IMG/VR virus record: IMGVR_UViG_3300018080_005419 | Direction: 5' to 3' (one strand) | From: a virus | Length of the DNA: 64,000 nt | In this document: piece after piece, positions 1-64,000 of the stretch | Numbering within the stretch: position 1 is the first letter of the stretch | Layout: each line of letters begins with the position of its first letter | Made by a program: the position numbers and the translations under genes | Notes under the pieces: generated by a model | Seen by the model: only the letters and a program-made list of their open reading frames with translations | What the model was told of the DNA's origin: nothing | Database searches by the model: none

Positions 1-2
1 TT

Positions 3-560
3 CTTGAAAATCATGAATATCGCAGACTGTTGAGGAAATATCAAGATGCATTACTTTATATGGAAGAGAAATTCCTTAAAGGAGATAGAAGATATGATGA
101 ATCTAACGCTGCACACATCAATATTGAATTTTCAGACCTTTTAGAAGAAGTTGACGAATCTTTGGTTCCTTATAATTCGTCAAAACACATTTACAATATT
201 CCTGCTGTCCTTGCTGTTATGTTATATATTTTCTATATTTCCGATGAAGATACAAGAAAGGCAAAGCAGTTTTGGAAAATGCTCATTGACAGTTATTCTA
301 CAGGATTGAATAAGAAGGATCCTATTTGTTATATGATGCTCAAACTTAATGAAAAATTAACATCATATGATGCTAATAAAAAATCCCCTATTCCTAAGAT
401 CAATAAAAAAGAACCAGGAGCGAGTGTTTGTCACAGGGCTCTTTCATATATGGTCGCCAGAGCATGGAATGGATTTATTTTGAATGATCCGGTTAGAGTG
501 TTTAAATATGAAAGAAATCAGGAAATTTTATTCCCAGTACATCCGTCAGAAGAGGAATAA
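3..560 (+). CDS. Hypothetical protein, 5'-truncated by window edge
   Basis: Frame is open from position 3 (LENHEYRRLLRKYQ...) to TAA at 560; no family recognised. Confidence 0.7.
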   Translation, partial: LENHEYRRLLRKYQDALLYMEEKFLKGDRRYDESNAAHINIEFSDLLEEVDESLVPYNSSKHIYNIPAVLAVMLYIFYISDEDTRKAKQFWKMLIDSYSTGLNKKDPICYMMLKLNEKLTSYDANKKSPIPKINKKEPGASVCHRALSYMVARAWNGFILNDPVRVFKYERNQEILFPVHPSEEE

Positions 561-631
561 AATATAGCATCAATATTGTTCTTAATGATGGATAGACTTG
601 TTCATTTGGATGGTTGAGGAGACACATAAAA

Positions 632-826
632 ATGGATGTATTAAAATCTCATCTAAATTATTATTTGGAATTAGTCGATAAAGAAACATTAAAACAAACC
701 ATCAAGAAAATGTTTGATGATGTTGAATGTATTTTTGAACATTATGGCGCAGACCATGATTTAGATATTGAAATTTTTAAAAGAACAATTATCGATGAAC
801 TAAGAAAAAGTCCTATTCGGTTTTGA
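632..826 (+). CDS. Hypothetical protein
   Basis: GAGGAG RBS at ~616-621, ATG at 632 (ORF track starts at 614). Confidence 0.65.
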   Translation: MDVLKSHLNYYLELVDKETLKQTIKKMFDDVECIFEHYGADHDLDIEIFKRTIIDELRKSPIRF

Positions 827-836
827 AGGAATAATA

Positions 837-1046
837 ATGCCAAGGAAACAATCTTATAACAATAAATTATGGCAACAAATTTTAACCAAAATGTCTGAAT
901 ATTCTGTAGAAGAAATAGATATGATGTGCGGTGCCTATAGATATAAACAAAAAGAAAATGAAGCTAGGAAACAAAGAGCCAAAGAAGAACGACAAAGAAA
1001 AGAAGAAGAAAGAAGAGTGAAAAGAGAAAATAAAAACAAAATATAA
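837..1046 (+). CDS. Small basic coiled-coil hypothetical protein
   Basis: ORF with AAGGA RBS; K/R/E-rich C-terminus. Confidence 0.65.
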   Translation: MPRKQSYNNKLWQQILTKMSEYSVEEIDMMCGAYRYKQKENEARKQRAKEERQRKEEERRVKRENKNKI

Positions 1047-1074
1047 ATAAATGTTTTCTTAATACAGAAAAGGC

Positions 1075-1106
1075 AAAAGCCCCTATTTTAGAATAGGGGC
1101 TTTTTT
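1075..1106. terminator. Bidirectional intrinsic terminator
   Basis: AAAAGCCCCTATT-ttag-AATAGGGGCTTTT perfect 13-bp stem between convergent genes. Confidence 0.85.
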
Positions 1107-1128
1107 ATTGTTGGCACTCCATAATTGC

Positions 1129-1311
1129 CTATTTTTTATCTACTTTCTTTTTGCACTTAACACAGTATTTAGTCTGATCTAAGACCTTGGTTCCACAATC
1201 AGGACACGGAAAGGTCTTAGCAGCAACTTCGATTCTTTGTCCAGTAAGATCTGACAAATACTGAATTGCTTCTTCTTCGCTGGCAAAAATAAGTTCTTTT
1301 TCTTCTGACAT
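1129..1311 (-). CDS. Leader-module protein with C-terminal zinc ribbon
   Basis: N-terminal LIFASEEEAIQYLSDLTGQRIEVAA module, then CPDC...CVKC; GAAGGGAG RBS. Confidence 0.8.
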   Translation of the reverse strand: MSEEKELIFASEEEAIQYLSDLTGQRIEVAAKTFPCPDCGTKVLDQTKYCVKCKKKVDKK

Positions 1312-1444
1312 TGCTTTAGCTCCCTTCTCAAAAATAAAAAAGACAAATACTAATAAAGGACAAAATATAAAGAAAATTAAAAGTTCTCTAATTTAATTTT
1401 ATAATTTTGCATATTATGTAGCAATTCTTATAAAGGAGAAAACT

Positions 1445-1729
1445 ATGCGTGATTTGATAACGTTAATACTGAGTCTTGCAAAATTCTTCTATTATCTATT
1501 TTGGCCTTTGATTAAATTATTTGAATTAACCCTTCCTTTTTGGATTTTTGTTTGGAAAATAGCTAGATATCTTAATCCATTTTTGTGGTGGTGCGCTTTG
1601 GTTCATGGTGTTGAATGGAGAATTGTCGGATATATGATGCCTTATGGAATTGGTGGAGGATATGATAGAGAAGGATATTATTGTCAAGAATGCGATAAAT
1701 TATATTGCGGGAGAGATTCGGAGAAATAA
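1445..1729 (+). CDS. Membrane protein with C-terminal CxxC motif
   Basis: AAGGAG RBS; hydrophobic aromatic N-terminal half; CQEC...C. Confidence 0.65.
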   Translation: MRDLITLILSLAKFFYYLFWPLIKLFELTLPFWIFVWKIARYLNPFLWWCALVHGVEWRIVGYMMPYGIGGGYDREGYYCQECDKLYCGRDSEK

Positions 1730-1730
1730 A

Positions 1731-1907
1731 ATGAGAATAGAATTTAAGAAGACTAACTGTGTTAAATGCGGCTCTGAAATATGGAAAATGTTTCCTTATA
1801 ATCAAGAAGAACTGAATAAAACTATTTGCAGTATTTGCGAAGAACCCAATAAAGAATTGCCACCTATTATCTTTAAAGGATATCGAAGCAATGTTAATGA
1901 AAAATAG
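1731..1907 (+). CDS. Zinc-ribbon protein
   Basis: ATG at 1731 directly after the previous stop; CVKC...CSIC. Confidence 0.65.
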   Translation: MRIEFKKTNCVKCGSEIWKMFPYNQEELNKTICSICEEPNKELPPIIFKGYRSNVNEK

Positions 1908-2071
1908 AGACATACAAAAAGAAGAGTGGATCAAAGATATGATTGTTAAACATATACAAAACAATCCAGGAATAGACCCTTTAGATATAGCAAACGATCT
2001 TGATATTCCTCTTATTCGGGCAGTCAATCTTTTGACATACTCCCACGACTTAAGATCGTGGGATTCTTGGC

Positions 2072-3226
2072 TTAAGCGATACTAGCTGTCCGAAAGGACA
2101 GTCTTACGGTATCTAGGCCAGCAGAAGATGCCCCTTCTGCATAAATATTAAAACTAGCGTTCCGATCTCTGTCTAATTCAGTTTTACAACTAGGGCATAT
2201 CCAACTTCTGTCTTTTAACGTTAATCCTTCATTCTTATACCCACATACATAGCATTGTTTAGTAGATGGAAAGAAGCGATTGATTTTATGCACTGTCTTA
2301 AGATATTCTTCGGCTTTAAAGCTCAAAATCTGCATAAACTGATAAAATCCTAAATCGCTTACTTTTCTTCCATATTGTTTTTGCAGCCATTTGATGTTTA
2401 AATCTTCGAAAAACATATAATCATAACTTCGAACTAAAGCTAAAGCTAGTTTAAAATGGAAATCTTTTCTTTTGTTAGTTATCTTTCTATGCATCCTAGC
2501 TAACTTCAATCTAGCTTTTTCTTTATTTCTACTTCCATCTTTCTTTTTAGACAAAGATCTGTTTAACTTCTTTATTCTTCTAATGTCCCTTTTAAAAAAC
2601 AAAGGGGATTTTATATCTTTGTAATCGCTAGATGTTAGAAAGGTTTTCAACCCAAAGTCAAATCCTGCGCTTTTACCCGTCATGAATTTGTCTTTTTCTG
2701 GGCTGTCTTCTAAGACTAACGATATACAAAGCCAAAGATCACCTAAACTATCTCTCTTTATCGTTACTGTTTTTACTTCTCCTTTCGTTTCTCTTGATTT
2801 AGAATACTTATAAATACTCTTCTTTATTTTGATTTTGTTTCCTTCCAGGAATTTATATCCTGCTTGTTTAAGCGTAAATGATTTGTATTTTTTAACCTTT
2901 TTAAACGAAGGAGGGCTACATTTTATTTTCTTTTTGTGCAGTTTAAAAAACAGCTTGTATGCTTTGTCTATACGTTCAGTTATATCTTGAACTGATTGAC
3001 TTGGAATAACCTTAAGATATTTAAATCTTTCTATATTGCTGTTTCTAAGTTTTTTAATATGCTTTTGCAGCTTGTTTTTATCAAGATATTTTCCGTAGAG
3101 TTTATAGTATTTTTTATGCAATGCTATGCAATGATTATACAAAATTCCTGTACAATCAATTGTCTGCATAAGAAAACAATTTCTCTTATGCTTATACAAT
3201 TTATATTTATACGTTCTTCTCTGCAT
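2072..3226 (-). CDS. tnpB: RNA-guided endonuclease TnpB
   Basis: HTH N-terminus; RuvC motifs GFDFG, FEDL, DRDRNA; Zn finger CYVC...CPSC. Confidence 0.95.
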   Translation of the reverse strand: MQRRTYKYKLYKHKRNCFLMQTIDCTGILYNHCIALHKKYYKLYGKYLDKNKLQKHIKKLRNSNIERFKYLKVIPSQSVQDITERIDKAYKLFFKLHKKKIKCSPPSFKKVKKYKSFTLKQAGYKFLEGNKIKIKKSIYKYSKSRETKGEVKTVTIKRDSLGDLWLCISLVLEDSPEKDKFMTGKSAGFDFGLKTFLTSSDYKDIKSPLFFKRDIRRIKKLNRSLSKKKDGSRNKEKARLKLARMHRKITNKRKDFHFKLALALVRSYDYMFFEDLNIKWLQKQYGRKVSDLGFYQFMQILSFKAEEYLKTVHKINRFFPSTKQCYVCGYKNEGLTLKDRSWICPSCKTELDRDRNASFNIYAEGASSAGLDTVRLSFRTASIA

Positions 3227-3229
3227 AAA

Positions 3230-3628
3230 TTATTTGTTTTTCTGATCGTCTATATACTTCTGAATTGTTTCTTCAGAAATATGTCCAACGGACTCACAAT
3301 AATAACTTCTTGTCCAAAGACAAGGAAGTCTGCTTTTTAAAGAATTAAACTCTTTTCTTAAATTTCTAGAAGAATATCCCTTTAATTGTTGAACTATAAA
3401 ATGAGGACTGTCAACAGGAGTAGCTTTTACAAAGAGATGAACATGTTCAGGCATAACTTCCATAGAAAGAATTTGAACACTTAGCTCTTTGGCTTTTTCT
3501 TTTAATAATTGTTTCAATCTTTTTTCAATATCATCAACAAAAACAGGTCTTCTATATTTAGAACACCAAATAAAATGATAGCCTATGTTGTAAACACAAG
3601 TTTTGCTAGTTGTCCATCTCTTTTCCAT
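3230..3628 (-). CDS. tnpA: Y1 HUH transposase TnpA
   Basis: YHFIWCSKYRR, PEHVHLF (HUH), LWTRSYYCESVG, YI (catalytic Tyr). Confidence 0.95.
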   Translation of the reverse strand: MEKRWTTSKTCVYNIGYHFIWCSKYRRPVFVDDIEKRLKQLLKEKAKELSVQILSMEVMPEHVHLFVKATPVDSPHFIVQQLKGYSSRNLRKEFNSLKSRLPCLWTRSYYCESVGHISEETIQKYIDDQKNK

Positions 3629-3786
3629 GTTGTTTATTTTATTCTATAAATAGTCATTTGTCAAATAAATATTTAATTAAATCTGTTCGCTCTCATCCCA
3701 CGACTAAAGTCGTGGGCTTTCCCGCTCAGTTGTCGTAAAAGATTTAATTCGCGAAGGAAAAATAGATTGGATAGAGGAGTAGAGCT

Positions 3787-4254
3787 ATGCCATATTTTTA
3801 TTTCCCAAGAGAAGAAAACTTAAGACCTCTAAGCAATATAGAAGTCATAACAATGCAAGCTTGTTTAGGCAAGTTAGACGATAAGAAATTACCTTGGTCA
3901 TACGAGATAGAAACTTATAAATTTAGATATTTTGAAGATAAGGGTATGACACTCGACAACGGAATTATGGGATATACGAGATTTTTCAGCAAAGATATTC
4001 TATTATCGCCAAATGTTGTTAAGGGACTGCTATGGACAGACAATCAAGGAATTCCAAATAATGAACAATCTATAAGCATAGTTGTCCATGAATTAACTCA
4101 TAGAAATCAAATGAAATGGTTAGGTGGGTTGCTGTGGCCGTTTTTAAATATGTTTGGAGTTGCTGATCTAACAATAGAAAAATGGGCACGAGAAAACGAA
4201 CAGTGTGCCCTTAATGATCTTGCTAAAATATATAGAGAAGAAAGAGAAGGTTAA
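3787..4254 (+). CDS. Zincin-like metallopeptidase-fold protein
   Basis: VVHELTH (HExxH) followed by a downstream Glu (EKWARENE). Confidence 0.55.
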   Translation: MPYFYFPREENLRPLSNIEVITMQACLGKLDDKKLPWSYEIETYKFRYFEDKGMTLDNGIMGYTRFFSKDILLSPNVVKGLLWTDNQGIPNNEQSISIVVHELTHRNQMKWLGGLLWPFLNMFGVADLTIEKWARENEQCALNDLAKIYREEREG

Positions 4255-4871
4255 GAAATAGGCAAATCAAGAGCTTTCCAGCCAGCTACCGGAATTCCTT
4301 CAACAGGGCTAATTCCCATCCCATATTTTAAAGTAACCACATTATATCCTAAAAGCCTTAAAAGAGTCATAGTTTGGCTTGCTGTATGTCCAACATAGCA
4401 AATTAATACAATGGTTTTATCTTTAGGTAATTTTTCTAGGTTTTCAGGCTTAAATAAATCTAACCAAAATATATTAATTGTTCCTTCAATATGTCCTTTT
4501 TGAAAATCATCTGGTTTTCGAATATCCAATAAGAAAAGATCATCGGTTTGGTCGTTATCTATTTTCTTTTTAAGATCTTCAGGAGTAATATAATTCCAAT
4601 TTTTGTCTACTTTGGATATGTATTGAGATATCTTATCTTCCATTTTATTAGTAGATTGAGCTTGATCTGTGGCTAGCTCATAAAAAACAGACTCAAGATC
4701 ATGCACATCATATCCATTTTCTTCTGCCCATTTATGAACTACTGGATCTTTTGGATTTGGATTATCTTGGAGAAATTTTTTAACCTCTTCTTTTGAAGGA
4801 GATTCCTTAGCAATTTTCAGTTTGCTAAGTTTTTCGGCAATTTTTGCAATTCTGTTTATATTTTTGTTCAT
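4251..4871 (-). CDS. Rhodanese-domain protein with RIA-type leader
   Basis: LLDIRKPDDFQKGHIEGTINI and VLICYVGHTAS active-site loop; N-terminus RIAKIAEKLSKLKIA. Confidence 0.85.
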   Translation of the reverse strand: MNKNINRIAKIAEKLSKLKIAKESPSKEEVKKFLQDNPNPKDPVVHKWAEENGYDVHDLESVFYELATDQAQSTNKMEDKISQYISKVDKNWNYITPEDLKKKIDNDQTDDLFLLDIRKPDDFQKGHIEGTINIFWLDLFKPENLEKLPKDKTIVLICYVGHTASQTMTLLRLLGYNVVTLKYGMGISPVEGIPVAGWKALDLPIS

Positions 4872-4887
4872 CTATGTTCTTAAAATA

Positions 4888-4920
4888 AGAGCCCCATATT
4901 TGATTAGAATACAGGGCTCT
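4888..4920. terminator. Possible terminator hairpin
   Basis: AGAGCCC...GGGCTCT inverted repeat with a long loop, between genes. Confidence 0.45.
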
Positions 4921-4943
4921 GAGAAAATATCTAAAAATTCCTC

Positions 4944-5189
4944 TTATGCAGTACGAGAACCAAGCTGACCACTGGCATAAGCACCACCACCAAGACCCTG
5001 TGCTGCCTGTGTAGGAGTTTTGCCTCCGTAACGATGAGCAACTACCAGGAACTTTGCCGTGTCATCCTCTACCAACGGAGAAGCGCATTCCGAGTTAAAA
5101 GCTGCATTTCTTTGGATTCCATATTTTCTTTCCCTTGCATGAATAGGATCATTAGGGATTGCTGGGGTTACGCCTACAGGGACTGCCAT
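4944..5189 (-). CDS. Small Gly/Ala-rich hypothetical protein (possible virion protein)
   Basis: AGGAGG RBS; GC-richer codons; conserved upstream motif. Confidence 0.7.
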   Translation of the reverse strand: MAVPVGVTPAIPNDPIHARERKYGIQRNAAFNSECASPLVEDDTAKFLVVAHRYGGKTPTQAAQGLGGGAYASGQLGSRTA

Positions 5190-5257
5190 TGTGATATCCT
5201 CCTAAAAAACTAAACTAAAAACACTCTCTACAATAAAGAAAATCTATTTAAAAATTA

Positions 5258-5725
5258 TCAATCCTTTTTTGGTCTGACAGCAATCGATATGTGAAATTCG
5301 TGATTGCCCTTCATCAGCGGAGTTAAACCGTATTTCTCCCGTAACTTCTCTAATTGTGGGCTTTTACATTGAATAAACCACACCTTTTCCATTTCGTCCC
5401 AACCTTCTGGATCACAAGACTCAACAGAAGAAATAGCATATTCAAATTCTTGCCCAACTTCTTCAATTGGACCTACTTTTTCTACTTCCTCATCCGTCAT
5501 TACTGAAATGTGAGGATCGTAGTCTGGTGGTTTTTCCATGTCTTCTTCGTAAATCGTTTCATATATATTATTTACAAAATCTTTAGGGACAGTTAAAATT
5601 GCATAACTTCCCTTTTTGTTTTGCACTTTTAATTTGCCCTTCATAGGAACTGCAGGATATTCAGTTACAGTATTTCCTGCAAGAACCATATTAGCTATTC
5701 GAATTATTCTTCTAAAATCGGACAT
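5258..5725 (-). CDS. 2H phosphoesterase-family protein with RIA-type leader
   Basis: Two HxS motifs (PHISV, FHISI) about 75 aa apart; N-terminus RRIIRIANMVLA. Confidence 0.7.
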   Translation of the reverse strand: MSDFRRIIRIANMVLAGNTVTEYPAVPMKGKLKVQNKKGSYAILTVPKDFVNNIYETIYEEDMEKPPDYDPHISVMTDEEVEKVGPIEEVGQEFEYAISSVESCDPEGWDEMEKVWFIQCKSPQLEKLREKYGLTPLMKGNHEFHISIAVRPKKD

Positions 5726-5727
5726 TT

Positions 5728-6144
5728 TTAGCCTTTAAGAAGTTCATTATATTTGGCTTCTGCTTGTGCCATACTATCAAAGTAATAAGCTTCTTTTGGT
5801 TTCCATTTATCATCTTTGAGAACATAAACTTCTGTCTCAAACATATCGTCTTCTCTTTCGATTACAACCTTTCTTGTTTCTGAAGTTTGAGTCTCTTTGA
5901 CGTATTTCTCTTCACCCTCGCTAGATTCTTCCTCTTCTTTGCTGGATTCTTCTTCCTTTGTCTCCTCTTCCTCTTTTTCTTCAGAAGTTTTAGAAAAAGG
6001 ACACTCATCTGTCTCAGAGTTTGGTCCTGTACCATCTGGAATACCTGGGCCCAACTTTGAACCAGCAATATAAACCTTTTGTTCTAACAAATCAGCTAAG
6101 TATTGTAGAGCTTCTTTTTCGGTGGCAAATCGTAGCTCATTCAT
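5728..6144 (-). CDS. Leader-module acidic protein
   Basis: LRFATEKEALQYLADLLEQKVYIAG; GPGIPDGTGP; Glu-rich linker. Confidence 0.8.
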   Translation of the reverse strand: MNELRFATEKEALQYLADLLEQKVYIAGSKLGPGIPDGTGPNSETDECPFSKTSEEKEEEETKEEESSKEEEESSEGEEKYVKETQTSETRKVVIEREDDMFETEVYVLKDDKWKPKEAYYFDSMAQAEAKYNELLKG

Positions 6145-6255
6145 TTTTTCATCTCCTTAATACAATAACAAAAAATTAACACTCTATATAATAGCAAATA
6201 TATAGAGAAAATTTCAAAATTTAAGATGTATTGTTGAAAATTATGAGGTAAGAAA

Positions 6256-7647
6256 TTATTTAATAATTATTCGTTTGCCTGTTAGATTGGATAAATATTG
6301 TAGTGCATCGTTAATAGAAGCCATTTCAAACATTTTTTGTTGCCCTTTGGACTCGGCTAATTCTCTAAAAGGATCAGGATATTTTTCTTTAAGTCTTTGT
6401 TTGTCAGGATGTTTGCTAAGTTCATCTATGTTTATTTTTTGATTTGTCATTAATTTGAATTCTAATGGATCTTTAACTAAATCTTCTGCATAATCAGGAC
6501 CATATTCATTAAAAATATATTGTAAAGTTGGAATATCTTCTTTAAATCCTTCAGTCAAAAGTTTAACAATTGGTTTCATTTCACTTTCTGTCATTTTTGT
6601 ATTGCCAGCATTATTAAATTCAATACCCTGTCCTGTTCCTGGAATTGGTATTTGCATATATTCACCATCATCATCATAATAAATTTGTTCCAGATTTTCT
6701 TTTATTTCGCTTTCGTCAGGCTCATATTCTTCTATTAGTTCATCTTTAACCTCATCTACTTCTTCAGGATGATCTTCTATCCATTCCTCAAAAGTATATT
6801 CTTCCTCTTCTCCTTCTTCTAGTTCTGCTTTTTCACTCTCTCTGTATTCTAAATAATCATCATATCTGTCTTGTAATTTTTGATCAATATCATATTCATC
6901 AGGTTCGTAATGTTCTTTCAACCTCTCAATAACTCCATCTTCATAATCATATCCATAGTTATTTAACCATTCATCAAAATCTATTTTTTCTGTTTCTAGC
7001 ATTCCTTCTACATTCAAAAGTGCATATAATTTATTCCCTTTAGTAATAAGATAAAATGGAGGATCATATCTACGAAACCAATCTTCATCTCGAACACACC
7101 ATTTACCAGCTTGAATCGTATCAAAAGTCTCATCATAATCATCTATTCTAAACAATCTATATTTACCGTTAGATGATAATAACTTTTCATCCATATGACT
7201 AAATAAATCTTCTAGTCTGGGACGTTTATTTTTAAGATTTTCCATAAAATTAGATAGTCCCCTCAAGCCTCTTTCTATAATGTGTTTCATTTTATTTTCG
7301 TTCATTACTTCTGGAACTTGTTTTTGCTTCATAGACATGTATTCTTTTAAAATGGGCTTAGCTTCATCAAGTTCTTCTGGTTTAACTTTATCCTTTTTAA
7401 TCCATTCAATAAGCTGTTTTATAAATTTACCGTCAATTCTTGTATTTTCATCTAACTTTGCAGGTGGGTTTTTAACAGTGGGGTCAGCTTGTATAATTCT
7501 TAAAAATAAGTCGTCAGAATATTTGTCTTCTAACATCTTTTGGCCAAGTTCCATTGTGAATTTCTTGGCAATAATAATTCTACTATCAGTTAATTCTGCT
7601 AGATATTGTATAGCATCAAATTCAGAAGAAAATCTTAATCTTGACAT
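6256..7647 (-). CDS. Acidic protein with leader module at both termini and a 'KWCV' domain
   Basis: N-terminal LRFSSEFDAIQYLAELTDSRIIIA; C-terminal MASINDALQYLSNLTGKRIIIK; paralogous to 11642-13267. Confidence 0.85.
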   Translation of the reverse strand: MSRLRFSSEFDAIQYLAELTDSRIIIAKKFTMELGQKMLEDKYSDDLFLRIIQADPTVKNPPAKLDENTRIDGKFIKQLIEWIKKDKVKPEELDEAKPILKEYMSMKQKQVPEVMNENKMKHIIERGLRGLSNFMENLKNKRPRLEDLFSHMDEKLLSSNGKYRLFRIDDYDETFDTIQAGKWCVRDEDWFRRYDPPFYLITKGNKLYALLNVEGMLETEKIDFDEWLNNYGYDYEDGVIERLKEHYEPDEYDIDQKLQDRYDDYLEYRESEKAELEEGEEEEYTFEEWIEDHPEEVDEVKDELIEEYEPDESEIKENLEQIYYDDDGEYMQIPIPGTGQGIEFNNAGNTKMTESEMKPIVKLLTEGFKEDIPTLQYIFNEYGPDYAEDLVKDPLEFKLMTNQKINIDELSKHPDKQRLKEKYPDPFRELAESKGQQKMFEMASINDALQYLSNLTGKRIIIK

Positions 7648-7718
7648 TTTAAACTGACTCCTTTCTCTATTAGTTTTAGGAAATTATAAAATTTTTCTGA
7701 AAATTCTTGGTTTCTGAC

Positions 7719-7746
7719 TTGTCTATGCAGATATGTCAGCTATAAT
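7719..7746 (+). promoter_or_regulatory. Sigma70-like promoter
   Basis: TTGTCT-16 bp-TATAAT upstream of the PcfJ-like gene. Confidence 0.5.
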
Positions 7747-7780
7747 AATCAAGACTACATATTGCATCCAGGACATATAA

Positions 7781-9112
7781 ATGACTATAACAAAACAAGA
7801 ACGAAGAAAATTTAAAAAAGAAATGGAGAGAAAAGAAGAGGAAATCAAAGCCTCTCTTGCCAGGAAAATCAAGCCTAAAAAATCCAATAAGGATGAAGAA
7901 ATTAAAGAGGTAGTCTATAATAAGTTTTGCGAACCCACTCGTAAATTTTGTTTAAATCATCCTCTATATTGCACTTACAGAAACATAAAATACGATCAAG
8001 ATAAAAAACTGTGGTATAAATATCAAAATCAAGCTCTTGAGAAACTACTTCATACCTGTTTTGATTTAGAATTAATGTATGATGAAAAATGCTGCAAATG
8101 TCTCCCAAAAATAGCACTTTATTGTCAAGACTGGATGCGAAACTTAGAAGACTGGAAACCCAAAACTCATAATAGACATCGACAAATTGCACATCTTTTG
8201 CGTTGGCTTTTTGTAAAATATGACATGCCACTTTTTATGGACACTGCATGGTACGAACAAAAGCAAAATAAATATATCTCTTGGTATATCGATATTGGAA
8301 AAGGAGGAAGTGTATATAAAACATTAAAGCCTTATAATATGACAAGAAAAATGGCTCACCTGTTTGTCCAGTCTCCTAAAGATCTTTCCATTACTGAAGC
8401 TTTGCGATGGACTCAAACTCTAGCATATGGAGGCGATCAAAAAATTGCTCATGCTATTGTCAAAAGTGAACTGCCCATATTGGATCTGAAATTCCCATTT
8501 TGGATGGAGCTAATTCATTTGTTTGCTAGAAGCCCAATGATGGATGCGGCACAAATTGGACCTGTTGTGGATTATGTCAGATTTCAAAAAGCACAAAATG
8601 ATGAATATACTTTAAAAGGGAGAACAATCAATTCTCTCATCAAGCACACAGAAGATTGGCATCAAGGATTAGTTAGAGAAAGAAGGGTCAAGGGGAAATG
8701 TTGGGAGGGCATATGTCTGCCTGATTGGAAACACATTGAAGGCAAAAGTCATCCTAATGAAGATGAAAATGCACTTAACAAAAAACAAACTGTATATAAA
8801 ATTGTACAGATTTTGAACGGAAAAGAATTAGCAGAAGAAGGTAGATCTATGTGCCATTGTGTTTATTCTTATAGCTATTCGTGCGAAAGAGGACAAAGCT
8901 CAATTTGGTCCTTAAGAAAAAATGCATGGGAAGAAGCACGGCAAGAAAGAGTAACTAGAAGACTTTTAACAATCGAAGTTAGAAATCGTGATAATACTAT
9001 ATCCCAAGTAAGAGGAAAATATAACAGAACACCTAATGGTAAAGAGATTTTTTTGTTGAAAAAATGGGCTGAGGAAGCTAGACTTAGAATTAATGCTTTT
9101 GGAGTTAGATGA
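7781..9112 (+). CDS. PcfJ-domain protein
   Basis: C-terminal LAEEGRSMCHCVYSY...SIWSLR...LTIEV...QVRGKYNR, typical of PcfJ-like proteins. Confidence 0.85.
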   Translation: MTITKQERRKFKKEMERKEEEIKASLARKIKPKKSNKDEEIKEVVYNKFCEPTRKFCLNHPLYCTYRNIKYDQDKKLWYKYQNQALEKLLHTCFDLELMYDEKCCKCLPKIALYCQDWMRNLEDWKPKTHNRHRQIAHLLRWLFVKYDMPLFMDTAWYEQKQNKYISWYIDIGKGGSVYKTLKPYNMTRKMAHLFVQSPKDLSITEALRWTQTLAYGGDQKIAHAIVKSELPILDLKFPFWMELIHLFARSPMMDAAQIGPVVDYVRFQKAQNDEYTLKGRTINSLIKHTEDWHQGLVRERRVKGKCWEGICLPDWKHIEGKSHPNEDENALNKKQTVYKIVQILNGKELAEEGRSMCHCVYSYSYSCERGQSSIWSLRKNAWEEARQERVTRRLLTIEVRNRDNTISQVRGKYNRTPNGKEIFLLKKWAEEARLRINAFGVR

Positions 9113-9375
9113 AAAAGGGAGAGAACACGATGAAGGTCTTATTTGGTTTATGTACGATTGGTCCTGAATGTGAGGTGATAATGAAAGCTGGGCATGGAAA
9201 AGGAAGTGCCGCTATAAAAAATGTAAATACTGGCCAAGAAAAGATTATTATGATTCCGTTTATGGAAATAGGTGTAGATGAAGCACAAAATCAAGAAGAA
9301 GAACTTACATTGCTTAAAAAGGAATGTTATAAGCTTATTGATGATATACTAGAAGAAGCAGCACAGAAAGAATAA
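9109..9375 (+). CDS. Hypothetical protein
   Basis: ORF overlapping the previous stop (ATGA). Confidence 0.65.
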   Translation: MKKGENTMKVLFGLCTIGPECEVIMKAGHGKGSAAIKNVNTGQEKIIMIPFMEIGVDEAQNQEEELTLLKKECYKLIDDILEEAAQKE

Positions 9376-9378
9376 AGA

Positions 9379-9693
9379 ATGCCTATTTGTGCTTTATGCG
9401 ATAGAGATGTTGATGAAACAACTGAACATCATCTTATTCCGAAAACACGACATAAGAACAAGAAGAATAAGAAATTGTTTACAAGAGAAGAAGTTAAAGA
9501 GAGAAAAATATCCGTTTGTAGACCATGCCATGATAATATTCACGCTTTATTTTCAGAAAAAGTGTTGGCAAGAGAATATAATACTCTTGAAAAATTAGAG
9601 AATCATCCTAGTATTATCAAGTTCACAAATTGGATTAAAAATAAACCAATAGATACAAATATTCCAAACAGAAGAAATAAAGGAAGAAGATAA
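9379..9693 (+). CDS. HNH endonuclease-family protein
   Basis: CALC...TEHHLIP...CRPCHDNIH. Confidence 0.85.
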   Translation: MPICALCDRDVDETTEHHLIPKTRHKNKKNKKLFTREEVKERKISVCRPCHDNIHALFSEKVLAREYNTLEKLENHPSIIKFTNWIKNKPIDTNIPNRRNKGRR

Positions 9694-9977
9694 TGTCTAC
9701 AGAAAAACTAAAAAGATTAGAAGCTCAAGCTAACCAACATTTGAAGAAAATTGAGTGGATGGAAAAGAAACATATGCCAGAAAGAGCAATTGAAAAAGAA
9801 AGAGATCTATTAGCCGATATAGATGTAGAAATTGCTCTAGAAGTACATTTAAATCCTCCTGACGACACTCCAGAAGAACAACTAAAGAAGAGCATTAAAA
9901 AGGTAGCTAATGATTTGAAAACACTGTCAAACTTCAATAAATTAGGAAGGGCTCTTAGAAACCTCTTTGATCAATAA
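9693..9977 (+). CDS. Hypothetical protein
   Basis: Coupled ORF (TAATG). Confidence 0.65.
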   Translation: MSTEKLKRLEAQANQHLKKIEWMEKKHMPERAIEKERDLLADIDVEIALEVHLNPPDDTPEEQLKKSIKKVANDLKTLSNFNKLGRALRNLFDQ

Positions 9978-9991
9978 AAAGGAGAAGAGTA

Positions 9992-10171
9992 ATGAAGAAT
10001 GTTGAAATGAATGTGGACGGAGATGAATTAACTATTAAAATCGATTTATCTCAGGATTTCGGACCTTCAAAATCTGGCAAAACCATTATCGTAGCATCAA
10101 CAGAAGGAAATATTGCTATTCCAGAAACAGAAATGAAAATTGGAATGAACATATTTAAGCCCAAGAAATAA
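9992..10171 (+). CDS. Small beta-rich protein MKNVEMNVDGDELTIKIDLSQDFGPSKSGKTIIVASTEGN... (59 aa, absent from ORF track)
   Basis: AAGGAG RBS, ATG 9992, TAA 10171; resembles a small protein type I recall from bacteria and phages. Confidence 0.75.
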   Translation: MKNVEMNVDGDELTIKIDLSQDFGPSKSGKTIIVASTEGNIAIPETEMKIGMNIFKPKK

Positions 10172-10184
10172 AGGAGATTTATAT

Positions 10185-10322
10185 ATGATTTCCACTCGAA
10201 GAAAAAAGCTCAAGAGAAAGTCAAGAAGAAATCGCAAAGACAAAGAAAAACAATTAAAGAACAAAGAAGCAAGATCGGCCAAACGAAAAGCATACAATCT
10301 AAAATATAAATCTAAGAAATAA
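10185..10322 (+). CDS. Very basic 45-aa peptide (MISTRRKKLKRKSRR...)
   Basis: AAGGAG RBS; roughly half K/R; absent from ORF track. Confidence 0.6.
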   Translation: MISTRRKKLKRKSRRNRKDKEKQLKNKEARSAKRKAYNLKYKSKK

Positions 10323-10354
10323 AAGAAGATATATTATTTTTGAATTAAATTGAA

Positions 10355-10383
10355 TAACATCCTCTTTAGATAGGAGGATGTTA
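10355..10383 (+). promoter_or_regulatory. Hairpin sequestering the RBS of the DEDDh exonuclease gene
   Basis: TAACATCCTC/GAGGATGTTA 10-bp stem; the AGGAGG at 10372-10377 lies largely within the 3' arm. Confidence 0.6.
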
Positions 10384-10388
10384 AGAAA

Positions 10389-11228
10389 ATGCCTAGTCGT
10401 ATATATAGAATAGCCAAAAGACTTATTGTTTCGGCAGCATTAACCGGCATTACAGATCCACGCCAATTATTTGAAGAACTGTCAGGAAGCGATATAGTAT
10501 TCTTTGATGTAGAAACAACAGGTTTAGATCAACACGAAAAACAAATAATCGAAATTGCAGCTATTCGTGTAGATGGTAGTACATTAAGAGAAAAAGACAA
10601 GTTACATAAAAAGATAAAGCTCACCCAAAAAACTCTAAAACAAATTCAAGAACAAAAAGAAAATCCCTCAACTCTCAAAAAAGGAGAATGGGGCGTAGAA
10701 AAAGTATTAGAATATACCAGATATAATAAGCTGAATCTACCCGAAGAAGAAGAAATAAAAGTCCTAGAGGAATTTAAGGAGTTCTGTGAAAAAAGCAATG
10801 CATATTTAGTGGCACATAATGCTAAATTTGATTTAAAAATGATAGGAACAAGAATCGGTAAAATTAAGAACCTCAAAGTCTATGATACAATGATGTTTGC
10901 CCGATTTTTCTTCATTCCTTCTTTAACTGCGCTATCAAAAGCAGGAGACGAAGAAGCCACCGATCTTCTTGAGAAAATGAAAACGTCAAAAGGAAAAGTG
11001 AGTTCTGGGCTTGTTTATTTAGGAAAAGGGTTAGGCATAGATGTTTCACAAGCCCATAGTGCTTTAGCCGATGTACAAACTACTATCAAGGTTTTTAAGG
11101 GAATTGTCGATCATTTTGAAAATAAGGCAGAGAGTTTAGAATCAGAAGAATATGAGAAGGGGAGACAAAAAGCAATTATGAAAGAAAGGTTCTACAAACA
11201 ATTAGATAAGAAGAAAAAGAAGCGTTAG
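10389..11228 (+). CDS. DEDDh 3'-5' exonuclease (DnaQ-like) with RIA-type leader
   Basis: FFDVETTG, AHNAKFD, HSALAD motifs; N-terminus RIYRIAKRLIVSAA. Confidence 0.9.
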   Translation: MPSRIYRIAKRLIVSAALTGITDPRQLFEELSGSDIVFFDVETTGLDQHEKQIIEIAAIRVDGSTLREKDKLHKKIKLTQKTLKQIQEQKENPSTLKKGEWGVEKVLEYTRYNKLNLPEEEEIKVLEEFKEFCEKSNAYLVAHNAKFDLKMIGTRIGKIKNLKVYDTMMFARFFFIPSLTALSKAGDEEATDLLEKMKTSKGKVSSGLVYLGKGLGIDVSQAHSALADVQTTIKVFKGIVDHFENKAESLESEEYEKGRQKAIMKERFYKQLDKKKKKR

Positions 11229-11638
11229 TATTTTGACTCGTACACTTTTTCAACAATCATTACTGGAATTTTATCTGCCCCGAGAGCTTTTGCTGCTGTT
11301 GCTCTATGATGTCCTTCTTGTCCTTTTCTGGCATAATCCAAATAAAGCATTGGAAATCTGTCGCCATTTTGCATATCTTCTATGTATTTTTGAACTAATT
11401 TTTGATCAAGTCTGTGCTCCATGCTTTGAGGATTAGATCCAAAAAGATCTTGAACCTTTTGTATATAATCATCGGGGCTCATCCATTCAATTTTAAATTT
11501 TCTATTCTTTTTGTCTTTGAAATATTCTGGCAGTTTCATCATATCGTCATAGTCAGTTTGATTGGTCGTATCTGTTTTCCAATTGATTTTTGTTGTACTA
11601 CTAATTAAAAGATTAGCAATTCTAAGCGTTCTTCTCAT
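11225..11638 (-). CDS. ParB/sulfiredoxin-like solo domain with RIA-type leader
   Basis: KYIEDMQNGDRFPMLYL...QEGHHRATAAKALG..IPVMIV. Confidence 0.7.
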   Translation of the reverse strand: MRRTLRIANLLISSTTKINWKTDTTNQTDYDDMMKLPEYFKDKKNRKFKIEWMSPDDYIQKVQDLFGSNPQSMEHRLDQKLVQKYIEDMQNGDRFPMLYLDYARKGQEGHHRATAAKALGADKIPVMIVEKVYESKY

Positions 11639-11641
11639 ATT

Positions 11642-13267
11642 TTATTCCACAGGCACAGATTCAATCCCACCTTCCTTAACCATCTCATAGAACTTCCTTT
11701 TTCCTGCCAATCCTGAAAATAGCTTTCTATTAATATCGATAGGATGCATATAGGCCGTTCCTAATTTGTCTAAAGCATGCATAAATTCATCTTCATTTTG
11801 AGCTTCTTCTACAAGTTCAGCAAGCTTTTTCAGAGATGCTTCTAGTTTGCTTGTTTTAGGAGCTTTTGGATTTGATGGTTCTAAAAAACTTTGAGAACTA
11901 GGAGCACTAACATCTCTTTCCATGATTTTTTGCATAGCTTTAGAGACATCGATTGTAGGTGTACTTATTTTAATACGTTTTCCTGTTAAATCAGCTAAAT
12001 ATTGAATTGCTTTATCTACACTGGAAAATAGAACTTGTTGACCGTAATGCTCTTTTAGCTCTTTGAAATATTTAGGATAAGATTTTTCAAGATATTTGAG
12101 TCTTTTCTTGCTTAACTTTCCTAATGTGCCCTTTTGAAGCATTGTATTATGATATATAGTTCTTTCAATGTCGTCGCCTAAAAGAAATTGAATATCCTTC
12201 CAGGGAGTGTTGTTTGCTACTCTTTCAACATTAATATAAATGCTCCAAGATCCATCATAATCTTGTTCCCATTCCCAATATAAGCTGTTATCTTCAGCTA
12301 CTTCTTCAAAAAGCTCGAAAAGATCTTTTGCGCCTATATCTCCTATATCTAATTCTTCATCATACCCTTCTTGCATATCTTCTACTTTATCTTCAAACTT
12401 ATTCTCAAGCGCTTTAACATAATCATCCTGTGCCCAACTATCCCATGCATCTCTCTCATAATCTCTTTGTTGTTCATAAGGAGGCTCATTACTTCTATAA
12501 TTTTCATATGCATTAGATCTTTCAAATGCTCTCTCTAAATCTAACTTTTCTATTAAAGGCATTAGTTCGTCTATTTCATCGGCTTCTATAGGATCATTTG
12601 TGACATTATTAAACATTTCATCACTAGGACTAAATAGAGCATAATAGCTTCTATTTGGTTTTGTGAACAGCCATAGGGGTTTATAGCCTTCATAATTATC
12701 TTGTTCATTTACACACCATTTAGTTTGATGTGCGAATAATGGTTGTCCCTCTTCTTCCCAACTTCCATCAATTAAATAAGCGTGATATCCATTTAAAACC
12801 AAGTCGGGAGTTTTAAGTATTTGTTCTCTCTTATCGTTTGCCAATTCTTCTTCTGTGTCTTCAATAAAGCTAATGAGATCTGCACCCTTTTGGAAATCCT
12901 TTAACTTTTTAGATGTTTTGCCTTTTCCTCTTAGATTGTTTAGCTTTCTTATTGCATCTTTAATTTCTTCTTTTCTATAAACATTAGACATATATGGAGG
13001 ATTATCAAAATACCACTCTAAAAGAATATGAATAGATTTAACACTCTTCTTTAAATTGCCATCAAATTTTGGATCTATACGAGCAATTTCAACGATTTCT
13101 TGTTGTACTCTATGATCTTCCCAATTTTTAGATATACTCACGCGCTTTCTAAATCTTTCTACTAATTCAGGCATTAGGTCTTCAAGAGATTTAGCAATAA
13201 GAATCCGGCTACCTGTTAAATTAGCTAGATATTGAAAAGCCAAATTAGCATTGGAAAATTTTAGCAT
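11642..13267 (-). CDS. Large acidic protein with N-terminal and internal leader modules and a 'KWCV' domain
   Basis: MLKFSNANLAFQYLANLTGSRILIA; internal LFSSVDKAIQYLADLTGKRIKIS; TKWCV...LWLFTK...YYALF. Confidence 0.85.
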   Translation of the reverse strand: MLKFSNANLAFQYLANLTGSRILIAKSLEDLMPELVERFRKRVSISKNWEDHRVQQEIVEIARIDPKFDGNLKKSVKSIHILLEWYFDNPPYMSNVYRKEEIKDAIRKLNNLRGKGKTSKKLKDFQKGADLISFIEDTEEELANDKREQILKTPDLVLNGYHAYLIDGSWEEEGQPLFAHQTKWCVNEQDNYEGYKPLWLFTKPNRSYYALFSPSDEMFNNVTNDPIEADEIDELMPLIEKLDLERAFERSNAYENYRSNEPPYEQQRDYERDAWDSWAQDDYVKALENKFEDKVEDMQEGYDEELDIGDIGAKDLFELFEEVAEDNSLYWEWEQDYDGSWSIYINVERVANNTPWKDIQFLLGDDIERTIYHNTMLQKGTLGKLSKKRLKYLEKSYPKYFKELKEHYGQQVLFSSVDKAIQYLADLTGKRIKISTPTIDVSKAMQKIMERDVSAPSSQSFLEPSNPKAPKTSKLEASLKKLAELVEEAQNEDEFMHALDKLGTAYMHPIDINRKLFSGLAGKRKFYEMVKEGGIESVPVE

Positions 13268-13725
13268 TATTCTTCCTCGTCTGGATCTGGAGCTAAATTT
13301 TTTCCAGCTTTAATTGAATCGAAAATAATCTTACCTTCTTCAGGAGACTCACCTTTAGGATGGAAGCTAAGGGTTTTCTCTTCTCCACGTTCAAAAAATG
13401 CTCTGTCGTGAATTGGGTCTACTGTACTGTACCAAACGCCTTCATGAAATTGACTGCTTGATGGTTCTGCTGCACCTTCTTTCAACATATAATCAATCAT
13501 CTCATATAAAGAATCAAATTCCATATCTTTATGCTCAAATCCAGTTTCGGCATAATCTCCTGCTCTTGCTGATTCTTCAGTTACAATCTGATATGTGACA
13601 TCAAGTTTAAAATCTTGGAAAAGAGTCTGCTGTCCATCGTATGCAGCAATAATAACTTTCTTACCCGTCATATCAGAAAGGTGTTGAATTGCTTCTTGTT
13701 CACTGCTAAAATTGAGTTCACGCAT
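13267..13725 (-). CDS. Leader-module acidic protein
   Basis: LNFSSEQEAIQHLSDMTGKKVIIAA; AAGGAG RBS. Confidence 0.85.
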   Translation of the reverse strand: MRELNFSSEQEAIQHLSDMTGKKVIIAAYDGQQTLFQDFKLDVTYQIVTEESARAGDYAETGFEHKDMEFDSLYEMIDYMLKEGAAEPSSSQFHEGVWYSTVDPIHDRAFFERGEEKTLSFHPKGESPEEGKIIFDSIKAGKNLAPDPDEEE

Positions 13726-13863
13726 TGTTTAATCTCCTTATTTGCCTTCTACACAATATACTCCAAATATTCAAAAATATTAAAATACATATAACTACTT
13801 AGAAATAAAACAATTAAATATTTTTAAAAAGATATGAAATTTTTGGAGGGAGTTTTGTTTATA

Positions 13864-14043
13864 TTATTTAGAAAGGATCTCGATAGGATATGTTTTTAAG
13901 AGGCAAACTGTACAAATAGTTCCGTCTTCGCACATTTGGTCGAAAATTTCGTTGATCTTTTTCTTTGTTAATCTTTTGCAATCAAGAGGGATTGTTTCTT
14001 TGTGTCCGCATTGAAGTTTGAAAGTTATTGATTTCTGTGCCAT
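13864..14043 (-). CDS. Small Cys-containing protein MAQKSITFKLQCGHKE...CTVC (59 aa, absent from ORF track)
   Basis: ATG 14043, TAA 13864-13866, AGAAAGAGAG upstream; CGH...CxxC suggests zinc binding. Confidence 0.55.
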   Translation of the reverse strand: MAQKSITFKLQCGHKETIPLDCKRLTKKKINEIFDQMCEDGTICTVCLLKTYPIEILSK

Positions 14044-14046
14044 AAT
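14018..14046 (+). promoter_or_regulatory. Possible sigma70 promoter for the tRNA
   Basis: TTGAAA-17 bp-CATAAT about 30 nt upstream of the tRNA; overlaps the start of the antisense small ORF. Confidence 0.4.
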
Positions 14047-14076
14047 AGGTTAAACTCTCTTTCTAAAAAGATAAAA

Positions 14077-14148
14077 GCGCCCGTCGTCCAATGGTTAGGG
14101 CTCAGATCTCTAAAATCTGTTATAGGAGTTCGATTCTCCTCGGGCGCA
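14077..14148 (+). tRNA. Amber suppressor tRNA (anticodon CUA), Glu-like scaffold
   Basis: Complete cloverleaf: acceptor GCGCCCG/CGGGCGC, D arm GTCC-AATGGTTA-GGGC, anticodon arm CAGAT-CTCTAAA-ATCTG (CTA at 14110-14112), 4-nt variable loop, T arm AGGAG-TTCGATT-CTCCT, discriminator A; followed by CTA, not CCA. Confidence 0.92.
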
Positions 14149-14188
14149 CTAATATTATCAAAGAATCAAACTTTTTCAAATAGTTTTC

Positions 14189-14217
14189 TTGACAAACGAA
14201 GGAATATAGAGCATAAT
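14189..14217 (+). promoter_or_regulatory. Sigma70-type promoter of the Pth operon
   Basis: TTGACA-17 bp-CATAAT; predicted TSS ~14224-14225 coincides with the start of a structured RNA. Confidence 0.75.
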
Positions 14218-14224
14218 AGACAAT

Positions 14225-14323
14225 ACTTGCAACTGGCTTGAATGGTAGATACGGAAGCCATAGGATATGTGACCCCGTACTATATTCTGAAAAGAACGAA
14301 TCAAGGTCATCCCCAGTGCAAGT
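14225..14323 (+). ncRNA. Structured 5' leader RNA / candidate ncRNA
   Basis: Nested stems ACTTGCA.CTGG/CCAGTGCAAGT, CTTGA/TCAAG, GTAG.TACGG/CCGTACTAT and a TTCT-GAAA-AGAA tetraloop hairpin. Confidence 0.55.
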
Positions 14324-14342
14324 GTTCAGAAAAGGAAAAGAA

Positions 14343-14669
14343 ATGACCTAGGTAAAACACTGGAACTATATTCTCCTCCGTACTGATCTTCCAATAGATC
14401 AACAAATCGTCCAATCCGCCCATGCAGCTTATGAGGCGGCTTTATATTTGGACCAACCTCGCTCTCCTGTTAATTCCTTGGTTATTTGTGCTGTGCCTAA
14501 TGAAAACGCTCTGCTAAAAGAGTATGAGCGTTTGGCATCCTATAATATCGATTCAATTCTATTTCAAGAGCCAGATAGAAACAATGAAGCAACGGCATTT
14601 TGCACAGAGCCGATTTCTAAAAAGAAGAGGAAGTTATTTTCAAAATGGAAACTTTGGAAGGAGAAATGA
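14343..14669 (+). CDS. Peptidyl-tRNA hydrolase 2 (PTRHD1-like) protein with in-frame TAG at codon 3
   Basis: AAGGA RBS 6 nt before ATG; ATG ACC TAG GTA ...YILLRTDL...QIVQSAHAA...FQEPD...TAFCTEP; the conserved N-terminal motifs lie upstream of the ORF-track start at 14448. Confidence 0.8.
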
Positions 14670-14670
14670 A

Positions 14671-14778
14671 ATGCGTTAGGCAAAAGCTCGTGGACCTCCT
14701 TTTTGGATTTCAGAAATGGCTTTAGGGCTAGTTTGTAGCAAGTTTAATTTAAGTACTTTGTTAATCTTAAACTTGTAA
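14671..14778 (+). CDS. Putative leader/arrest peptide MR*AKARGPPFW... with TAG at codon 3
   Basis: AAGGAG RBS 7 nt before ATG 14671; ATG CGT TAG GCA AAA GCT CGT GGA CCT CCT; open to TAA at 14778. Confidence 0.5.
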
Positions 14779-14842
14779 TAATTCTTAAAAACAGTTTTGT
14801 CAGAAAAAGATATACAAATTTCTGTCAAAAAGGAGAATCAAA

Positions 14843-15139
14843 ATGACTGCTATTGAGACGAAAAATGAAGTTCGCAAAGAGATTTTAGAAACAAAGGAAA
14901 AGATCAAGGCATTAGCTGCAATTCAAAAAGAAGAAAAACAACTTTTAAGAATGCCACATAATAAAATTCCAACAATAGATATTAAACTTCGTAGTGGAAA
15001 TGTTTATCAATGTGGCGGAATTGATCGTGCAGGTCGTTTAATGAGTATAACCAGAGAAAGAGCATATAAGATTACCAAACTCCATATTAAATATAATCGT
15101 ATGCGAGGAAAGCCAACAGATATGCATGAGTACAAATAA
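14843..15139 (+). CDS. Hypothetical protein (KEKIKALA...YNRMRGK type)
   Basis: AAGGAG RBS; basic helical protein downstream of the RGPP ORF. Confidence 0.75.
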   Translation: MTAIETKNEVRKEILETKEKIKALAAIQKEEKQLLRMPHNKIPTIDIKLRSGNVYQCGGIDRAGRLMSITRERAYKITKLHIKYNRMRGKPTDMHEYK

Positions 15140-15150
15140 GGAGAAAAATA

Positions 15151-15549
15151 ATGGACATCGAACAAGAAGATATTGAGAAGTTTTTTGAAATTTATGAAGA
15201 CGTAAAACAAAAGATTGATGATATTGGGAACCTTATTAAATTTGGGAAAAAGAATGACTGGAGTTTAGAGGATTTCGAAGAGCACGGAGGAAATGTTAAA
15301 GCCTTCTTTGAGTATTGGCCCTCTTGTGGTTGTTGCGGCCCTGAACGTTGCTCTGTAGAAATTCCTATGCATTTGCTTTGGAATGAAAATGGCGAAGAAA
15401 AAGCACTTGAGTTAGGGAAAAGAAACCGCTTTATTGCCAAACAAGAAAAAATCAAGAAAGAGCGAAAAGAGAAATTAGAAAACAAAAAGAGAAACAAAGA
15501 AAAAGAACTGGCTGAATACAAAAGATTAAAAGAAAAGTTTGAAAATTGA
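15151..15549 (+). CDS. Hypothetical protein
   Basis: AAGGAG RBS; CGCC motif; coiled-coil C-terminus. Confidence 0.75.
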   Translation: MDIEQEDIEKFFEIYEDVKQKIDDIGNLIKFGKKNDWSLEDFEEHGGNVKAFFEYWPSCGCCGPERCSVEIPMHLLWNENGEEKALELGKRNRFIAKQEKIKKERKEKLENKKRNKEKELAEYKRLKEKFEN

Positions 15550-15688
15550 TGTAAATATCTTAAACACAATGACGTTATGGGGTCAGAACTAAAAATCTGG
15601 CCCTATATTTTTTAAAAAGTTCAATCAAATCTCTCTAAATAGAATATAATATATTGTTGATTGTTTGTTTAAAAGAAAGTATATAACA

Positions 15689-15970
15689 ATGCCAGAGATA
15701 GAGTTTGAAGCAAAACCCAGTGGAGATATGGAGTGCTTTTGCTGGGATGTTACAGAAGAAGAGTACAAAAGAGTTGTCGGAAAAGATGACTATCAATTTG
15801 AAAAAGAATACAGAGAAGAAAGCCATCATGAAGAATATTTAAGAGAATCAGGATTGCCACCTTCTCCTTGGTTTCTTTATCCTGGACATATATTGAGAGC
15901 TATGGGTTTCGATCCAAGCAAAAGTGAAAGTCTAAGAGTGAAAATGATTGTAGAAAAAATTGAAGCCTAA
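15689..15970 (+). CDS. Hypothetical acidic protein
   Basis: ATG 15689 (ORF track starts at 15665). Confidence 0.7.
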   Translation: MPEIEFEAKPSGDMECFCWDVTEEEYKRVVGKDDYQFEKEYREESHHEEYLRESGLPPSPWFLYPGHILRAMGFDPSKSESLRVKMIVEKIEA

Positions 15971-15975
15971 ATAAA

Positions 15976-16416
15976 ATGCCAAGAAATATAATCCGATTTT
16001 ATAGACACACTCAGCCTTGTTTTTGCTTTTCGAACTTTTTTAAGTTTCCAATAGTTCTTAAAGATAAAATATGGCCTACTTCGGAACACTATTATCAAGC
16101 CCAAAAATTCACAAATACTGAATATGAAGAAAAGATCAGGCTTCTCAAAACACCAAAACAAGCAGCAAATATGGGCAGAGACAGATCCCTTCCTCTAAGA
16201 AAAGATTGGGAAGAAGTTAAAAATGAAATTATGTACGAAGCTTTAACGGCCAAATTTTCCCAATCAAAAGAATTAAAATCTATTCTTCTAGCAACAGGAA
16301 ATGCAATATTGATAGAAGACTCGCCTAAAGACTATTATTGGGGATGCGGAAAAGATAATACAGGAAAGAATATGCTTGGGAGATTGTTGATGAAAATTCG
16401 CAAACAAATGAGGTAA
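15976..16416 (+). CDS. NADAR (YbiA-like) family protein
   Basis: FSNFF...WPTSEHYYQAQKF...A.MGR...RKDWE.VK..IM...L.AKF...LL.TG...LIEDSP.DYYWG.G...G.N.LGR.LM.IR. Confidence 0.95.
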   Translation: MPRNIIRFYRHTQPCFCFSNFFKFPIVLKDKIWPTSEHYYQAQKFTNTEYEEKIRLLKTPKQAANMGRDRSLPLRKDWEEVKNEIMYEALTAKFSQSKELKSILLATGNAILIEDSPKDYYWGCGKDNTGKNMLGRLLMKIRKQMR

Positions 16417-16424
16417 CAAGTAAA

Positions 16425-16646
16425 ATGTTTAATATTAACAAAAACAAGAGAGATGGGATATTAATTTTCGTACTCGTTTTTGCATTTATTGTGATGGTTT
16501 TATTTTGCATTCATCACATAATAATATATCGCGAAAATGTAGCCAATCAAAAGAAAGTACAAGAATTAGAAATGGAACAAATGAGAATTAAATTACAACA
16601 ATTACAAGAGAAAAAATGTACCGAAACCCAGAGTAGAGAAGAGTAG
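16425..16646 (+). CDS. Single-pass membrane protein with coiled coil
   Basis: One hydrophobic segment followed by a Q/E-rich helix. Confidence 0.7.
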   Translation: MFNINKNKRDGILIFVLVFAFIVMVLFCIHHIIIYRENVANQKKVQELEMEQMRIKLQQLQEKKCTETQSREE

Positions 16647-16710
16647 TAGGATGAGAATGGAATGCAACGGTTTTATTTAGTTTTTAAAAGAGAAAGGCAA
16701 CAGAAGTAAA

Positions 16711-16866
16711 ATGGGTAAGACAAGAAGACATGACGAATTTTTGGAAGATGATTTTGATAACAACAGAAAAAACAAGAAAAAGAAAAATCAAACAATAAGA
16801 GAAAACAGAAAAAAAGCAAGGGAAAGAAGAGAAAGGGGTGACTATGCAACAATCTTAGAACAATGA
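16711..16866 (+). CDS. Small basic protein MGKTRRHDEF... (51 aa, absent from ORF track)
   Basis: ATG 16711, TGA 16864-16866; K/R-rich. Confidence 0.55.
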   Translation: MGKTRRHDEFLEDDFDNNRKNKKKKNQTIRENRKKARERRERGDYATILEQ

Positions 16867-17526
16867 CTCTTGTTTATCACTAATATCGGGCGCTTCAACA
16901 ACCCAAAATGTGACATCAAGATCGTTATTCCAAGCTAAATTACTACGTCTATTTCCCGAGAATCCATAATAGGTTTTCGGGAATTTTATTAAGATAGGTG
17001 CTTCTAACTCTATTTTTATTTTTTCATTTAATCTATCTCTAAGTTGTGTATATCCTTCTCTATATGTTGGATCTTGTATTTCTTCCTGGAAATCTTTAGG
17101 ATCCTTTGTAATGTTCATAGCAGGATTGACACCAAATTTACTTATTTTTTGGAGCTTACCGTTACTTAAGAAATCAATTAATTCTTTATCTGTTTTAAAA
17201 GAATAACCCATTTTAGCAAAGAAACGCCTAGTAGGATCGTTTTCAAAATACTCACCTGCCTCATCCGCAAAATCAGGCTTTATCCACTTGATTTCTTTTT
17301 GTGGAGGATTGAGTTGATTTGAGACTTCTTTTGTTGAAACTCCATATTCTTTAGCGGCTTGTGCTATTGCTACTCCATACGGTTTACCTTTTTTTTTAAC
17401 TAAAAATCTAACTCTATCTGCTGCCTTTTCTATTTCTCTTGAGGCAGCAACAATAATACGCTTACCTGTCAAATCAGATAAGTATTGGATAGCTTCTGAT
17501 GTACTAGAAAATTTAATTTGCTGCAT
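16855..17526 (-). CDS. Leader-module protein with HTH-like segment and ParB/Srx-like C-terminal domain
   Basis: Likely start MQQIKFSSTSEAIQYLSDLTGKRIIVAA at 17526; APILIK...FSGNRRS; ends QESLF. Confidence 0.8.
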   Translation of the reverse strand: MQQIKFSSTSEAIQYLSDLTGKRIIVAASREIEKAADRVRFLVKKKGKPYGVAIAQAAKEYGVSTKEVSNQLNPPQKEIKWIKPDFADEAGEYFENDPTRRFFAKMGYSFKTDKELIDFLSNGKLQKISKFGVNPAMNITKDPKDFQEEIQDPTYREGYTQLRDRLNEKIKIELEAPILIKFPKTYYGFSGNRRSNLAWNNDLDVTFWVVEAPDISDKQESLF

Positions 17527-17628
17527 TTTGTATCTTTCTAAATAAACTGTATCTAATATTAAGAAAAGATATCCAGTTTTTATGAATAGTTTTTCCATTA
17601 GTAGAGAACAGATAAAGGAGGAAAGAAA

Positions 17629-18564
17629 ATGAATATATTGCAAGCTATTATTGATTTTTTCTGGATGTTTAGGAAAAAGCCAAAAGAGAGTAAACCCGAA
17701 AATAATGAAGGAGAAAATAATATGTCAGAAGAAACGAATACGGCCCCAGCTATTGTTCCGAAAAGAGAAAAAAGAGCATTGTTAGTTGGTATTAATAAAT
17801 ATAGAATTCCTGCTGCTAATTTAAATGGCTGTGTTAATGATGTAGAAGATATTTATCATCTTCTCACAACTACCTATGATTTTAAGCCAGATAATATAAG
17901 AGTAATTGTTGATGAAAGAGCCACTAAAGCAGAAATTGAAAAAAGATATAAATGGATTCTTTCTTCAACAAAAGAAAATGATGAAGCGCTTATATATCAT
18001 AGCGGACATGGAAGTCAATGGAGGGATCGTTCTGGAGATGAGCTTTCTGATAAATTAGATGAAATTTTAATAACTCATGATCATACCTGGAGAGATCCTT
18101 TAACTGATGATGTTATCGGAGAATATTTTAAGCAGTTAGTTAAAGGTGCATATCTCACAATGATAGTTGATGCCTGTCACTCTGGAACAATCACTAGATC
18201 TTTTATTGGAAACCCTGAACCATATGCTATTCGTTATTTGCAGCCTCCATTTGATATTGCAGCAAGAAGTATTGGAAGAGATATGCCTTTAAGATTTGTT
18301 GGGGCTAAAACTGGGGATGAAGAAAATCAAAGACATATTCTTTTATCTGGTTGTAAAGAAAGCGAAACAAGCAAAGAATTAAGATTAGGAACAAAAATTA
18401 GAGGAGCGTTAACCTATAATTTAACGAAACTATTAAGAGAAAATCCGAATATGACATGGAAAGAAGTACAACAAAAAATTATACCATTAGTAAAAAGACT
18501 AGATCAAGAGCCACAATTGAGAGGTATGACGGAACTTAAACAACGTAAAGTTTTTGGAGGATAA
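17629..18564 (+). CDS. Caspase-family (C14, metacaspase-like) protease
   Basis: KRALLVGINKY, LNGCVND, YHSGHG (His), VDACHSG (Cys), GALT; AAGGAGG RBS. Confidence 0.92.
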   Translation: MNILQAIIDFFWMFRKKPKESKPENNEGENNMSEETNTAPAIVPKREKRALLVGINKYRIPAANLNGCVNDVEDIYHLLTTTYDFKPDNIRVIVDERATKAEIEKRYKWILSSTKENDEALIYHSGHGSQWRDRSGDELSDKLDEILITHDHTWRDPLTDDVIGEYFKQLVKGAYLTMIVDACHSGTITRSFIGNPEPYAIRYLQPPFDIAARSIGRDMPLRFVGAKTGDEENQRHILLSGCKESETSKELRLGTKIRGALTYNLTKLLRENPNMTWKEVQQKIIPLVKRLDQEPQLRGMTELKQRKVFGG

Positions 18565-18569
18565 TCAAA

Positions 18570-18764
18570 ATGGCAAGTCTCAGCAATAATAATCTCTACA
18601 AAAGAGAAGGTCTTTACGGTGCTCCTCTTCCTTCTGGTTTGACCAATATGCGCTATCCCGAAAATCCTCGGGTAGTTACACCAGAAACAGCCAAGAAGGG
18701 TATTAAAGATTGGAATTCTCTATATCCTGCAGAAAATAGATCATTATTACCTTCAAGTATCTAA
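18570..18764 (+). CDS. Hypothetical protein
   Basis: GGAGG RBS; Pro-rich. Confidence 0.65.
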   Translation: MASLSNNNLYKREGLYGAPLPSGLTNMRYPENPRVVTPETAKKGIKDWNSLYPAENRSLLPSSI

Positions 18765-18787
18765 AAATAAAGGTATAATAATCTTAG

Positions 18788-18865
18788 ACGACTGAAATGT
18801 AGGCGAGACAAATGCAACCGAATTAAGAGTATAGTATTGGAGCGGTTATTCTATATTTCAGTTGT
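18788..18865 (+). ncRNA. Candidate structured small RNA
   Basis: 15-bp stem ACGACTGAAATGTAG/CTATATTTCAGTTGT with G-U pairs, inner AACCG/CGGTT stem; TATAAT at 18774-18779 just upstream. Confidence 0.4.
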
Positions 18866-18946
18866 TAAAATAAAATATTAATGTAGCGGAAAACAATGTA
18901 AGGTATCGTAATTGAAGAGAGTCGAAATCTACCGTATAGGAAACGC

Positions 18947-18980
18947 TTTGGCCCTACTTAAATAACTAAGTAGGGCCAAA
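18947..18980. terminator. Strong hairpin / probable terminator
   Basis: TTTGGCCCTACTTA/TAAGTAGGGCCAAA perfect 14-bp stem. Confidence 0.65.
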
Positions 18981-18997
18981 ATGTTAAGGAGAAAGAA

Positions 18998-19633
18998 ATG
19001 AAAAAAATAATCATTATATTAACAATGTTTTTAGTTGGCTGCTTTCCTATAAAGAAAGAAAAACAAAATCAATGCTCGGCTATATTCCAAGTTTGTCATG
19101 ATCATTCAAAAGGAGTAAGTTGCGGATCTGCCTTTCTTGTTAAATATCGAAATAAAATGTTTGTTTTAACGGCTGCTCATGTTGTATATGATGGAAATAT
19201 GATATGGCTCTTAAAATATAACAATGAAGTATCACCAATCAAAATAATCAGTGTAATCAATCCAAATTTTGAAGATATAGCCATTTTGCTTGTAGATGGT
19301 ATTCCTAAGAATCATCCATATTTTGAATTGGCTTCTGCTAAAGGATTATCTATTGAAAAAGTAGAATCATATGGTTACAATAAATACTTATTTAAAAGCA
19401 AAGGGAATTTATTAGACATGCAATTTGCCACATCAGCCAAAGGACAGGCAAAAACATATTTACTAAGTGATTGTCAAATGATAGGTGGAATGTCAGGAGG
19501 TCCGTTGTTGTATGAAGGAAAGGTAATAGGAGTGAATATAGCTAAAATGGTTGATATTGAAGGATTAAGAGGCGTTCACGTAGATGTCGATAATTTTATA
19601 GACGAGTTAGATGCAATGATAGATCAATTTTAA
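18998..19633 (+). CDS. Trypsin-like serine protease, lipoprotein
   Basis: Signal peptide with LVGC lipobox; TAAHV, EDIA, GMSGGP catalytic triad motifs. Confidence 0.88.
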   Translation: MKKIIIILTMFLVGCFPIKKEKQNQCSAIFQVCHDHSKGVSCGSAFLVKYRNKMFVLTAAHVVYDGNMIWLLKYNNEVSPIKIISVINPNFEDIAILLVDGIPKNHPYFELASAKGLSIEKVESYGYNKYLFKSKGNLLDMQFATSAKGQAKTYLLSDCQMIGGMSGGPLLYEGKVIGVNIAKMVDIEGLRGVHVDVDNFIDELDAMIDQF

Positions 19634-19872
19634 ATATCTGTAGCGTTTCTATGATTTGCATGCCATCTACTTTGTTTAATGACTTGTTCTTGAGTTAATT
19701 CTTGAGTTCCTACCATTGTTACTTTCCAGGTTTTTGTCCATTCTCCTGTATCTCTATTTTTCAGTTCTAATATTTTTCCTTTAACAGCATATTTTTCAGG
19801 TAGCCATGTAGTATTAATGAGTACTGATCCATTATCTTTTCTCATTTCTAGTACGCATTGTTTGTAGTTCAT
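19630..19872 (-). CDS. Hypothetical protein
   Basis: ORF downstream of the SLOG gene. Confidence 0.65.
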   Translation of the reverse strand: MNYKQCVLEMRKDNGSVLINTTWLPEKYAVKGKILELKNRDTGEWTKTWKVTMVGTQELTQEQVIKQSRWHANHRNATDI

Positions 19873-20383
19873 GACATCTCTTTTCGTACACTTTTCTTAA
19901 AATTCCTCTAAAACTATATTCTTTATCTATAAAATTAAAAACTGGAATTTTATAACAATAAGCAATCCTTAAGGCTTGTAATGTACCACCCTTGTTTTTG
20001 TTCGTATAACAGACAACAAAATCTGCAGGCTCATCTAAATTTGGACCTAATACTTGCTGAGAATTTCTTGCATGTAGTCTTTTAGCACCTTGTTTTAAGT
20101 GTTGCCAACCAGGATGATATTGTTCAGCTATTTCAAACGCTTTCTCTGGGGGTTCGAAATAATTAGACTTATTCCCGTTGAATTTTTTCCAAGGTAGAAA
20201 GATTTGCTTTTCTCCTTCTACTCTATCGCATCCTACTTCAAAAGCAGTATCGGCTCCATCTGCTCCACCACTTCTTAAACAATAACCTAATTTGGCTAAT
20301 TGTTCTGCTAAATTCTGAAATTGTTTGATGATTGCTTCAGGGGTTTCTCTAGATCCAATTCCTGCGTAGTATTTTTTAGCCAT
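19832..20383 (-). CDS. SLOG/DprA-like nucleotide-binding protein
   Basis: YAGIGSRETP, LRSGGADGADTAFE, GGTLQALRIA. Confidence 0.85.
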   Translation of the reverse strand: MAKKYYAGIGSRETPEAIIKQFQNLAEQLAKLGYCLRSGGADGADTAFEVGCDRVEGEKQIFLPWKKFNGNKSNYFEPPEKAFEIAEQYHPGWQHLKQGAKRLHARNSQQVLGPNLDEPADFVVCYTNKNKGGTLQALRIAYCYKIPVFNFIDKEYSFRGILRKVYEKRCHELQTMRTRNEKR

Positions 20384-20401
20384 AATGTTATATTATAGCT
20401 A

Positions 20402-20737
20402 TTATTCGTGCTCAATTCCAGCTTCTTCTTCCATTTTCTTTAATCTGTCATAATAATCTTTAATTTCCCAGAGATGATCTAATGAAATTTCCTTAGCAAT
20501 ATTGCTATCGTTTGTGTGTTCCATTTCAACCTTAATGCCCATAGTTAATTGTTTTTCAATCTCTTCAACGGAGACACCATGCTTATCTGCAATGTCTTGA
20601 ACTGTCTTACTTTCTGCAAAACCTCCTGGCAATAAGTCAGATGGTTCGTCAGCGGCAATCTTAATAGTCTTGCCTGTTAGATCTGCAAGAAATTGAATTG
20701 CTTCATCAAAACTTCTGAATGTTTTATGATTTGTCAC
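20402..20737 (-). CDS. Leader-module protein with DUF5661-like domain
   Basis: KTFRSFDEAIQFLADLTGKTIKIAA; QLTMGIKVEMEHT...EISLDHLWEIKDYYDRL. Confidence 0.8.
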   Translation of the reverse strand: MTNHKTFRSFDEAIQFLADLTGKTIKIAADEPSDLLPGGFAESKTVQDIADKHGVSVEEIEKQLTMGIKVEMEHTNDSNIAKEISLDHLWEIKDYYDRLKKMEEEAGIEHE

Positions 20738-20847
20738 AATATATCTCCTTTTTAGATTTATGCTAACTTTGCTACATATTTAAGAAAATCTATTCAAAAA
20801 TTATAAATTTTCTTAGATATAATAGTTAATATAGAAAGAAAGATAAA

Positions 20848-21087
20848 ATGAAACCTCCAACATTTATTTTAGCAGGCACATATCATCAAGCTCAATATTG
20901 GATTAAAAATTTAGGTAAAGACTATAGAAAATTTAAAATTATCACCGATACAAGTAGAGTTAGAGGATACAGAGATTATACAATTATAAGAGTTGGGACT
21001 TGGTACGAAAGAAAAGATCTTAGAGAAATAGCAGAAGTAGCTAGAGTTTCAGGAGCAATTATTTTAAATGGAAGGGAAGAAATATGA
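20848..21087 (+). CDS. Hypothetical protein
   Basis: ORF; ILAGTYHQA N-terminus. Confidence 0.7.
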   Translation: MKPPTFILAGTYHQAQYWIKNLGKDYRKFKIITDTSRVRGYRDYTIIRVGTWYERKDLREIAEVARVSGAIILNGREEI

Positions 21088-21521
21088 AGCCAGTAGTATG
21101 TGTTGATTTGGATGGAACCTTGGCCAAATTTGATGAATGGCAAGGAGTAGATCATTTTGGTGATCCTTTTCCTGGAGCCGTAGAATTCACAAAAAAATTA
21201 TCTGATTTTTTTGATGTTTGTATTTATACCTGTCGCTGCAATGAAAAAATAAACCCTCCTGAAAAATCTAATCTTCTCAAAAATAGAGTTAGAGATTGGT
21301 TAGATGAACACGGATTTGTATATAGTCATATTTATGCAGAACAAGGAAAACCTATTGCTCATGCCTATATTGATGACAAGGGAATTTCATGCCAGCCAGA
21401 TTTGAATGGAGAAGAAGCATACAATATGGTTTTGCGAATTCTGGGTGTTCTTGGCAGTCCGCAAGTAGAAGAGGTAGCTACCGCGATTGAAGTTAGCGAA
21501 GAAATGGACAAAGAAGAATAG
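21084..21521 (+). CDS. HAD-superfamily phosphatase
   Basis: VCVDLDGTLA, IYTCR, KPIAHAYIDDKG. Confidence 0.85.
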   Translation: MKPVVCVDLDGTLAKFDEWQGVDHFGDPFPGAVEFTKKLSDFFDVCIYTCRCNEKINPPEKSNLLKNRVRDWLDEHGFVYSHIYAEQGKPIAHAYIDDKGISCQPDLNGEEAYNMVLRILGVLGSPQVEEVATAIEVSEEMDKEE

Positions 21522-21548
21522 AATAAAATATATTAGTTTGAAAGATAG

Positions 21549-21583
21549 ATCGAGAGCTTTGACTTAAAAAGTTCTCGATTTTT
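21549..21583 (+). terminator. Intrinsic terminator
   Basis: ATCGAGAGCTTT/AAAGTTCTCGAT stem followed by a T-run. Confidence 0.75.
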
Positions 21584-21654
21584 ATTTTGCTAAGGAGATT
21601 TTGAGGTTATAATATACCAACGCCTTTCTAAAAGGACATAAAGGAGAATAAGAA

Positions 21655-22146
21655 ATGAGTACACATGACGTTCCTGGGGCAAAGAAAGTAAACAACGATG
21701 TATTAGCGATGGGGTGCTGGGCTGAGCATGCAGATGGTAGCATGATCTTTGTAGAATCAACAGAAGGTGGTAGAGTTATCTATTCTGTTTTTGATATCAG
21801 CAAAAATCCTCCCGTCGAATTTAGAGACTCAATGCCAGAAAAAGGGTTTAAGGATCATTTTTCCTGGAATCCTAAAGACCCAAATTCTGAAAAGTGGCTC
21901 TGGAAAGATAAAACTCCATTTCCTTGGGATCGAATTATTAAAGAGGGCGTTCCTGATGGTGTAAGACATGCCTGCGCTCATGATCTTATAACATCTGCCG
22001 AAAGAGTTGCACAAAAAAGAGAGCTTATCGGTAAAAAAGTCGATCCTGAAGATATTAAAACCCGCCTCCCTTCTAAGATCATAGGAAAAGTTGGAAGAGC
22101 AGTTATTGCCGGTATTCAAGGCGCAATAGGCGAATTAAAAGCTTAA
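21655..22146 (+). CDS. Hypothetical protein
   Basis: AAGGAG RBS; Trp-rich. Confidence 0.8.
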   Translation: MSTHDVPGAKKVNNDVLAMGCWAEHADGSMIFVESTEGGRVIYSVFDISKNPPVEFRDSMPEKGFKDHFSWNPKDPNSEKWLWKDKTPFPWDRIIKEGVPDGVRHACAHDLITSAERVAQKRELIGKKVDPEDIKTRLPSKIIGKVGRAVIAGIQGAIGELKA

Positions 22147-22167
22147 ATCTTTTTGGAGTATAAAAAC

Positions 22168-22476
22168 ATGCCTGATATTGATTGGGATGATGGGCAAATC
22201 CGTACTGATATGAATTGTACAGAGTGCGGTAAAAACTTTATTGCCGAATTAGATCACAGTATAGATGGAAATCATATTGTTGAATGTCCTTATTGTGGTC
22301 ATGAACATTGCAGAGTTATTAAAAATGGCAAAATAACAGATGATAGATGGGATACAAAATCACAAAGAGTAGATGTAGATAAAAGAAGAGTATGGAAACA
22401 CAATGTATTACCTATGAAAACGTCAACTGCTTGTGCATTTATTCGAGAAAAATGGTTGAATTTTGGACTAAGATAA
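22168..22476 (+). CDS. Zinc-ribbon protein
   Basis: GGAG RBS, ATG 22168; CTEC...CPYCGHEHC. Confidence 0.75.
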   Translation: MPDIDWDDGQIRTDMNCTECGKNFIAELDHSIDGNHIVECPYCGHEHCRVIKNGKITDDRWDTKSQRVDVDKRRVWKHNVLPMKTSTACAFIREKWLNFGLR

Positions 22477-22477
22477 T

Positions 22478-23449
22478 ATGCTGACTAACGATCATATGCC
22501 AAATCAATTAGTTAAAGTAGAACTAAACGATAAGGTAGAATCAAAATATATTAAACATATTGGCGAAAGTATACGTCAGCAAATAATGGAAGAAATCACC
22601 CAAGAATTATTTAAAGATATACTGTTTGAAACTCCGGAAGATGCAGCAAACATAATAAAACGAAACACTTCTTTTGATAAGATAGAATGCAGACAAGAAC
22701 CATGGGGGGTTACATCATTTACGCTACATGGAAAGGCTAAGCCGATGCCAACAACTAAGAATAGTAGTTATGCTCAAGCTAGAGTTAATACTTTGTCTCA
22801 ATACAATCTTAAAGGTTTAGTACAGGCTGGTGTTGATATGGCTTATGACAGCACAAGCTCAAGTTCGTTAACCTCATATAATCCAAATTATCATAATAGC
22901 ACAGCATCAACACAACCTATTAATTTTAAGTGTTCTTCCGCTATAGATACTAGTCTCTTTGTTCAGGCACTTAGTAAAATAAAAATAGAAGATGGGCAAG
23001 AAATAGAAATAGAATTACCTGATAATAGCGTTTTAAAGGTTGCAACAAACGGCAGTTATCAAGTCATAGATGATAATGCTCAAGTACAATACAAAGCTAA
23101 TAGAATTAGAGGGTTTAACAGGTATATCAATTCAAGCGACCTATTGCAGGATTTCATACGATTTTTAGGAGAGTTAGGAGTTAGACAGTCTCAGGTATTA
23201 GAGATTCCTATTGAACTATTTATTAATTGGTTGGTATGTAAAGCAGCAGAACAGGATGGGGAAGAAGCACCTGACGATATTACTGCGCCCGAAAATCATC
23301 CAAAATTATTAGAAGCAAAAGAAAATCATTATCATAAGTGTTTGTGTTGCGGAAGATTTATTAACAACTCATTTGCAGAAAAAGGATTTAATTTTTGTAA
23401 TGGTAATTGTGCTTCTAATTTTGCAGAGAACAAGCTAGCTGTTGCATAA
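22478..23449 (+). CDS. Hypothetical protein with C-terminal CxxC...C/C motif
   Basis: Long ORF; CLCC...FCNGNC. Confidence 0.75.
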   Translation: MLTNDHMPNQLVKVELNDKVESKYIKHIGESIRQQIMEEITQELFKDILFETPEDAANIIKRNTSFDKIECRQEPWGVTSFTLHGKAKPMPTTKNSSYAQARVNTLSQYNLKGLVQAGVDMAYDSTSSSSLTSYNPNYHNSTASTQPINFKCSSAIDTSLFVQALSKIKIEDGQEIEIELPDNSVLKVATNGSYQVIDDNAQVQYKANRIRGFNRYINSSDLLQDFIRFLGELGVRQSQVLEIPIELFINWLVCKAAEQDGEEAPDDITAPENHPKLLEAKENHYHKCLCCGRFINNSFAEKGFNFCNGNCASNFAENKLAVA

Positions 23450-23452
23450 AGA

Positions 23453-23485
23453 AAGCCCTAAAAGAAGATTAATCCTTTAGGGCTT
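23453..23485. terminator. Terminator hairpin between convergent genes
   Basis: AAGCCCTAAA/TTTAGGGCTT 10-bp stem. Confidence 0.7.
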
Positions 23486-23506
23486 ATATATTGCATTTCT
23501 TAAGTT

Positions 23507-23944
23507 CTATTCGTCTATTAGAATTTTCTTACCTGTAAAATCAGCAAGATATTGAATAGCTTCTTCTTCAGAGGAGAACTTTAATTCGCCTTCCTTAACT
23601 TGAGTTTCGATTTCTCCAGCTAATATATATTGTTCAAATACATCTGCCATAACTTCTGCTGTTGCTTCCATTTCTTCTTCGGTAAGATCAATTTCTTTTT
23701 CAGCAAGGATTTTAACCAATTCTTTTGCAAGCTTAATGGCAACCATTTTAAAATCAGTCATTGCTACTTCACTGCCCTTCCATTTTTTAACTTGTTCCTT
23801 TACAAGATCGCCAATAGCATCCATGACAGGTTTTCTTTTATCACCCAATTTTAAGTCTGCATTTGTAGCAGCAATTTTAATCAATTTAGCAATACGGAGA
23901 CTATTAATTTGGTGATCCGATGCAATTTTAATTCTGAGGGACAT
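23507..23944 (-). CDS. Protein with N-terminal KIA/RIA repeats and C-terminal leader module
   Basis: MSLRIKIASDHQINSLRIAKLIKIAA...ELKFSSEEEAIQYLADFTGKKILIDE; AAGGAG RBS. Confidence 0.8.
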   Translation of the reverse strand: MSLRIKIASDHQINSLRIAKLIKIAATNADLKLGDKRKPVMDAIGDLVKEQVKKWKGSEVAMTDFKMVAIKLAKELVKILAEKEIDLTEEEMEATAEVMADVFEQYILAGEIETQVKEGELKFSSEEEAIQYLADFTGKKILIDE

Positions 23945-24005
23945 TGTTTGCTCTCCTTTTAAGAAAATTCATTCAAAAGGGAGAGGAATATAAAAGAATA
24001 TGAAA

Positions 24006-24293
24006 TTATTCTTCTACAATTTTAATGCCGTTTTCTTCACAGGCTTTAAACAATTTGTCTTCAATCACCTTTAAGAGAATTTTTTCTGTTTTTTTACGTC
24101 GAATATATGTTTTAATTTTACAATATATCGTCAAAATGAGAGAGAGAGGACCAAAAAATGTAGCAATACCATAAACTAAAAGACTACTAATCCTCTTTAT
24201 ACCTTCCTTTTTGAGTACTTTATTATAAAACCTTTGATTCCAGATAATACAGATAAGTGTGCAAGTTAGATAAAGATAAATTGCTAGTGACAT
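24006..24293 (-). CDS. Small membrane protein
   Basis: Two hydrophobic segments; similar architecture to the next gene (..GPLS../..GPILS..). Confidence 0.65.
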   Translation of the reverse strand: MSLAIYLYLTCTLICIIWNQRFYNKVLKKEGIKRISSLLVYGIATFFGPLSLILTIYCKIKTYIRRKKTEKILLKVIEDKLFKACEENGIKIVEE

Positions 24294-24377
24294 ATTGTTT
24301 CTCCTTTATATTTAAGACAACTATATAGACAAATCTAAGTACAAAAATTTTAAACAATTTTATAAAATCACAAAAAT

Positions 24378-24677
24378 TTAATTCTCAATTGCTGTAATCT
24401 TATATTGTTTAAGAAGTTGTGGTAATTCTTTTTGAATTGCAGCCTTAAGTTCTCTTTTATAAAAATATATCTTAATTTTTCTGCAAATATACCTATAAAT
24501 TGTATAAAAAGAAAGAATTGGACCAGATAGAATAAAGAGATAAAATATAGGAATTCGCTCAATATTCTCAAACAATTTTGATTCTAAGTATTTGTAGCTT
24601 AAGATATTATATACAACACAGGTCAAATAGGCAATCATGATGAAATACATTGCTTCTCCTTCTACATATATAGACAA
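24378..24677 (-). CDS. Small membrane protein, probable paralog of 24006-24293
   Basis: Two hydrophobic segments followed by a basic tail. Confidence 0.65.
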   Translation of the reverse strand: MSIYVEGEAMYFIMIAYLTCVVYNILSYKYLESKLFENIERIPIFYLFILSGPILSFYTIYRYICRKIKIYFYKRELKAAIQKELPQLLKQYKITAIEN

Positions 24678-24788
24678 ACCAAAACCTAAAAATTTCAGAA
24701 AAATCTAAGAGAATTATAAAAATTGGCAGAAATTGTAGTAGCTATTTGATCTGTCTGGCTATAATATTGTTATTTGGAGAGATTCGAA

Positions 24789-25259
24789 ATGGCCGACATT
24801 GTTAGAGCACCAGAACCATATAACCTAAACAGCAAACCAACTGTCTTTTTAGCAGGCACAATCGACATGGGAAAAGGAGAAAATTGGCAACCTAAAGCGG
24901 AAGAATGGCTCAGCGACCTAGACATTCTGATTCTGAATCCGCGTAGATTAGATTGGGATAGCTCGTGGAAGCAAAGTATTGACGATCCAAAATTCAGAGA
25001 ACAAGTAGAATGGGAACTAACAGCACAAGAAGAAGCAAGTGTCATCTTCATGTACTTTGCTCCAGGTTCTCAATCTCCAATAACTCTTCTTGAATATGGA
25101 TTGTTTGCAAAGACGGGTAAAGTAATTCTATGTTGTCCTGATGGGTATTTTAGGAAGGGTAATTTAGAAGTAACCGCTAATTTCTACGGTCTACCTCTTT
25201 ACGAAGATCTCATTGAAGGGTTAGATGCTGTTAGAAATACAATTGAAGGAAGAGCATAA
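24789..25259 (+). CDS. Nucleoside 2-deoxyribosyltransferase-like protein
   Basis: VFLAGTIDMG...WQ...ILNPRR...QVEWEL...SPITLLEYGL. Confidence 0.9.
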   Translation: MADIVRAPEPYNLNSKPTVFLAGTIDMGKGENWQPKAEEWLSDLDILILNPRRLDWDSSWKQSIDDPKFREQVEWELTAQEEASVIFMYFAPGSQSPITLLEYGLFAKTGKVILCCPDGYFRKGNLEVTANFYGLPLYEDLIEGLDAVRNTIEGRA

Positions 25260-25727
25260 ATGAATTGGGAAGAATACTTTTTCTCGATGGCAGAATTAGC
25301 AGCAACTAAATCTAAAGATAGATCTACAAAAGTTGGATGTGTCATTGTTGGTCCAGATAATGAAGTTAGATCTATCGGCTTTAATGGGTTTCCTCGTGGC
25401 ATTAATGACGATATAGACGAGAGACATGAACGCCCGATGAAGTACTCTCTCACAGAACATGCCGAACGCAATGCAGTATATAATAGTTGCAGAATGGGTG
25501 TTCCTTTGAAGGGTTGTAGATTATATGCAAATTGGCTATTGTGTGTTGAATGTGCTAGGGCAATTATTCAAGTCGGAATTGTTGAGATTATATATGACGC
25601 CAGAGATGAAGAAGCTAAAAGAAAAAAATGGGATGTGAGATGGAAAGAGAACTTCGAACTGGCGCAATCAATGTTGGAAGAGGCAGGAGTTAAAATCACA
25701 TTTTACAGAGGAGAAGAAAGAAAATGA
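25260..25727 (+). CDS. dCMP deaminase-family protein
   Basis: SKDRSTKVGCVIV, GFNGFPRG, HAERNA, LCVECARAIIQ. Confidence 0.93.
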   Translation: MNWEEYFFSMAELAATKSKDRSTKVGCVIVGPDNEVRSIGFNGFPRGINDDIDERHERPMKYSLTEHAERNAVYNSCRMGVPLKGCRLYANWLLCVECARAIIQVGIVEIIYDARDEEAKRKKWDVRWKENFELAQSMLEEAGVKITFYRGEERK

Positions 25728-26299
25728 GCGAAAAGAAATCTCTAAGCACAGGATGTATTGTTGCAATTGGTGTCGCCATTGTTGGACTTATATTTGTTAT
25801 CTCAATTGGTGGTTATTTTGTTAGCACTATGAATACAGAAGTTGGATTAAGAAATACAATAACCGCAAAAGTTCAAGATAACGAGAGTGAATTTGACAAT
25901 ATGTTTAAGAAAATTAGTCAAGTTGCTCAGGTATCCGAAAAACAAATGGACTCTCTTAAGGACATATTTAACTCTCATGCTACCAGTAGAGCAGGAGAAG
26001 GAGGACAAGGTGGTGTAATGATGAATTGGATTAAAGAAAGTATTCCCAATGTAGACACCAAGGTGTTCGCTAATCTCCAAAACATTATTACAGGCTCCAG
26101 AGATAGATGGACAATGCGCCAAAAAGAATTGGTTGATCTGAAAAGAGAGCATGACAATCTATTAGATAAATTCCCAAGTAGTATGGTATGTTCTATTCTC
26201 GGCAAAGAAAAGATCGAAATCACTATTGTATCATCTAGCAGAGCCAAGAAGGCTATGCAGACTGGTATTGATGATGATATTAATGTTTTCAAAGAATAA
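25724..26299 (+). CDS. Membrane-anchored hypothetical protein
   Basis: N-terminal TM helix followed by a coiled-coil soluble domain. Confidence 0.75.
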   Translation: MSEKKSLSTGCIVAIGVAIVGLIFVISIGGYFVSTMNTEVGLRNTITAKVQDNESEFDNMFKKISQVAQVSEKQMDSLKDIFNSHATSRAGEGGQGGVMMNWIKESIPNVDTKVFANLQNIITGSRDRWTMRQKELVDLKREHDNLLDKFPSSMVCSILGKEKIEITIVSSSRAKKAMQTGIDDDINVFKE

Positions 26300-26383
26300 T
26301 TTAAAATTATTCTAAAATTTTCTATGTTGATTTTGTCTATATAGGCAGAATGTGGTTTAAAAGTCTATATAGGAGAATACAAA

Positions 26384-27532
26384 ATGTGGATTTTCTATCT
26401 AATCGCTACTCTAATGTCTATTGCAACTTGTGTATTATGGATAAATTATAAAAGGATTTGTTGGTGGGAGGGTTTAATCTCTATAGGAGCGGCTTTCCTA
26501 ACTGCCGGTATTATCCATGTTGTTATTATAAGAGGATTAACGGGCGATGTAGAAACGTGGTCTGGTCAAATAACTAAAGTAATTCATTATCCAAAATGGA
26601 TCGAAGAATATCAGGAAGCGGTCTACAAAACTGTTACTCGTACTTCTGGATATGGTAAAAATCAAAAAACTTATACAGAAAGTGTATTTAGCCATTACGA
26701 AACAAAATATCGAACACATCATGAACATTGGGTAGAAAGTAATTATTTTGGAAGAGAGACGGTTACTAAAAGGATTCCAGAATCCAGATTCAAAGAAATA
26801 GCTCATAATTTTGGTGGCAAGATAATTACAACACAACCACATAAATCAGGATTTTATGAAGGTGATCCAAACATTTATACGATACAGAATGAAACTGGTT
26901 ATATTTATCCGTCTGTAATTACAAAGACATGGACAAATAGGGTAAAAGCTGCTCCTAGCGTCTTTTCTTTTCCTAAAATACCTAAAGGAATACAGGTACT
27001 CGATTATCCTACGCTTAAACATTTTCATCGCTCAAATCGTCTTATAGGGCTTGCAAAAAAGCATATCAGCATTTTAGAGTGGGATCGAATGTGTTCTCGT
27101 CTTGGTCCTATGAAAAAAGTTAATGTGATTCTGATTGGATACATACAAGGCGATGCACAAATAGCACATTATCAGGAAGCAAAATGGATAGGAGGAAAGA
27201 AGAACGATTTGGTGTTGTGTTACGGTGGAGATGAAACTGGCAAGAAAGCAAGTTGGTCTTATGTATTTGGATGGACAGAAGAAGAAATTGTTAAAAGAAA
27301 TCTCGAAACTGTTTTGTTAGAATGTTCAATTGATAATAATATTCTTCCCAAAATAGAAGAAGAAATTGCTAAAAACTATAAGATCAAAGAATGGAAGAAA
27401 TTTGATTATATTAGCGTAGAGCCTCCATTTTGGTCTTATCTCGTTATGCTTTTCGTGACAATCATTTTACAGGGCGGTTTTTTGACATGGGCATTTCTCA
27501 ATAAACACAGAGGACAAGGAATTAAAGAGTAG
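26384..27532 (+). CDS. Membrane protein with large extracytoplasmic domain
   Basis: Two N-terminal TM segments and one C-terminal TM segment. Confidence 0.75.
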   Translation: MWIFYLIATLMSIATCVLWINYKRICWWEGLISIGAAFLTAGIIHVVIIRGLTGDVETWSGQITKVIHYPKWIEEYQEAVYKTVTRTSGYGKNQKTYTESVFSHYETKYRTHHEHWVESNYFGRETVTKRIPESRFKEIAHNFGGKIITTQPHKSGFYEGDPNIYTIQNETGYIYPSVITKTWTNRVKAAPSVFSFPKIPKGIQVLDYPTLKHFHRSNRLIGLAKKHISILEWDRMCSRLGPMKKVNVILIGYIQGDAQIAHYQEAKWIGGKKNDLVLCYGGDETGKKASWSYVFGWTEEEIVKRNLETVLLECSIDNNILPKIEEEIAKNYKIKEWKKFDYISVEPPFWSYLVMLFVTIILQGGFLTWAFLNKHRGQGIKE

Positions 27533-27542
27533 GAGAAAAAGA

Positions 27543-28391
27543 ATGAAAATGCAATTTGTTGGAGTTGGATCTGCCTTTACTACTCAGGAATATTATCAGT
27601 CAAATGTTTTAGTTATTGCAGAAAGTGGAAAAAAGTTGCTGATTGATTGTGGTAGCGATGCTAGATTTGCCCTACAAGAATTAAATATTAAGCCTGACGA
27701 TTTAGATGGTGCTTATGTTAGTCATTTGCATGCTGATCATGTTGGAGGCTTAGAATGGTTGGCTTTTTGTACGTATTTTAATCCCAACGCAGAACGACCA
27801 AAACTATATTGCAATTCTGAATTAATGCCTCAGTTGTGGGAACAGGCATTAAGAGGAGGTTTAGAGTCAATACAAGGCAAAGTGGTGACTCTAACTGAAT
27901 ATTTTGAGTGTGTCCCAATTCCTCAAAATGAATCTTTTTATTGGGAAAATATTGAATTTACTCCTGTTCAAACGGTTCATGTTATGGCAGGCTACTACAT
28001 CAAATATTCTTATGGGCTTTTGATTCAAGAAGAGTCTACAGAATCAATAGCATACGATGAACCATATGATGCACTAGGAAATGGATGTATCAATTCTTAT
28101 AGGAGAGTAGAAAGAAAGGTCGAAAAACCCGTTGTATTTTTCACAACAGATACGCAATTTTGTCCTAATCAAATTAAGGATTTTTATAATAGGGCGGATA
28201 TTATTTTTCATGATTGCGAAACGTTTCCTTTTAAGAGTGGAGTTCATGCCCACTATGAAGATTTAAAAACATTAGATAAAGAGACAAAAGAAAAGATGTG
28301 GCTCTACCATTATCAGCCAAATCCATCACAAGATGCAAAAGAGGATGGATTTGCTGGATTTGTTCAGAAGGGTCAAGTGTTTGAAATTTGA
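27543..28391 (+). CDS. Metallo-beta-lactamase-fold hydrolase, Apyc1-like
   Basis: VGVGSAF, LLIDCG, SHLHADHVGGLE, LWEQALRGGL, TVHV, TTDT, FHDC, GVHA, LYHY. Confidence 0.85.
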   Translation: MKMQFVGVGSAFTTQEYYQSNVLVIAESGKKLLIDCGSDARFALQELNIKPDDLDGAYVSHLHADHVGGLEWLAFCTYFNPNAERPKLYCNSELMPQLWEQALRGGLESIQGKVVTLTEYFECVPIPQNESFYWENIEFTPVQTVHVMAGYYIKYSYGLLIQEESTESIAYDEPYDALGNGCINSYRRVERKVEKPVVFFTTDTQFCPNQIKDFYNRADIIFHDCETFPFKSGVHAHYEDLKTLDKETKEKMWLYHYQPNPSQDAKEDGFAGFVQKGQVFEI

Positions 28392-28430
28392 TTGGTTGAT
28401 AAAGACTATTGACGAAAATTTGGAGGTAAA

Positions 28431-28892
28431 ATGGAATATTATATAGTTTCGAGCTTTGATCCGGAATGCTATAATCCAACTATTTTAAAAGGCCAAAAGG
28501 TAGAAAATTGGGAAGAATATTGCAATTCTCTCATGCCAGAAGCAATCAAACTAGCAATTAAGAAATATAGCAAAGGGAACAAAGATTTTGATGGAGCAAT
28601 AAACCATCTTTCTTTGAGAATAACAGAAGAAAGAATGTCAGAAGCTATGATAGAAGTATTGAAAAAGAAGGGATATGAATTAGTTAAATTTCAAGAAAAA
28701 TCGTTTGGCTGGAGGGGGGATTTTTTCGATATTAATGAAATTGAATTGCACAATCTCAGGGCAGAACTCGAAAACAACGAATCATATATAGAAAGAAAAA
28801 ATGATTATGAGCTTAAGAAAGATACAATCGATTATCTTCAAGAGAAAAATGCCAAAATTAAAACTAAAATAAAAGAACTAGAAGAAAATTAA
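28431..28892 (+). CDS. Hypothetical protein
   Basis: GGAGG RBS; coiled-coil C-terminus. Confidence 0.75.
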   Translation: MEYYIVSSFDPECYNPTILKGQKVENWEEYCNSLMPEAIKLAIKKYSKGNKDFDGAINHLSLRITEERMSEAMIEVLKKKGYELVKFQEKSFGWRGDFFDINEIELHNLRAELENNESYIERKNDYELKKDTIDYLQEKNAKIKTKIKELEEN

Positions 28893-29215
28893 AATTTCTT
28901 TGATTCTTCTCTAAATGCCCTACTATCTTTAAGCCAGCCTTGAATTGCTTGGTGATAATCCTTCATGCTAGATTCTTGTAACTTAACAATATCATCCGGC
29001 ACACCCACTTCTAATGTTTCAAATTCATCGCCTTTTTGGATAGCTACAGTACTTCCTGGTTTGATTCTTACTTTTATTTTTTTGCCACTCTCCATTGTGA
29101 CATTATAGAGATAGCCTTCTTCTGTATCGCTTGAATGGCTTACACTTTTAACTAAGTTTTCTGCAATAAGCATTTGAGCGATGACAATTTTTCTACGCAT
29201 GATGTTATTCTCCAA
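28889..29215 (-). CDS. Hypothetical protein with RIA-like leader
   Basis: MRRKIVIAQMLIAE near the N-terminus. Confidence 0.7.
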   Translation of the reverse strand: MENNIMRRKIVIAQMLIAENLVKSVSHSSDTEEGYLYNVTMESGKKIKVRIKPGSTVAIQKGDEFETLEVGVPDDIVKLQESSMKDYHQAIQGWLKDSRAFREESKKF

Positions 29216-29218
29216 ATT

Positions 29219-29404
29219 TTATTCTGGTGGATTTTGCCAACGTGGTTCCAAAATGCCTCCGCCAATATCAACTACTGTTAGAATTTGTCCTTCATTACCA
29301 GGATGAAGGCGAATCCAATCTTTACCGTCATAATAAAGAAGGTCGCCAATTAAACCTGCATCTGGTCCATCATAATCGCCAACTTCGGTTTTTTCGGAAG
29401 CCAT
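29219..29404 (-). CDS. Small protein resembling a single phage fibre/adhesin repeat
   Basis: GDLLYYDGKDWIRLHPGNEGQILTV...P.W. Confidence 0.65.
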   Translation of the reverse strand: MASEKTEVGDYDGPDAGLIGDLLYYDGKDWIRLHPGNEGQILTVVDIGGGILEPRWQNPPE

Positions 29405-29580
29405 TAGTTAGCTCCTCTATCGCTTTTTAAAGACTTGTTAGCTCCTCTTGTGCGATCTACCATATGTTCAAAGCCTTGGCTAATAATAGCAATTTTAACA
29501 GGTTTTCCTAAAGTATCACACAAATATTGAATAGCATCCTCTTCAGATTCAAAAATTAGAGAGTCTTCTGTTTCTTGCAT
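29404..29580 (-). CDS. 58-aa protein consisting mostly of the leader module (absent from ORF track)
   Basis: MQETEDSLIFESEEDAIQYLCDTLGKPVKIAIISQ...; AAGGAG RBS; stop overlaps the next ATG. Confidence 0.75.
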   Translation of the reverse strand: MQETEDSLIFESEEDAIQYLCDTLGKPVKIAIISQGFEHMVDRTRGANKSLKSDRGAN

Positions 29581-29737
29581 TTTCTATTTAACTCCTTGTA
29601 AGTACAATAGTTTATAGTTTTTAACGTATTATTTTCGACAATACATATTATAATAATTTCGCTTCTTATAATAAGGTCAACATATTAAATAAAATTCAAT
29701 AATTTTTCCTAAGAATATAGAGAGGAGTTTCAAAATC

Positions 29738-30709
29738 ATGCTACAATTTAAAACAGCCAATCAAGCGCTTCAAACACTTGCCGATCTAAAACAGTGTCGC
29801 ATCAAAATTGCAGACATTGATATTCCAAAAAGAAAGTTGGGGAATACAGGATTGGAGGTGGGCATATTTTCTTTAGGTGGACAAGGAGCATTAGAGCATC
29901 AAAGAGACAAAGAAGAAATGGCAGAGATTATCACCAGAGCATATGAGCTTGGGGTAAATTATTTCGACACTTCTCCAATTTATGGTCCTTCTGAAGATTA
30001 TTATGGACATGCAATTCCCAGCTTTAGAAATGATATTATTTTAGCAACAAAGAGCGATAAAAGAGATGGGGATGGAGCTTTAAAAGACATAGAAAAATCC
30101 TTAGAAAGACTGAAAACGGATTGGATAGATGTATGGCAAATTCATCATGTAGATAATATGGAAGAAGTAGAACAAATATTTGGACCTGGAGGGGCATTAG
30201 AGGCCTTTAAACAAATGAAGGATGAAGGTGTTGTTAAAAATATAGGAATTACTGGGCATGAAGATCCTGAAGTATTAGTGGAAATGCTTAACAGATTCCC
30301 ATTCGATACCGTTCTTTGTGTAGCCAATGCTGCTGATGTAAATGTAGATCCTTCTTTTGAATCAACGCTATATCCTGTGGCAAATGAAATGAATGTTGGA
30401 ATTATAGGGATGAAGGTATTTGCTCAGGGTTACATTTTTCATCCAGATGGTATTAAAACAACATGGGAGCCACTTTATTATGCAATGTCGCAACCAATTT
30501 CTACTGTTATTGTTGGATGCGATAGTGTGGCCCAATTAGAAGAGAATGTTGCACTAGCTAAGGGTTTCTATAAATTAAGCCCTGAACAATTAGAAGAAAT
30601 TCAAAATCAAACTAAATCATATACAAAGAGAGGAGCTTTTTTTAGGAGTGAGTTCGGAGGGTATAGTTCTCAGGAAAAGCTCAAAAAATTAGTTGTTTTT
30701 GAAAAATAA
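29738..30709 (+). CDS. Aldo/keto reductase with N-terminal leader module
   Basis: MLQFKTANQALQTLADLKQCRIKIA fused to PKRKLGNTG...GVNYFDTSPIYG...LATK...DVWQIH...NIGITGH. Confidence 0.92.
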   Translation: MLQFKTANQALQTLADLKQCRIKIADIDIPKRKLGNTGLEVGIFSLGGQGALEHQRDKEEMAEIITRAYELGVNYFDTSPIYGPSEDYYGHAIPSFRNDIILATKSDKRDGDGALKDIEKSLERLKTDWIDVWQIHHVDNMEEVEQIFGPGGALEAFKQMKDEGVVKNIGITGHEDPEVLVEMLNRFPFDTVLCVANAADVNVDPSFESTLYPVANEMNVGIIGMKVFAQGYIFHPDGIKTTWEPLYYAMSQPISTVIVGCDSVAQLEENVALAKGFYKLSPEQLEEIQNQTKSYTKRGAFFRSEFGGYSSQEKLKKLVVFEK

Positions 30710-30710
30710 A

Positions 30711-31175
30711 TTAAAACTCTAAAATATTCTCATTCAAACAATTCAACATATCATTTAATTTTATTTTCAGTTCTTTAATAGAATTCGCAATTGGTATATT
30801 TGCATCCTTTTTTATTTCTTTAATCTCTCCATTTTCGTCTTGCTCTACATCGTGAATTTCATACCAAGTTTCCTCAAATTCTCCCGCTTTATATTTTATC
30901 TTTACTACCCTGTTATTCTTATATTCTTGACTAATTTTATCGCGTCTTGTTTCGTAATCTAAAACAGGTTTTTCTAAGCATCTAAGCATTCTTTTTATTT
31001 CTTCTTTTAACTCTGATAAAGTAGTCCCAGCAGGAGAGATGGCGTTTTCTGTCATACCTTCTACTTCATCATTTTCATAATAAACCTCATGAATTTCATA
31101 CCATACATCGTCTGTTGTTTTGGCTTGTCTTTTAACTACCCTATGATTCCAATATTGCCCTTTCTCTTTTTCCAT
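30711..31175 (-). CDS. Tandem two-repeat hypothetical protein
   Basis: RVVK...WYEIHEV...P.G.TLSELK...L.C / RVVK...WYEIHDV...PIANSIKELK...LNC. Confidence 0.75.
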   Translation of the reverse strand: MEKEKGQYWNHRVVKRQAKTTDDVWYEIHEVYYENDEVEGMTENAISPAGTTLSELKEEIKRMLRCLEKPVLDYETRRDKISQEYKNNRVVKIKYKAGEFEETWYEIHDVEQDENGEIKEIKKDANIPIANSIKELKIKLNDMLNCLNENILEF

Positions 31176-31186
31176 ATCAATACATC

Positions 31187-32437
31187 CTATGCTAAATGTG
31201 CATTATAAAGGGTAGATACAGCCTCTTTAATTTCACTTTCTTCCCAGGAAATATTTACCTTAATAGATGGGTTGTTTTTCTGTTTTTTCACCCAAGCAAC
31301 AATAGAATATTCTCCAGCCTTTCTTTTGACTCTTTTAATCATTAGGAGGGTTCTATCGCCATTTTTTACCAAACCAAAGAAATCCCTTGGATGTTGGAAA
31401 ATATGATCACTTGGAATAGAAGATGAACAAATCTCCAACATCTTTTTCATTTCTGTTTTATTTCTTTTAACACTTGATGTTTTCTTTTCTATATATTTGG
31501 CATATTTGGTTGCAAGAAATTTATCTACAATAGCGGAAATATCGCTATCATTTTTGATGTCTTTTACTTTGACTGTAGTAGTAATCTCTGGTTTACCGTC
31601 GCGTTCACCTCCAGGATGAAATGATATCTCTCCCTTTGAACGATCCTGTGTTATAAAAACGAGAACTAATCTGCCATCTTTAAAGGTTGTATATCTACCA
31701 GAGGGATGAGCATGGACTTCCTTACATTCTTCTATTTTGTTTTTAAACTGATCAATTATTTTGGCTAGGATATCTTTGCATTTTTCCCAGCGCTTATCTC
31801 TACGATCCATATAATTATTTATATTTTCAGACACGAATTTTGTTACAACTTCTTTCATTTCTGCTTCTTCTGTTCCTACAAATACATTTATCTTTGGACT
31901 TGTTTTTCTGTCTCTTTCTCCTCCCATATGAACAATAATTTTCCTAAGCTTCTTTTCAATATACATTACAACAGATTTCCCACTTTTAACAGTAGCATAT
32001 TTGTTTTGTGGATGAAATTTGACACCTGGATCTGGAACCAAAGAACTAGCAAATAAAGTAGTATTTCTTAATAAATTAATTCTTTCCTGATTTAATTTCT
32101 TTCTATCTATAGCTCTCTTATATTTTGGAGTTTTCTTTTTATTTTTATTCGGTGTTTCAGAATCAAAGAATTTTTTATCATTTTCGATTACCTCAACTGG
32201 AACCTCAATACCATTATCTGTATAGTATTTTCTCTGAATTAAACGAATAACGGCTTTCCTAATCCATTCTTTTGTAGTTTCAGGTGGTTGTTTTCCAGTA
32301 AGAGATGAGTATTTTTCGTTAAGTTGAATATCTGTTAAATTAGGAACATCTTTAGCAAGTTCAAAAATTGCTTCCTTTGCTTTGTTTAGTGTTTCTTTTT
32401 GCGTATTGTCTTCTTGTGGTTGATTATTACTTGTCAT
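31187..32437 (-). CDS. Basic protein with three internal repeats
   Basis: HPQNKYATVKSGKSVVMYI / HPSGRYTTFKDGRLVLVFI / HPRDFFGLVKNGDRTLLMI; HMGGERD / HPGGERD. Confidence 0.75.
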   Translation of the reverse strand: MTSNNQPQEDNTQKETLNKAKEAIFELAKDVPNLTDIQLNEKYSSLTGKQPPETTKEWIRKAVIRLIQRKYYTDNGIEVPVEVIENDKKFFDSETPNKNKKKTPKYKRAIDRKKLNQERINLLRNTTLFASSLVPDPGVKFHPQNKYATVKSGKSVVMYIEKKLRKIIVHMGGERDRKTSPKINVFVGTEEAEMKEVVTKFVSENINNYMDRRDKRWEKCKDILAKIIDQFKNKIEECKEVHAHPSGRYTTFKDGRLVLVFITQDRSKGEISFHPGGERDGKPEITTTVKVKDIKNDSDISAIVDKFLATKYAKYIEKKTSSVKRNKTEMKKMLEICSSSIPSDHIFQHPRDFFGLVKNGDRTLLMIKRVKRKAGEYSIVAWVKKQKNNPSIKVNISWEESEIKEAVSTLYNAHLA

Positions 32438-32476
32438 GAAAATATTCTCCTTTCTACATCAGAATCAAAACAAGAA

Positions 32477-33184
32477 TTAGTCTGGTAATTTAACTTCTAT
32501 CCTATCAAATTCATTATCGATAAGATTTTCACCATTCCATTCCTGTTTGTTGTTTTCCGATGAGTAAACTTCAATAGATTCTTGTTGTTCATCGTTTATT
32601 GTTCCTTGTTCTTCTTCGATATGATCTTCCTGTTGTGATTCTTCTGTGTTTATTTCGGTTTTAAACCCATAAAGAATTTCTACTCTATCTACATCTAACA
32701 ATAAAGCCATAAGTTCATCAACTGCATCTTCTTCTTCCATTCTATTTTTTCCATATCCCAATGGTGGCAAATAAATGGTGCCAGGAATAAGATGTAAATT
32801 TCTTTTTAAAATATCCACAGTTTCTTCAATAACTTCCCAATCTGTTTTTTCTGTATCTTTTTTTTCTTCTCTTGATCCAGCCTCATCAGGAGTAAGTATT
32901 ATTCCAAAATCGTCAGAACATAAAGGAATTCTCAAATCACTATAAGAAAGAATTTTTTGAGGTTCGTCCTCCCTTGTCAACTTACTTGCAAAAACTGCAA
33001 ATTTTCCTCTGCCAACTTTACACAATCTTTCGTAATTTTTCTCTAAGCCAGGAAACTTAGATACCATATACCTTCCTACTTCTGATGGAAATTTGTTGTT
33101 TGGATTTTCTGGAGCAGTTGGCATACAAATCCAGCCCTTTGACCAGAACTTCCATATTTCATCACACTTATATTTGACAGCCAT
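32477..33184 (-). CDS. Degenerate macro-domain-like protein with acidic tail
   Basis: IYLPPLGYGKN resembles the macro-domain P.IG.G loop; weak. Confidence 0.45.
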   Translation of the reverse strand: MAVKYKCDEIWKFWSKGWICMPTAPENPNNKFPSEVGRYMVSKFPGLEKNYERLCKVGRGKFAVFASKLTREDEPQKILSYSDLRIPLCSDDFGIILTPDEAGSREEKKDTEKTDWEVIEETVDILKRNLHLIPGTIYLPPLGYGKNRMEEEDAVDELMALLLDVDRVEILYGFKTEINTEESQQEDHIEEEQGTINDEQQESIEVYSSENNKQEWNGENLIDNEFDRIEVKLPD

Positions 33185-33276
33185 ACATTGTCCAATACCA
33201 GAAACGAGATCTGTATTCTAGATATTATACCGCAAGATTATCGACTAAAGGTAGGAAAAGTTATTTTTATTCTTTT

Positions 33277-33801
33277 CTAAGCGTTCCAAGAATCCCAACC
33301 AAAGTTAATCCCATATCTTAAATCACCATACTGACCGCTATAAGTGAATGGATCAAAAGCGCCTTCGGCTTCTGCTCTTCCGTCAGAAAAAGGATCTCCG
33401 AGCCCTAAACCATCTTGATCATAATCTTCAGGAGGTAACGGAGGAAAGTCAACATTCCATGATTCACATCCTATTCCTATGCGAGAACCATAGGTTAATC
33501 GTCCGCCTAACGTACCATCTCTTGTAATATGACCAAAATTGCGATTCCAATAAAAAACTTTGCATGAACCATTCCATTTACAAGAAGAACATCCTTGTCC
33601 TGGTTGCCTTGGTGTATTGATTGTTCTTGGATAATGTATGCGAGGATCGAGTGGACCTACATCTCCTGGCCCTGGCTTATTTCCTGTATTTTTACGAGGA
33701 GTTGGTTGCGAAGATGTTGTTCGATCAAAAGATTCAGGAATAGGAGGATGACTGTGTATAGCAGGAACATATCTTCTATAAACTGATTCGTATTCTGCCA
33801 T
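33277..33801 (-). CDS. Pro/Gly-rich hypothetical protein with CxxC motif
   Basis: ORF with GC-richer codon usage; CSSCKW. Confidence 0.7.
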   Translation of the reverse strand: MAEYESVYRRYVPAIHSHPPIPESFDRTTSSQPTPRKNTGNKPGPGDVGPLDPRIHYPRTINTPRQPGQGCSSCKWNGSCKVFYWNRNFGHITRDGTLGGRLTYGSRIGIGCESWNVDFPPLPPEDYDQDGLGLGDPFSDGRAEAEGAFDPFTYSGQYGDLRYGINFGWDSWNA

Positions 33802-33807
33802 AATTTT

Positions 33808-34407
33808 TTACGCCTCATCTAAAATTAAATCAACTTCTTTAACTTCTAACTCAGGGTTGATTTCTTTTAGTTTTTCTACTATCCATTTCACTGATTCGTC
33901 ATTGTCTAAATTATCAGGCAACGAAAGAAGTTCTATCTGCCATAAGCCAGATAATCTAAAAATTATAGAATCAATTATTAGCTGAAACCAAGGATTTGTT
34001 GTTCTAGTCCCATCAGGAGTTAATGGTTGTCTTCCCCATGGTATGTGAACAATAACATCATATTTCTCAGCTTCTAATTTGCAATTTTCGACATAGGATG
34101 TTATGTCGAAATTCTCGTCTACATGCATTCCCTGAATACAATAGGCTGCAAGATCAATCCAGGATCTATCCGTCACAAAATTTTCATAGTGTGATTCCAT
34201 AACGCTTTTGTTATCAAATAGCATGTTTTGTCGTTTAGGAGTGCATAGAAATTGTTCTACTGTTTGCCCCATACCATATTGAAATCCAAAATCTTTCAGG
34301 ATAGTTTTCGCTAAATTTGTAAGTGAAGGATGTGCAATGACTTCTGACAATTTTCGAGCAATTGTGGTTCTGCCTGTGCCTGCTGATCCCGCCAATGCTA
34401 TTTTCAT
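33808..34407 (-). CDS. P-loop nucleoside/nucleotide kinase-like protein
   Basis: KIALAGSAGTGRTT Walker A variant; VTDRSWID. Confidence 0.75.
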   Translation of the reverse strand: MKIALAGSAGTGRTTIARKLSEVIAHPSLTNLAKTILKDFGFQYGMGQTVEQFLCTPKRQNMLFDNKSVMESHYENFVTDRSWIDLAAYCIQGMHVDENFDITSYVENCKLEAEKYDVIVHIPWGRQPLTPDGTRTTNPWFQLIIDSIIFRLSGLWQIELLSLPDNLDNDESVKWIVEKLKEINPELEVKEVDLILDEA

Positions 34408-34601
34408 TGTAAATCCTTATAAAATAAAAATTTAAAACATACAAACCATAGAAATATTATAGTCTTATGGAGCAAAAGTTCGTTCTCTTTTTCTTATAAT
34501 TTTGCTTCCTAGTAGATCTAAAAGTCTTACTACATACTAATAGGGGAATTATATAATTTTTTGGAATAGAGTCAAGCAGTTTGTTTCAGGAGGACAATAA
34601 A

Positions 34602-34958
34602 ATGGCTGCCTCACAAACTACAACCTTTATGCTGGCTAACGGGAAAGAAGAAATAAAAGTAAATTGGGATAAATCTAATGGTGAAATACAACTTATGCGT
34701 GTTAAACTCCCCGATCCAGATGTTACAGATACCGAACCCCCTACTAAACAATGCTTTATGCTTAGAACTACCGATCTAAAACCACAAGAATGGGTTGAAC
34801 TTACAGAAACTATTCTCAGGGCACTACAAAAATTATTTCATCTTCCTGGCTATGGTGCTGAAATGGAATATGATAGCATACAAGAAGCAATTTCAACTTT
34901 CAAACAAATGATAGGCGACGATGACGATGAAGATGAAGAGGATGAAGAAGAGTTTTAA
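34602..34958 (+). CDS. Hypothetical protein with acidic tail
   Basis: AGGAGG RBS, ATG 34602. Confidence 0.75.
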   Translation: MAASQTTTFMLANGKEEIKVNWDKSNGEIQLMRVKLPDPDVTDTEPPTKQCFMLRTTDLKPQEWVELTETILRALQKLFHLPGYGAEMEYDSIQEAISTFKQMIGDDDDEDEEDEEEF

Positions 34959-35020
34959 AAACACAAGCTATATTTAAAAATTAAGACTATAATAGAATAG
35001 AGCCATGAGAAGAGAGAAAA

Positions 35021-35368
35021 ATGGATAGAAAATCACAAGTAAGAGTGTTAATTCCCAATCAGTTAGATGTGATTTTTAATAATAAAGTCGTAACATCTGA
35101 CAAAAAAATCCTTATGTATATCGAAAATAATAATGGCATTGAAAAAATTGTCCGTGGTTCTCGTGTTGTTCCATATATCGGAGAACAACCAATTGAGACA
35201 AGCATAAAATTTAAAAATGGACCTAATGGCTGGGTAGAGTTTAAAGATAGCGAAGGGAATAAACAAAAATTAACCGGAAACATCTTCGCGTATTTATCTG
35301 TTCCTTTTGAGTCAGGAGAAACACCTCCAAAAGTCAAATTATATGTTTCGGATCTGCAAGACAACTAA
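35021..35368 (+). CDS. Hypothetical protein
   Basis: ORF with purine-rich RBS. Confidence 0.7.
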   Translation: MDRKSQVRVLIPNQLDVIFNNKVVTSDKKILMYIENNNGIEKIVRGSRVVPYIGEQPIETSIKFKNGPNGWVEFKDSEGNKQKLTGNIFAYLSVPFESGETPPKVKLYVSDLQDN

Positions 35369-35386
35369 TCAGGATTACAAACAATC

Positions 35387-36076
35387 ATGTCAGATTCTAA
35401 AAAATTAGATGAACGGATTGAGCTAGTTCACGATTATTGGATTGATCCTGATAGTCGCGAAATTTGGATACATGGAATTGATAATACAGGTGATGAAGAA
35501 GGAGAGCCCGGTGTTGATCATCAAATGGCAACTCGTGTAATTAAAAATCTTCACTATCTCCGCAAACAATCTACAAGAGCAACTGTTACAATCCATCTCC
35601 ATACTTGTGGTGGATATGTAGGAGAAGGATTTGCTATTTACGATACTATCAGATTAATGCCTTATCCTGTAACAATCATCAGTTACACTCATGCCAGAAG
35701 TATGTCGTCAGTTATACTTCAAGCAGCAGCAGGACCAGATGATACAAGATTGCTTTTACCCAGTAGTCATTTTATGTTTCATTTTGGGTCATACGAAACA
35801 CATGGAATTTCTCAACAAGTTTATAGCGAAATTGATTTCTTTAAAAAGTATGATGAATTAATGATAGATATTTATATAGAATCTGTTAAAAATGGTAAAA
35901 AATTTAAAGGAGTAACAGATAAAAGAATCAGAAAAGAATTGATAGATAGAATGAACAGCAAAGTAGATGTTTATTTAACTGCTGAAGAAGCGGTTGAATG
36001 GGGATTTGCTGACGGAATACTTGAAACTTGGCCGAATACATGCAAATGGAAAAGAGGAAACACTAAGAAGGTTTAA
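35387..36076 (+). CDS. clpP: ClpP-family protease subunit
   Basis: IHLHTCGGYV.EGFAIYD, ARSMSSVIL (Ser), FMFH (His), DVYLTAEEAVEWGFAD. Confidence 0.85.
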   Translation: MSDSKKLDERIELVHDYWIDPDSREIWIHGIDNTGDEEGEPGVDHQMATRVIKNLHYLRKQSTRATVTIHLHTCGGYVGEGFAIYDTIRLMPYPVTIISYTHARSMSSVILQAAAGPDDTRLLLPSSHFMFHFGSYETHGISQQVYSEIDFFKKYDELMIDIYIESVKNGKKFKGVTDKRIRKELIDRMNSKVDVYLTAEEAVEWGFADGILETWPNTCKWKRGNTKKV

Positions 36077-36179
36077 ATTCAACGATTGTCAAATCTTCAT
36101 TTTCAAGCTCTTCTTCTATAATTTCCAAAACCTTATTCCAATCGCCACCTGCTAAACCACAACCTATTATCGTTTTCAT
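36063..36179 (-). pseudogene. 38-aa C-terminal fragment of a macro domain
   Basis: MKTIIGCGLAGGDWNKVLEIIEEELENEDLTIVEF; ATG overlaps the upstream TGA; ends in TAG. Confidence 0.65.
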
Positions 36180-37195
36180 GCTGATGGCCTTTTAGACAAA
36201 ATATAAGTAATTGTATCATCTGGTAATCCTACTTCTATTGCTCTTTTTTCAAGCATATCCCACACATCAATTCTGGATATTCCGATATTTGCCAAACTTT
36301 TTGCAACCTCTTCAAATTCAGCTTCTGTTACTTCCTTATCGTCAAATGAAACGCCAACCTTCTCGTCAATAAATGGCGCTCCTTCTTTAAATACCTCTTC
36401 TTGGGTTAATGCAGATTCAACATTCCACATTTCCCACTTATATTTTTTAGTTTTGGGATCGATTAATATATCAACTCCACGAATAGGTCTGTCTACATCA
36501 TATTCGTTCTTTTGAGTTCTTGCTAGCGATCCAGGATTTATAAAAAGTGTGCCAATATCAGTAATAGTAGGATTAAAGCCCTGATGAAGATCTCCGCATA
36601 AAACAACATCTATAGATCTTTTTCCGTCGTTTTCTGTTTTAAACTCTCTTAAATCAATACCATAATGTTCATCTAATTTATCCATTAACAAATGATGTAC
36701 AAGAACAACACGAATATCGATATCTTTTGGGCGTTTTCTACTTGAAACTCGCATAGACCATTTAATCGGGTCAGAACTATTAGGACAAGCCAAAAATCCA
36801 ATTTTTAACCCTTGAATGTCTTTAACTAAGTCTTTATCTGTAGGAATTTCTTCAATGTTTTCAATAACACGAGAAGCCTGTCTGAATATAAAAGCTTGAG
36901 TGGATAAATGTCGCGTTCCATAGTCTTTGCCGTATAGATCGTGTTGGCCCCATGTATATAAAAATGGAACTTTAAGATGTTCATCAAAAATATGGATAGC
37001 TTTTTCTTTAACTTGATCCGCATTAAGTCTATATGTATGACAAAAATCACCTCCGAACAGTGCTAAGTCTGATTCGGAGGCGTGTTGAATACAATCTTTT
37101 AATTTTCCTAGAATAGTTTCAGGGTAATCGTCTTTTCTGCTGATAGGACCCTGACCACGCAAATGAAGATCGGTAAAGAATGAAAGTCTAATCAT
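36176..37195 (-). CDS. Mre11/SbcD-like metallophosphoesterase (recombination nuclease subunit)
   Basis: TDLH, GGDFCH, GQHD, VHH, GDLH, NPGSL. Confidence 0.88.
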   Translation of the reverse strand: MIRLSFFTDLHLRGQGPISRKDDYPETILGKLKDCIQHASESDLALFGGDFCHTYRLNADQVKEKAIHIFDEHLKVPFLYTWGQHDLYGKDYGTRHLSTQAFIFRQASRVIENIEEIPTDKDLVKDIQGLKIGFLACPNSSDPIKWSMRVSSRKRPKDIDIRVVLVHHLLMDKLDEHYGIDLREFKTENDGKRSIDVVLCGDLHQGFNPTITDIGTLFINPGSLARTQKNEYDVDRPIRGVDILIDPKTKKYKWEMWNVESALTQEEVFKEGAPFIDEKVGVSFDDKEVTEAEFEEVAKSLANIGISRIDVWDMLEKRAIEVGLPDDTITYILSKRPSA

Positions 37196-37246
37196 TGTTT
37201 TTTCCTTGTTAATTATGTCGCAAGATAGCGGGTAATGTTTTAATTA

Positions 37247-37555
37247 TTATATAGCGGGAACTCCATGTTGGTATCCGTAAATAACGCCAAACTTTGTTGT
37301 GAATCTTTCCTGGATCATTTGCGTATAGCCAGCAGTAGTAGGAGCAGAATATAGATCCTTATAATACAGACGTTTGTAGTTTTCTCCTTCTCCATCAGGA
37401 AGTGTAGAAGGTATATCCAAATACCGAATAATTTGATTTCGATAATCAGCGTCAGCCTCAGCAATAGGTACATTTACATATGGATTTGGGTCATTTGCTC
37501 GAATATCGTTTGGAACAGTAACAGTAAAATCATAATCTTGTGTATAAACAGGCAT
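37247..37555 (-). CDS. Hypothetical protein
   Basis: AAGGAGG RBS; Tyr/Pro-rich. Confidence 0.75.
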   Translation of the reverse strand: MPVYTQDYDFTVTVPNDIRANDPNPYVNVPIAEADADYRNQIIRYLDIPSTLPDGEGENYKRLYYKDLYSAPTTAGYTQMIQERFTTKFGVIYGYQHGVPAI

Positions 37556-37577
37556 AATTTGACCTCCTTAAATTGTA

Positions 37578-39035
37578 CTACTCTATGGCCGTTAAGTCCA
37601 GTAAATGTCTGCTCTTTCCATTATAAAAGCAACCATCACTGTCAATATCAAACTTCCTTAACGGCACTGTCATAATATGCCCAGTTATCAAAGTTTTTTC
37701 AAGATCGTCAAAATGCTTCTCCCAAACAAAGAAAGATATGTCGTCAAAGTCGTCTGAAAATTCCACTATCCACATAGGATTCCCAGACTTTTTGGACACT
37801 GTTTTCTTAATTTTTCCTATAACTCCAAGGAAAACGCCCTCTTCCGTGTTCTTCAATTCTTCTATCTTTGAGATTCCATATTCGTCTAATTTATCGTATG
37901 TTTCCATAGGTATTAACGAATGGCTTAATGAAATTCCTAATAATTCTTCTTCTGCGCTTTTTCTTTCTTCTTCTCCAAAATGCACATACTCATAAGTTTT
38001 TTCTTTCCTTATTTCTCCTAAAAATTGATTAATCATAAATTCACGGTCGCCAAAACAATCAAAAGCGCCAGATTTAATCAGAGCCATAATTTTAGATTTA
38101 TTACACTTTCTTTTTTCAACCTTATCGTAAAAATCTTTGAGGGAGTTGAACGGCCTTTTAGTAAGAACTTCATTGGCACCAGCAGGACCTAAATTCTTAA
38201 TCATACTCAGGCCCCATCGAATAGTGTTTCCTTCTAAGGTGAATTTGTTTTCAGAATTGTTTACATCAGGGGGAATAATAGAAATACCCATCTTTCTAGC
38301 ATATTGAATATATTTTTTAAGAATGCTGCCACCTCTCTTATCCTTTTTGGCAATATCTGTAAAGTTTAAGAGAGCAGCCATAAATTGTATAGGGAAATGA
38401 ACTTTAAGGAATAATGACCAATATGCTACCATTGCATAAGATGCTGCGTGGCTTAAGTTGAAACCGTAGCCCCCATAATTTTTAAGAGTTTCAACAAAAG
38501 TATCTAATTGATCTTGCGTTATAAGTCCGTCTTTGACAGATTTTTGCGAACGTTTTTTAAAGTCTTCTAATAAAACTTGTAGTTTCTTCATTGTTTCAGC
38601 ATTATCTTTTCCCTTTGCTAATCCTTTTCTTAGAGCATTAGCTTCAGCACCAGAAAATCCTGCTAAACGTCTAGCAATTGCCATTGCACTTTCTTGGTAG
38701 ATTGGGAGATTGTAGGATCTATCCAGAACATCAGCAACAGCAGGAATCGACTCCCATCTTTCATATCCCTTCTTTCTCTTACCGTAAGTAACATGTAAAT
38801 TACCACTCAAAGGATCTGGTCTTCCCAAAGTAGTAGCAGCATACATATCAGCGAATGAATCAATCCCTATCTCTTTAATAATCCCAATAGCAACATCTGT
38901 CTCAAATTGAAAAATGCCAAATACATCTAATTTGTTCAAACGCTTAAAGCATTCTTGATCATCATCTGGAACTTTAGCCATATCAAGTGGTTCTGGAGAT
39001 ACATTTTCTACAATACCAGGGTCAATTTTAAGCAT
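37578..39035 (-). CDS. dnaE: DNA polymerase III alpha, C-terminal fragment
   Basis: GIFQFE, LGRP, PIYQE, LRKG..K, YGFNLSHAASY, PPDVN.S, IRWGLSMIKNLG, OB fold; own AAAGGA RBS. Confidence 0.92.
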   Translation of the reverse strand: MLKIDPGIVENVSPEPLDMAKVPDDDQECFKRLNKLDVFGIFQFETDVAIGIIKEIGIDSFADMYAATTLGRPDPLSGNLHVTYGKRKKGYERWESIPAVADVLDRSYNLPIYQESAMAIARRLAGFSGAEANALRKGLAKGKDNAETMKKLQVLLEDFKKRSQKSVKDGLITQDQLDTFVETLKNYGGYGFNLSHAASYAMVAYWSLFLKVHFPIQFMAALLNFTDIAKKDKRGGSILKKYIQYARKMGISIIPPDVNNSENKFTLEGNTIRWGLSMIKNLGPAGANEVLTKRPFNSLKDFYDKVEKRKCNKSKIMALIKSGAFDCFGDREFMINQFLGEIRKEKTYEYVHFGEEERKSAEEELLGISLSHSLIPMETYDKLDEYGISKIEELKNTEEGVFLGVIGKIKKTVSKKSGNPMWIVEFSDDFDDISFFVWEKHFDDLEKTLITGHIMTVPLRKFDIDSDGCFYNGKSRHLLDLTAIE

Positions 39036-39105
39036 TTCTCTATTTTCCTTTATATTTTTCCTAACAAGTGTGAATCTATTTTTACTTCAAACGGAGAATA
39101 ATAAA

Positions 39106-39375
39106 ATGGAAGAAAGACAAGATGAAGTTATTTTTCAAACCGCAGAAGAAGCTTTCCAAAAACTTGCCGATTTAACAGGCAAGAAAATAATGGTTCCTGA
39201 TAAGGCTGAACCAACAGTAGCAGAAGAAAATCAAGAAGAAGAAGCTGTTACTGGAGGCACAACAAAAGAATTAGCCGACAAGCTTAGAGAACAAGGTGAA
39301 AAATACGGAGAAGCAGCTGACAAATTAGAAGACATTGATTCTGAAATTGAATCTTTCGGAACAGCAATTGAATAG
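39106..39375 (+). CDS. Leader-module acidic protein lying antisense between the dnaE fragments
   Basis: GGAG RBS, ATG 39106; VIFQTAEEAFQKLADLTGKKIMV. Confidence 0.8.
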   Translation: MEERQDEVIFQTAEEAFQKLADLTGKKIMVPDKAEPTVAEENQEEEAVTGGTTKELADKLREQGEKYGEAADKLEDIDSEIESFGTAIE

Positions 39376-39378
39376 CAA

Positions 39379-41976
39379 TTAATCTAAACTCATCTCTAAA
39401 GCTGTTTCAGGAATTCCAATTAATTGATGTCCTGGCTCTAAGTCCCTAACTGTTGTTTCGTATATTTCTCCTTCCCAGTCTACTTCTACAATATCGTCTT
39501 CCTTTAAACGTATTAATCGACCGTCTTCTAATTTGATGACGGTCGTAGTTTTTTCAATTAGATCTAAAGCGTCTGAAATAATAGAAATCGTTCTTAATCC
39601 AAGAATGTCATATTTAACCAATCCAACTTCCTGAAGTTCTTTTAATGCTAATCCTTCAGTCCAACAAGCAACAACTTCTGCTTCGTCTTTGCCATCTTTT
39701 TTAGTTGTTAATTTTCGTACAGGAATCCATTTAGTAAGATCAACAGATGCTACAATCATACCTGCCGGATGTTTACCTATATTTCTAATTTGACCTCTTA
39801 AAGCTTTACATGCATTACTCATATAAGGATGTGCGTCAATTAGTCCTTTAATTGTTGGCTCTTTTTCTAACAAAGAACCCCAATCCATTTTATCAAGAGC
39901 GTCACCATCACTATCCGGATCATCATCATCTTTATATTTATCGTTCAATCCTTTAGTAATTGCATTTAAAAATCCAGGCTCAATACAAAAAACTCGTCCA
40001 ACATCTTTAATTGCTGTCTTTGTCCAAATTAATTGATAAGATCCAATACTACAAACGTGCTCTTCTCCAAATAATTTTCCCATTGCTTCTTTTACTTCTC
40101 GTCTATATCTTGGATCAACGTCCCAATCAATATCAGGAGGGTCAGATCTAGATTCGTCTAAAAATCGCTCGAAAAGAAGATTATACTTAATAGGATCAAG
40201 TTTTGTAATTTCTAAACAATACGATATTAAAGAACCAGCAGCACTTCCACGGCCAGGACCAGTCAATATCTTATGTTCTTTGCAATATTCAACAATCTTT
40301 CTGAAAATTAAAAAATAATCAGCAAAGTCAAGGTTTTCAATAACAGATAGTTCATGTTCCAATCTTTCTTCATATTTTGATTTGCCTGAAAGTTTAAATT
40401 TATCCATACCTTCTCGACAAAAAGATTTTAAATCAGCATTAGAATTATCACTCATCTTTGGTAATTTAATGGACGTATCAATGTCAAAGTTTTCAATAGA
40501 TCTAGCTAAACTTCTTGTGTCTCGAATAGCTTTCCAAAATATTTCCTCTGTAAAAACATCATCTTCGGGACCATGCATATCTTTCCAAGACTCGTATAAT
40601 TCATCTAATGTCTTAAAGTAGAAATCCTTTCCTTCAAACTCCCATACAGCATCTTCATTCAGAGACTTATCTAAATTACCTTCCCCTTTCATGATTCTAT
40701 CGGCATTTTCATCAAATACAGGAAGACAAGCCTCATATCCATTATCTTCTAAAAATTTACGAGCATATAAAAGACCATCTTGCAATATTGCTTGTTTACT
40801 TTCTAATTCGTTTTCTTCCTTCCATCTATCTGTTTTCGGATCTATTTCAAAACCTTCAGATGTTAATTTGGGCTTCATATATCCAGCAGCAACAGACATG
40901 GCTTTATCAACCATTGTTTTATTGTCTCGTATCATCAACAAAATATCGTGAACTTCTGAGTCTTCTTTTCTTAAATAATGTACATCTGTTGTAATTACAT
41001 ATTTAGCACCAACCCACTCACCAAATGCAATGAGCTTCCTATTAATGTCTATTTGTTCTTCCCATTCAATTAGGTTTAACTCGATATAAAAATCATCAAA
41101 AATGCTCTTATAAAAATCGTATCTCTCTTTTGCTATTTCTAATCTTTTATCCCAGGACACTTTTTCGTCATTTAGGATAGTAGGAATTTCTCCAGCGCCA
41201 CCATCAGTAGAAGTTGCAATGACTCCTTCTCCATGTTCTGCTAAAAAGTCACAATCTGTTCTTGGTTTATAATAGAATCCGTTTAATTCAGCATCGTTTT
41301 GAATTTGAATTATATTGAACCATCCCTTTAAATTTTTAGCCAATAGGATTTGATGAAAATTCCGACGATACTTCAACTTCATTTCGCCATCCATGTCTTT
41401 ATATGTTTCTTTCGGCAATTTTCTATATTGATTTAAATAAGCTTCAACTCCAAAGACGGGTTTCATTCCCAATTTTTTAGCCAGAATATATTGTTTTACC
41501 CATCCTCCAAGCGAACCATGATTTGTTGCTGTAAGATAAGTCCATCCCCTTTCCATCATTAGGTCTGCTCTTTTTTGTGCTGTTCCTAATCCATCACGCA
41601 AACTATATTCGTCATGTAAATGGAAATGAGCAAAATCTTCTAATGCTACCCTCTCAATAGTAGACAAAGTATCGTCGTCAATTTCGTCATCAATTCGAAC
41701 TGTTAAGTAATCCTTTATAGTTGGAGGATTGTCGCAATGGGAAAAGATTACAAGATTCGGATTGCAAATTTCTAATTCTTCTTGGAGAATTTCGGCATAA
41801 TTTTCATGATCCTTCAAGGTCACAAAAATGCACTGTTCTTTATCCAGATCAAGTCGTTCAAGGGTATAATCACAGTATTCTTGAGATGGTTCACTTTCTG
41901 TAACTATAACAAAATTATAGGACTTACGCTGAGGAGTTACAGGTTCAATATCTGGCAAATCAAGATAGGTAGGCAT
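39379..41976 (-). CDS. dnaE: DNA polymerase III alpha, N-terminal fragment (PHP + palm) with Hint-like C-terminal tail
   Basis: HFHLHDEYS..DG, TNHG, GPGRGSAAGS, PPDIDWD, GKHPAG, KYDILGL; ~110-aa N-terminal extension; 56-aa non-DnaE tail. Confidence 0.93.
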   Translation of the reverse strand: MPTYLDLPDIEPVTPQRKSYNFVIVTESEPSQEYCDYTLERLDLDKEQCIFVTLKDHENYAEILQEELEICNPNLVIFSHCDNPPTIKDYLTVRIDDEIDDDTLSTIERVALEDFAHFHLHDEYSLRDGLGTAQKRADLMMERGWTYLTATNHGSLGGWVKQYILAKKLGMKPVFGVEAYLNQYRKLPKETYKDMDGEMKLKYRRNFHQILLAKNLKGWFNIIQIQNDAELNGFYYKPRTDCDFLAEHGEGVIATSTDGGAGEIPTILNDEKVSWDKRLEIAKERYDFYKSIFDDFYIELNLIEWEEQIDINRKLIAFGEWVGAKYVITTDVHYLRKEDSEVHDILLMIRDNKTMVDKAMSVAAGYMKPKLTSEGFEIDPKTDRWKEENELESKQAILQDGLLYARKFLEDNGYEACLPVFDENADRIMKGEGNLDKSLNEDAVWEFEGKDFYFKTLDELYESWKDMHGPEDDVFTEEIFWKAIRDTRSLARSIENFDIDTSIKLPKMSDNSNADLKSFCREGMDKFKLSGKSKYEERLEHELSVIENLDFADYFLIFRKIVEYCKEHKILTGPGRGSAAGSLISYCLEITKLDPIKYNLLFERFLDESRSDPPDIDWDVDPRYRREVKEAMGKLFGEEHVCSIGSYQLIWTKTAIKDVGRVFCIEPGFLNAITKGLNDKYKDDDDPDSDGDALDKMDWGSLLEKEPTIKGLIDAHPYMSNACKALRGQIRNIGKHPAGMIVASVDLTKWIPVRKLTTKKDGKDEAEVVACWTEGLALKELQEVGLVKYDILGLRTISIISDALDLIEKTTTVIKLEDGRLIRLKEDDIVEVDWEGEIYETTVRDLEPGHQLIGIPETALEMSLD

Positions 41977-42100
41977 ATGTGTATCTTCTCCTTTCGTATA
42001 TCTTCTTTTATTCTACCTTTAGATCAAGAAAAAACTTCTATATTTCTTTATATTTTAGCCGTTTATGTAAGACGATTACTTTCTATAAGGAGTGAACACA

Positions 42101-43660
42101 ATGAATATTACTGGTGGACAGCTTAGGCTTCTCACAAAGGTTCTCCCAAGATTAAAGTTTGCTACAGTAGTCGGGCTTTCTCAATTTTTAGGGTTTGATC
42201 TTAATGGTTTGCTTAGTATCCGAACAGCAGGTAGAACCGCAGCTGTTGAGGATGAAGAAGCAAGAGAACAAGAAGACGTTGCACTAGAAGATATTATGGA
42301 GGGAAAAAGAGAGGAAGAAGAAACCCCCGCCAAAGATTATATTGAAGATCACTCAGATCCTACTATTGCTGCTTTTAATTCATATGTTGAAAATGATCTT
42401 GTTCGTAAAAAATATTTCCCAGATACAAAATTAAAACTACAAAAAGCCCTCGCAAATAATCCGAATGCCAACGAAATTATGCAAAAATTAAGTAGTCCTG
42501 AATTTACCAAATCAAGCAAAAAGCATACTGATATTAAAAAGGATGTCAGATCATATGCAAAGGAAGTTGGATTAACCGGGACAGAGATTGATTTAGCAGA
42601 TTCATATGTTTCACTACAAAGAATTCTTAACGGTAAATTTAGAACAGATTTTAAATCAATTATTATGAATCATGCTAAAAAAATAGTAAGTGCAAAAGTT
42701 CTTGAATCTTTAGAAGATGCTGTTGGTTGGATTATTACTGCTATAATACAAGGTCGAAAGATTCTGAACAAAAGTTTTTTACAGGGAGAGAGCGATCCCG
42801 AAAAGAGTTATTCATTAGAAGAACAAATTGATTTAAAGTATTTCGGAGAAGGAAAATACGTAGGTGCTCAAAGCATTATTGAAACACTTACACATCTTTC
42901 AAGGACAACAGCTGGAAATACTATAAAACTACTTAAAGGTGAAGAACATAGCAGTATACATGAGAGTGTAGGAGATGAAGAAGATTCTACAATGGGAGAT
43001 TTAATACGCGATAAAAGAACTGAAAGTCCTGATGAAGCTGAAATGAGAAGAGAAGTTAAAAAGATATTAGAAGAAGTTGTTAAAGAAAATGCAAAATCTA
43101 AAGAAGAAGCAGATACGATTTTATGGGCAATGGATTATGCTGAAAAGGCTCCCATTGAAAGAAAGGGAACCGGAGAAGGCGTAGGACTAGAAAGTACTTC
43201 ATATTATACTTCAGATCCAAAAGCATGGGAAGAAATTGGCATTATGTCGCAAAATGATTATAATAACCGAATAAGAGGTCCCATGCAAAGACTAAGACCG
43301 TTGATTGATGCACGTTTACGAAGCGAAATGGGAATTAGAATTTCATCTATTCTCAGTCAACAATTGTTAATTCGTGCAGCTGGAGGAGGCAAATTAAAAT
43401 TAGCATCTAAGATTTCTAACGTATCACCTTGGAGAAATTTTGGCAACGTTAAGGTATACGAAGCTGGCAAACCACAATTTGCTCACGAATTTTATTGGGA
43501 AATTGACGGTAACAAGGTTAAAATAGCAGATGTGCAGGATGTTGACGAAGAACATATCGATGAAGCATATCAGTCAGCACTGCAAGCTGTTCAACAAGAA
43601 GCATTTCGATCTAATTTAGAAGAAAAAGAGAAAAATAGTGTTGAAGGAAATATGGGCTAA
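42101..43660 (+). CDS. Large protein with divergent sigma-factor-like region 3.2/4
   Basis: SIHESVGDEEDSTMGDLIRDKRTESPDE resembles the sigma70 finger; AAGGAG RBS. Confidence 0.55.
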   Translation: MNITGGQLRLLTKVLPRLKFATVVGLSQFLGFDLNGLLSIRTAGRTAAVEDEEAREQEDVALEDIMEGKREEEETPAKDYIEDHSDPTIAAFNSYVENDLVRKKYFPDTKLKLQKALANNPNANEIMQKLSSPEFTKSSKKHTDIKKDVRSYAKEVGLTGTEIDLADSYVSLQRILNGKFRTDFKSIIMNHAKKIVSAKVLESLEDAVGWIITAIIQGRKILNKSFLQGESDPEKSYSLEEQIDLKYFGEGKYVGAQSIIETLTHLSRTTAGNTIKLLKGEEHSSIHESVGDEEDSTMGDLIRDKRTESPDEAEMRREVKKILEEVVKENAKSKEEADTILWAMDYAEKAPIERKGTGEGVGLESTSYYTSDPKAWEEIGIMSQNDYNNRIRGPMQRLRPLIDARLRSEMGIRISSILSQQLLIRAAGGGKLKLASKISNVSPWRNFGNVKVYEAGKPQFAHEFYWEIDGNKVKIADVQDVDEEHIDEAYQSALQAVQQEAFRSNLEEKEKNSVEGNMG

Positions 43661-44057
43661 GCTTTTTGGTAGCAAAGAAAAAGAAGCTACATTAAATATC
43701 AATCTCAATATTAAAGTGAAAGACCTCGACAGATTTGTCGAGGTTCTTTCAAAAATATCTCATAACTCGAATAACAACTTCAATAATAGGGATATAATAG
43801 AAGAAAGAGAAGTCAATAATAAAAATCAATCTGAGGAAAGACAAATTATTAATAAACCCATATCTGAAAAGAAAAAACATTTAAGTGAGGATCCTATTAC
43901 AGCAAAAGATGTAGCTGAAATATTTAATTCAACTGGCATCCAAAAAGGAGTTGATAAAACAGGATCTGACCTTTATAGTCACTCAAAAGGATCTAGTACA
44001 GATAACCAAGTTTCATCTTTAAAGAAACTCAAGAAAAAAGGAAATCAAAATGGTTAA
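43638..44057 (+). CDS. Hypothetical protein
   Basis: ORF overlapping its neighbours. Confidence 0.7.
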   Translation: MLKEIWAKLFGSKEKEATLNINLNIKVKDLDRFVEVLSKISHNSNNNFNNRDIIEEREVNNKNQSEERQIINKPISEKKKHLSEDPITAKDVAEIFNSTGIQKGVDKTGSDLYSHSKGSSTDNQVSSLKKLKKKGNQNG

Positions 44058-45210
44058 AGAGAAAAAAGAAATTGCAGAAGTTCAAGACATTACAGATGAA
44101 GTTTTAAAGGCTGCTGAAAAACCAATTCAAAGAAAAGCTGTTACTGATGAAAATACAAAATATGGTGTTGGTCTAGATGTAGGAACAGCATTTGTTGTAG
44201 GTTCACGTCAAATCGATGATAAGGTTGAATTCAGATCGATCCGAAATGCTTATTATGCAATGCCCCCAAATCCGGTTATGCAAAAATTATTAACTGACGC
44301 AAGTAAAAAAGACAATGATTCTGAAAATGATCATGGTGGAACGGGTTATCTAGAAATGAATGGCGAAATTATTGTTATTGGAGAAAAAGCTTTAGCCTAT
44401 GCTGCAAGTAATCATTCTAATACTCGTAGACCAATGCAAAAAGGTGTTCTTTCACCCGATGACAATGCGGAAGCAATCATGTCTGTTCTGGTACAAAAGG
44501 CATTAGGAGAACCAAAAAAGAAAAATGAAGTTTGTCGTTTTTCTGTTCCTGCTGAGCCTTTTGATGACAAAGATATCGACATTATTTTCCATGAAGGTAT
44601 GGTTTCGGCTATTCTTGAAGATCTGGGTTATTCTGCACAAGCTATTAATGAAGGTGAAGCAATCTGTTATAGTGAATTGTCATCGGAAGAAGATCGTTTG
44701 ACTGGTGGCGCTTTTTCTCTTGGTGGCGGACAAAGCAACGGTTGTATTATGTTTGAAGGTCGTCCTGTGATTAGCTTCAGTGTTGCTCGTGGTGGTGACT
44801 GGATAGATGAAAAGAGCTTCAAGCATGCAAGAATGCAAAGTGCTGCCGAAATGACCTATTTTAAAGAGAATAATAAAGTTGATCTAATAAGTCCTAAAGG
44901 TTGCACAGATAATGATAGAGCAGCAGCAGCATTAGCTATGTATTATCGTTATCATATTCGATCTCTAGTTGAAGCTGTATCTGATCTGATCTCTAAAGAA
45001 AAAGTAGTGCCGACATTTGATAAACCAATTAAGTGGGTTGTTGGTGGTGGAACTTCGAGGGCAGTAAACTGTGTTCAAATGATAAAAGACGAGTTTTCTA
45101 AACAAAAATTGCCATTTGTCTTAGAAGATGTTGTCCAGGCAGAAAATCCAATGACATCTGTTTCAAATGGATGTTTGATTGCTGCAAGGCTGGATGAAGA
45201 TGAAGAATAA
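44050..45210 (+). CDS. Actin-fold ATPase (FtsA/MreB/ParM-like)
   Basis: VGLDVGT (phosphate 1), AINEGEA (connect 1), FSLGGGQSN (phosphate 2), VVGGGTS (adenosine), VSNG. Confidence 0.85.
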   Translation: MVKEKKEIAEVQDITDEVLKAAEKPIQRKAVTDENTKYGVGLDVGTAFVVGSRQIDDKVEFRSIRNAYYAMPPNPVMQKLLTDASKKDNDSENDHGGTGYLEMNGEIIVIGEKALAYAASNHSNTRRPMQKGVLSPDDNAEAIMSVLVQKALGEPKKKNEVCRFSVPAEPFDDKDIDIIFHEGMVSAILEDLGYSAQAINEGEAICYSELSSEEDRLTGGAFSLGGGQSNGCIMFEGRPVISFSVARGGDWIDEKSFKHARMQSAAEMTYFKENNKVDLISPKGCTDNDRAAAALAMYYRYHIRSLVEAVSDLISKEKVVPTFDKPIKWVVGGGTSRAVNCVQMIKDEFSKQKLPFVLEDVVQAENPMTSVSNGCLIAARLDEDEE

Positions 45211-45358
45211 ACAACAGCCAATAAAAGGCATTAATTTAGATTTACTTAAAAAGAAATTGCAAGATGCAGAGGATGACGAAAACGATTATCCTTCCTCTTC
45301 TTTGATTTTAAAGCTCGTCAGAGGAATTAAGCCGCATGCCAAACAACGTGAGCGGTGA
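45200..45358 (+). CDS. Small hypothetical protein MKNKQQPIKGINLDLLKKKL... (52 aa, absent from ORF track)
   Basis: ATG overlapping the end of the actin-like gene; TGA 45356-45358. Confidence 0.5.
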   Translation: MKNKQQPIKGINLDLLKKKLQDAEDDENDYPSSSLILKLVRGIKPHAKQRER

Positions 45359-46007
45359 GGACTATGACGAAGATATAACCATAGAACTTGCTCAATATAC
45401 TGAACCTGCCCTTAGCTCTGCATTGATGATTCGTCGCAGACTTGATTCAACTAATAAGAAAAACTTTAATCAAGACAGTTTTAATAAAAAATTTCCAGGC
45501 CAAAGAAATTTAGATATTGGTTGCGGGAACTGTGTAGAAAAAGGCTGGATTCGTTTAGATTGCAATGAAAGATATAAACCAGATTTATTAATGGATGCAC
45601 ATAATATTTTATTAGGAAATAATTGTATAGATTTAGCCAGAATGCATTATGTTCTAGGATATGTAATAGAGCCGTCTAAAGTATTGTCAGAAGTATGGAG
45701 AATCTTAAAACCGAATTCATTATTGTATCTAGTAAATGGCGCTCCTGCATCTGATATTCAACTAATGCCAGGAGTTCGTCACTCTTTTCCTAAACTTTTT
45801 TGGGAAGATGTTAATAAAAATAATCCAAGACTCTATATTCCTGAAGATTCAAAAGGAAAATGGGAATTAGAAGATGAGAGATACGATTGGTCGCAAACCG
45901 CAAACAAACTCGCATCAAAATTAAAACTAACAAGAGAATTGGTCGTTACTACATTCAGAAATGTAGTAAGTAAGCAATATATAACTCTTCGAAAAATTTC
46001 AAAATAG
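45336..46007 (+). CDS. Class I SAM-dependent methyltransferase-like protein
   Basis: NLDIGCG, DLLMDAH, HYVL, VLSEVWRILKP; start codon uncertain. Confidence 0.8.
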   Translation: MPNNVSGEDYDEDITIELAQYTEPALSSALMIRRRLDSTNKKNFNQDSFNKKFPGQRNLDIGCGNCVEKGWIRLDCNERYKPDLLMDAHNILLGNNCIDLARMHYVLGYVIEPSKVLSEVWRILKPNSLLYLVNGAPASDIQLMPGVRHSFPKLFWEDVNKNNPRLYIPEDSKGKWELEDERYDWSQTANKLASKLKLTRELVVTTFRNVVSKQYITLRKISK

Positions 46008-46009
46008 AA

Positions 46010-46192
46010 TTAAACAAAACCACTTTCAGCATCAAGAAATTTTTGATTTTGTTTCATAATCATATCTACAGTTTCTTTGTCAATGTTTAAATATTTTATC
46101 ATTAACTCTCTGGTTTTAGGACTTTGTCTTGGTATTACACTCATTAACAATTTTAACTGACCTTTTGAAAGACTATTTTTGTTAATATCCAT
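46010..46192 (-). CDS. Small protein similar to the N-terminus of 42101-43660
   Basis: SKGQLKLLMSVIPRQ vs TGGQLRLLTKVLPRL; AGGAGG RBS. Confidence 0.7.
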   Translation of the reverse strand: MDINKNSLSKGQLKLLMSVIPRQSPKTRELMIKYLNIDKETVDMIMKQNQKFLDAESGFV

Positions 46193-46244
46193 TTTATTTT
46201 CCTCCTTATTACAACATAATAAATCATCTTTCGCCTATATATAC

Positions 46245-46274
46245 AAAACCCCACAATAAAATTTGTGAGGTTTT
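46245..46274. terminator. Intrinsic terminator
   Basis: AAAACCCCACAA/TTGTGAGGTTTT stem with T-run. Confidence 0.6.
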
Positions 46275-46307
46275 TTATTTTTTAATAAAGATTTTTGTTA
46301 GATGAAA

Positions 46308-46763
46308 TCAAGGTTGGACGATTTTGCTCGTATCTCCTTGAGGAACAATAATTTGTGATTGTTGTTCTCTTTGTTGCTGCTTTGCTTTTTCTTGTTCTAT
46401 TGCTATTCTTTGCCTTGTTTTATCAAGTTCTTTATCCATTATTGTATCAAATTTGTCTATAGCTTCTCTGGCATTTTTAATACCAGTCATTTGGAAGCTA
46501 TATGGTGTTAGTTGACCCATTGCCATTACGTGAGTTTTGCCAATGAACTTTCGAGGTTTATCTTTATCAATTGAAATTTTACCAGATTGAGAAATACTTA
46601 TAGGTACTAACATATCAATAGCAACCAATTGGCTATCTGTAATACACTCTAACTTATACAATTGACGATCTGACGTAGAAATACGGCTAATGTCTTCTTT
46701 TGGTTGTTCTTCTTTCTTTTCTTCTTCTTGTTTCTTGTCATCTTCTTTTCTTTCTTCTTCCAT
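46308..46763 (-). CDS. Hypothetical protein
   Basis: AAAGGG RBS; ends IIVP...KIV. Confidence 0.75.
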   Translation of the reverse strand: MEEERKEDDKKQEEEKKEEQPKEDISRISTSDRQLYKLECITDSQLVAIDMLVPISISQSGKISIDKDKPRKFIGKTHVMAMGQLTPYSFQMTGIKNAREAIDKFDTIMDKELDKTRQRIAIEQEKAKQQQREQQSQIIVPQGDTSKIVQP

Positions 46764-46781
46764 TGCTTTCCCTTTCTTGGT

Positions 46782-47936
46782 TTAATTCCCAGCTACAACA
46801 TGAAATATTCTATGAAAAATAGAAATCTTTAAAGCATCCCACATTTTATCTCTAATTTCTGACGGCACATCGGAAACTTTAAATATTCCTAAAGGCACAG
46901 TAGCTCCAGCAGATCCCATTTTTCCGCCGCCATGTTGTTTACCAAAAACAGCTTTGGCAAACCCATTAACATCTAGAGAGGTATTAGCAGATCTTATACT
47001 AGCAACAAGATTATCAGATACTATACCAAAAACAACAGCAGTTTCAATACCTTCCATACGAACTACTTTATCTGCTAACATAGGTATTGCATCTCGTTTA
47101 GCAGCAGTGGTTATCCCAATACACCCGACTAAACATGACCCTTTAGATTTTTGATTAACGAAATTGCCCTCATGATCTACCTTATTTATCTCTCTTTCCG
47201 CTTCAAAAAAATAACTAGGAAGAGGATAATCAATAATACCAGCAAGTTTTTTACGATTAACAAAATTTGCTAATTCTTTAAATGCATCAAAATCTTTATC
47301 CGTGGTGTTTTCGCTTATCATATCTTGAGTATCAATTCGAATACCTAAGAATAATGCCGTTGCTACATCTTGATCTATTTCTTCTTCGAATTCAATCTGT
47401 AATTCTTTTATCAGTTCCCATATCAAAGTTGATGTAGACCCTATTGGTTCGATCCATGACAATTCTGCATTACTAGTAACTCTATGATGATCAATAACAA
47501 GGTTTGGATTTTCAGAAGCAGAGTTCTTTTCAGTGCAATCAAGACAAATTTGAATATTAAACTCATCGTTTATTTCTTCAGTCTTATGTAAACGAATATC
47601 TAAAATATTTACCATTGTTTTGTTTTGAGGATGGCTTATATCTCCATCATAATATATGTTTGATACTAATGCATGTTTTTTAGCCAAAAGCCATTGTAAT
47701 GCTCTTGCCGAACCAATAGCGTCTGGATCTGGTGCGTTATGAATTATAATTGCAACTTTATTGGGTGGTTTTTCCTTGTCTTCATTTATAGCAATGTTTT
47801 CCAAAAATTCAGAAACATCATTTATAATCCCACGTTGTTCTTCTAGGGTTTCTTTGGGAGAAATATCATTTTGATTTTCTTCTATCAATAAATCTTTAGA
47901 AATAATCTGACTAGTCTTTTTTGGATTAGAAGTCAA
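46782..47936 (-). CDS. DHH/DHHA1 phosphoesterase (NrnA/GdpP-like)
   Basis: HNAPDPDAIGS, LDC, IDHH, GIRIDT, SIRS, GGGK..AGA. Confidence 0.9.
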   Translation of the reverse strand: MTSNPKKTSQIISKDLLIEENQNDISPKETLEEQRGIINDVSEFLENIAINEDKEKPPNKVAIIIHNAPDPDAIGSARALQWLLAKKHALVSNIYYDGDISHPQNKTMVNILDIRLHKTEEINDEFNIQICLDCTEKNSASENPNLVIDHHRVTSNAELSWIEPIGSTSTLIWELIKELQIEFEEEIDQDVATALFLGIRIDTQDMISENTTDKDFDAFKELANFVNRKKLAGIIDYPLPSYFFEAEREINKVDHEGNFVNQKSKGSCLVGCIGITTAAKRDAIPMLADKVVRMEGIETAVVFGIVSDNLVASIRSANTSLDVNGFAKAVFGKQHGGGKMGSAGATVPLGIFKVSDVPSEIRDKMWDALKISIFHRIFHVVAGN

Positions 47937-48014
47937 TATTTATTCCTCCAAATATAAAACCATGAGACTTTTATCTCATGGTTGTTATTATATCTTCATT
48001 TTGTAGAAAAGTCG

Positions 48015-48431
48015 CTAGTTTATTATATTTTTTATGTGCATAGGTATCTCATGGGAAGAAAAATTAGCACATTTTTTATCTGGATTTTCTGGATTCGGAA
48101 GCGGAATCTCCTTATGACCATAAAAAGAACATTCTCCGTCTTCATTGAACAAACATTCTGAACATTGAGAACATAGCTTTAAATAAGCATTATACCACCT
48201 CATCAGATAATTTGTTCTTTTCTTAATTATTTTTTCTAATCTACGAATGGTCAAATTAAGCTTCTTTGCTTCCTTTTCATTCACTAAATTATTTTCTAGA
48301 AGATGATTCAAAAGAGATTTAGAAGCTATATGTTGAAATATCAAATCATCCAGTAATCCACAATCTTTCCCAAATTTTCTTTGAAGAAGTTGGCGAGCTA
48401 AACCAATAGGAATGTCTTGTTGTGTATTCAT
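48015..48431 (-). CDS. Hypothetical protein with Cys cluster
   Basis: CSQCSECLF...C...C. Confidence 0.7.
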   Translation of the reverse strand: MNTQQDIPIGLARQLLQRKFGKDCGLLDDLIFQHIASKSLLNHLLENNLVNEKEAKKLNLTIRRLEKIIKKRTNYLMRWYNAYLKLCSQCSECLFNEDGECSFYGHKEIPLPNPENPDKKCANFSSHEIPMHIKNIIN

Positions 48432-48447
48432 AGTTATACTCTTTTCT

Positions 48448-49428
48448 TCATGTCGAGGCTCTTCTAGTTAAGAGCCCGGTACTAGGAAGTATAGACGCAA
48501 ATCCTAAATTAGCAAACCATTTTTTAAGAGTTAATGGATCAGATTGGGTATAAGTTATTGGTTTTAAGCCATTTATGTTTTTATTAATTTTCTTCAAATC
48601 ATAGGCTAAATGAACAATATCAACCTGATCTAGTACGTTTTGCTCTTTTTTCTTCTTTTTCTCTTTTGAATCTATCCATGAAATCAAATCTTTATATGTT
48701 GCTTTTCCACTATCTATCCCCAATTCCTTCTGAGCTTCTAAGAGCATTTTTATAGCTGTTTTTTCTCCTACTCCTTTTACACCGATAATATTGTCTCCGC
48801 TATCTCCTGCCAATGCTCCTATATCAATCCATTGTTGCGGAGAAAGATTAAACTCACCGCCAAAACTATCATATGTCATTGCTCCTTTTCCACTAATAGA
48901 TAGAATACTAACATTCTCGGAAAGCAATTGGTACATATCTTTATCAGAGGAGATTATTTTGATAACATCCCCTCTTTCTTCGTGAATCCTAGCAAGTGTT
49001 CCAATTACATCGTCTGCTTCGTGTCCTTCTATTTGAATTTGATCGACAAGAGTAAGATCAAGTATTTCCTTAAGAGTTGGTTTTTGTATATCAATTGCTT
49101 CTACTAAATCGTTTGTCTTTCCTTCTGCTTCTTCCTTTGCTCTTTTTCTTTCTCTATTTTGTTTGTAATAACCTTGTTCTTCTGTTAAAATTCCTTTAGC
49201 AATGGCTTCTTTACTAATCCTTAAACGTTCTTCTGTTCCTCCATCCCAAATAATGGCAATTTTAGCATCTCTCCATCTTTGCCAAACAGCTAATAATTCT
49301 TTGAAAACGCCAAAAATTACTCCTGTAGGTTCACCATTATTTGTTAAATGTCTATTTGTCCAACCAACTCGAAAACAAGTATTATTTGCATCAATAAGCA
49401 CAATAAGATCAGAAGGCTTTGCTGTCAT
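48448..49428 (-). CDS. 5'-3' exonuclease (PolA N-terminal/flap family)
   Basis: LIDAN, IIWDGG, YKQNR, EADDVIG, SSDKDMYQL, ALAGDSGDNIIGVKGVGEKTA. Confidence 0.93.
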   Translation of the reverse strand: MTAKPSDLIVLIDANNTCFRVGWTNRHLTNNGEPTGVIFGVFKELLAVWQRWRDAKIAIIWDGGTEERLRISKEAIAKGILTEEQGYYKQNRERKRAKEEAEGKTNDLVEAIDIQKPTLKEILDLTLVDQIQIEGHEADDVIGTLARIHEERGDVIKIISSDKDMYQLLSENVSILSISGKGAMTYDSFGGEFNLSPQQWIDIGALAGDSGDNIIGVKGVGEKTAIKMLLEAQKELGIDSGKATYKDLISWIDSKEKKKKKEQNVLDQVDIVHLAYDLKKINKNINGLKPITYTQSDPLTLKKWFANLGFASILPSTGLLTRRAST

Positions 49429-49511
49429 TTTATTAGACTCTCCAAAAAGATAAAGGCTCTAGCTATATTATAACCAGAGCCTTTCCAAATTAAGTTGATA
49501 AATTTAAAATT

Positions 49512-50624
49512 CTATTCTACAAAGATGGGCCAATCACAAATTTTGCCTTTTTCTTGATCAATTACAAAAAACGACTGTCTTGGTTCTTCATATGGGGCTT
49601 TAATAGAGATAGCATAAGCATTCCATCCAATAAGGCTACCATTAAGAACAAATGGTCCTGCATCCATCATTTGTTGATGGAAATGACCAAAAACATCTAA
49701 ATAAACCTTTTCAGACTTATTCCATTGTGCAATAGCCTTATTTGTAGGAATTGTCACGCCGCCTACACCACCAGCATATCTGATAGCATCTCCGTGGTGG
49801 AATCTTAATTTGAATCCATACAGAGGAAGATATGTATGATAACCATTTTCAATAATAAAGTGAACTCTTGAGTTTTTAGCATAGATTTTCTCAAGAGTTT
49901 TATACATCATCCATTCATATGAATTTTTATGCGATGTTGAGATACGTTTCTTTAGTGTGGTTCGACCGTGATTTCCTGGACAACACGGAATAATAATCTT
50001 CTCAAAGTTCCCTTCTTTTAATAAGAAATCAATTCCCTGGCAAAGAAGTTCCTGAATGAATAAACTTGCTTCTGTAGGACTAAGATAATTATCCTCCTGT
50101 AATTCTTCATGAATATATCCAGAAATCATATCGCCAAGAATAGCAAGAACTAAATTTTTAATTCTAATTCCATTTCTCACAAGATTGGTTAAGAACAATC
50201 CTTTTCTGAAGAATCTTGCTGCTCGTGCTTCTGCAATTTTAAGATTAAATTCGTTTTTATTGTTTACTGTTGATGGATCTACTTTCTCTTCTACATGCCA
50301 ATCGGAAGCAACCATAATAGCAGTTGCATTTCCTACTTTGCCAGATGACTTTTTAACGAGAGCAGGCACTTTGGTTTCTGATGATTCTTTTAATGCAAGT
50401 AAATGTTCAATGGTTTGGTCTTTGTCTTCCATTTCTTTTAGAGTGGACTTATATCTACGCTCTAACTCTCCTAGCCTATCTTTAAGTTTTGCAAAAGATA
50501 AGTCAGAACGAATCAAATACTCATCAGGAATAATGCCAGTCTCACGCAATTCCATAAGTAGCTTGTGTTCTTCGGGGGAAAGAGTTACGCGAGGATTGCT
50601 GCTTGACTTTTTCTTCTTTGCCAT
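49512..50624 (-). CDS. Calcineurin-like metallophosphoesterase with N-terminal coiled coil
   Basis: SDWH, LGDMISG, PGNHGR, HHGD, GHFHQ, NGS. Confidence 0.8.
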   Translation of the reverse strand: MAKKKKSSSNPRVTLSPEEHKLLMELRETGIIPDEYLIRSDLSFAKLKDRLGELERRYKSTLKEMEDKDQTIEHLLALKESSETKVPALVKKSSGKVGNATAIMVASDWHVEEKVDPSTVNNKNEFNLKIAEARAARFFRKGLFLTNLVRNGIRIKNLVLAILGDMISGYIHEELQEDNYLSPTEASLFIQELLCQGIDFLLKEGNFEKIIIPCCPGNHGRTTLKKRISTSHKNSYEWMMYKTLEKIYAKNSRVHFIIENGYHTYLPLYGFKLRFHHGDAIRYAGGVGGVTIPTNKAIAQWNKSEKVYLDVFGHFHQQMMDAGPFVLNGSLIGWNAYAISIKAPYEEPRQSFFVIDQEKGKICDWPIFVE

Positions 50625-50760
50625 TACTTTCACTCCTTTATTTGAATTTCTACTTAATCTCTACCACTTCTATTATAGTGGCAGAATATAAAAAAGTATT
50701 TAAATATTTGATAAGAAAATATGTTATGTCGAAAATTGGGATGTAATAAACTATTTTAAT

Positions 50761-51570
50761 TTATGACTTGATTTTGAATTTTTTTTCGAGTTTGCTACGA
50801 TTAGTTCTTTTTATATGGCGAATTTCTTCTTTAGAAAGAGTTGCATTAAATGTTGTTTTGTGATTATGAAAAACATATGAACCTAAAGATACTCTAATTT
50901 TATATTCATTATTATATATTCGAAGACATAAATCATCATCGTCTCCATAGCCCAATCCATAAATAGGATCTAAAAGTCCCACCTTTTGAAAAATTTCTTT
51001 GCGGAAAATTGTACAGAAAAAAGCAACCATAGGACAGGATATCCCCATAGGAGCTTCAATATGTTTAGTATTAAAATAAGAATCTAAAATTTTACCTCTT
51101 GCATCAGTATCTAATTCTTTCAAGTTTGGATATTGTTGAATACCTGAACTTTTAAATAAACGCTTCCATCCTTGAAGTGACGATTCGGCTGATGAAACAG
51201 GACCGATAGCACCTATTTTGTTATCACTTTCAAGAATGAAAGTCATCTTATCTAACCATGTTGCAGAAACTTCTATATCGTTATTTAAAATTGCAAAATA
51301 TTCACAATCTTTTCCATAAGGAGTATTCAATAATATTTCTATACCATTATTTACACCTTTAACGAATCCTAAATTTGTATCGGACCATATAGATAAACGA
51401 TTTTTATGCTGTTTAAAAGAATTTATCACTGATTGTTTAGATTTTTCTGTAGATCCATTATCCATCCATACTAATAAATAATCATCTGTATGTTTTAAAA
51501 TAGAATCAAAACAACGAATTGTAAATTCTTCTTGACCATATGTTGGAATAATAAGAGCCGTTTTAGGCAT
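50761..51570 (-). CDS. Glycosyltransferase family 2
   Basis: IIPTY, DNGS, NLGF..G.N.G, LNNDI, FFC, G.GDDDDLC.R. Confidence 0.9.
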   Translation of the reverse strand: MPKTALIIPTYGQEEFTIRCFDSILKHTDDYLLVWMDNGSTEKSKQSVINSFKQHKNRLSIWSDTNLGFVKGVNNGIEILLNTPYGKDCEYFAILNNDIEVSATWLDKMTFILESDNKIGAIGPVSSAESSLQGWKRLFKSSGIQQYPNLKELDTDARGKILDSYFNTKHIEAPMGISCPMVAFFCTIFRKEIFQKVGLLDPIYGLGYGDDDDLCLRIYNNEYKIRVSLGSYVFHNHKTTFNATLSKEEIRHIKRTNRSKLEKKFKIKS

Positions 51571-51577
51571 TTTAATA

Positions 51578-53029
51578 TTATCCTTGATGACTCGACTTTA
51601 AAAAAGTTTGTGTTAAATTGGTAGTTGGGTCTATTGTTTGATATTGTAAATTATTTTTATATGCTACATAATTAAAACTCAATTGATCTCGCTTGCTATG
51701 AGCTTTTACTTCTCGCCACCATAATTCCATAACATTGATTATTTCATTGTCATTGTGTTCTCGAATAATTGTTCCCGTCATAGCTAAACCTATATTCTTA
51801 GGAAATCCTTCATTTTCATACTTTTCTATTTGTATCCTCATAGTCTTAGCTTGATCTTTTCTTAAGTCTATACATGCTTGCAATTCATCATAAAGACAGT
51901 CTCTTAAATCATGCTTCATTAACATAATTTTTTGTGTGCGTTTTTGAAAAAGTTGGTTCATATTACTATTAATTTTTAAATTCCCATCAATCCACAAACT
52001 CGTTTCATATTCGGTTAAAAATCTATGAGGAAGGATTTTATACATTCTTGCTGTTTTAGCATGATTGCAGTCAATAGTATCCACATATCGAATATCCCAA
52101 GTAGAAGACTTAATACTATTGTTATCAGTAAAGCAAATATAGTCTATACCATTTTCTTTATTTGGAACTTCATTTAATTGATCATAGTCTCCCATTATCG
52201 CAGTATAAATAACTAATCTATTTTGTTTATTTTCTGATGATTTATAAAAATAAGGATTTGTAGTATTAGCAGACCATCTTCCATCCAAATAAAGATTTCG
52301 TTCTAATGGTTTATGTACGGATTTTGCAATTATTAATGGTCCTTCATTCAAACACACATATGAAGAAAGCTCATCCTTTTGCAATTCTATTAAAGCATTG
52401 GATATCATATCTTCAGGAAAAACATATTTTTCTAAATCGTAATTTTCATCTAAACTAAATAATATATATTGCCCTTGTATGTCTTTGGCATCTTTAGTAA
52501 ATTCGAAACAATTATAAATTTGGTTTGCCAGTTTATCTTTAAAAATAGACAAATTACTTTCAGAATCAAAAATAGATATTAAACCGTTATATCCAAATAT
52601 TTCTGTATGAGGAATTAAATTCTCTTCGTTAAAATTAAAATCATAAACTATTGATCCTTGATATTTTTGATAATTTATATAAAAATCACTTTCGATTTCA
52701 TCATCACAAAATAATGCTATCGAATTTCTTGTGTCGGGAGATAAACAACAAACTGAAAACTTGGCTTGTAATTCAGTCTCTAAAAATATAACATCTTTAA
52801 ATAATAATTCGTAAAACGCATTATCTTTTAATTTTCTACCATCTATTGTCCAAGATTGGTTCAAATTGTTTTGATTATCTATTTCAAATTTTACAATTAT
52901 TGTTGTGCGATTTTTTCGACAATATGTTCCAAATTTTATACATAGAGAATTAATCTCTTTTTTAGCTGGCAAAATAATCTCTTGTTTAACAAGACTTTTA
53001 GCTGTTAATGGACCTACTGGTTTTTCCAT
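51578..53029 (-). CDS. DUF616/TOD1-MUCI70-like glycosyltransferase-domain protein
   Basis: VIYTAIMGDYD.L, ICFTD, ARMYKILPH.FL, SLWIDGN, H..RDCLYDE...C, RDQLSFNY. Confidence 0.85.
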   Translation of the reverse strand: MEKPVGPLTAKSLVKQEIILPAKKEINSLCIKFGTYCRKNRTTIIVKFEIDNQNNLNQSWTIDGRKLKDNAFYELLFKDVIFLETELQAKFSVCCLSPDTRNSIALFCDDEIESDFYINYQKYQGSIVYDFNFNEENLIPHTEIFGYNGLISIFDSESNLSIFKDKLANQIYNCFEFTKDAKDIQGQYILFSLDENYDLEKYVFPEDMISNALIELQKDELSSYVCLNEGPLIIAKSVHKPLERNLYLDGRWSANTTNPYFYKSSENKQNRLVIYTAIMGDYDQLNEVPNKENGIDYICFTDNNSIKSSTWDIRYVDTIDCNHAKTARMYKILPHRFLTEYETSLWIDGNLKINSNMNQLFQKRTQKIMLMKHDLRDCLYDELQACIDLRKDQAKTMRIQIEKYENEGFPKNIGLAMTGTIIREHNDNEIINVMELWWREVKAHSKRDQLSFNYVAYKNNLQYQTIDPTTNLTQTFLKSSHQG

Positions 53030-53033
53030 GGTT

Positions 53034-53510
53034 TTATTCCAGCATCTCTTCCAATCTTTTAAATTCTTTTTCTTGATCTTCTATGATCTTCTTAATGTTT
53101 GGAGGTTGATGAGAAGGAGGTTTGACCCACTTACCATCATCTCGTCTGTATCCACCAGGACCAAATTTATTCAAGTTATTTAAATCTACAGCTGTTTGTA
53201 ATTCGTCATCGTCAATTCCACAAGCTGTTAAGGTTCCTGTAGTTACAACCTTAATGTCAGCACAACCATCGGCAATTTCGATAAGATCAACGTCAAATGC
53301 TTCTTGAAATTCCACATTATTAATTTCTATGCTTTCATCATTAACCCTAATATAAAATCCTAGCGCTTTAATTGTCTCTAATGATTCTTCTAAAATCAAC
53401 CTAGCACGAAGTTCTCTTGTTTCGTAATCAGGAATAATGGGTGATTTAGGCACATCTTGACCAGCCAACTTCATAAACAAATCAACTCTTTGTTGATGTG
53501 TACTTCTCAT
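53034..53510 (-). CDS. MazG-like/PRA-PH NTP pyrophosphohydrolase
   Basis: LRARLILEESLE, EIADGCADI, N.NKF...RDDGKWVKP. Confidence 0.85.
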   Translation of the reverse strand: MRSTHQQRVDLFMKLAGQDVPKSPIIPDYETRELRARLILEESLETIKALGFYIRVNDESIEINNVEFQEAFDVDLIEIADGCADIKVVTTGTLTACGIDDDELQTAVDLNNLNKFGPGGYRRDDGKWVKPPSHQPPNIKKIIEDQEKEFKRLEEMLE

Positions 53511-53512
53511 TT

Positions 53513-54679
53513 TTAAATCTCCTCCACGGCCACTTCTTCATTTTCAATAGTTTCTGTTTCTTCTGAGCTTTCCTCTTTATCTTCTGGTTCTTTATCTACC
53601 TCAGGAGGAATAGGATCTTCCTTTTTTATATCACCCTTCAAATTATCAACAATTTGACTATATAAACTATTCTGTAAATCTTTATTGTCGTGTATTGCTT
53701 CGTAAAGATTTTGACGACCTTGGAATTTTTCATCTAATTCTTTAACAACAAACCAAGCACCAGATTTATCAATCATTTCCATATCAAGACCAAGATCAAT
53801 AATTTGTTCGACTCTATCAATACCTGTGCCGAAACGAATTTTAAATGTACACACTTTAAATGGAGGGGCGATTTTATTCTTAGCAACTTTAGCTTTAACA
53901 ATATTGTTCACAATTTCTTCACCACTCTTATCAGAACCAATACGGCGCAATTCCAATCTTTGACTGGCATAAAATCTAAGTGCTTTACCGCCAGTTGTGC
54001 CACTTCCCATTGCTGCATTTGTTTGGCCAATTTGGGTCCTGATTTGATTTGTAAAGATAACTGTGGACCTTTTCTTAGCTAACAATGTGTTAAGATTCCT
54101 TAAACCCTCGCTCATCATTTTTGCATGCTTACCCATTGTTACTGTTCCAATAGCAGCCTCAAACATATCTCTTGGAGTTAAGGCCGCTACAGAATCGACA
54201 ACAACGAGTTTAACATCGTTTTTGACAAGTTCCATCATAATATTTAATGCATGTTCGCCACTATCAGGTTGGCTAACAAGCAGATTTTCTACATTTACAT
54301 TTAATTGTTGAGCATAGATTGGATCAAATGAGTTTTCTGAATCAATAAGAGCACACAACTCACCGCCATTTTGAACAGAACTTAGAGCATGTAGAGTAAG
54401 TGTTGATTTTCCAGCAGATTCAGGACCATAAATTTCAACAATTCTTCCCCATGCATAACCACCACCCATTTTTTGATCCAACAATAAACAACCAGTAGAA
54501 AATGTAGGAATTTTAGAGATTTTATCAGCCTTCAGAGTCATAATTGGATCGTCACCAGACCACTCTGATGGACAAGCTTTTGAAACAGCCACACAAATTG
54601 AATCTAAACGCTTACGAAGATCGGAATCTCCACCTTTTGCAGCCTTTCTTTCAACTTTCTTTTTTCTTCCTCTTGGCAT
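53513..54679 (-). CDS. recA: RecA recombinase
   Basis: GRIVEIYGPESAGKST, IDSEN, SQPDSGE, VVDSVAAL, IFTNQIR, GGKALRFYAS.R, KNKIAPPF. Confidence 0.97.
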   Translation of the reverse strand: MPRGRKKKVERKAAKGGDSDLRKRLDSICVAVSKACPSEWSGDDPIMTLKADKISKIPTFSTGCLLLDQKMGGGYAWGRIVEIYGPESAGKSTLTLHALSSVQNGGELCALIDSENSFDPIYAQQLNVNVENLLVSQPDSGEHALNIMMELVKNDVKLVVVDSVAALTPRDMFEAAIGTVTMGKHAKMMSEGLRNLNTLLAKKRSTVIFTNQIRTQIGQTNAAMGSGTTGGKALRFYASQRLELRRIGSDKSGEEIVNNIVKAKVAKNKIAPPFKVCTFKIRFGTGIDRVEQIIDLGLDMEMIDKSGAWFVVKELDEKFQGRQNLYEAIHDNKDLQNSLYSQIVDNLKGDIKKEDPIPPEVDKEPEDKEESSEETETIENEEVAVEEI

Positions 54680-54713
54680 TTTATAATCCTTTTAAAAGTA
54701 ATAAGTATAAAGA

Positions 54714-54746
54714 AGGGTCGGATGTAGAATAAACTACTCCGACCCT
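54714..54746. terminator. Hairpin between the putative SSB gene and recA
   Basis: AGGGTCGGA/TCCGACCCT stem plus inner GTAG/CTAC. Confidence 0.55.
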
Positions 54747-54780
54747 CCACCCTAACCAAATCGCCTACCTTTAATTAACT

Positions 54781-56121
54781 TTATTTAGAAGTGCTTTCGG
54801 ATTTACACTCATCCGATTTCTTGCACTTTTTACATTCTCCATCACTATCATCATAGTAACCAAAACAACTCGGCTTAATGTCCCCAGTATCTTCATCAGA
54901 TTCAGATTCTAAATCGTCTTCTGGGGCTTCTTTGGTCGGTGCTTCTTCGGCGGGTTCTTCCTCCTTAGCCTCTTCAGTTGGCTTGGCCGGTTTTGAAGGT
55001 GGTTTTGGCTTAGAAGGAGCTTTTGGAGGTTTTGGCGGAGAAGGTTTTTTACTAAAGGTTTCGTTTTTTGGTTCAGGCTTTTCTTCAACTTCAGATTCAG
55101 TTTCTGGCTCGGGATCGGCCTCTGGCTTTTCAGGAGATTCTGAGGCATCTTCGAATTCATCTGCTACACTTGCTGCTCTACGTTTGGGAGCAGCAGCACG
55201 ACGAACAGGAGGCTTAGGTTTATCTTCAGACGATTCTTCCGATTCGCTTCCAGAATCAGTTTTTATTGTCTTTTGAACAGGAGAATCCGAAGGATAATCT
55301 TCAGAAGTTTTACCTAATACATCAGTAATTAATTCTTGATATGCGGGTTTAAGAGATTCAAACAATGTTCTTGGAGACATATGGCTTGCAATATAACGAA
55401 TGAGATCCAAAGGAGCCATACCCTTTTCTTCATCGGTCAATGGTGTTACTTTAATATTAGGACCATCCAGAGCAAAGGCAGCACCGTAAGTAATTCTAGT
55501 TCCTTGATGTTTTGAAACAACAACATCACATCCTTCATCCGGATCGGCAATTTGAGGATATTGTTTTGCAAGTGCCTCAATTGCTTCAGTTCCTTCAGTT
55601 CCAAGATTTAAAATTTTCCAGCCTAGACCCTCGGTTTCGTTTCCATCAGGATCTTTTGTCTTGACAATGGGATCTGCGCGTGAAATTGCATCCCAAGAAT
55701 ATCTACTGCGAGGGAAAGATTTGCCAGAAATTTCCTTCATTTTCTTTTCTAAATCTTGATCTTCACTTTCTTTAGCTTCTTTCCTGCGAATATTCGAAGC
55801 TAAACGAAGATCACAAATAGGACAACAATGCAGTTCTTCTTCGCTACGGGATTGATTGTCAATATCCCAATTCATACATGTTACATTTGTTGATACAGCT
55901 GCTCTTTCTTCACCTTTGGGCTTTAGGGCATCGGCAGAAACAAGATCTTTAATATAATGCCTTTCACAAACAGCAACATTTCCACCCAAACGAACAACAT
56001 TATCACCCTCTTCCAATTGCACCCATAAACCCGACATTGTTGAAAAGCTTTTGGCCTTTCGGTTGGACCCAGAAGATCCAGTTGCTGCTTTTGCTTTCTG
56101 AAGCTTTGCTAAAACGTCCAT
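54781..56121 (-). CDS. Probable single-stranded DNA-binding protein with long acidic/Pro linker and C-terminal Cys module
   Basis: Position beside recA; gp32-like layout (LEEGDNVVRL...CPIC...YSWDAISR); C-terminal CFG...C..C...C. Confidence 0.55.
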   Translation of the reverse strand: MDVLAKLQKAKAATGSSGSNRKAKSFSTMSGLWVQLEEGDNVVRLGGNVAVCERHYIKDLVSADALKPKGEERAAVSTNVTCMNWDIDNQSRSEEELHCCPICDLRLASNIRRKEAKESEDQDLEKKMKEISGKSFPRSRYSWDAISRADPIVKTKDPDGNETEGLGWKILNLGTEGTEAIEALAKQYPQIADPDEGCDVVVSKHQGTRITYGAAFALDGPNIKVTPLTDEEKGMAPLDLIRYIASHMSPRTLFESLKPAYQELITDVLGKTSEDYPSDSPVQKTIKTDSGSESEESSEDKPKPPVRRAAAPKRRAASVADEFEDASESPEKPEADPEPETESEVEEKPEPKNETFSKKPSPPKPPKAPSKPKPPSKPAKPTEEAKEEEPAEEAPTKEAPEDDLESESDEDTGDIKPSCFGYYDDSDGECKKCKKSDECKSESTSK

Positions 56122-56243
56122 TGTGACTTTCCTTTCCTACTTGTTCAAACGGCTAACCAAGACAATTTCGTCTCTACAAATGAGCCAACGTACTCTTTGT
56201 AGGCAACAATTATTATATCCTCATTAAACGCAAAAATTAAAAA

Positions 56244-56762
56244 TTAACTGTGAAATTTTTGCGGTTGAGTAACACTTGTAAGTCCATTCAGGCTAAAACC
56301 TTTCTTCTCCCATACTTCCACCCACGACTTTAAATCTCTTACTGCAGCCTTATAATATTTAATAGATTCATGAAAATATTTAAAATCAGTTCTAAGTGGG
56401 CCATCTTCTATTTCGCTCAAAACAATAGCTAAATTTTGAATATCCTCTTTGCTTGGTCTGGACATTCCATATTCTTCCTTGGCATATCTCGTGATAATTC
56501 CCTTTTCTCTAATAATTCCTTGGTTAAGTTGCGCCTCTAAATCTTCTAATTCCGTTTGAGCCATATTATACATATGAGAGAAATAAGCCAATGCTGCCGC
56601 GTGAATTTTCCAATGCTCATGTACAGTTTCTTCCATAATTGCCAAAAGCTGTTCCGCATCTACTTCTGAAATAGCAGTATCGCCAATACGGAAATCGCCA
56701 GCTTTTGTCATACAGGATCTTATTTTTTCAAGAATACCATCAAATTCATCTTCGCTACTCAT
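56244..56762 (-). CDS. Coiled-coil protein, possible UvsY-like recombination mediator
   Basis: Helical; AALAYF...A..E...LEA pattern; context next to SSB/RecA. Confidence 0.35.
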   Translation of the reverse strand: MSSEDEFDGILEKIRSCMTKAGDFRIGDTAISEVDAEQLLAIMEETVHEHWKIHAAALAYFSHMYNMAQTELEDLEAQLNQGIIREKGIITRYAKEEYGMSRPSKEDIQNLAIVLSEIEDGPLRTDFKYFHESIKYYKAAVRDLKSWVEVWEKKGFSLNGLTSVTQPQKFHS

Positions 56763-57444
56763 CTTTGGATTCCTCTTCTAATCCTGATTCATATTCGCTA
56801 AGATAATTTTCCAGGTCACTCGTAGTCATGCTGCCATTATCTTCGCGAATTAACATTCTTTGTATTTCTTCATTCCCAGTTTTTTCGAATAACATTTCTC
56901 CGCTTTTTCGTATTGATTCTCTCTTACTTATTCTATCCTCTTCGTTTGTTCTTTTTCTAATTTTATCTCTATTGGTCATAAAAAATCTTGACATTACCCA
57001 AGTTCCACATACTACTTTTACAACTGGACTAAACTTTCTCCTAATGTTATCGTCATCAAAGAAAACATCAAAAACCCATGACAAATATTCTTTTATAGAA
57101 ATATTTTTGTCTTTCAATTTTTTAATTGAAGCTTTAATAACTCCTATTTCATCAGGCGGTATTTTCGTCTTATATTCAATATCTGTTTCTTGAACATATC
57201 TATCACGAAAATAAGCAATAAAATAACGTATTTCTTCACCTTCTGAGTATTCTATTTCATCGCCTTCTTTTATAACCCTTTTTGGCAATTTTCCATCTTT
57301 TTTGTTTAACTCTTCCTGTAACATCTCACCTAATATATTCATTTGAAACCGAATTTTTTTATTTGTAATCTTCGGCCAGCAAATGCCAATAGTATTCAAT
57401 AAATAAGTCTCTATACGTACTGGAGACCTTCTTGGTCCTGCCAT
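56755..57444 (-). CDS. Hypothetical replication-cluster protein
   Basis: Coupled ORF. Confidence 0.7.
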   Translation of the reverse strand: MAGPRRSPVRIETYLLNTIGICWPKITNKKIRFQMNILGEMLQEELNKKDGKLPKRVIKEGDEIEYSEGEEIRYFIAYFRDRYVQETDIEYKTKIPPDEIGVIKASIKKLKDKNISIKEYLSWVFDVFFDDDNIRRKFSPVVKVVCGTWVMSRFFMTNRDKIRKRTNEEDRISKRESIRKSGEMLFEKTGNEEIQRMLIREDNGSMTTSDLENYLSEYESGLEEESKDE

Positions 57445-58571
57445 TATTCGTCTCCAAACTCATCGCGTCCTCTACTTCGACGTTTCTTCCCTTTATATGA
57501 TACCGTTGAATCTCCTTCTTCATCCTTTTTTTCTGTTAATTTTGCTTTCTTATAATGGGTTATAGCTCTTTTAACTGATGGACTTCCTTCGCTATAAATC
57601 ATGTCAATTTTTTCGACAAAATCTTTTTCAGAAGTTATGTCGAAATCCTCGTATAAATGTTTGGCAACTGTTTTCCCTATGCCTGAAATACCAACTAATC
57701 TTGTAAGTTTAGTAGGAACCCCATATTTATATCGCATTTCCAAAGCATTAACAAAACCACTCATATCGCCCCACATTCTCCGACAACAATTGCACATAGC
57801 ACTAATTGCAGCAAACATTCTTGGCATATCGCTCTTTACAGAATAAAAACATGGAAGCTCCACCCTAGGATTTCTACCCATTAAAGCACAATGTACAGCC
57901 AAAAGTCTACTAATAGATCCTTCTCTTATGCTTAAACCTCGACCTATAATATTTTCACACAATGTTGTTGCCTGACTCCTTACCATTTCAGAGTCCCATT
58001 CTTGCGCCATATATAAATTAGCAATAGCCCATGCTTGACAATAATCATTAAAAAGCAAATCTTTCTTGTGCAATGTAGAAATATTAGAAAACCAATCTCG
58101 AACATCATAAGGAGAAAAATAAAATGCTGCACAAATTTTTCCTAATGGTTTTGCCTTTATTTTTCCAGTTTCAGGATCAAATTCGGCAGATCCAGTATCG
58201 TGTAATTCCTGTGCAATATCTTCATAAACAGGAATTTTTTCTCCCCTAGATGTTCTTTGAAATTTATCCAATGTAAAATCATACCAGTTTAAAAATGATT
58301 TTTTATCATATATAATTTTACGTACAACTTGAGAAATTACATGGAAGGCAAATGTAGATATGTCGTTTAAAGTTGATCTGGTCTCATATGAACTATCATC
58401 GGAGAATTTCTTTTTCCATATTATTGCATCATCATTGGCAAGAACAATGTGTACATCTGCTTCATCTTGACCATGCATCCTTCCCGCTCTCCCAGCCATT
58501 TGCTTAGTGTCTCTTGGTCTTAGAGAGCTACCAGCACGTCTTACATCAACAATAATTACACGATCTGCCAT
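57444..58571 (-). CDS. Ski2/Hel308-like helicase, C-terminal part
   Basis: Starts MADRVII; motif VI QMAGRAGR; winged-helix-like region and HhH (LVGISGIGKTVA). Confidence 0.85.
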   Translation of the reverse strand: MADRVIIVDVRRAGSSLRPRDTKQMAGRAGRMHGQDEADVHIVLANDDAIIWKKKFSDDSSYETRSTLNDISTFAFHVISQVVRKIIYDKKSFLNWYDFTLDKFQRTSRGEKIPVYEDIAQELHDTGSAEFDPETGKIKAKPLGKICAAFYFSPYDVRDWFSNISTLHKKDLLFNDYCQAWAIANLYMAQEWDSEMVRSQATTLCENIIGRGLSIREGSISRLLAVHCALMGRNPRVELPCFYSVKSDMPRMFAAISAMCNCCRRMWGDMSGFVNALEMRYKYGVPTKLTRLVGISGIGKTVAKHLYEDFDITSEKDFVEKIDMIYSEGSPSVKRAITHYKKAKLTEKKDEEGDSTVSYKGKKRRSRGRDEFGDE

Positions 58572-58628
58572 CTTATTAACAAATCCCTTTTAAAAATTTA
58601 AAATGCAAGAATGAAACAGAGGAGAGAT

Positions 58629-59558
58629 TTATAGATTGACGCCCATCGCCAAAGCAGATGTAGTTACTAATACATTTAAATCACATATTTGATTTTTAAA
58701 TTGAGCTTCTAAAAATTTTCTTTCGTCGGGCTTTAAACCAGCATGATAAAATGCAGCTTTAATTTTTCTCTTCATTAGGGCCTCTGTTACATTACGTCCT
58801 ATTCTTTTCGAATGGACAAACACAAGTATCTTATCCACCGGGTTCTTTCTTATTATTCTAACCGTCTCATCAATCATATTTTCTTCAAATTCCCAACGAT
58901 CTTTAGATTTCCTTACTCCCTTCCAATGAATATTCAATGTAACAGGTCGCCAATCAGAAGAAATACAATAAGTAGGTTTCCCATTTAAACTTTTGAGCCA
59001 TGCAGCTATCTCTTTAGCATTAGACATAGTTGCAGATAAACCAACAATTCTCGCTTTTTTGTTAATCTTTGTAAAATTAACAAGGCCGACCTCTAAAGCG
59101 GCCCCACGTACAGGCTCATCTAATAAATGCATCTCATCTAAAACCAGAACTCCTACATCAGCCAACCATTTTCCGTGCATACCAGGATTACGAGATTTGC
59201 TGTCCAATGTTTCACTAGTAACAATAATAAGCCTAGCTCTCTCAAAATCCTCTGCACGAGCCATATAATCGCCTGTATTAATAATTTTAGGAACTTCAGA
59301 CCATTCTTCTATTGTATTAAATTGGGCCATTCTTTCGTCAGATATGGCCTTGAGAGGAGATGCATATACGCATTTTGTATCGCTCACTGTTGCAATCTCA
59401 TGAGCAAAAAAACACATCGCCACAGCTGTTTTTCCAGTGGATGTGTTTAAAGCAACAATTAAATTACAATCTTTATCTGCGAATTGTACTGCTTCTGATT
59501 GTGGCTTGTTAAATTCTTCAAATGGAAATGATAAATGCTTAAATTCAGATGTTTTCAT
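58629..59558 (-). CDS. Ski2/Hel308-like SF2 helicase, N-terminal part
   Basis: Q-motif FNKPQ, NTSTGKT, SPLKA, TSE, LDEMH, GLSAT, WRPV, FVHSK, YHAGL; ends TTSALAMGVNL*. Confidence 0.9.
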   Translation of the reverse strand: MKTSEFKHLSFPFEEFNKPQSEAVQFADKDCNLIVALNTSTGKTAVAMCFFAHEIATVSDTKCVYASPLKAISDERMAQFNTIEEWSEVPKIINTGDYMARAEDFERARLIIVTSETLDSKSRNPGMHGKWLADVGVLVLDEMHLLDEPVRGAALEVGLVNFTKINKKARIVGLSATMSNAKEIAAWLKSLNGKPTYCISSDWRPVTLNIHWKGVRKSKDRWEFEENMIDETVRIIRKNPVDKILVFVHSKRIGRNVTEALMKRKIKAAFYHAGLKPDERKFLEAQFKNQICDLNVLVTTSALAMGVNL

Positions 59559-60082
59559 TTATAATGTTGCTCAACAAATGGTTTAATCAATTCTTTTATA
59601 TGTTTATCGTCGCTTCCCATATTGATATTCATTGAAGGACCACCTTTATTGCGTCCTCCAATTTCAAAATAAACAAAATTTCTTTTCTTAGCCAAAAAAG
59701 ACATAACTCTTCCACCAATTTTTAAAGATGCTGTGGTACGACCAGGATTATATTTAATAGAATCATGTTTAATTAGACCTGCCGCAGCATTCACACAATG
59801 ATCAAAGAAGGCTTGTTTTCCTAATTCTGCCATTTCTTTATTTTTTGCCTTCTTCTCTTGTGGAGTATTGGGGATTACTTTTTCTTCCTGGCCAAGTTCA
59901 TCAATATCTTTTTTCATACTTTGTTCTGATTCATTGGCTCTACTAATAGTGTATGTTCTGCACCATTCTGATCTCGCGCAACTAGAAGGATGACAATCAG
60001 AAGCCACGTTGCTAAACCACCCAAAACATGCTCCCGGCTCCAATACTATATCTTTTTCATCCACCAATGATTTGCTACTCAT
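59555..60082 (-). CDS. Hypothetical protein with N-terminal Cys module
   Basis: CFGWF...DC...SC...WC. Confidence 0.7.
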   Translation of the reverse strand: MSSKSLVDEKDIVLEPGACFGWFSNVASDCHPSSCARSEWCRTYTISRANESEQSMKKDIDELGQEEKVIPNTPQEKKAKNKEMAELGKQAFFDHCVNAAAGLIKHDSIKYNPGRTTASLKIGGRVMSFLAKKRNFVYFEIGGRNKGGPSMNINMGSDDKHIKELIKPFVEQHYK

Positions 60083-60095
60083 AAAACTCTCCCTT

Positions 60096-61010
60096 CTAGT
60101 TGTTATTAATTATGTCCCAAATATCAACCACATCATTATGCAAAATTGATGTCAATTTCTTCTCAGAAAATACTTCAAATGGGCGAGGAGGAACAATTTG
60201 ACTTGAGAGAATTAAAGGAATAAAATCGTGTTTCTTAAGCCAAGGATCAACACGATCAACAATACGTTTAACAACTCCTGGAGAAACATCAAATTTTTCA
60301 GCAACAATTTCGATGCATTTCTTATTTCTGCCGGTTTTTGGTTTAGGAAGTTTCTTGATATCCAAAAGCATATTGAGAATGCGATAATCTTTTAATGTTT
60401 TGCATACCGATTTATAAAGTTTCATTCTCATTTGCTCAAAAACAATCATATCCTCACTCTTTTGTCGCTCTTTATCCATTACTTCAAGGCTGGGAGGTTC
60501 ATACTCTTTGTTTTCTTCATCAACAAAATTGTGGATTGAAATTGGATTGAAATTTGCTTCAATAAATTCAATATCACCATCATTATTCCGCTTTGTTGTA
60601 ATTCCTGTTATCATTCGCGCCTCTTTATGTTTAATCAATTTAAGATATGTTGAACGTAGAATGACACCAATATAAGTAGAAGGTAAAATTGGTTTTTTCT
60701 CTCCATCTTTATTTAATCGATATGGCTGATATTTCTTTAATCTTGTCCATACACTTATCATGCCATATTGAACAAGGTCGCTAAGAGAGAAAAATTCCTT
60801 AAGACTTGAATGAAAATTTTGAGCCATTTTAATCGCAAACCTATGATAACTATTTGTAAGTTGTAGATCTTCTTCTTTAGTAATTGTATCATTCTGCAAT
60901 TTTTTAATAAGTTTCTTTTGTAGTTTATTTCTCTCTTTTGAATTTAAATCTTCATATGTTGAGTCTAAGTAAATGTACTCGTACTGTTTTTCGTTTTTTT
61001 CTCGTAACAT
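60096..61010 (-). CDS. Sigma70-family-like phage sigma factor
   Basis: Region 2-like RFAIKMAQNF...SDLVQYGMISV...KKY...STY...LR; C-terminal HTH (EIVAEKFDVSPGVVKRI). Confidence 0.75.
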   Translation of the reverse strand: MLREKNEKQYEYIYLDSTYEDLNSKERNKLQKKLIKKLQNDTITKEEDLQLTNSYHRFAIKMAQNFHSSLKEFFSLSDLVQYGMISVWTRLKKYQPYRLNKDGEKKPILPSTYIGVILRSTYLKLIKHKEARMITGITTKRNNDGDIEFIEANFNPISIHNFVDEENKEYEPPSLEVMDKERQKSEDMIVFEQMRMKLYKSVCKTLKDYRILNMLLDIKKLPKPKTGRNKKCIEIVAEKFDVSPGVVKRIVDRVDPWLKKHDFIPLILSSQIVPPRPFEVFSEKKLTSILHNDVVDIWDIINNN

Positions 61011-61046
61011 GCTTCTCCACCCTCCCCAGAACAACCTGCTATCAAC

Positions 61047-62180
61047 TTAGGACCGTCCCAAGTCGAGATCACCATATGTGAATACTTCTTCAGTTTTGTT
61101 TTTGAGATAGTAGAGAATTTCACTGCGATTTAAATCTTTCGGGTCTCTGCCTTTTGCTAGTTTAGTTATATATACGGAATTAAATATAGAAAGCAAGTCT
61201 TTTATTATTTTTTCTGTTCCTCTTTCTCCTCCCTCATCCCCATCAAGCATTATAACTACTTTACGTGGATGAAGTTTACTGAGAATTAAGAGTTGATCGT
61301 TGCTCAAATTTGTTCCCCCAATTCCTAATGTTCCTGGGAAACCTTCTTGACGTAATTTCATCAAATCTCTACATCCCTCAACCAAAATAGCTACTTCATT
61401 TTTAGGACAAGATTCCGCGCCAAATAAACATTTTCCAACCTTAAATCCTTTTGGATATCTTACTTTTCTATAATCATCTGGCCTACTTCTTCTTAGTTGT
61501 TTAGTATTCATATCGACAACTTTATTATTTTTCTTTAACCAATCATCTAAACCCAATACATCTGTTGCAACAAATCCTATAAGATCATAATCGCTATTTC
61601 TAATTGGAAAAATCAATCTATCTTTGTAAAATCCGTGGGTAAACTCAACACAACCAAAATCTAAAGCAGTCTTAGGTAATATGTTATTTTTAGCAAGAAG
61701 AGAAATAGCCCCAGAGTGCAATTCTCCTTCTTCTATATAACTTTCAAATTTGTCAATGTCTAAAGCAGAAATTTCTCTAATTGGTTCAGATGTTGGATTG
61801 ATAAGATTTTTGATTCGTTTGTATTTTGCCTCTATAGAATTAATAGGTGTTCCAAGTATCCATTCTATTGCTTCTATTTTTGAAATTTTACGAATTCTTG
61901 CTGTTTCATATACCAAATTGCTTCCGCGTGATTCTGTAAAACAATTTGTCTTACCAGTTCTAACATTGATTGTCCATTTGGGATGACTTGGTTCTCTACC
62001 CGTAAAAGACATATGTGTGGGACAATAACCCCATATTTGATCGCCTCTTCTTGAAACAATTTGAATATTTAATCTATCCAATACAGATTCTACATCAATC
62101 GAATCCATGATCCAACTGATGTCAGAACAATCCAAATCGCTAAGCGAAATGTCGCCCATTGATGATTCTAAGTGATACAT
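61047..62180 (-). CDS. dnaG: DnaG-like DNA primase
   Basis: Zn-binding CP.H...H...W.IN...NCF; RLIFPI; TOPRIM LVEG..D, LDGDEGG; RDPKD. Confidence 0.88.
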   Translation of the reverse strand: MYHLESSMGDISLSDLDCSDISWIMDSIDVESVLDRLNIQIVSRRGDQIWGYCPTHMSFTGREPSHPKWTINVRTGKTNCFTESRGSNLVYETARIRKISKIEAIEWILGTPINSIEAKYKRIKNLINPTSEPIREISALDIDKFESYIEEGELHSGAISLLAKNNILPKTALDFGCVEFTHGFYKDRLIFPIRNSDYDLIGFVATDVLGLDDWLKKNNKVVDMNTKQLRRSRPDDYRKVRYPKGFKVGKCLFGAESCPKNEVAILVEGCRDLMKLRQEGFPGTLGIGGTNLSNDQLLILSKLHPRKVVIMLDGDEGGERGTEKIIKDLLSIFNSVYITKLAKGRDPKDLNRSEILYYLKNKTEEVFTYGDLDLGRS

Positions 62181-62225
62181 GAACCGCCTTCGTTGTCAGC
62201 CAATTTGTTATCCTGATTGTTCTCC

Positions 62226-62253
62226 ATTATAGAAATCTGGCTGAAGTTGTCAA
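62226..62253 (-). promoter_or_regulatory. Sigma70-type promoter upstream of primase
   Basis: TTGACA-16 bp-TATAAT on the minus strand. Confidence 0.6.
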
Positions 62254-62270
62254 CAAAAATCGGGAATTTT

Positions 62271-63329
62271 TTAACTTATTAACCAGTCAGGCTTTAGGAA
62301 CCTTCTTCTTGTTGAAAAATCCCAAGGAGTAAACGGATCATTTGGATCGCAGTTAGCAAGTTCTGTGGCTTTGATTGCATCATAAGTCTGCGCAACACGG
62401 TCATCTGAAAGGAAGCATTGGGATAAAATCATAGATTCCAGACTTTGCGGTAATGTTGCTCCCATACGTTCATCTTTATTCCCAGGATTAATATTACCAC
62501 TCCTAGAAGAAAGAATTAAATGGGTTAGCTGAAGAATAATATCCTCATCTAATGACCAACTATCATCTTCTTCGGGAATACCTGCATATGATTTGCACTT
62601 CTTTGGATTTTGCTTTAAGTTGATAATTCCAAGCATTAAACGGTTATACGATAAAGACACATCTCCATATAATGATCCTTTTAATGTAACAGTTGGGATA
62701 TGATCAACTAAATCAAAAGCATAAATTTTCCCACTATTAGAAATAAAAGATGCAGCAATCAATAACTCTTTTGAAATATCTTTTAGATTATAGACATATG
62801 CCATTTGTTCAGCAGCAGCAGATACACGACAAGACTGCATCAAAGCACCACCCATAGATCCATATCGTGCGCCTTCTGAAGCTGGAGTGTTGAAAAACAA
62901 TTCTTTAATCTTATCAGTAAAAACAGCTTTAAAAATTGCTTTAAGAGTTGGGTTGTTGATTTGAGAAGCGGCATCGTCAAAGGTAGATTTGTATTCATCA
63001 ATATTATCAACTACCAAAACAAAGTCATCAATATCGACATCATCTTCATTTATATTGACAATTTCTTTTGCGATTATGTTAGTAGCGCCACCATATTCCT
63101 GACTATGGCCTTTAATAAAAACATAAGAACAAGTCTCAAATCCCTCAAAGGCACTCCAATATTTTGCAATTCTGGCCCCTGTCTTATCACGAAGCTTCAA
63201 ATCACAATAGGGTTTACCTGTTTTGGTAAGCTTTTCAGATGCTTCGCACAAATAATAAGCAGATTCAATCGTCATCCCAGGAACGATTGTGGCAAGAGGT
63301 GTGTTGTTATAAGTGGATTTGCCGCTCAT
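62271..63329 (-). CDS. YhaM-like OB-fold + HD-fold protein with degenerate HD motifs
   Basis: KTGKPY..L.LRDKTG..AKYW OB fold; PA....GGAL; ISNSGK where LHDIGK is expected. Confidence 0.75.
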   Translation of the reverse strand: MSGKSTYNNTPLATIVPGMTIESAYYLCEASEKLTKTGKPYCDLKLRDKTGARIAKYWSAFEGFETCSYVFIKGHSQEYGGATNIIAKEIVNINEDDVDIDDFVLVVDNIDEYKSTFDDAASQINNPTLKAIFKAVFTDKIKELFFNTPASEGARYGSMGGALMQSCRVSAAAEQMAYVYNLKDISKELLIAASFISNSGKIYAFDLVDHIPTVTLKGSLYGDVSLSYNRLMLGIINLKQNPKKCKSYAGIPEEDDSWSLDEDIILQLTHLILSSRSGNINPGNKDERMGATLPQSLESMILSQCFLSDDRVAQTYDAIKATELANCDPNDPFTPWDFSTRRRFLKPDWLIS

Positions 63330-63415
63330 AATCTTTTCTCCTTCTTGGCAAATAAACGAGTTGTTCTATCATTATAGCCAGAAGGATTTAATTCTTTCCT
63401 TTAAATGTTTAATTT

Positions 63416-64000
63416 TTATTCTATCGCTTTCCTGACAATCTTCTTTTTGGATAGATCTTCTTCGGAAATATCTTCCATTTCCTTGGTCTCTTCGGCAATT
63501 GAAGCAGGTTTTTCCTCTGTTTTTTCTGGTTCTTTGGTCCCTATTTCTTCTTTAAGTTTCGACACATCTTTTTCGGTTGGGCCTGACTTTTTCTTACCAT
63601 ATTTCGATTTTGTTGCCGATTTAAAGTGTTCTATTTCTTTTTCCATATATTCTTTATCTTTTTCGCTCATTCTTTCGTCATCTCTTTCTCTAATTGTTCC
63701 TGTTCCCTTATGAAATCTACAATAGAAAACAAATTTATTGCCGTCTCTATTTTTTGTAATTTTAACGCGCCAAGTTGTATTAAAACCTCCCTTATCGTCA
63801 CCTAAACCTTCTTCTCCAACAACGGATTCTAATTCTTTGATAGCCATGACAATATTTGCGGCACCACTTTTTTGTTTTGATCCGCGAACATTGTAAGCAC
63901 TCATATCATCCATTTCTACAGACGCAGTATCGGCCTGTGTTGCTGTTACTCCTGCTACTCGAAATTGCATACAGATATTTTTGAATTCGGCAACAGCTTT
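63416..64000 (-). CDS. dnaB: Replicative DnaB-like helicase, C-terminal part (5'-truncated by window edge)
   Basis: TATQA, GSKQKSGAANIVMAI, KITKNRDG; frame is open to position 64000. Confidence 0.75.
   Translation of the reverse strand, partial: KAVAEFKNICMQFRVAGVTATQADTASVEMDDMSAYNVRGSKQKSGAANIVMAIKELESVVGEEGLGDDKGGFNTTWRVKITKNRDGNKFVFYCRFHKGTGTIRERDDERMSEKDKEYMEKEIEHFKSATKSKYGKKKSGPTEKDVSKLKEEIGTKEPEKTEEKPASIAEETKEMEDISEEDLSKKKIVRKAIE

What the first reader, a model, noticed from the sequence alone, without database searches (positions are those of the whole stretch)
14343..14669. Pth2/PTRHD1-like gene whose conserved N-terminus needs read-through of TAG at codon 3
Seen: the ORF track begins at 14448 and misses YILLRTDL...QIVQSAHAA, the Pth2-family N-terminal strand and AHA helix. 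Those residues lie between the TAG (14349-14351) and 14448. No in-frame ATG/GTG/TTG occurs before them, while ATG 14343 has AAGGA 6 nt upstream. A full 108-aa protein therefore requires amber decoding. Inference: the enzyme's own gene produces its substrate (fMet-Thr-tRNA drop-off) when read-through fails, which could form a feedback loop.
Basis: partly seen in the sequence, partly recalled or inferred. Interest (0 to 1): 0.85.

Follow-up and report, generated by a model that had tools for sequence, protein, structure and literature searches.

The report
Amber-gated phage Pth2-like gene
A giant phage keeps a UAG stop as the third codon of a small tRNA-hydrolase-like gene and encodes a UAG-reading tRNA about 190 bases upstream; dozens of distant phages keep the same pairing, so the enzyme is most likely made only when that tRNA overrides the stop.

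Summary
ATG 14343 has AAGGA 6 nt upstream and is followed by ACC, TAG (14349-51) and an open frame to 14669. No canonical start lies before the conserved first strand.

Among 65 distinct relatives in viral contigs, 37 share the layout SD-ATG, 0-7 codons, stop, then the conserved strand.
- 35 of the 37 stops are TAG, and 31 of those have a tRNA-CUA within 10 kb.
- All three TGA leaders (two in this class plus L054) sit beside a tRNA-UCA instead. None is TAA.
- Cultured phages (GAP32, fHe-Yen9-04, ME3, Arash, RsoM2USA, XacN1) show the same layout, and their annotations miss, truncate or split the gene.

The window otherwise uses the standard code: 13 of 72 long ORFs end in TAG. An AlphaFold model (pLDDT 92.5) has the Pth2 fold, and its first strand and helix lie upstream of the called TTG start.

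The best reading is programmed read-through by the phage's own suppressor tRNA.

A second TAG-gated mini-ORF encoding the RGPP arrest motif follows the gene.

This scan has found the same cassette in 60 or more other genomes. I found no published description.

The parts
14018..14046 (+). sigma-70-like promoter (TTGAAA-17-CATAAT with TG) in front of the tRNA
   Evidence: consensus match only
14077..14149 (+). amber-suppressor tRNA, anticodon CUA. Canonical cloverleaf, 7-bp acceptor stem, discriminator A, no encoded CCA.
   Evidence: ARAGORN; Rfam tRNA 60.3 bits, E 3e-12
14189..14217 (+). sigma-70-like promoter (TTGACA-17-CATAAT, 11 of 12) for the Pth2-like gene
   Evidence: consensus match only
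14332..14336 (+). Shine-Dalgarno AAGGA, 6 nt before ATG 14343
   Evidence: sequence
14343..14669 (+). Pth2-like gene, 108 codons plus TGA. The whole frame is readable only if TAG is decoded.
14349..14351 (+). in-frame TAG at codon 3, followed by G (purine at +4)
   Evidence: conserved in relatives
14671..14778 (+). second amber-gated mini-ORF: ATG CGT TAG, then A-K-A-R-G-P-P (RGPP codons 14689-14700), ending TAA 14776-78. Its SD GGAG (14660-63) lies in the end of the Pth2-like gene.
   Evidence: RGPP arrest motif per PMC12992588
14696..14705 (+). Pro-Pro-Phe codons complementary to CAAAAAGGAG (14826-35), the SD of the next gene. Candidate SD-masking helix.
   Evidence: MFE fold. Weak: ranks 11th of 110 SD regions in the control.
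14843..15139 (+). 98-aa conserved partner gene ('X') that follows the mini-ORF. Helical hairpin with a beta-hairpin tip.
   Evidence: homologous proteins follow such mini-ORFs in other loci; model pLDDT 84.8; prefoldin-beta-like topology, not significant

Best explanation
The TAG at codon 3 is a programmed stop that is decoded by the phage's own amber-suppressor tRNA(CUA), encoded 190 nt upstream. Ribosomes start at ATG 14343. Without charged suppressor tRNA, RF1 ends translation after two residues, which costs almost nothing. With it, the full 108-residue Pth2-fold protein is made. Synthesis of the enzyme is therefore tied to the level of suppressor activity in the infected cell. Shown by comparative evidence: the early stop is conserved, its identity covaries with the neighbouring suppressor anticodon, and the fold needs the residues just after the stop. 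Inferred: the tRNA is expressed and charged, the very early position makes failure cheap and may favour suppression over RF1, and the product acts on peptidyl- or acyl-tRNA species linked to suppression or ribosome arrest. The inserted amino acid is probably irrelevant, because the stop sits in a non-conserved N-terminal tail and some relatives start normally a few residues before the strand. The gene is one output of a small cassette. A second TAG-gated mini-ORF with an RGPP arrest motif follows it and probably controls the next gene.
For: A tRNA(CUA) lies on the same strand 190 nt upstream, with a canonical cloverleaf and 60 bits in Rfam. No canonical start lies between the TAG and the strand, and an SD sits before ATG 14343. 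In the AlphaFold model, strand 7-13 and helix 18-35 lie upstream of TTG 14448, and the model has the Pth2 fold. All five homologs first inspected, in four cultured phages and one uncultured contig, carry ATG plus 1-2 codons plus TAG. Across 65 distinct N-termini, 37 have a short leader stop: 35 TAG and 2 TGA, none TAA. Of the TAG cases, 31 have a tRNA-CUA within 10 kb. All TGA cases, L054 included, have a tRNA-UCA (Fisher p 1.7e-4). The base after the stop is a purine in 36 of 37, against 57% background; from memory, that context favours amber suppression. The window uses the standard code: 13 of 72 ORFs end in TAG, and only one long ORF has an SD-ATG-TAG leader with no nearby alternative start. 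The mini-ORF stops match the local anticodon in 14 of 15 loci, including one TGA/UCA and one TAA/UUA pair.
Against: Nothing here is experimental. Expression, processing, charging and identity of the tRNA are unknown, and no peptide spanning the TAG has been seen. A suppressor should also read through the 18% of this phage's genes that end in TAG, which is a cost. Four of the 35 TAG-leader relatives show no suppressor tRNA within 10 kb. Some relatives have GTG or ATG right after the stop (IkeLoa, L054, XacN1), so reinitiation is possible there. Relatives are not phylogenetically independent, so the p-values overstate the case. The position of the Pth2 catalytic Lys holds Gln, so the enzymatic step is uncertain.
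Confidence: 0.8

Rival explanations
1. ATG-ACC-TAG is a separate two-codon upstream mini-ORF, and the enzyme is made by termination-reinitiation or by initiation at a non-canonical codon just after the stop.
For: In some relatives a canonical start follows the stop at once or within four codons: IkeLoa ATG TAG GTG, L054 TGA GTG TTG, XacN1. Two-codon minigenes are known in lambda (bar; from memory).
Against: In the window the codons after the TAG are GTA AAA CAC TGG AAC TAT. The first canonical in-frame start is codon 36, after strand 1 and helix 1. A coupling uORF should use any stop, and TAA is commonest in these loci (45%). Instead 35 of 37 stops are TAG, none is TAA, and stop identity follows the neighbouring anticodon.
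Confidence: 0.07
2. Negative-feedback homeostat, a variant of the best explanation. The Pth2-like protein hydrolyses aminoacyl- or peptidyl-suppressor tRNA. Read-through of its own TAG then limits suppression, much as RF2 controls its own prfB frameshift.
For: The family sits next to suppressor tRNAs even where the gene has an ordinary start (L056, L062, L065, L072, L082, IkeLoa), which points to a functional tie to the tRNA itself. It would also explain how a standard-code phage tolerates a suppressor while 18% of its ORFs end in TAG.
Against: There is no evidence on substrate. It does not explain what the suppressor is for, unless the arrest mini-ORF and gene X are the real output. The active site differs from studied Pth2 enzymes.
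Confidence: 0.2
3. One reading: failed read-through releases fMet-Thr-tRNA by drop-off. This is the enzyme's substrate, so the gene generates its own demand.
For: ATG plus one codon plus stop is the commonest leader (20 of 37). Very short ORFs are prone to peptidyl-tRNA drop-off (lambda bar minigenes; from memory).
Against: The leader varies from 0 to 7 codons after the ATG, and codon 2 varies (Thr, Leu, Ser, Lys, Arg, Ala and others). The host Pth1 would clear such products. No route leads from peptidyl-tRNA load back to read-through efficiency. Hydrolase activity is unproven.
Confidence: 0.08
4. The phage has reassigned TAG genome-wide (code 15), and this is just one of many recoded genes.
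For: The phage encodes a tRNA-CUA. Some relatives carry a second internal TAG in this gene and are probably recoded (L006, L037, L042, L047, L057).
Against: Code 11 already gives dense coding in the window, and TAG=Q adds little. Thirteen of 72 ORFs of 100 aa or more end in TAG with short extensions beyond. Only this gene and the mini-ORF show leader TAGs.
Confidence: 0.03
5. A recent nonsense mutation or sequencing error has made the gene a pseudogene.
For: Gene callers truncate it to 73 aa.
Against: The same early stop occurs in dozens of homologs that are only 32-51% identical, in phages of unrelated hosts.
Confidence: 0.01

Closest known systems
Stop-codon-recoded phages with phage-encoded suppressor tRNAs (TAG read as Gln, 'code 15'; crAss-like, Lak and others; Borges et al., bioRxiv 10.1101/2021.08.26.457843)
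   Same: A phage-encoded tRNA(CUA) decodes in-frame TAG in phage genes while the host uses the standard code. Recoding is proposed to act as a translational regulator.
   Different: Here the genome keeps TAG as a working stop (18% of ORF ends). One specific small gene family carries a single stop at codons 2-9, in a non-conserved tail. That preprint does not mention a hydrolase.
Archaeal/eukaryotic peptidyl-tRNA hydrolase Pth2 (Pfam PF01981; 2zv3, 3erj, 1wn2, 1q7s, 1xty)
   Same: Same fold (TM 0.72-0.77) and shared R-x-D-L and Q-x-x-H-A motifs. Canonical PTH2 is already known in jumbo phages (PMC7824862; GAP32_382).
   Different: This is a separate, diverged family and scores below the Pfam cut-off in the window. 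The GK loop is shortened, and a conserved Gln stands where the HMM alignment places the Lys. GAP32 carries both this gene and a canonical PTH2.
prfB (RF2) autoregulation through an early in-frame UGA
   Same: An early in-frame stop makes synthesis depend on competition between a release factor and an alternative decoding event.
   Different: prfB uses a +1 frameshift and its product is the release factor itself. Here the stop is read by a dedicated tRNA, and feedback by the product is not shown.
RAPP/RGPP ribosome arrest peptides (ApdA, ApdP, SecM-type; PMC10951233, PMC12992588)
   Same: The neighbouring mini-ORF encodes A-R-G-P-P upstream of a gene whose SD can pair with the Pro-Pro codons.
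   Different: The nascent chain is only 10 residues at the arrest point and has no secretion signal. Entry into the arrest motif is gated by a suppressible stop. No such phage case was found in the papers searched.
Lambda bar minigenes (two-codon ORFs toxic in pth-defective hosts; from memory)
   Same: SD, ATG, one sense codon, then a stop.
   Different: Here the frame continues into a conserved protein, and the stop is almost always TAG, paired with a cognate tRNA.

Membership tests
Pth2 peptidyl-tRNA hydrolase (PF01981) | Pth2 alpha/beta fold | tested here: met
   AlphaFold pLDDT 92.5. The top 10 Foldseek matches (12 of the top 13) are Pth2 structures, prob 1.00, TM 0.65-0.77.
Pth2 peptidyl-tRNA hydrolase (PF01981) | Score above Pfam's gathering cut-off | tested here: not met
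   17.7 bits against a cut-off of 23. 24 of 32 relatives match at E <= 0.01, best 6e-9.
Pth2 peptidyl-tRNA hydrolase (PF01981) | Catalytic Lys of the GK loop and Asp of the DAG motif (residue roles recalled from memory of the S. solfataricus work, not checked in a paper here) | tested here: inconclusive
   The HMM alignment to 2zv3 puts the nearly invariant Q20 at the Lys position and the nearly invariant E76 at the Asp position. R13, D15, Q24 and H27 are shared.
Pth2 peptidyl-tRNA hydrolase (PF01981) | Hydrolysis of peptidyl-tRNA | not testable with these tools
   Needs an enzyme assay or pth(ts) complementation.
Suppressor-tRNA-dependent programmed read-through | Cognate suppressor tRNA encoded by the same genome | tested here: met
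   tRNA(CUA) at 14077-14149.
Suppressor-tRNA-dependent programmed read-through | In-frame stop conserved among diverged homologs, with identity matching the anticodon | tested here: met
   35 TAG, of which 31 have CUA nearby; 3 TGA, all with UCA; no TAA.
Suppressor-tRNA-dependent programmed read-through | Protein product spanning the stop | not testable with these tools
Genome-wide code 15 recoding | Many genes interrupted by in-frame TAG, with low coding density under code 11 | tested here: not met
RAPP/RGPP arrest peptide (for the neighbouring mini-ORF) | R-[AG]-P-P core upstream of a co-oriented gene | tested here: met
   RGPP at 14689-14700, 143 nt before gene 14843. 15 forward and 0 reverse hits in 79 loci; shuffles average 1.1.
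RAPP/RGPP arrest peptide (for the neighbouring mini-ORF) | Specific SD-masking structure released by the stalled ribosome | tested here: inconclusive
   An 11-bp helix appears in the MFE fold, but the pairing ranks only 11th of 110 SD regions in the window.

The most novel reading that the evidence does not exclude
The so-called orphan suppressor tRNAs of standard-code jumbo phages have a dedicated natural target. It is a portable cassette in which the tRNA gates two things. One is a diverged Pth2-fold enzyme, through a stop at codons 2-9. The other is a very short RGPP/RAPP arrest peptide that switches on a conserved helical-hairpin protein. The cassette would then be a self-contained translational switch that reads out suppressor activity against RF1. 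It could be the foothold from which whole-genome stop-codon reassignment evolves in phages.
Probability: 0.5. Interest if true: 0.85.

Novelty: new variant of a known kind. Interest (0 to 1): 0.8.

Why it matters
Suppressor tRNAs are annotated in many cultured jumbo phages that use the standard code, and their purpose has been an open question. The XacN1 authors wrote that they could not identify target genes (PMC5852040). This cassette supplies a specific, conserved target that can be tested. It is present in phages that grow in the lab, and XacN1 ORF364 itself is preceded in frame by SD-ATG-AAG-TAG.

It also shows a systematic annotation error: the gene is missed, truncated or split in GenBank records and in public protein sets.

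If the gating is real, it is a natural gene switch based on an orthogonal tRNA and a stop codon. That is of interest for understanding how code reassignment starts, and for synthetic biology.

Tried and rejected
- Complex prediction of the Pth2-like protein with protein X gave no verdict. It counts neither for nor against binding.
- No whole genome is held for this window.
- blastn of 13000-17000 against the phage collection found no nucleotide relative.
With the single protein it found nothing.
- The word-based protein search returned only the window's own truncated 73-aa call.
- A structured 5' leader (14225-14360) is not supported: z = -1.08.
- The fold of 14655-14850 is not unusually stable overall: z = -0.34. 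The SD-masking helix is not specific in the control, ranking 11th of 110.
- Protein X has no Pfam, PHROG, NCBIfam or Atlas lead. Its prefoldin-beta-like topology has Foldseek E 0.4, so it is a lead only.
- The suppressor tRNAs of the loci are only 41-65% identical to the window's. I could not define one tRNA family or assign an amino-acid identity.
- A pattern scan for the anticodon loop was uninformative.
- The phmmer hits to RecA concatemers in the PDB are an artefact of repeated chains.

Full report
**1. The observation.** The sequence is as described. AAGGA lies at 14332-36. ATG 14343 is followed by ACC and TAG (14349-51), and the frame then stays open to TGA 14667-69. Read through, it gives 108 residues.
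- The mechanical ORF list starts this frame at TTG 14448 and gives 73 aa. The only copy in the public protein collection is that truncated form, from a contig of about 212 kb.
- No ATG, GTG or TTG lies in frame between the TAG and the Arg of the conserved strand.

**2. What the finding's text left out.** ARAGORN and Rfam both find one tRNA in the window, at 14077-14149 on the same strand, with anticodon CUA.
- It has a canonical cloverleaf with a 7-bp acceptor stem, a normal 7-nt anticodon loop and no encoded CCA.
- Promoter-like sites precede both the tRNA (14018-46) and the gene (14189-217, 11 of 12 consensus positions). No terminator-like site lies between them.

**3. The protein.** Pfam PTH2 matches weakly and below its cut-off, but over nearly the whole length.
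- A profile of 32 relatives hits solved Pth2 chains at 2.8e-7 and 1.3e-5.
- The AlphaFold model is confident (pLDDT 92.5). Its top 10 Foldseek matches (12 of the top 13) are Pth2 structures.
- Strand 7-13 and helix 18-35 are integral to the fold and lie upstream of TTG 14448, so the 73-aa call cannot fold.
- The active site differs from studied Pth2 enzymes. The GK loop is shortened, and a nearly invariant Gln stands at the position the alignment gives to the Lys. An acidic residue (E76) is kept at the Asp position. Which residues are catalytic is my recollection, not something I checked in a paper.
- I therefore call it a Pth2-fold protein of unproven activity.

**4. Relatives.** tblastn against phage records found 36 hits, in jumbo phages of enterobacteria, Acinetobacter, Xanthomonas, Ralstonia and Stenotrophomonas, in mycobacteriophages and in two uncultured metagenomic phages.
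- In fHe-Yen9-04, GAP32, ME3 and Arash the gene starts ATG plus one or two codons plus TAG. In those records it is unannotated, truncated or split.
- ME3, Arash and GAP32 each carry a tRNA-CUA 0.5-3 kb away.
- A scan of viral contigs with an alignment gave 80 loci. Together with the window they make 80 analysed sequences (one locus lacked the motif) with 65 distinct N-termini.
- 37 of the 65 have a short leader (ATG, 0-7 codons, stop, at most 15 codons, then the strand) with no usable alternative start.
- Of those 37, 35 stops are TAG, 2 are TGA and none is TAA.
- 31 of the 35 TAG cases have a tRNA-CUA within 10 kb on the same strand, at a median distance of 1.4 kb.
- Both TGA cases, plus L054, have a tRNA-UCA instead.
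- TAG ends only 17% of ordinary long frames in these loci. The stop-versus-anticodon table gives Fisher p 1.7e-4. The base after the stop is a purine in 36 of 37.
- The sequences are related, so these p-values are upper bounds on significance. The covariation is still the key point: a plain coupling uORF would not care which stop it used.

**5. Not genome-wide recoding.** Under code 11 the window is densely coding.
- 13 of 72 ORFs of 100 aa or more end in TAG.
- Only this gene has an SD-ATG-TAG leader followed by a long frame with no nearby start.

**6. Size of the family.** An exhaustive profile search finds 4,453 cluster representatives at E <= 0.001, and 2,054 at E <= 1e-10. Among the best 150:
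- some begin M-x-Q, presumably code-15 translations of the same leader;
- some begin inside the strand and are truncated calls;
- some have ordinary starts.

The leader stop is therefore frequent but not universal, which fits a regulatory add-on. More distant members with ordinary starts still sit next to a suppressor tRNA (L056, L062, L065, L072, L082; mycobacteriophage IkeLoa gp151 has tRNA(cta) 250 nt downstream). Fusions exist with an HD domain (L024, XacN1, Xoo-sp13) and with another small protein (L051, L064, L080).

**7. The second gated element.** Two bases after the gene's stop lies ATG CGT TAG, followed by A-K-A-R-G-P-P (14671-14778).
- RGPP is reported as the strongest intrinsic arrest motif and the most avoided tetrapeptide in bacterial proteomes (PMC12992588).
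- Start, early stop, then R-[AG]-P-P occurs 15 times on the forward strand of 79 loci. It never occurs on the reverse strand, and shuffles average 1.1.
- The early stop matches the local suppressor anticodon in 14 of 15 loci, including one TGA/UCA and one TAA/UUA pair.
- The proteins encoded after these mini-ORFs are homologous to one another. The window's 98-aa protein at 14843-15139 is one of them.
- The Pro-Pro-Phe codons can pair with that gene's SD. In a control against all SD regions of the window this pairing ranks only 11th of 110, so I treat the masking helix as plausible, not shown.

**8. Mechanism.** The best reading is gating of the Pth2-like gene by the phage's own suppressor tRNA (confidence 0.8).
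- Placing the stop at codon 3 makes failure cost two residues.
- From memory of the minigene work, release factors act poorly on very short peptidyl-tRNAs, which would favour the suppressor.
- What the enzyme does is open. It could clear peptidyl-tRNA produced by arrest or drop-off, or trim charged suppressor tRNA in a negative loop.

**9. Prior knowledge.** I searched seven times across the held literature; five of those searches looked for this cassette. I also read the XacN1, jumbo-phage overview, Borges, Klebsiella-phage and large-scale jumbo-phage papers. None describes this.
- The XacN1 paper says explicitly that no target of its suppressor tRNAs was found.
- Its ORF364 is preceded in frame by GAGGA, then ATG AAG TAG, four codons before the annotated ATG.
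- This scan has noted the same cassette in at least 63 other genomes, and twice more on this stretch. My results agree with those notes. They add the stop/anticodon test for the mini-ORF and the negative specificity control.

Noticed in passing
window 14671-14778: Mini-ORF ATG CGT TAG followed by A-K-A-R-G-P-P. This is an amber-gated RGPP arrest-type peptide placed 2 nt after the Pth2-like stop, with its SD inside that gene's end. Similar mini-ORFs recur near the family in 15 of 79 loci.
   Followed up: yes
window 14843-15139: 98-aa protein with no family match. It is homologous to the proteins that follow RGPP/RAPP mini-ORFs in other loci. Its model is a two-helix hairpin with a beta-hairpin tip, and the prefoldin-beta-like topology is not significant.
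   Followed up: partly
L090 236-259 (Xanthomonas phage XacN1, record 243735-243758): GAGGA, then ATG AAG TAG ACC ATT AAA GCG, then the annotated ATG of ORF364 (an HD plus Pth2-like fusion), all in frame. This is a candidate target for the suppressor tRNAs that the XacN1 paper left without one.
   Followed up: partly
L089 365-373 and 996-1061 (Mycobacterium phage IkeLoa): The 'peptidyl tRNA hydrolase' gp151 is annotated from a GTG that directly follows ATG TAG, and tRNA(cta) lies 250 nt downstream. Either reading of the start is possible.
   Followed up: partly
L078 about 7850-7905 and 10502-10590: An ochre version of the cassette. The mini-ORF's early stop is TAA, and the locus carries a tRNA with anticodon UUA instead of CUA.
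   Followed up: partly
L024 9431-10300: Leader M-N-S-N-T-G-W-TAG, then an HD domain (Pfam E 2e-5) fused to the Pth2-like domain. L018-L020 and L032 share the M-N-x-K-T-x-W-TAG leader without the HD domain.
   Followed up: partly
window 14242-14346: A 34-codon ORF in the 5' leader whose TGA overlaps the ATG of the Pth2-like gene (ATGA). It has no SD, and I did not examine whether it is translated.
   Followed up: no
window 15976-16416: NADAR-domain protein (Pfam E 4e-42), three genes downstream of protein X.
   Followed up: no
window 11642-13267 and 13267-13725 (minus strand): Both proteins begin with a similar roughly 25-residue segment (A-x-Q-[YH]-L-[AS]-x-[LM]-T-G-[KS]-x-[IV]-x-I-[AS]), and the longer one repeats it internally. 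It matches the repeated tag that another reader noted for this genome.
   Followed up: no
L048 about 10319-10330: In this relative the Pth2-like protein itself ends with A-R-A-P-P directly before its stop codon.
   Followed up: no
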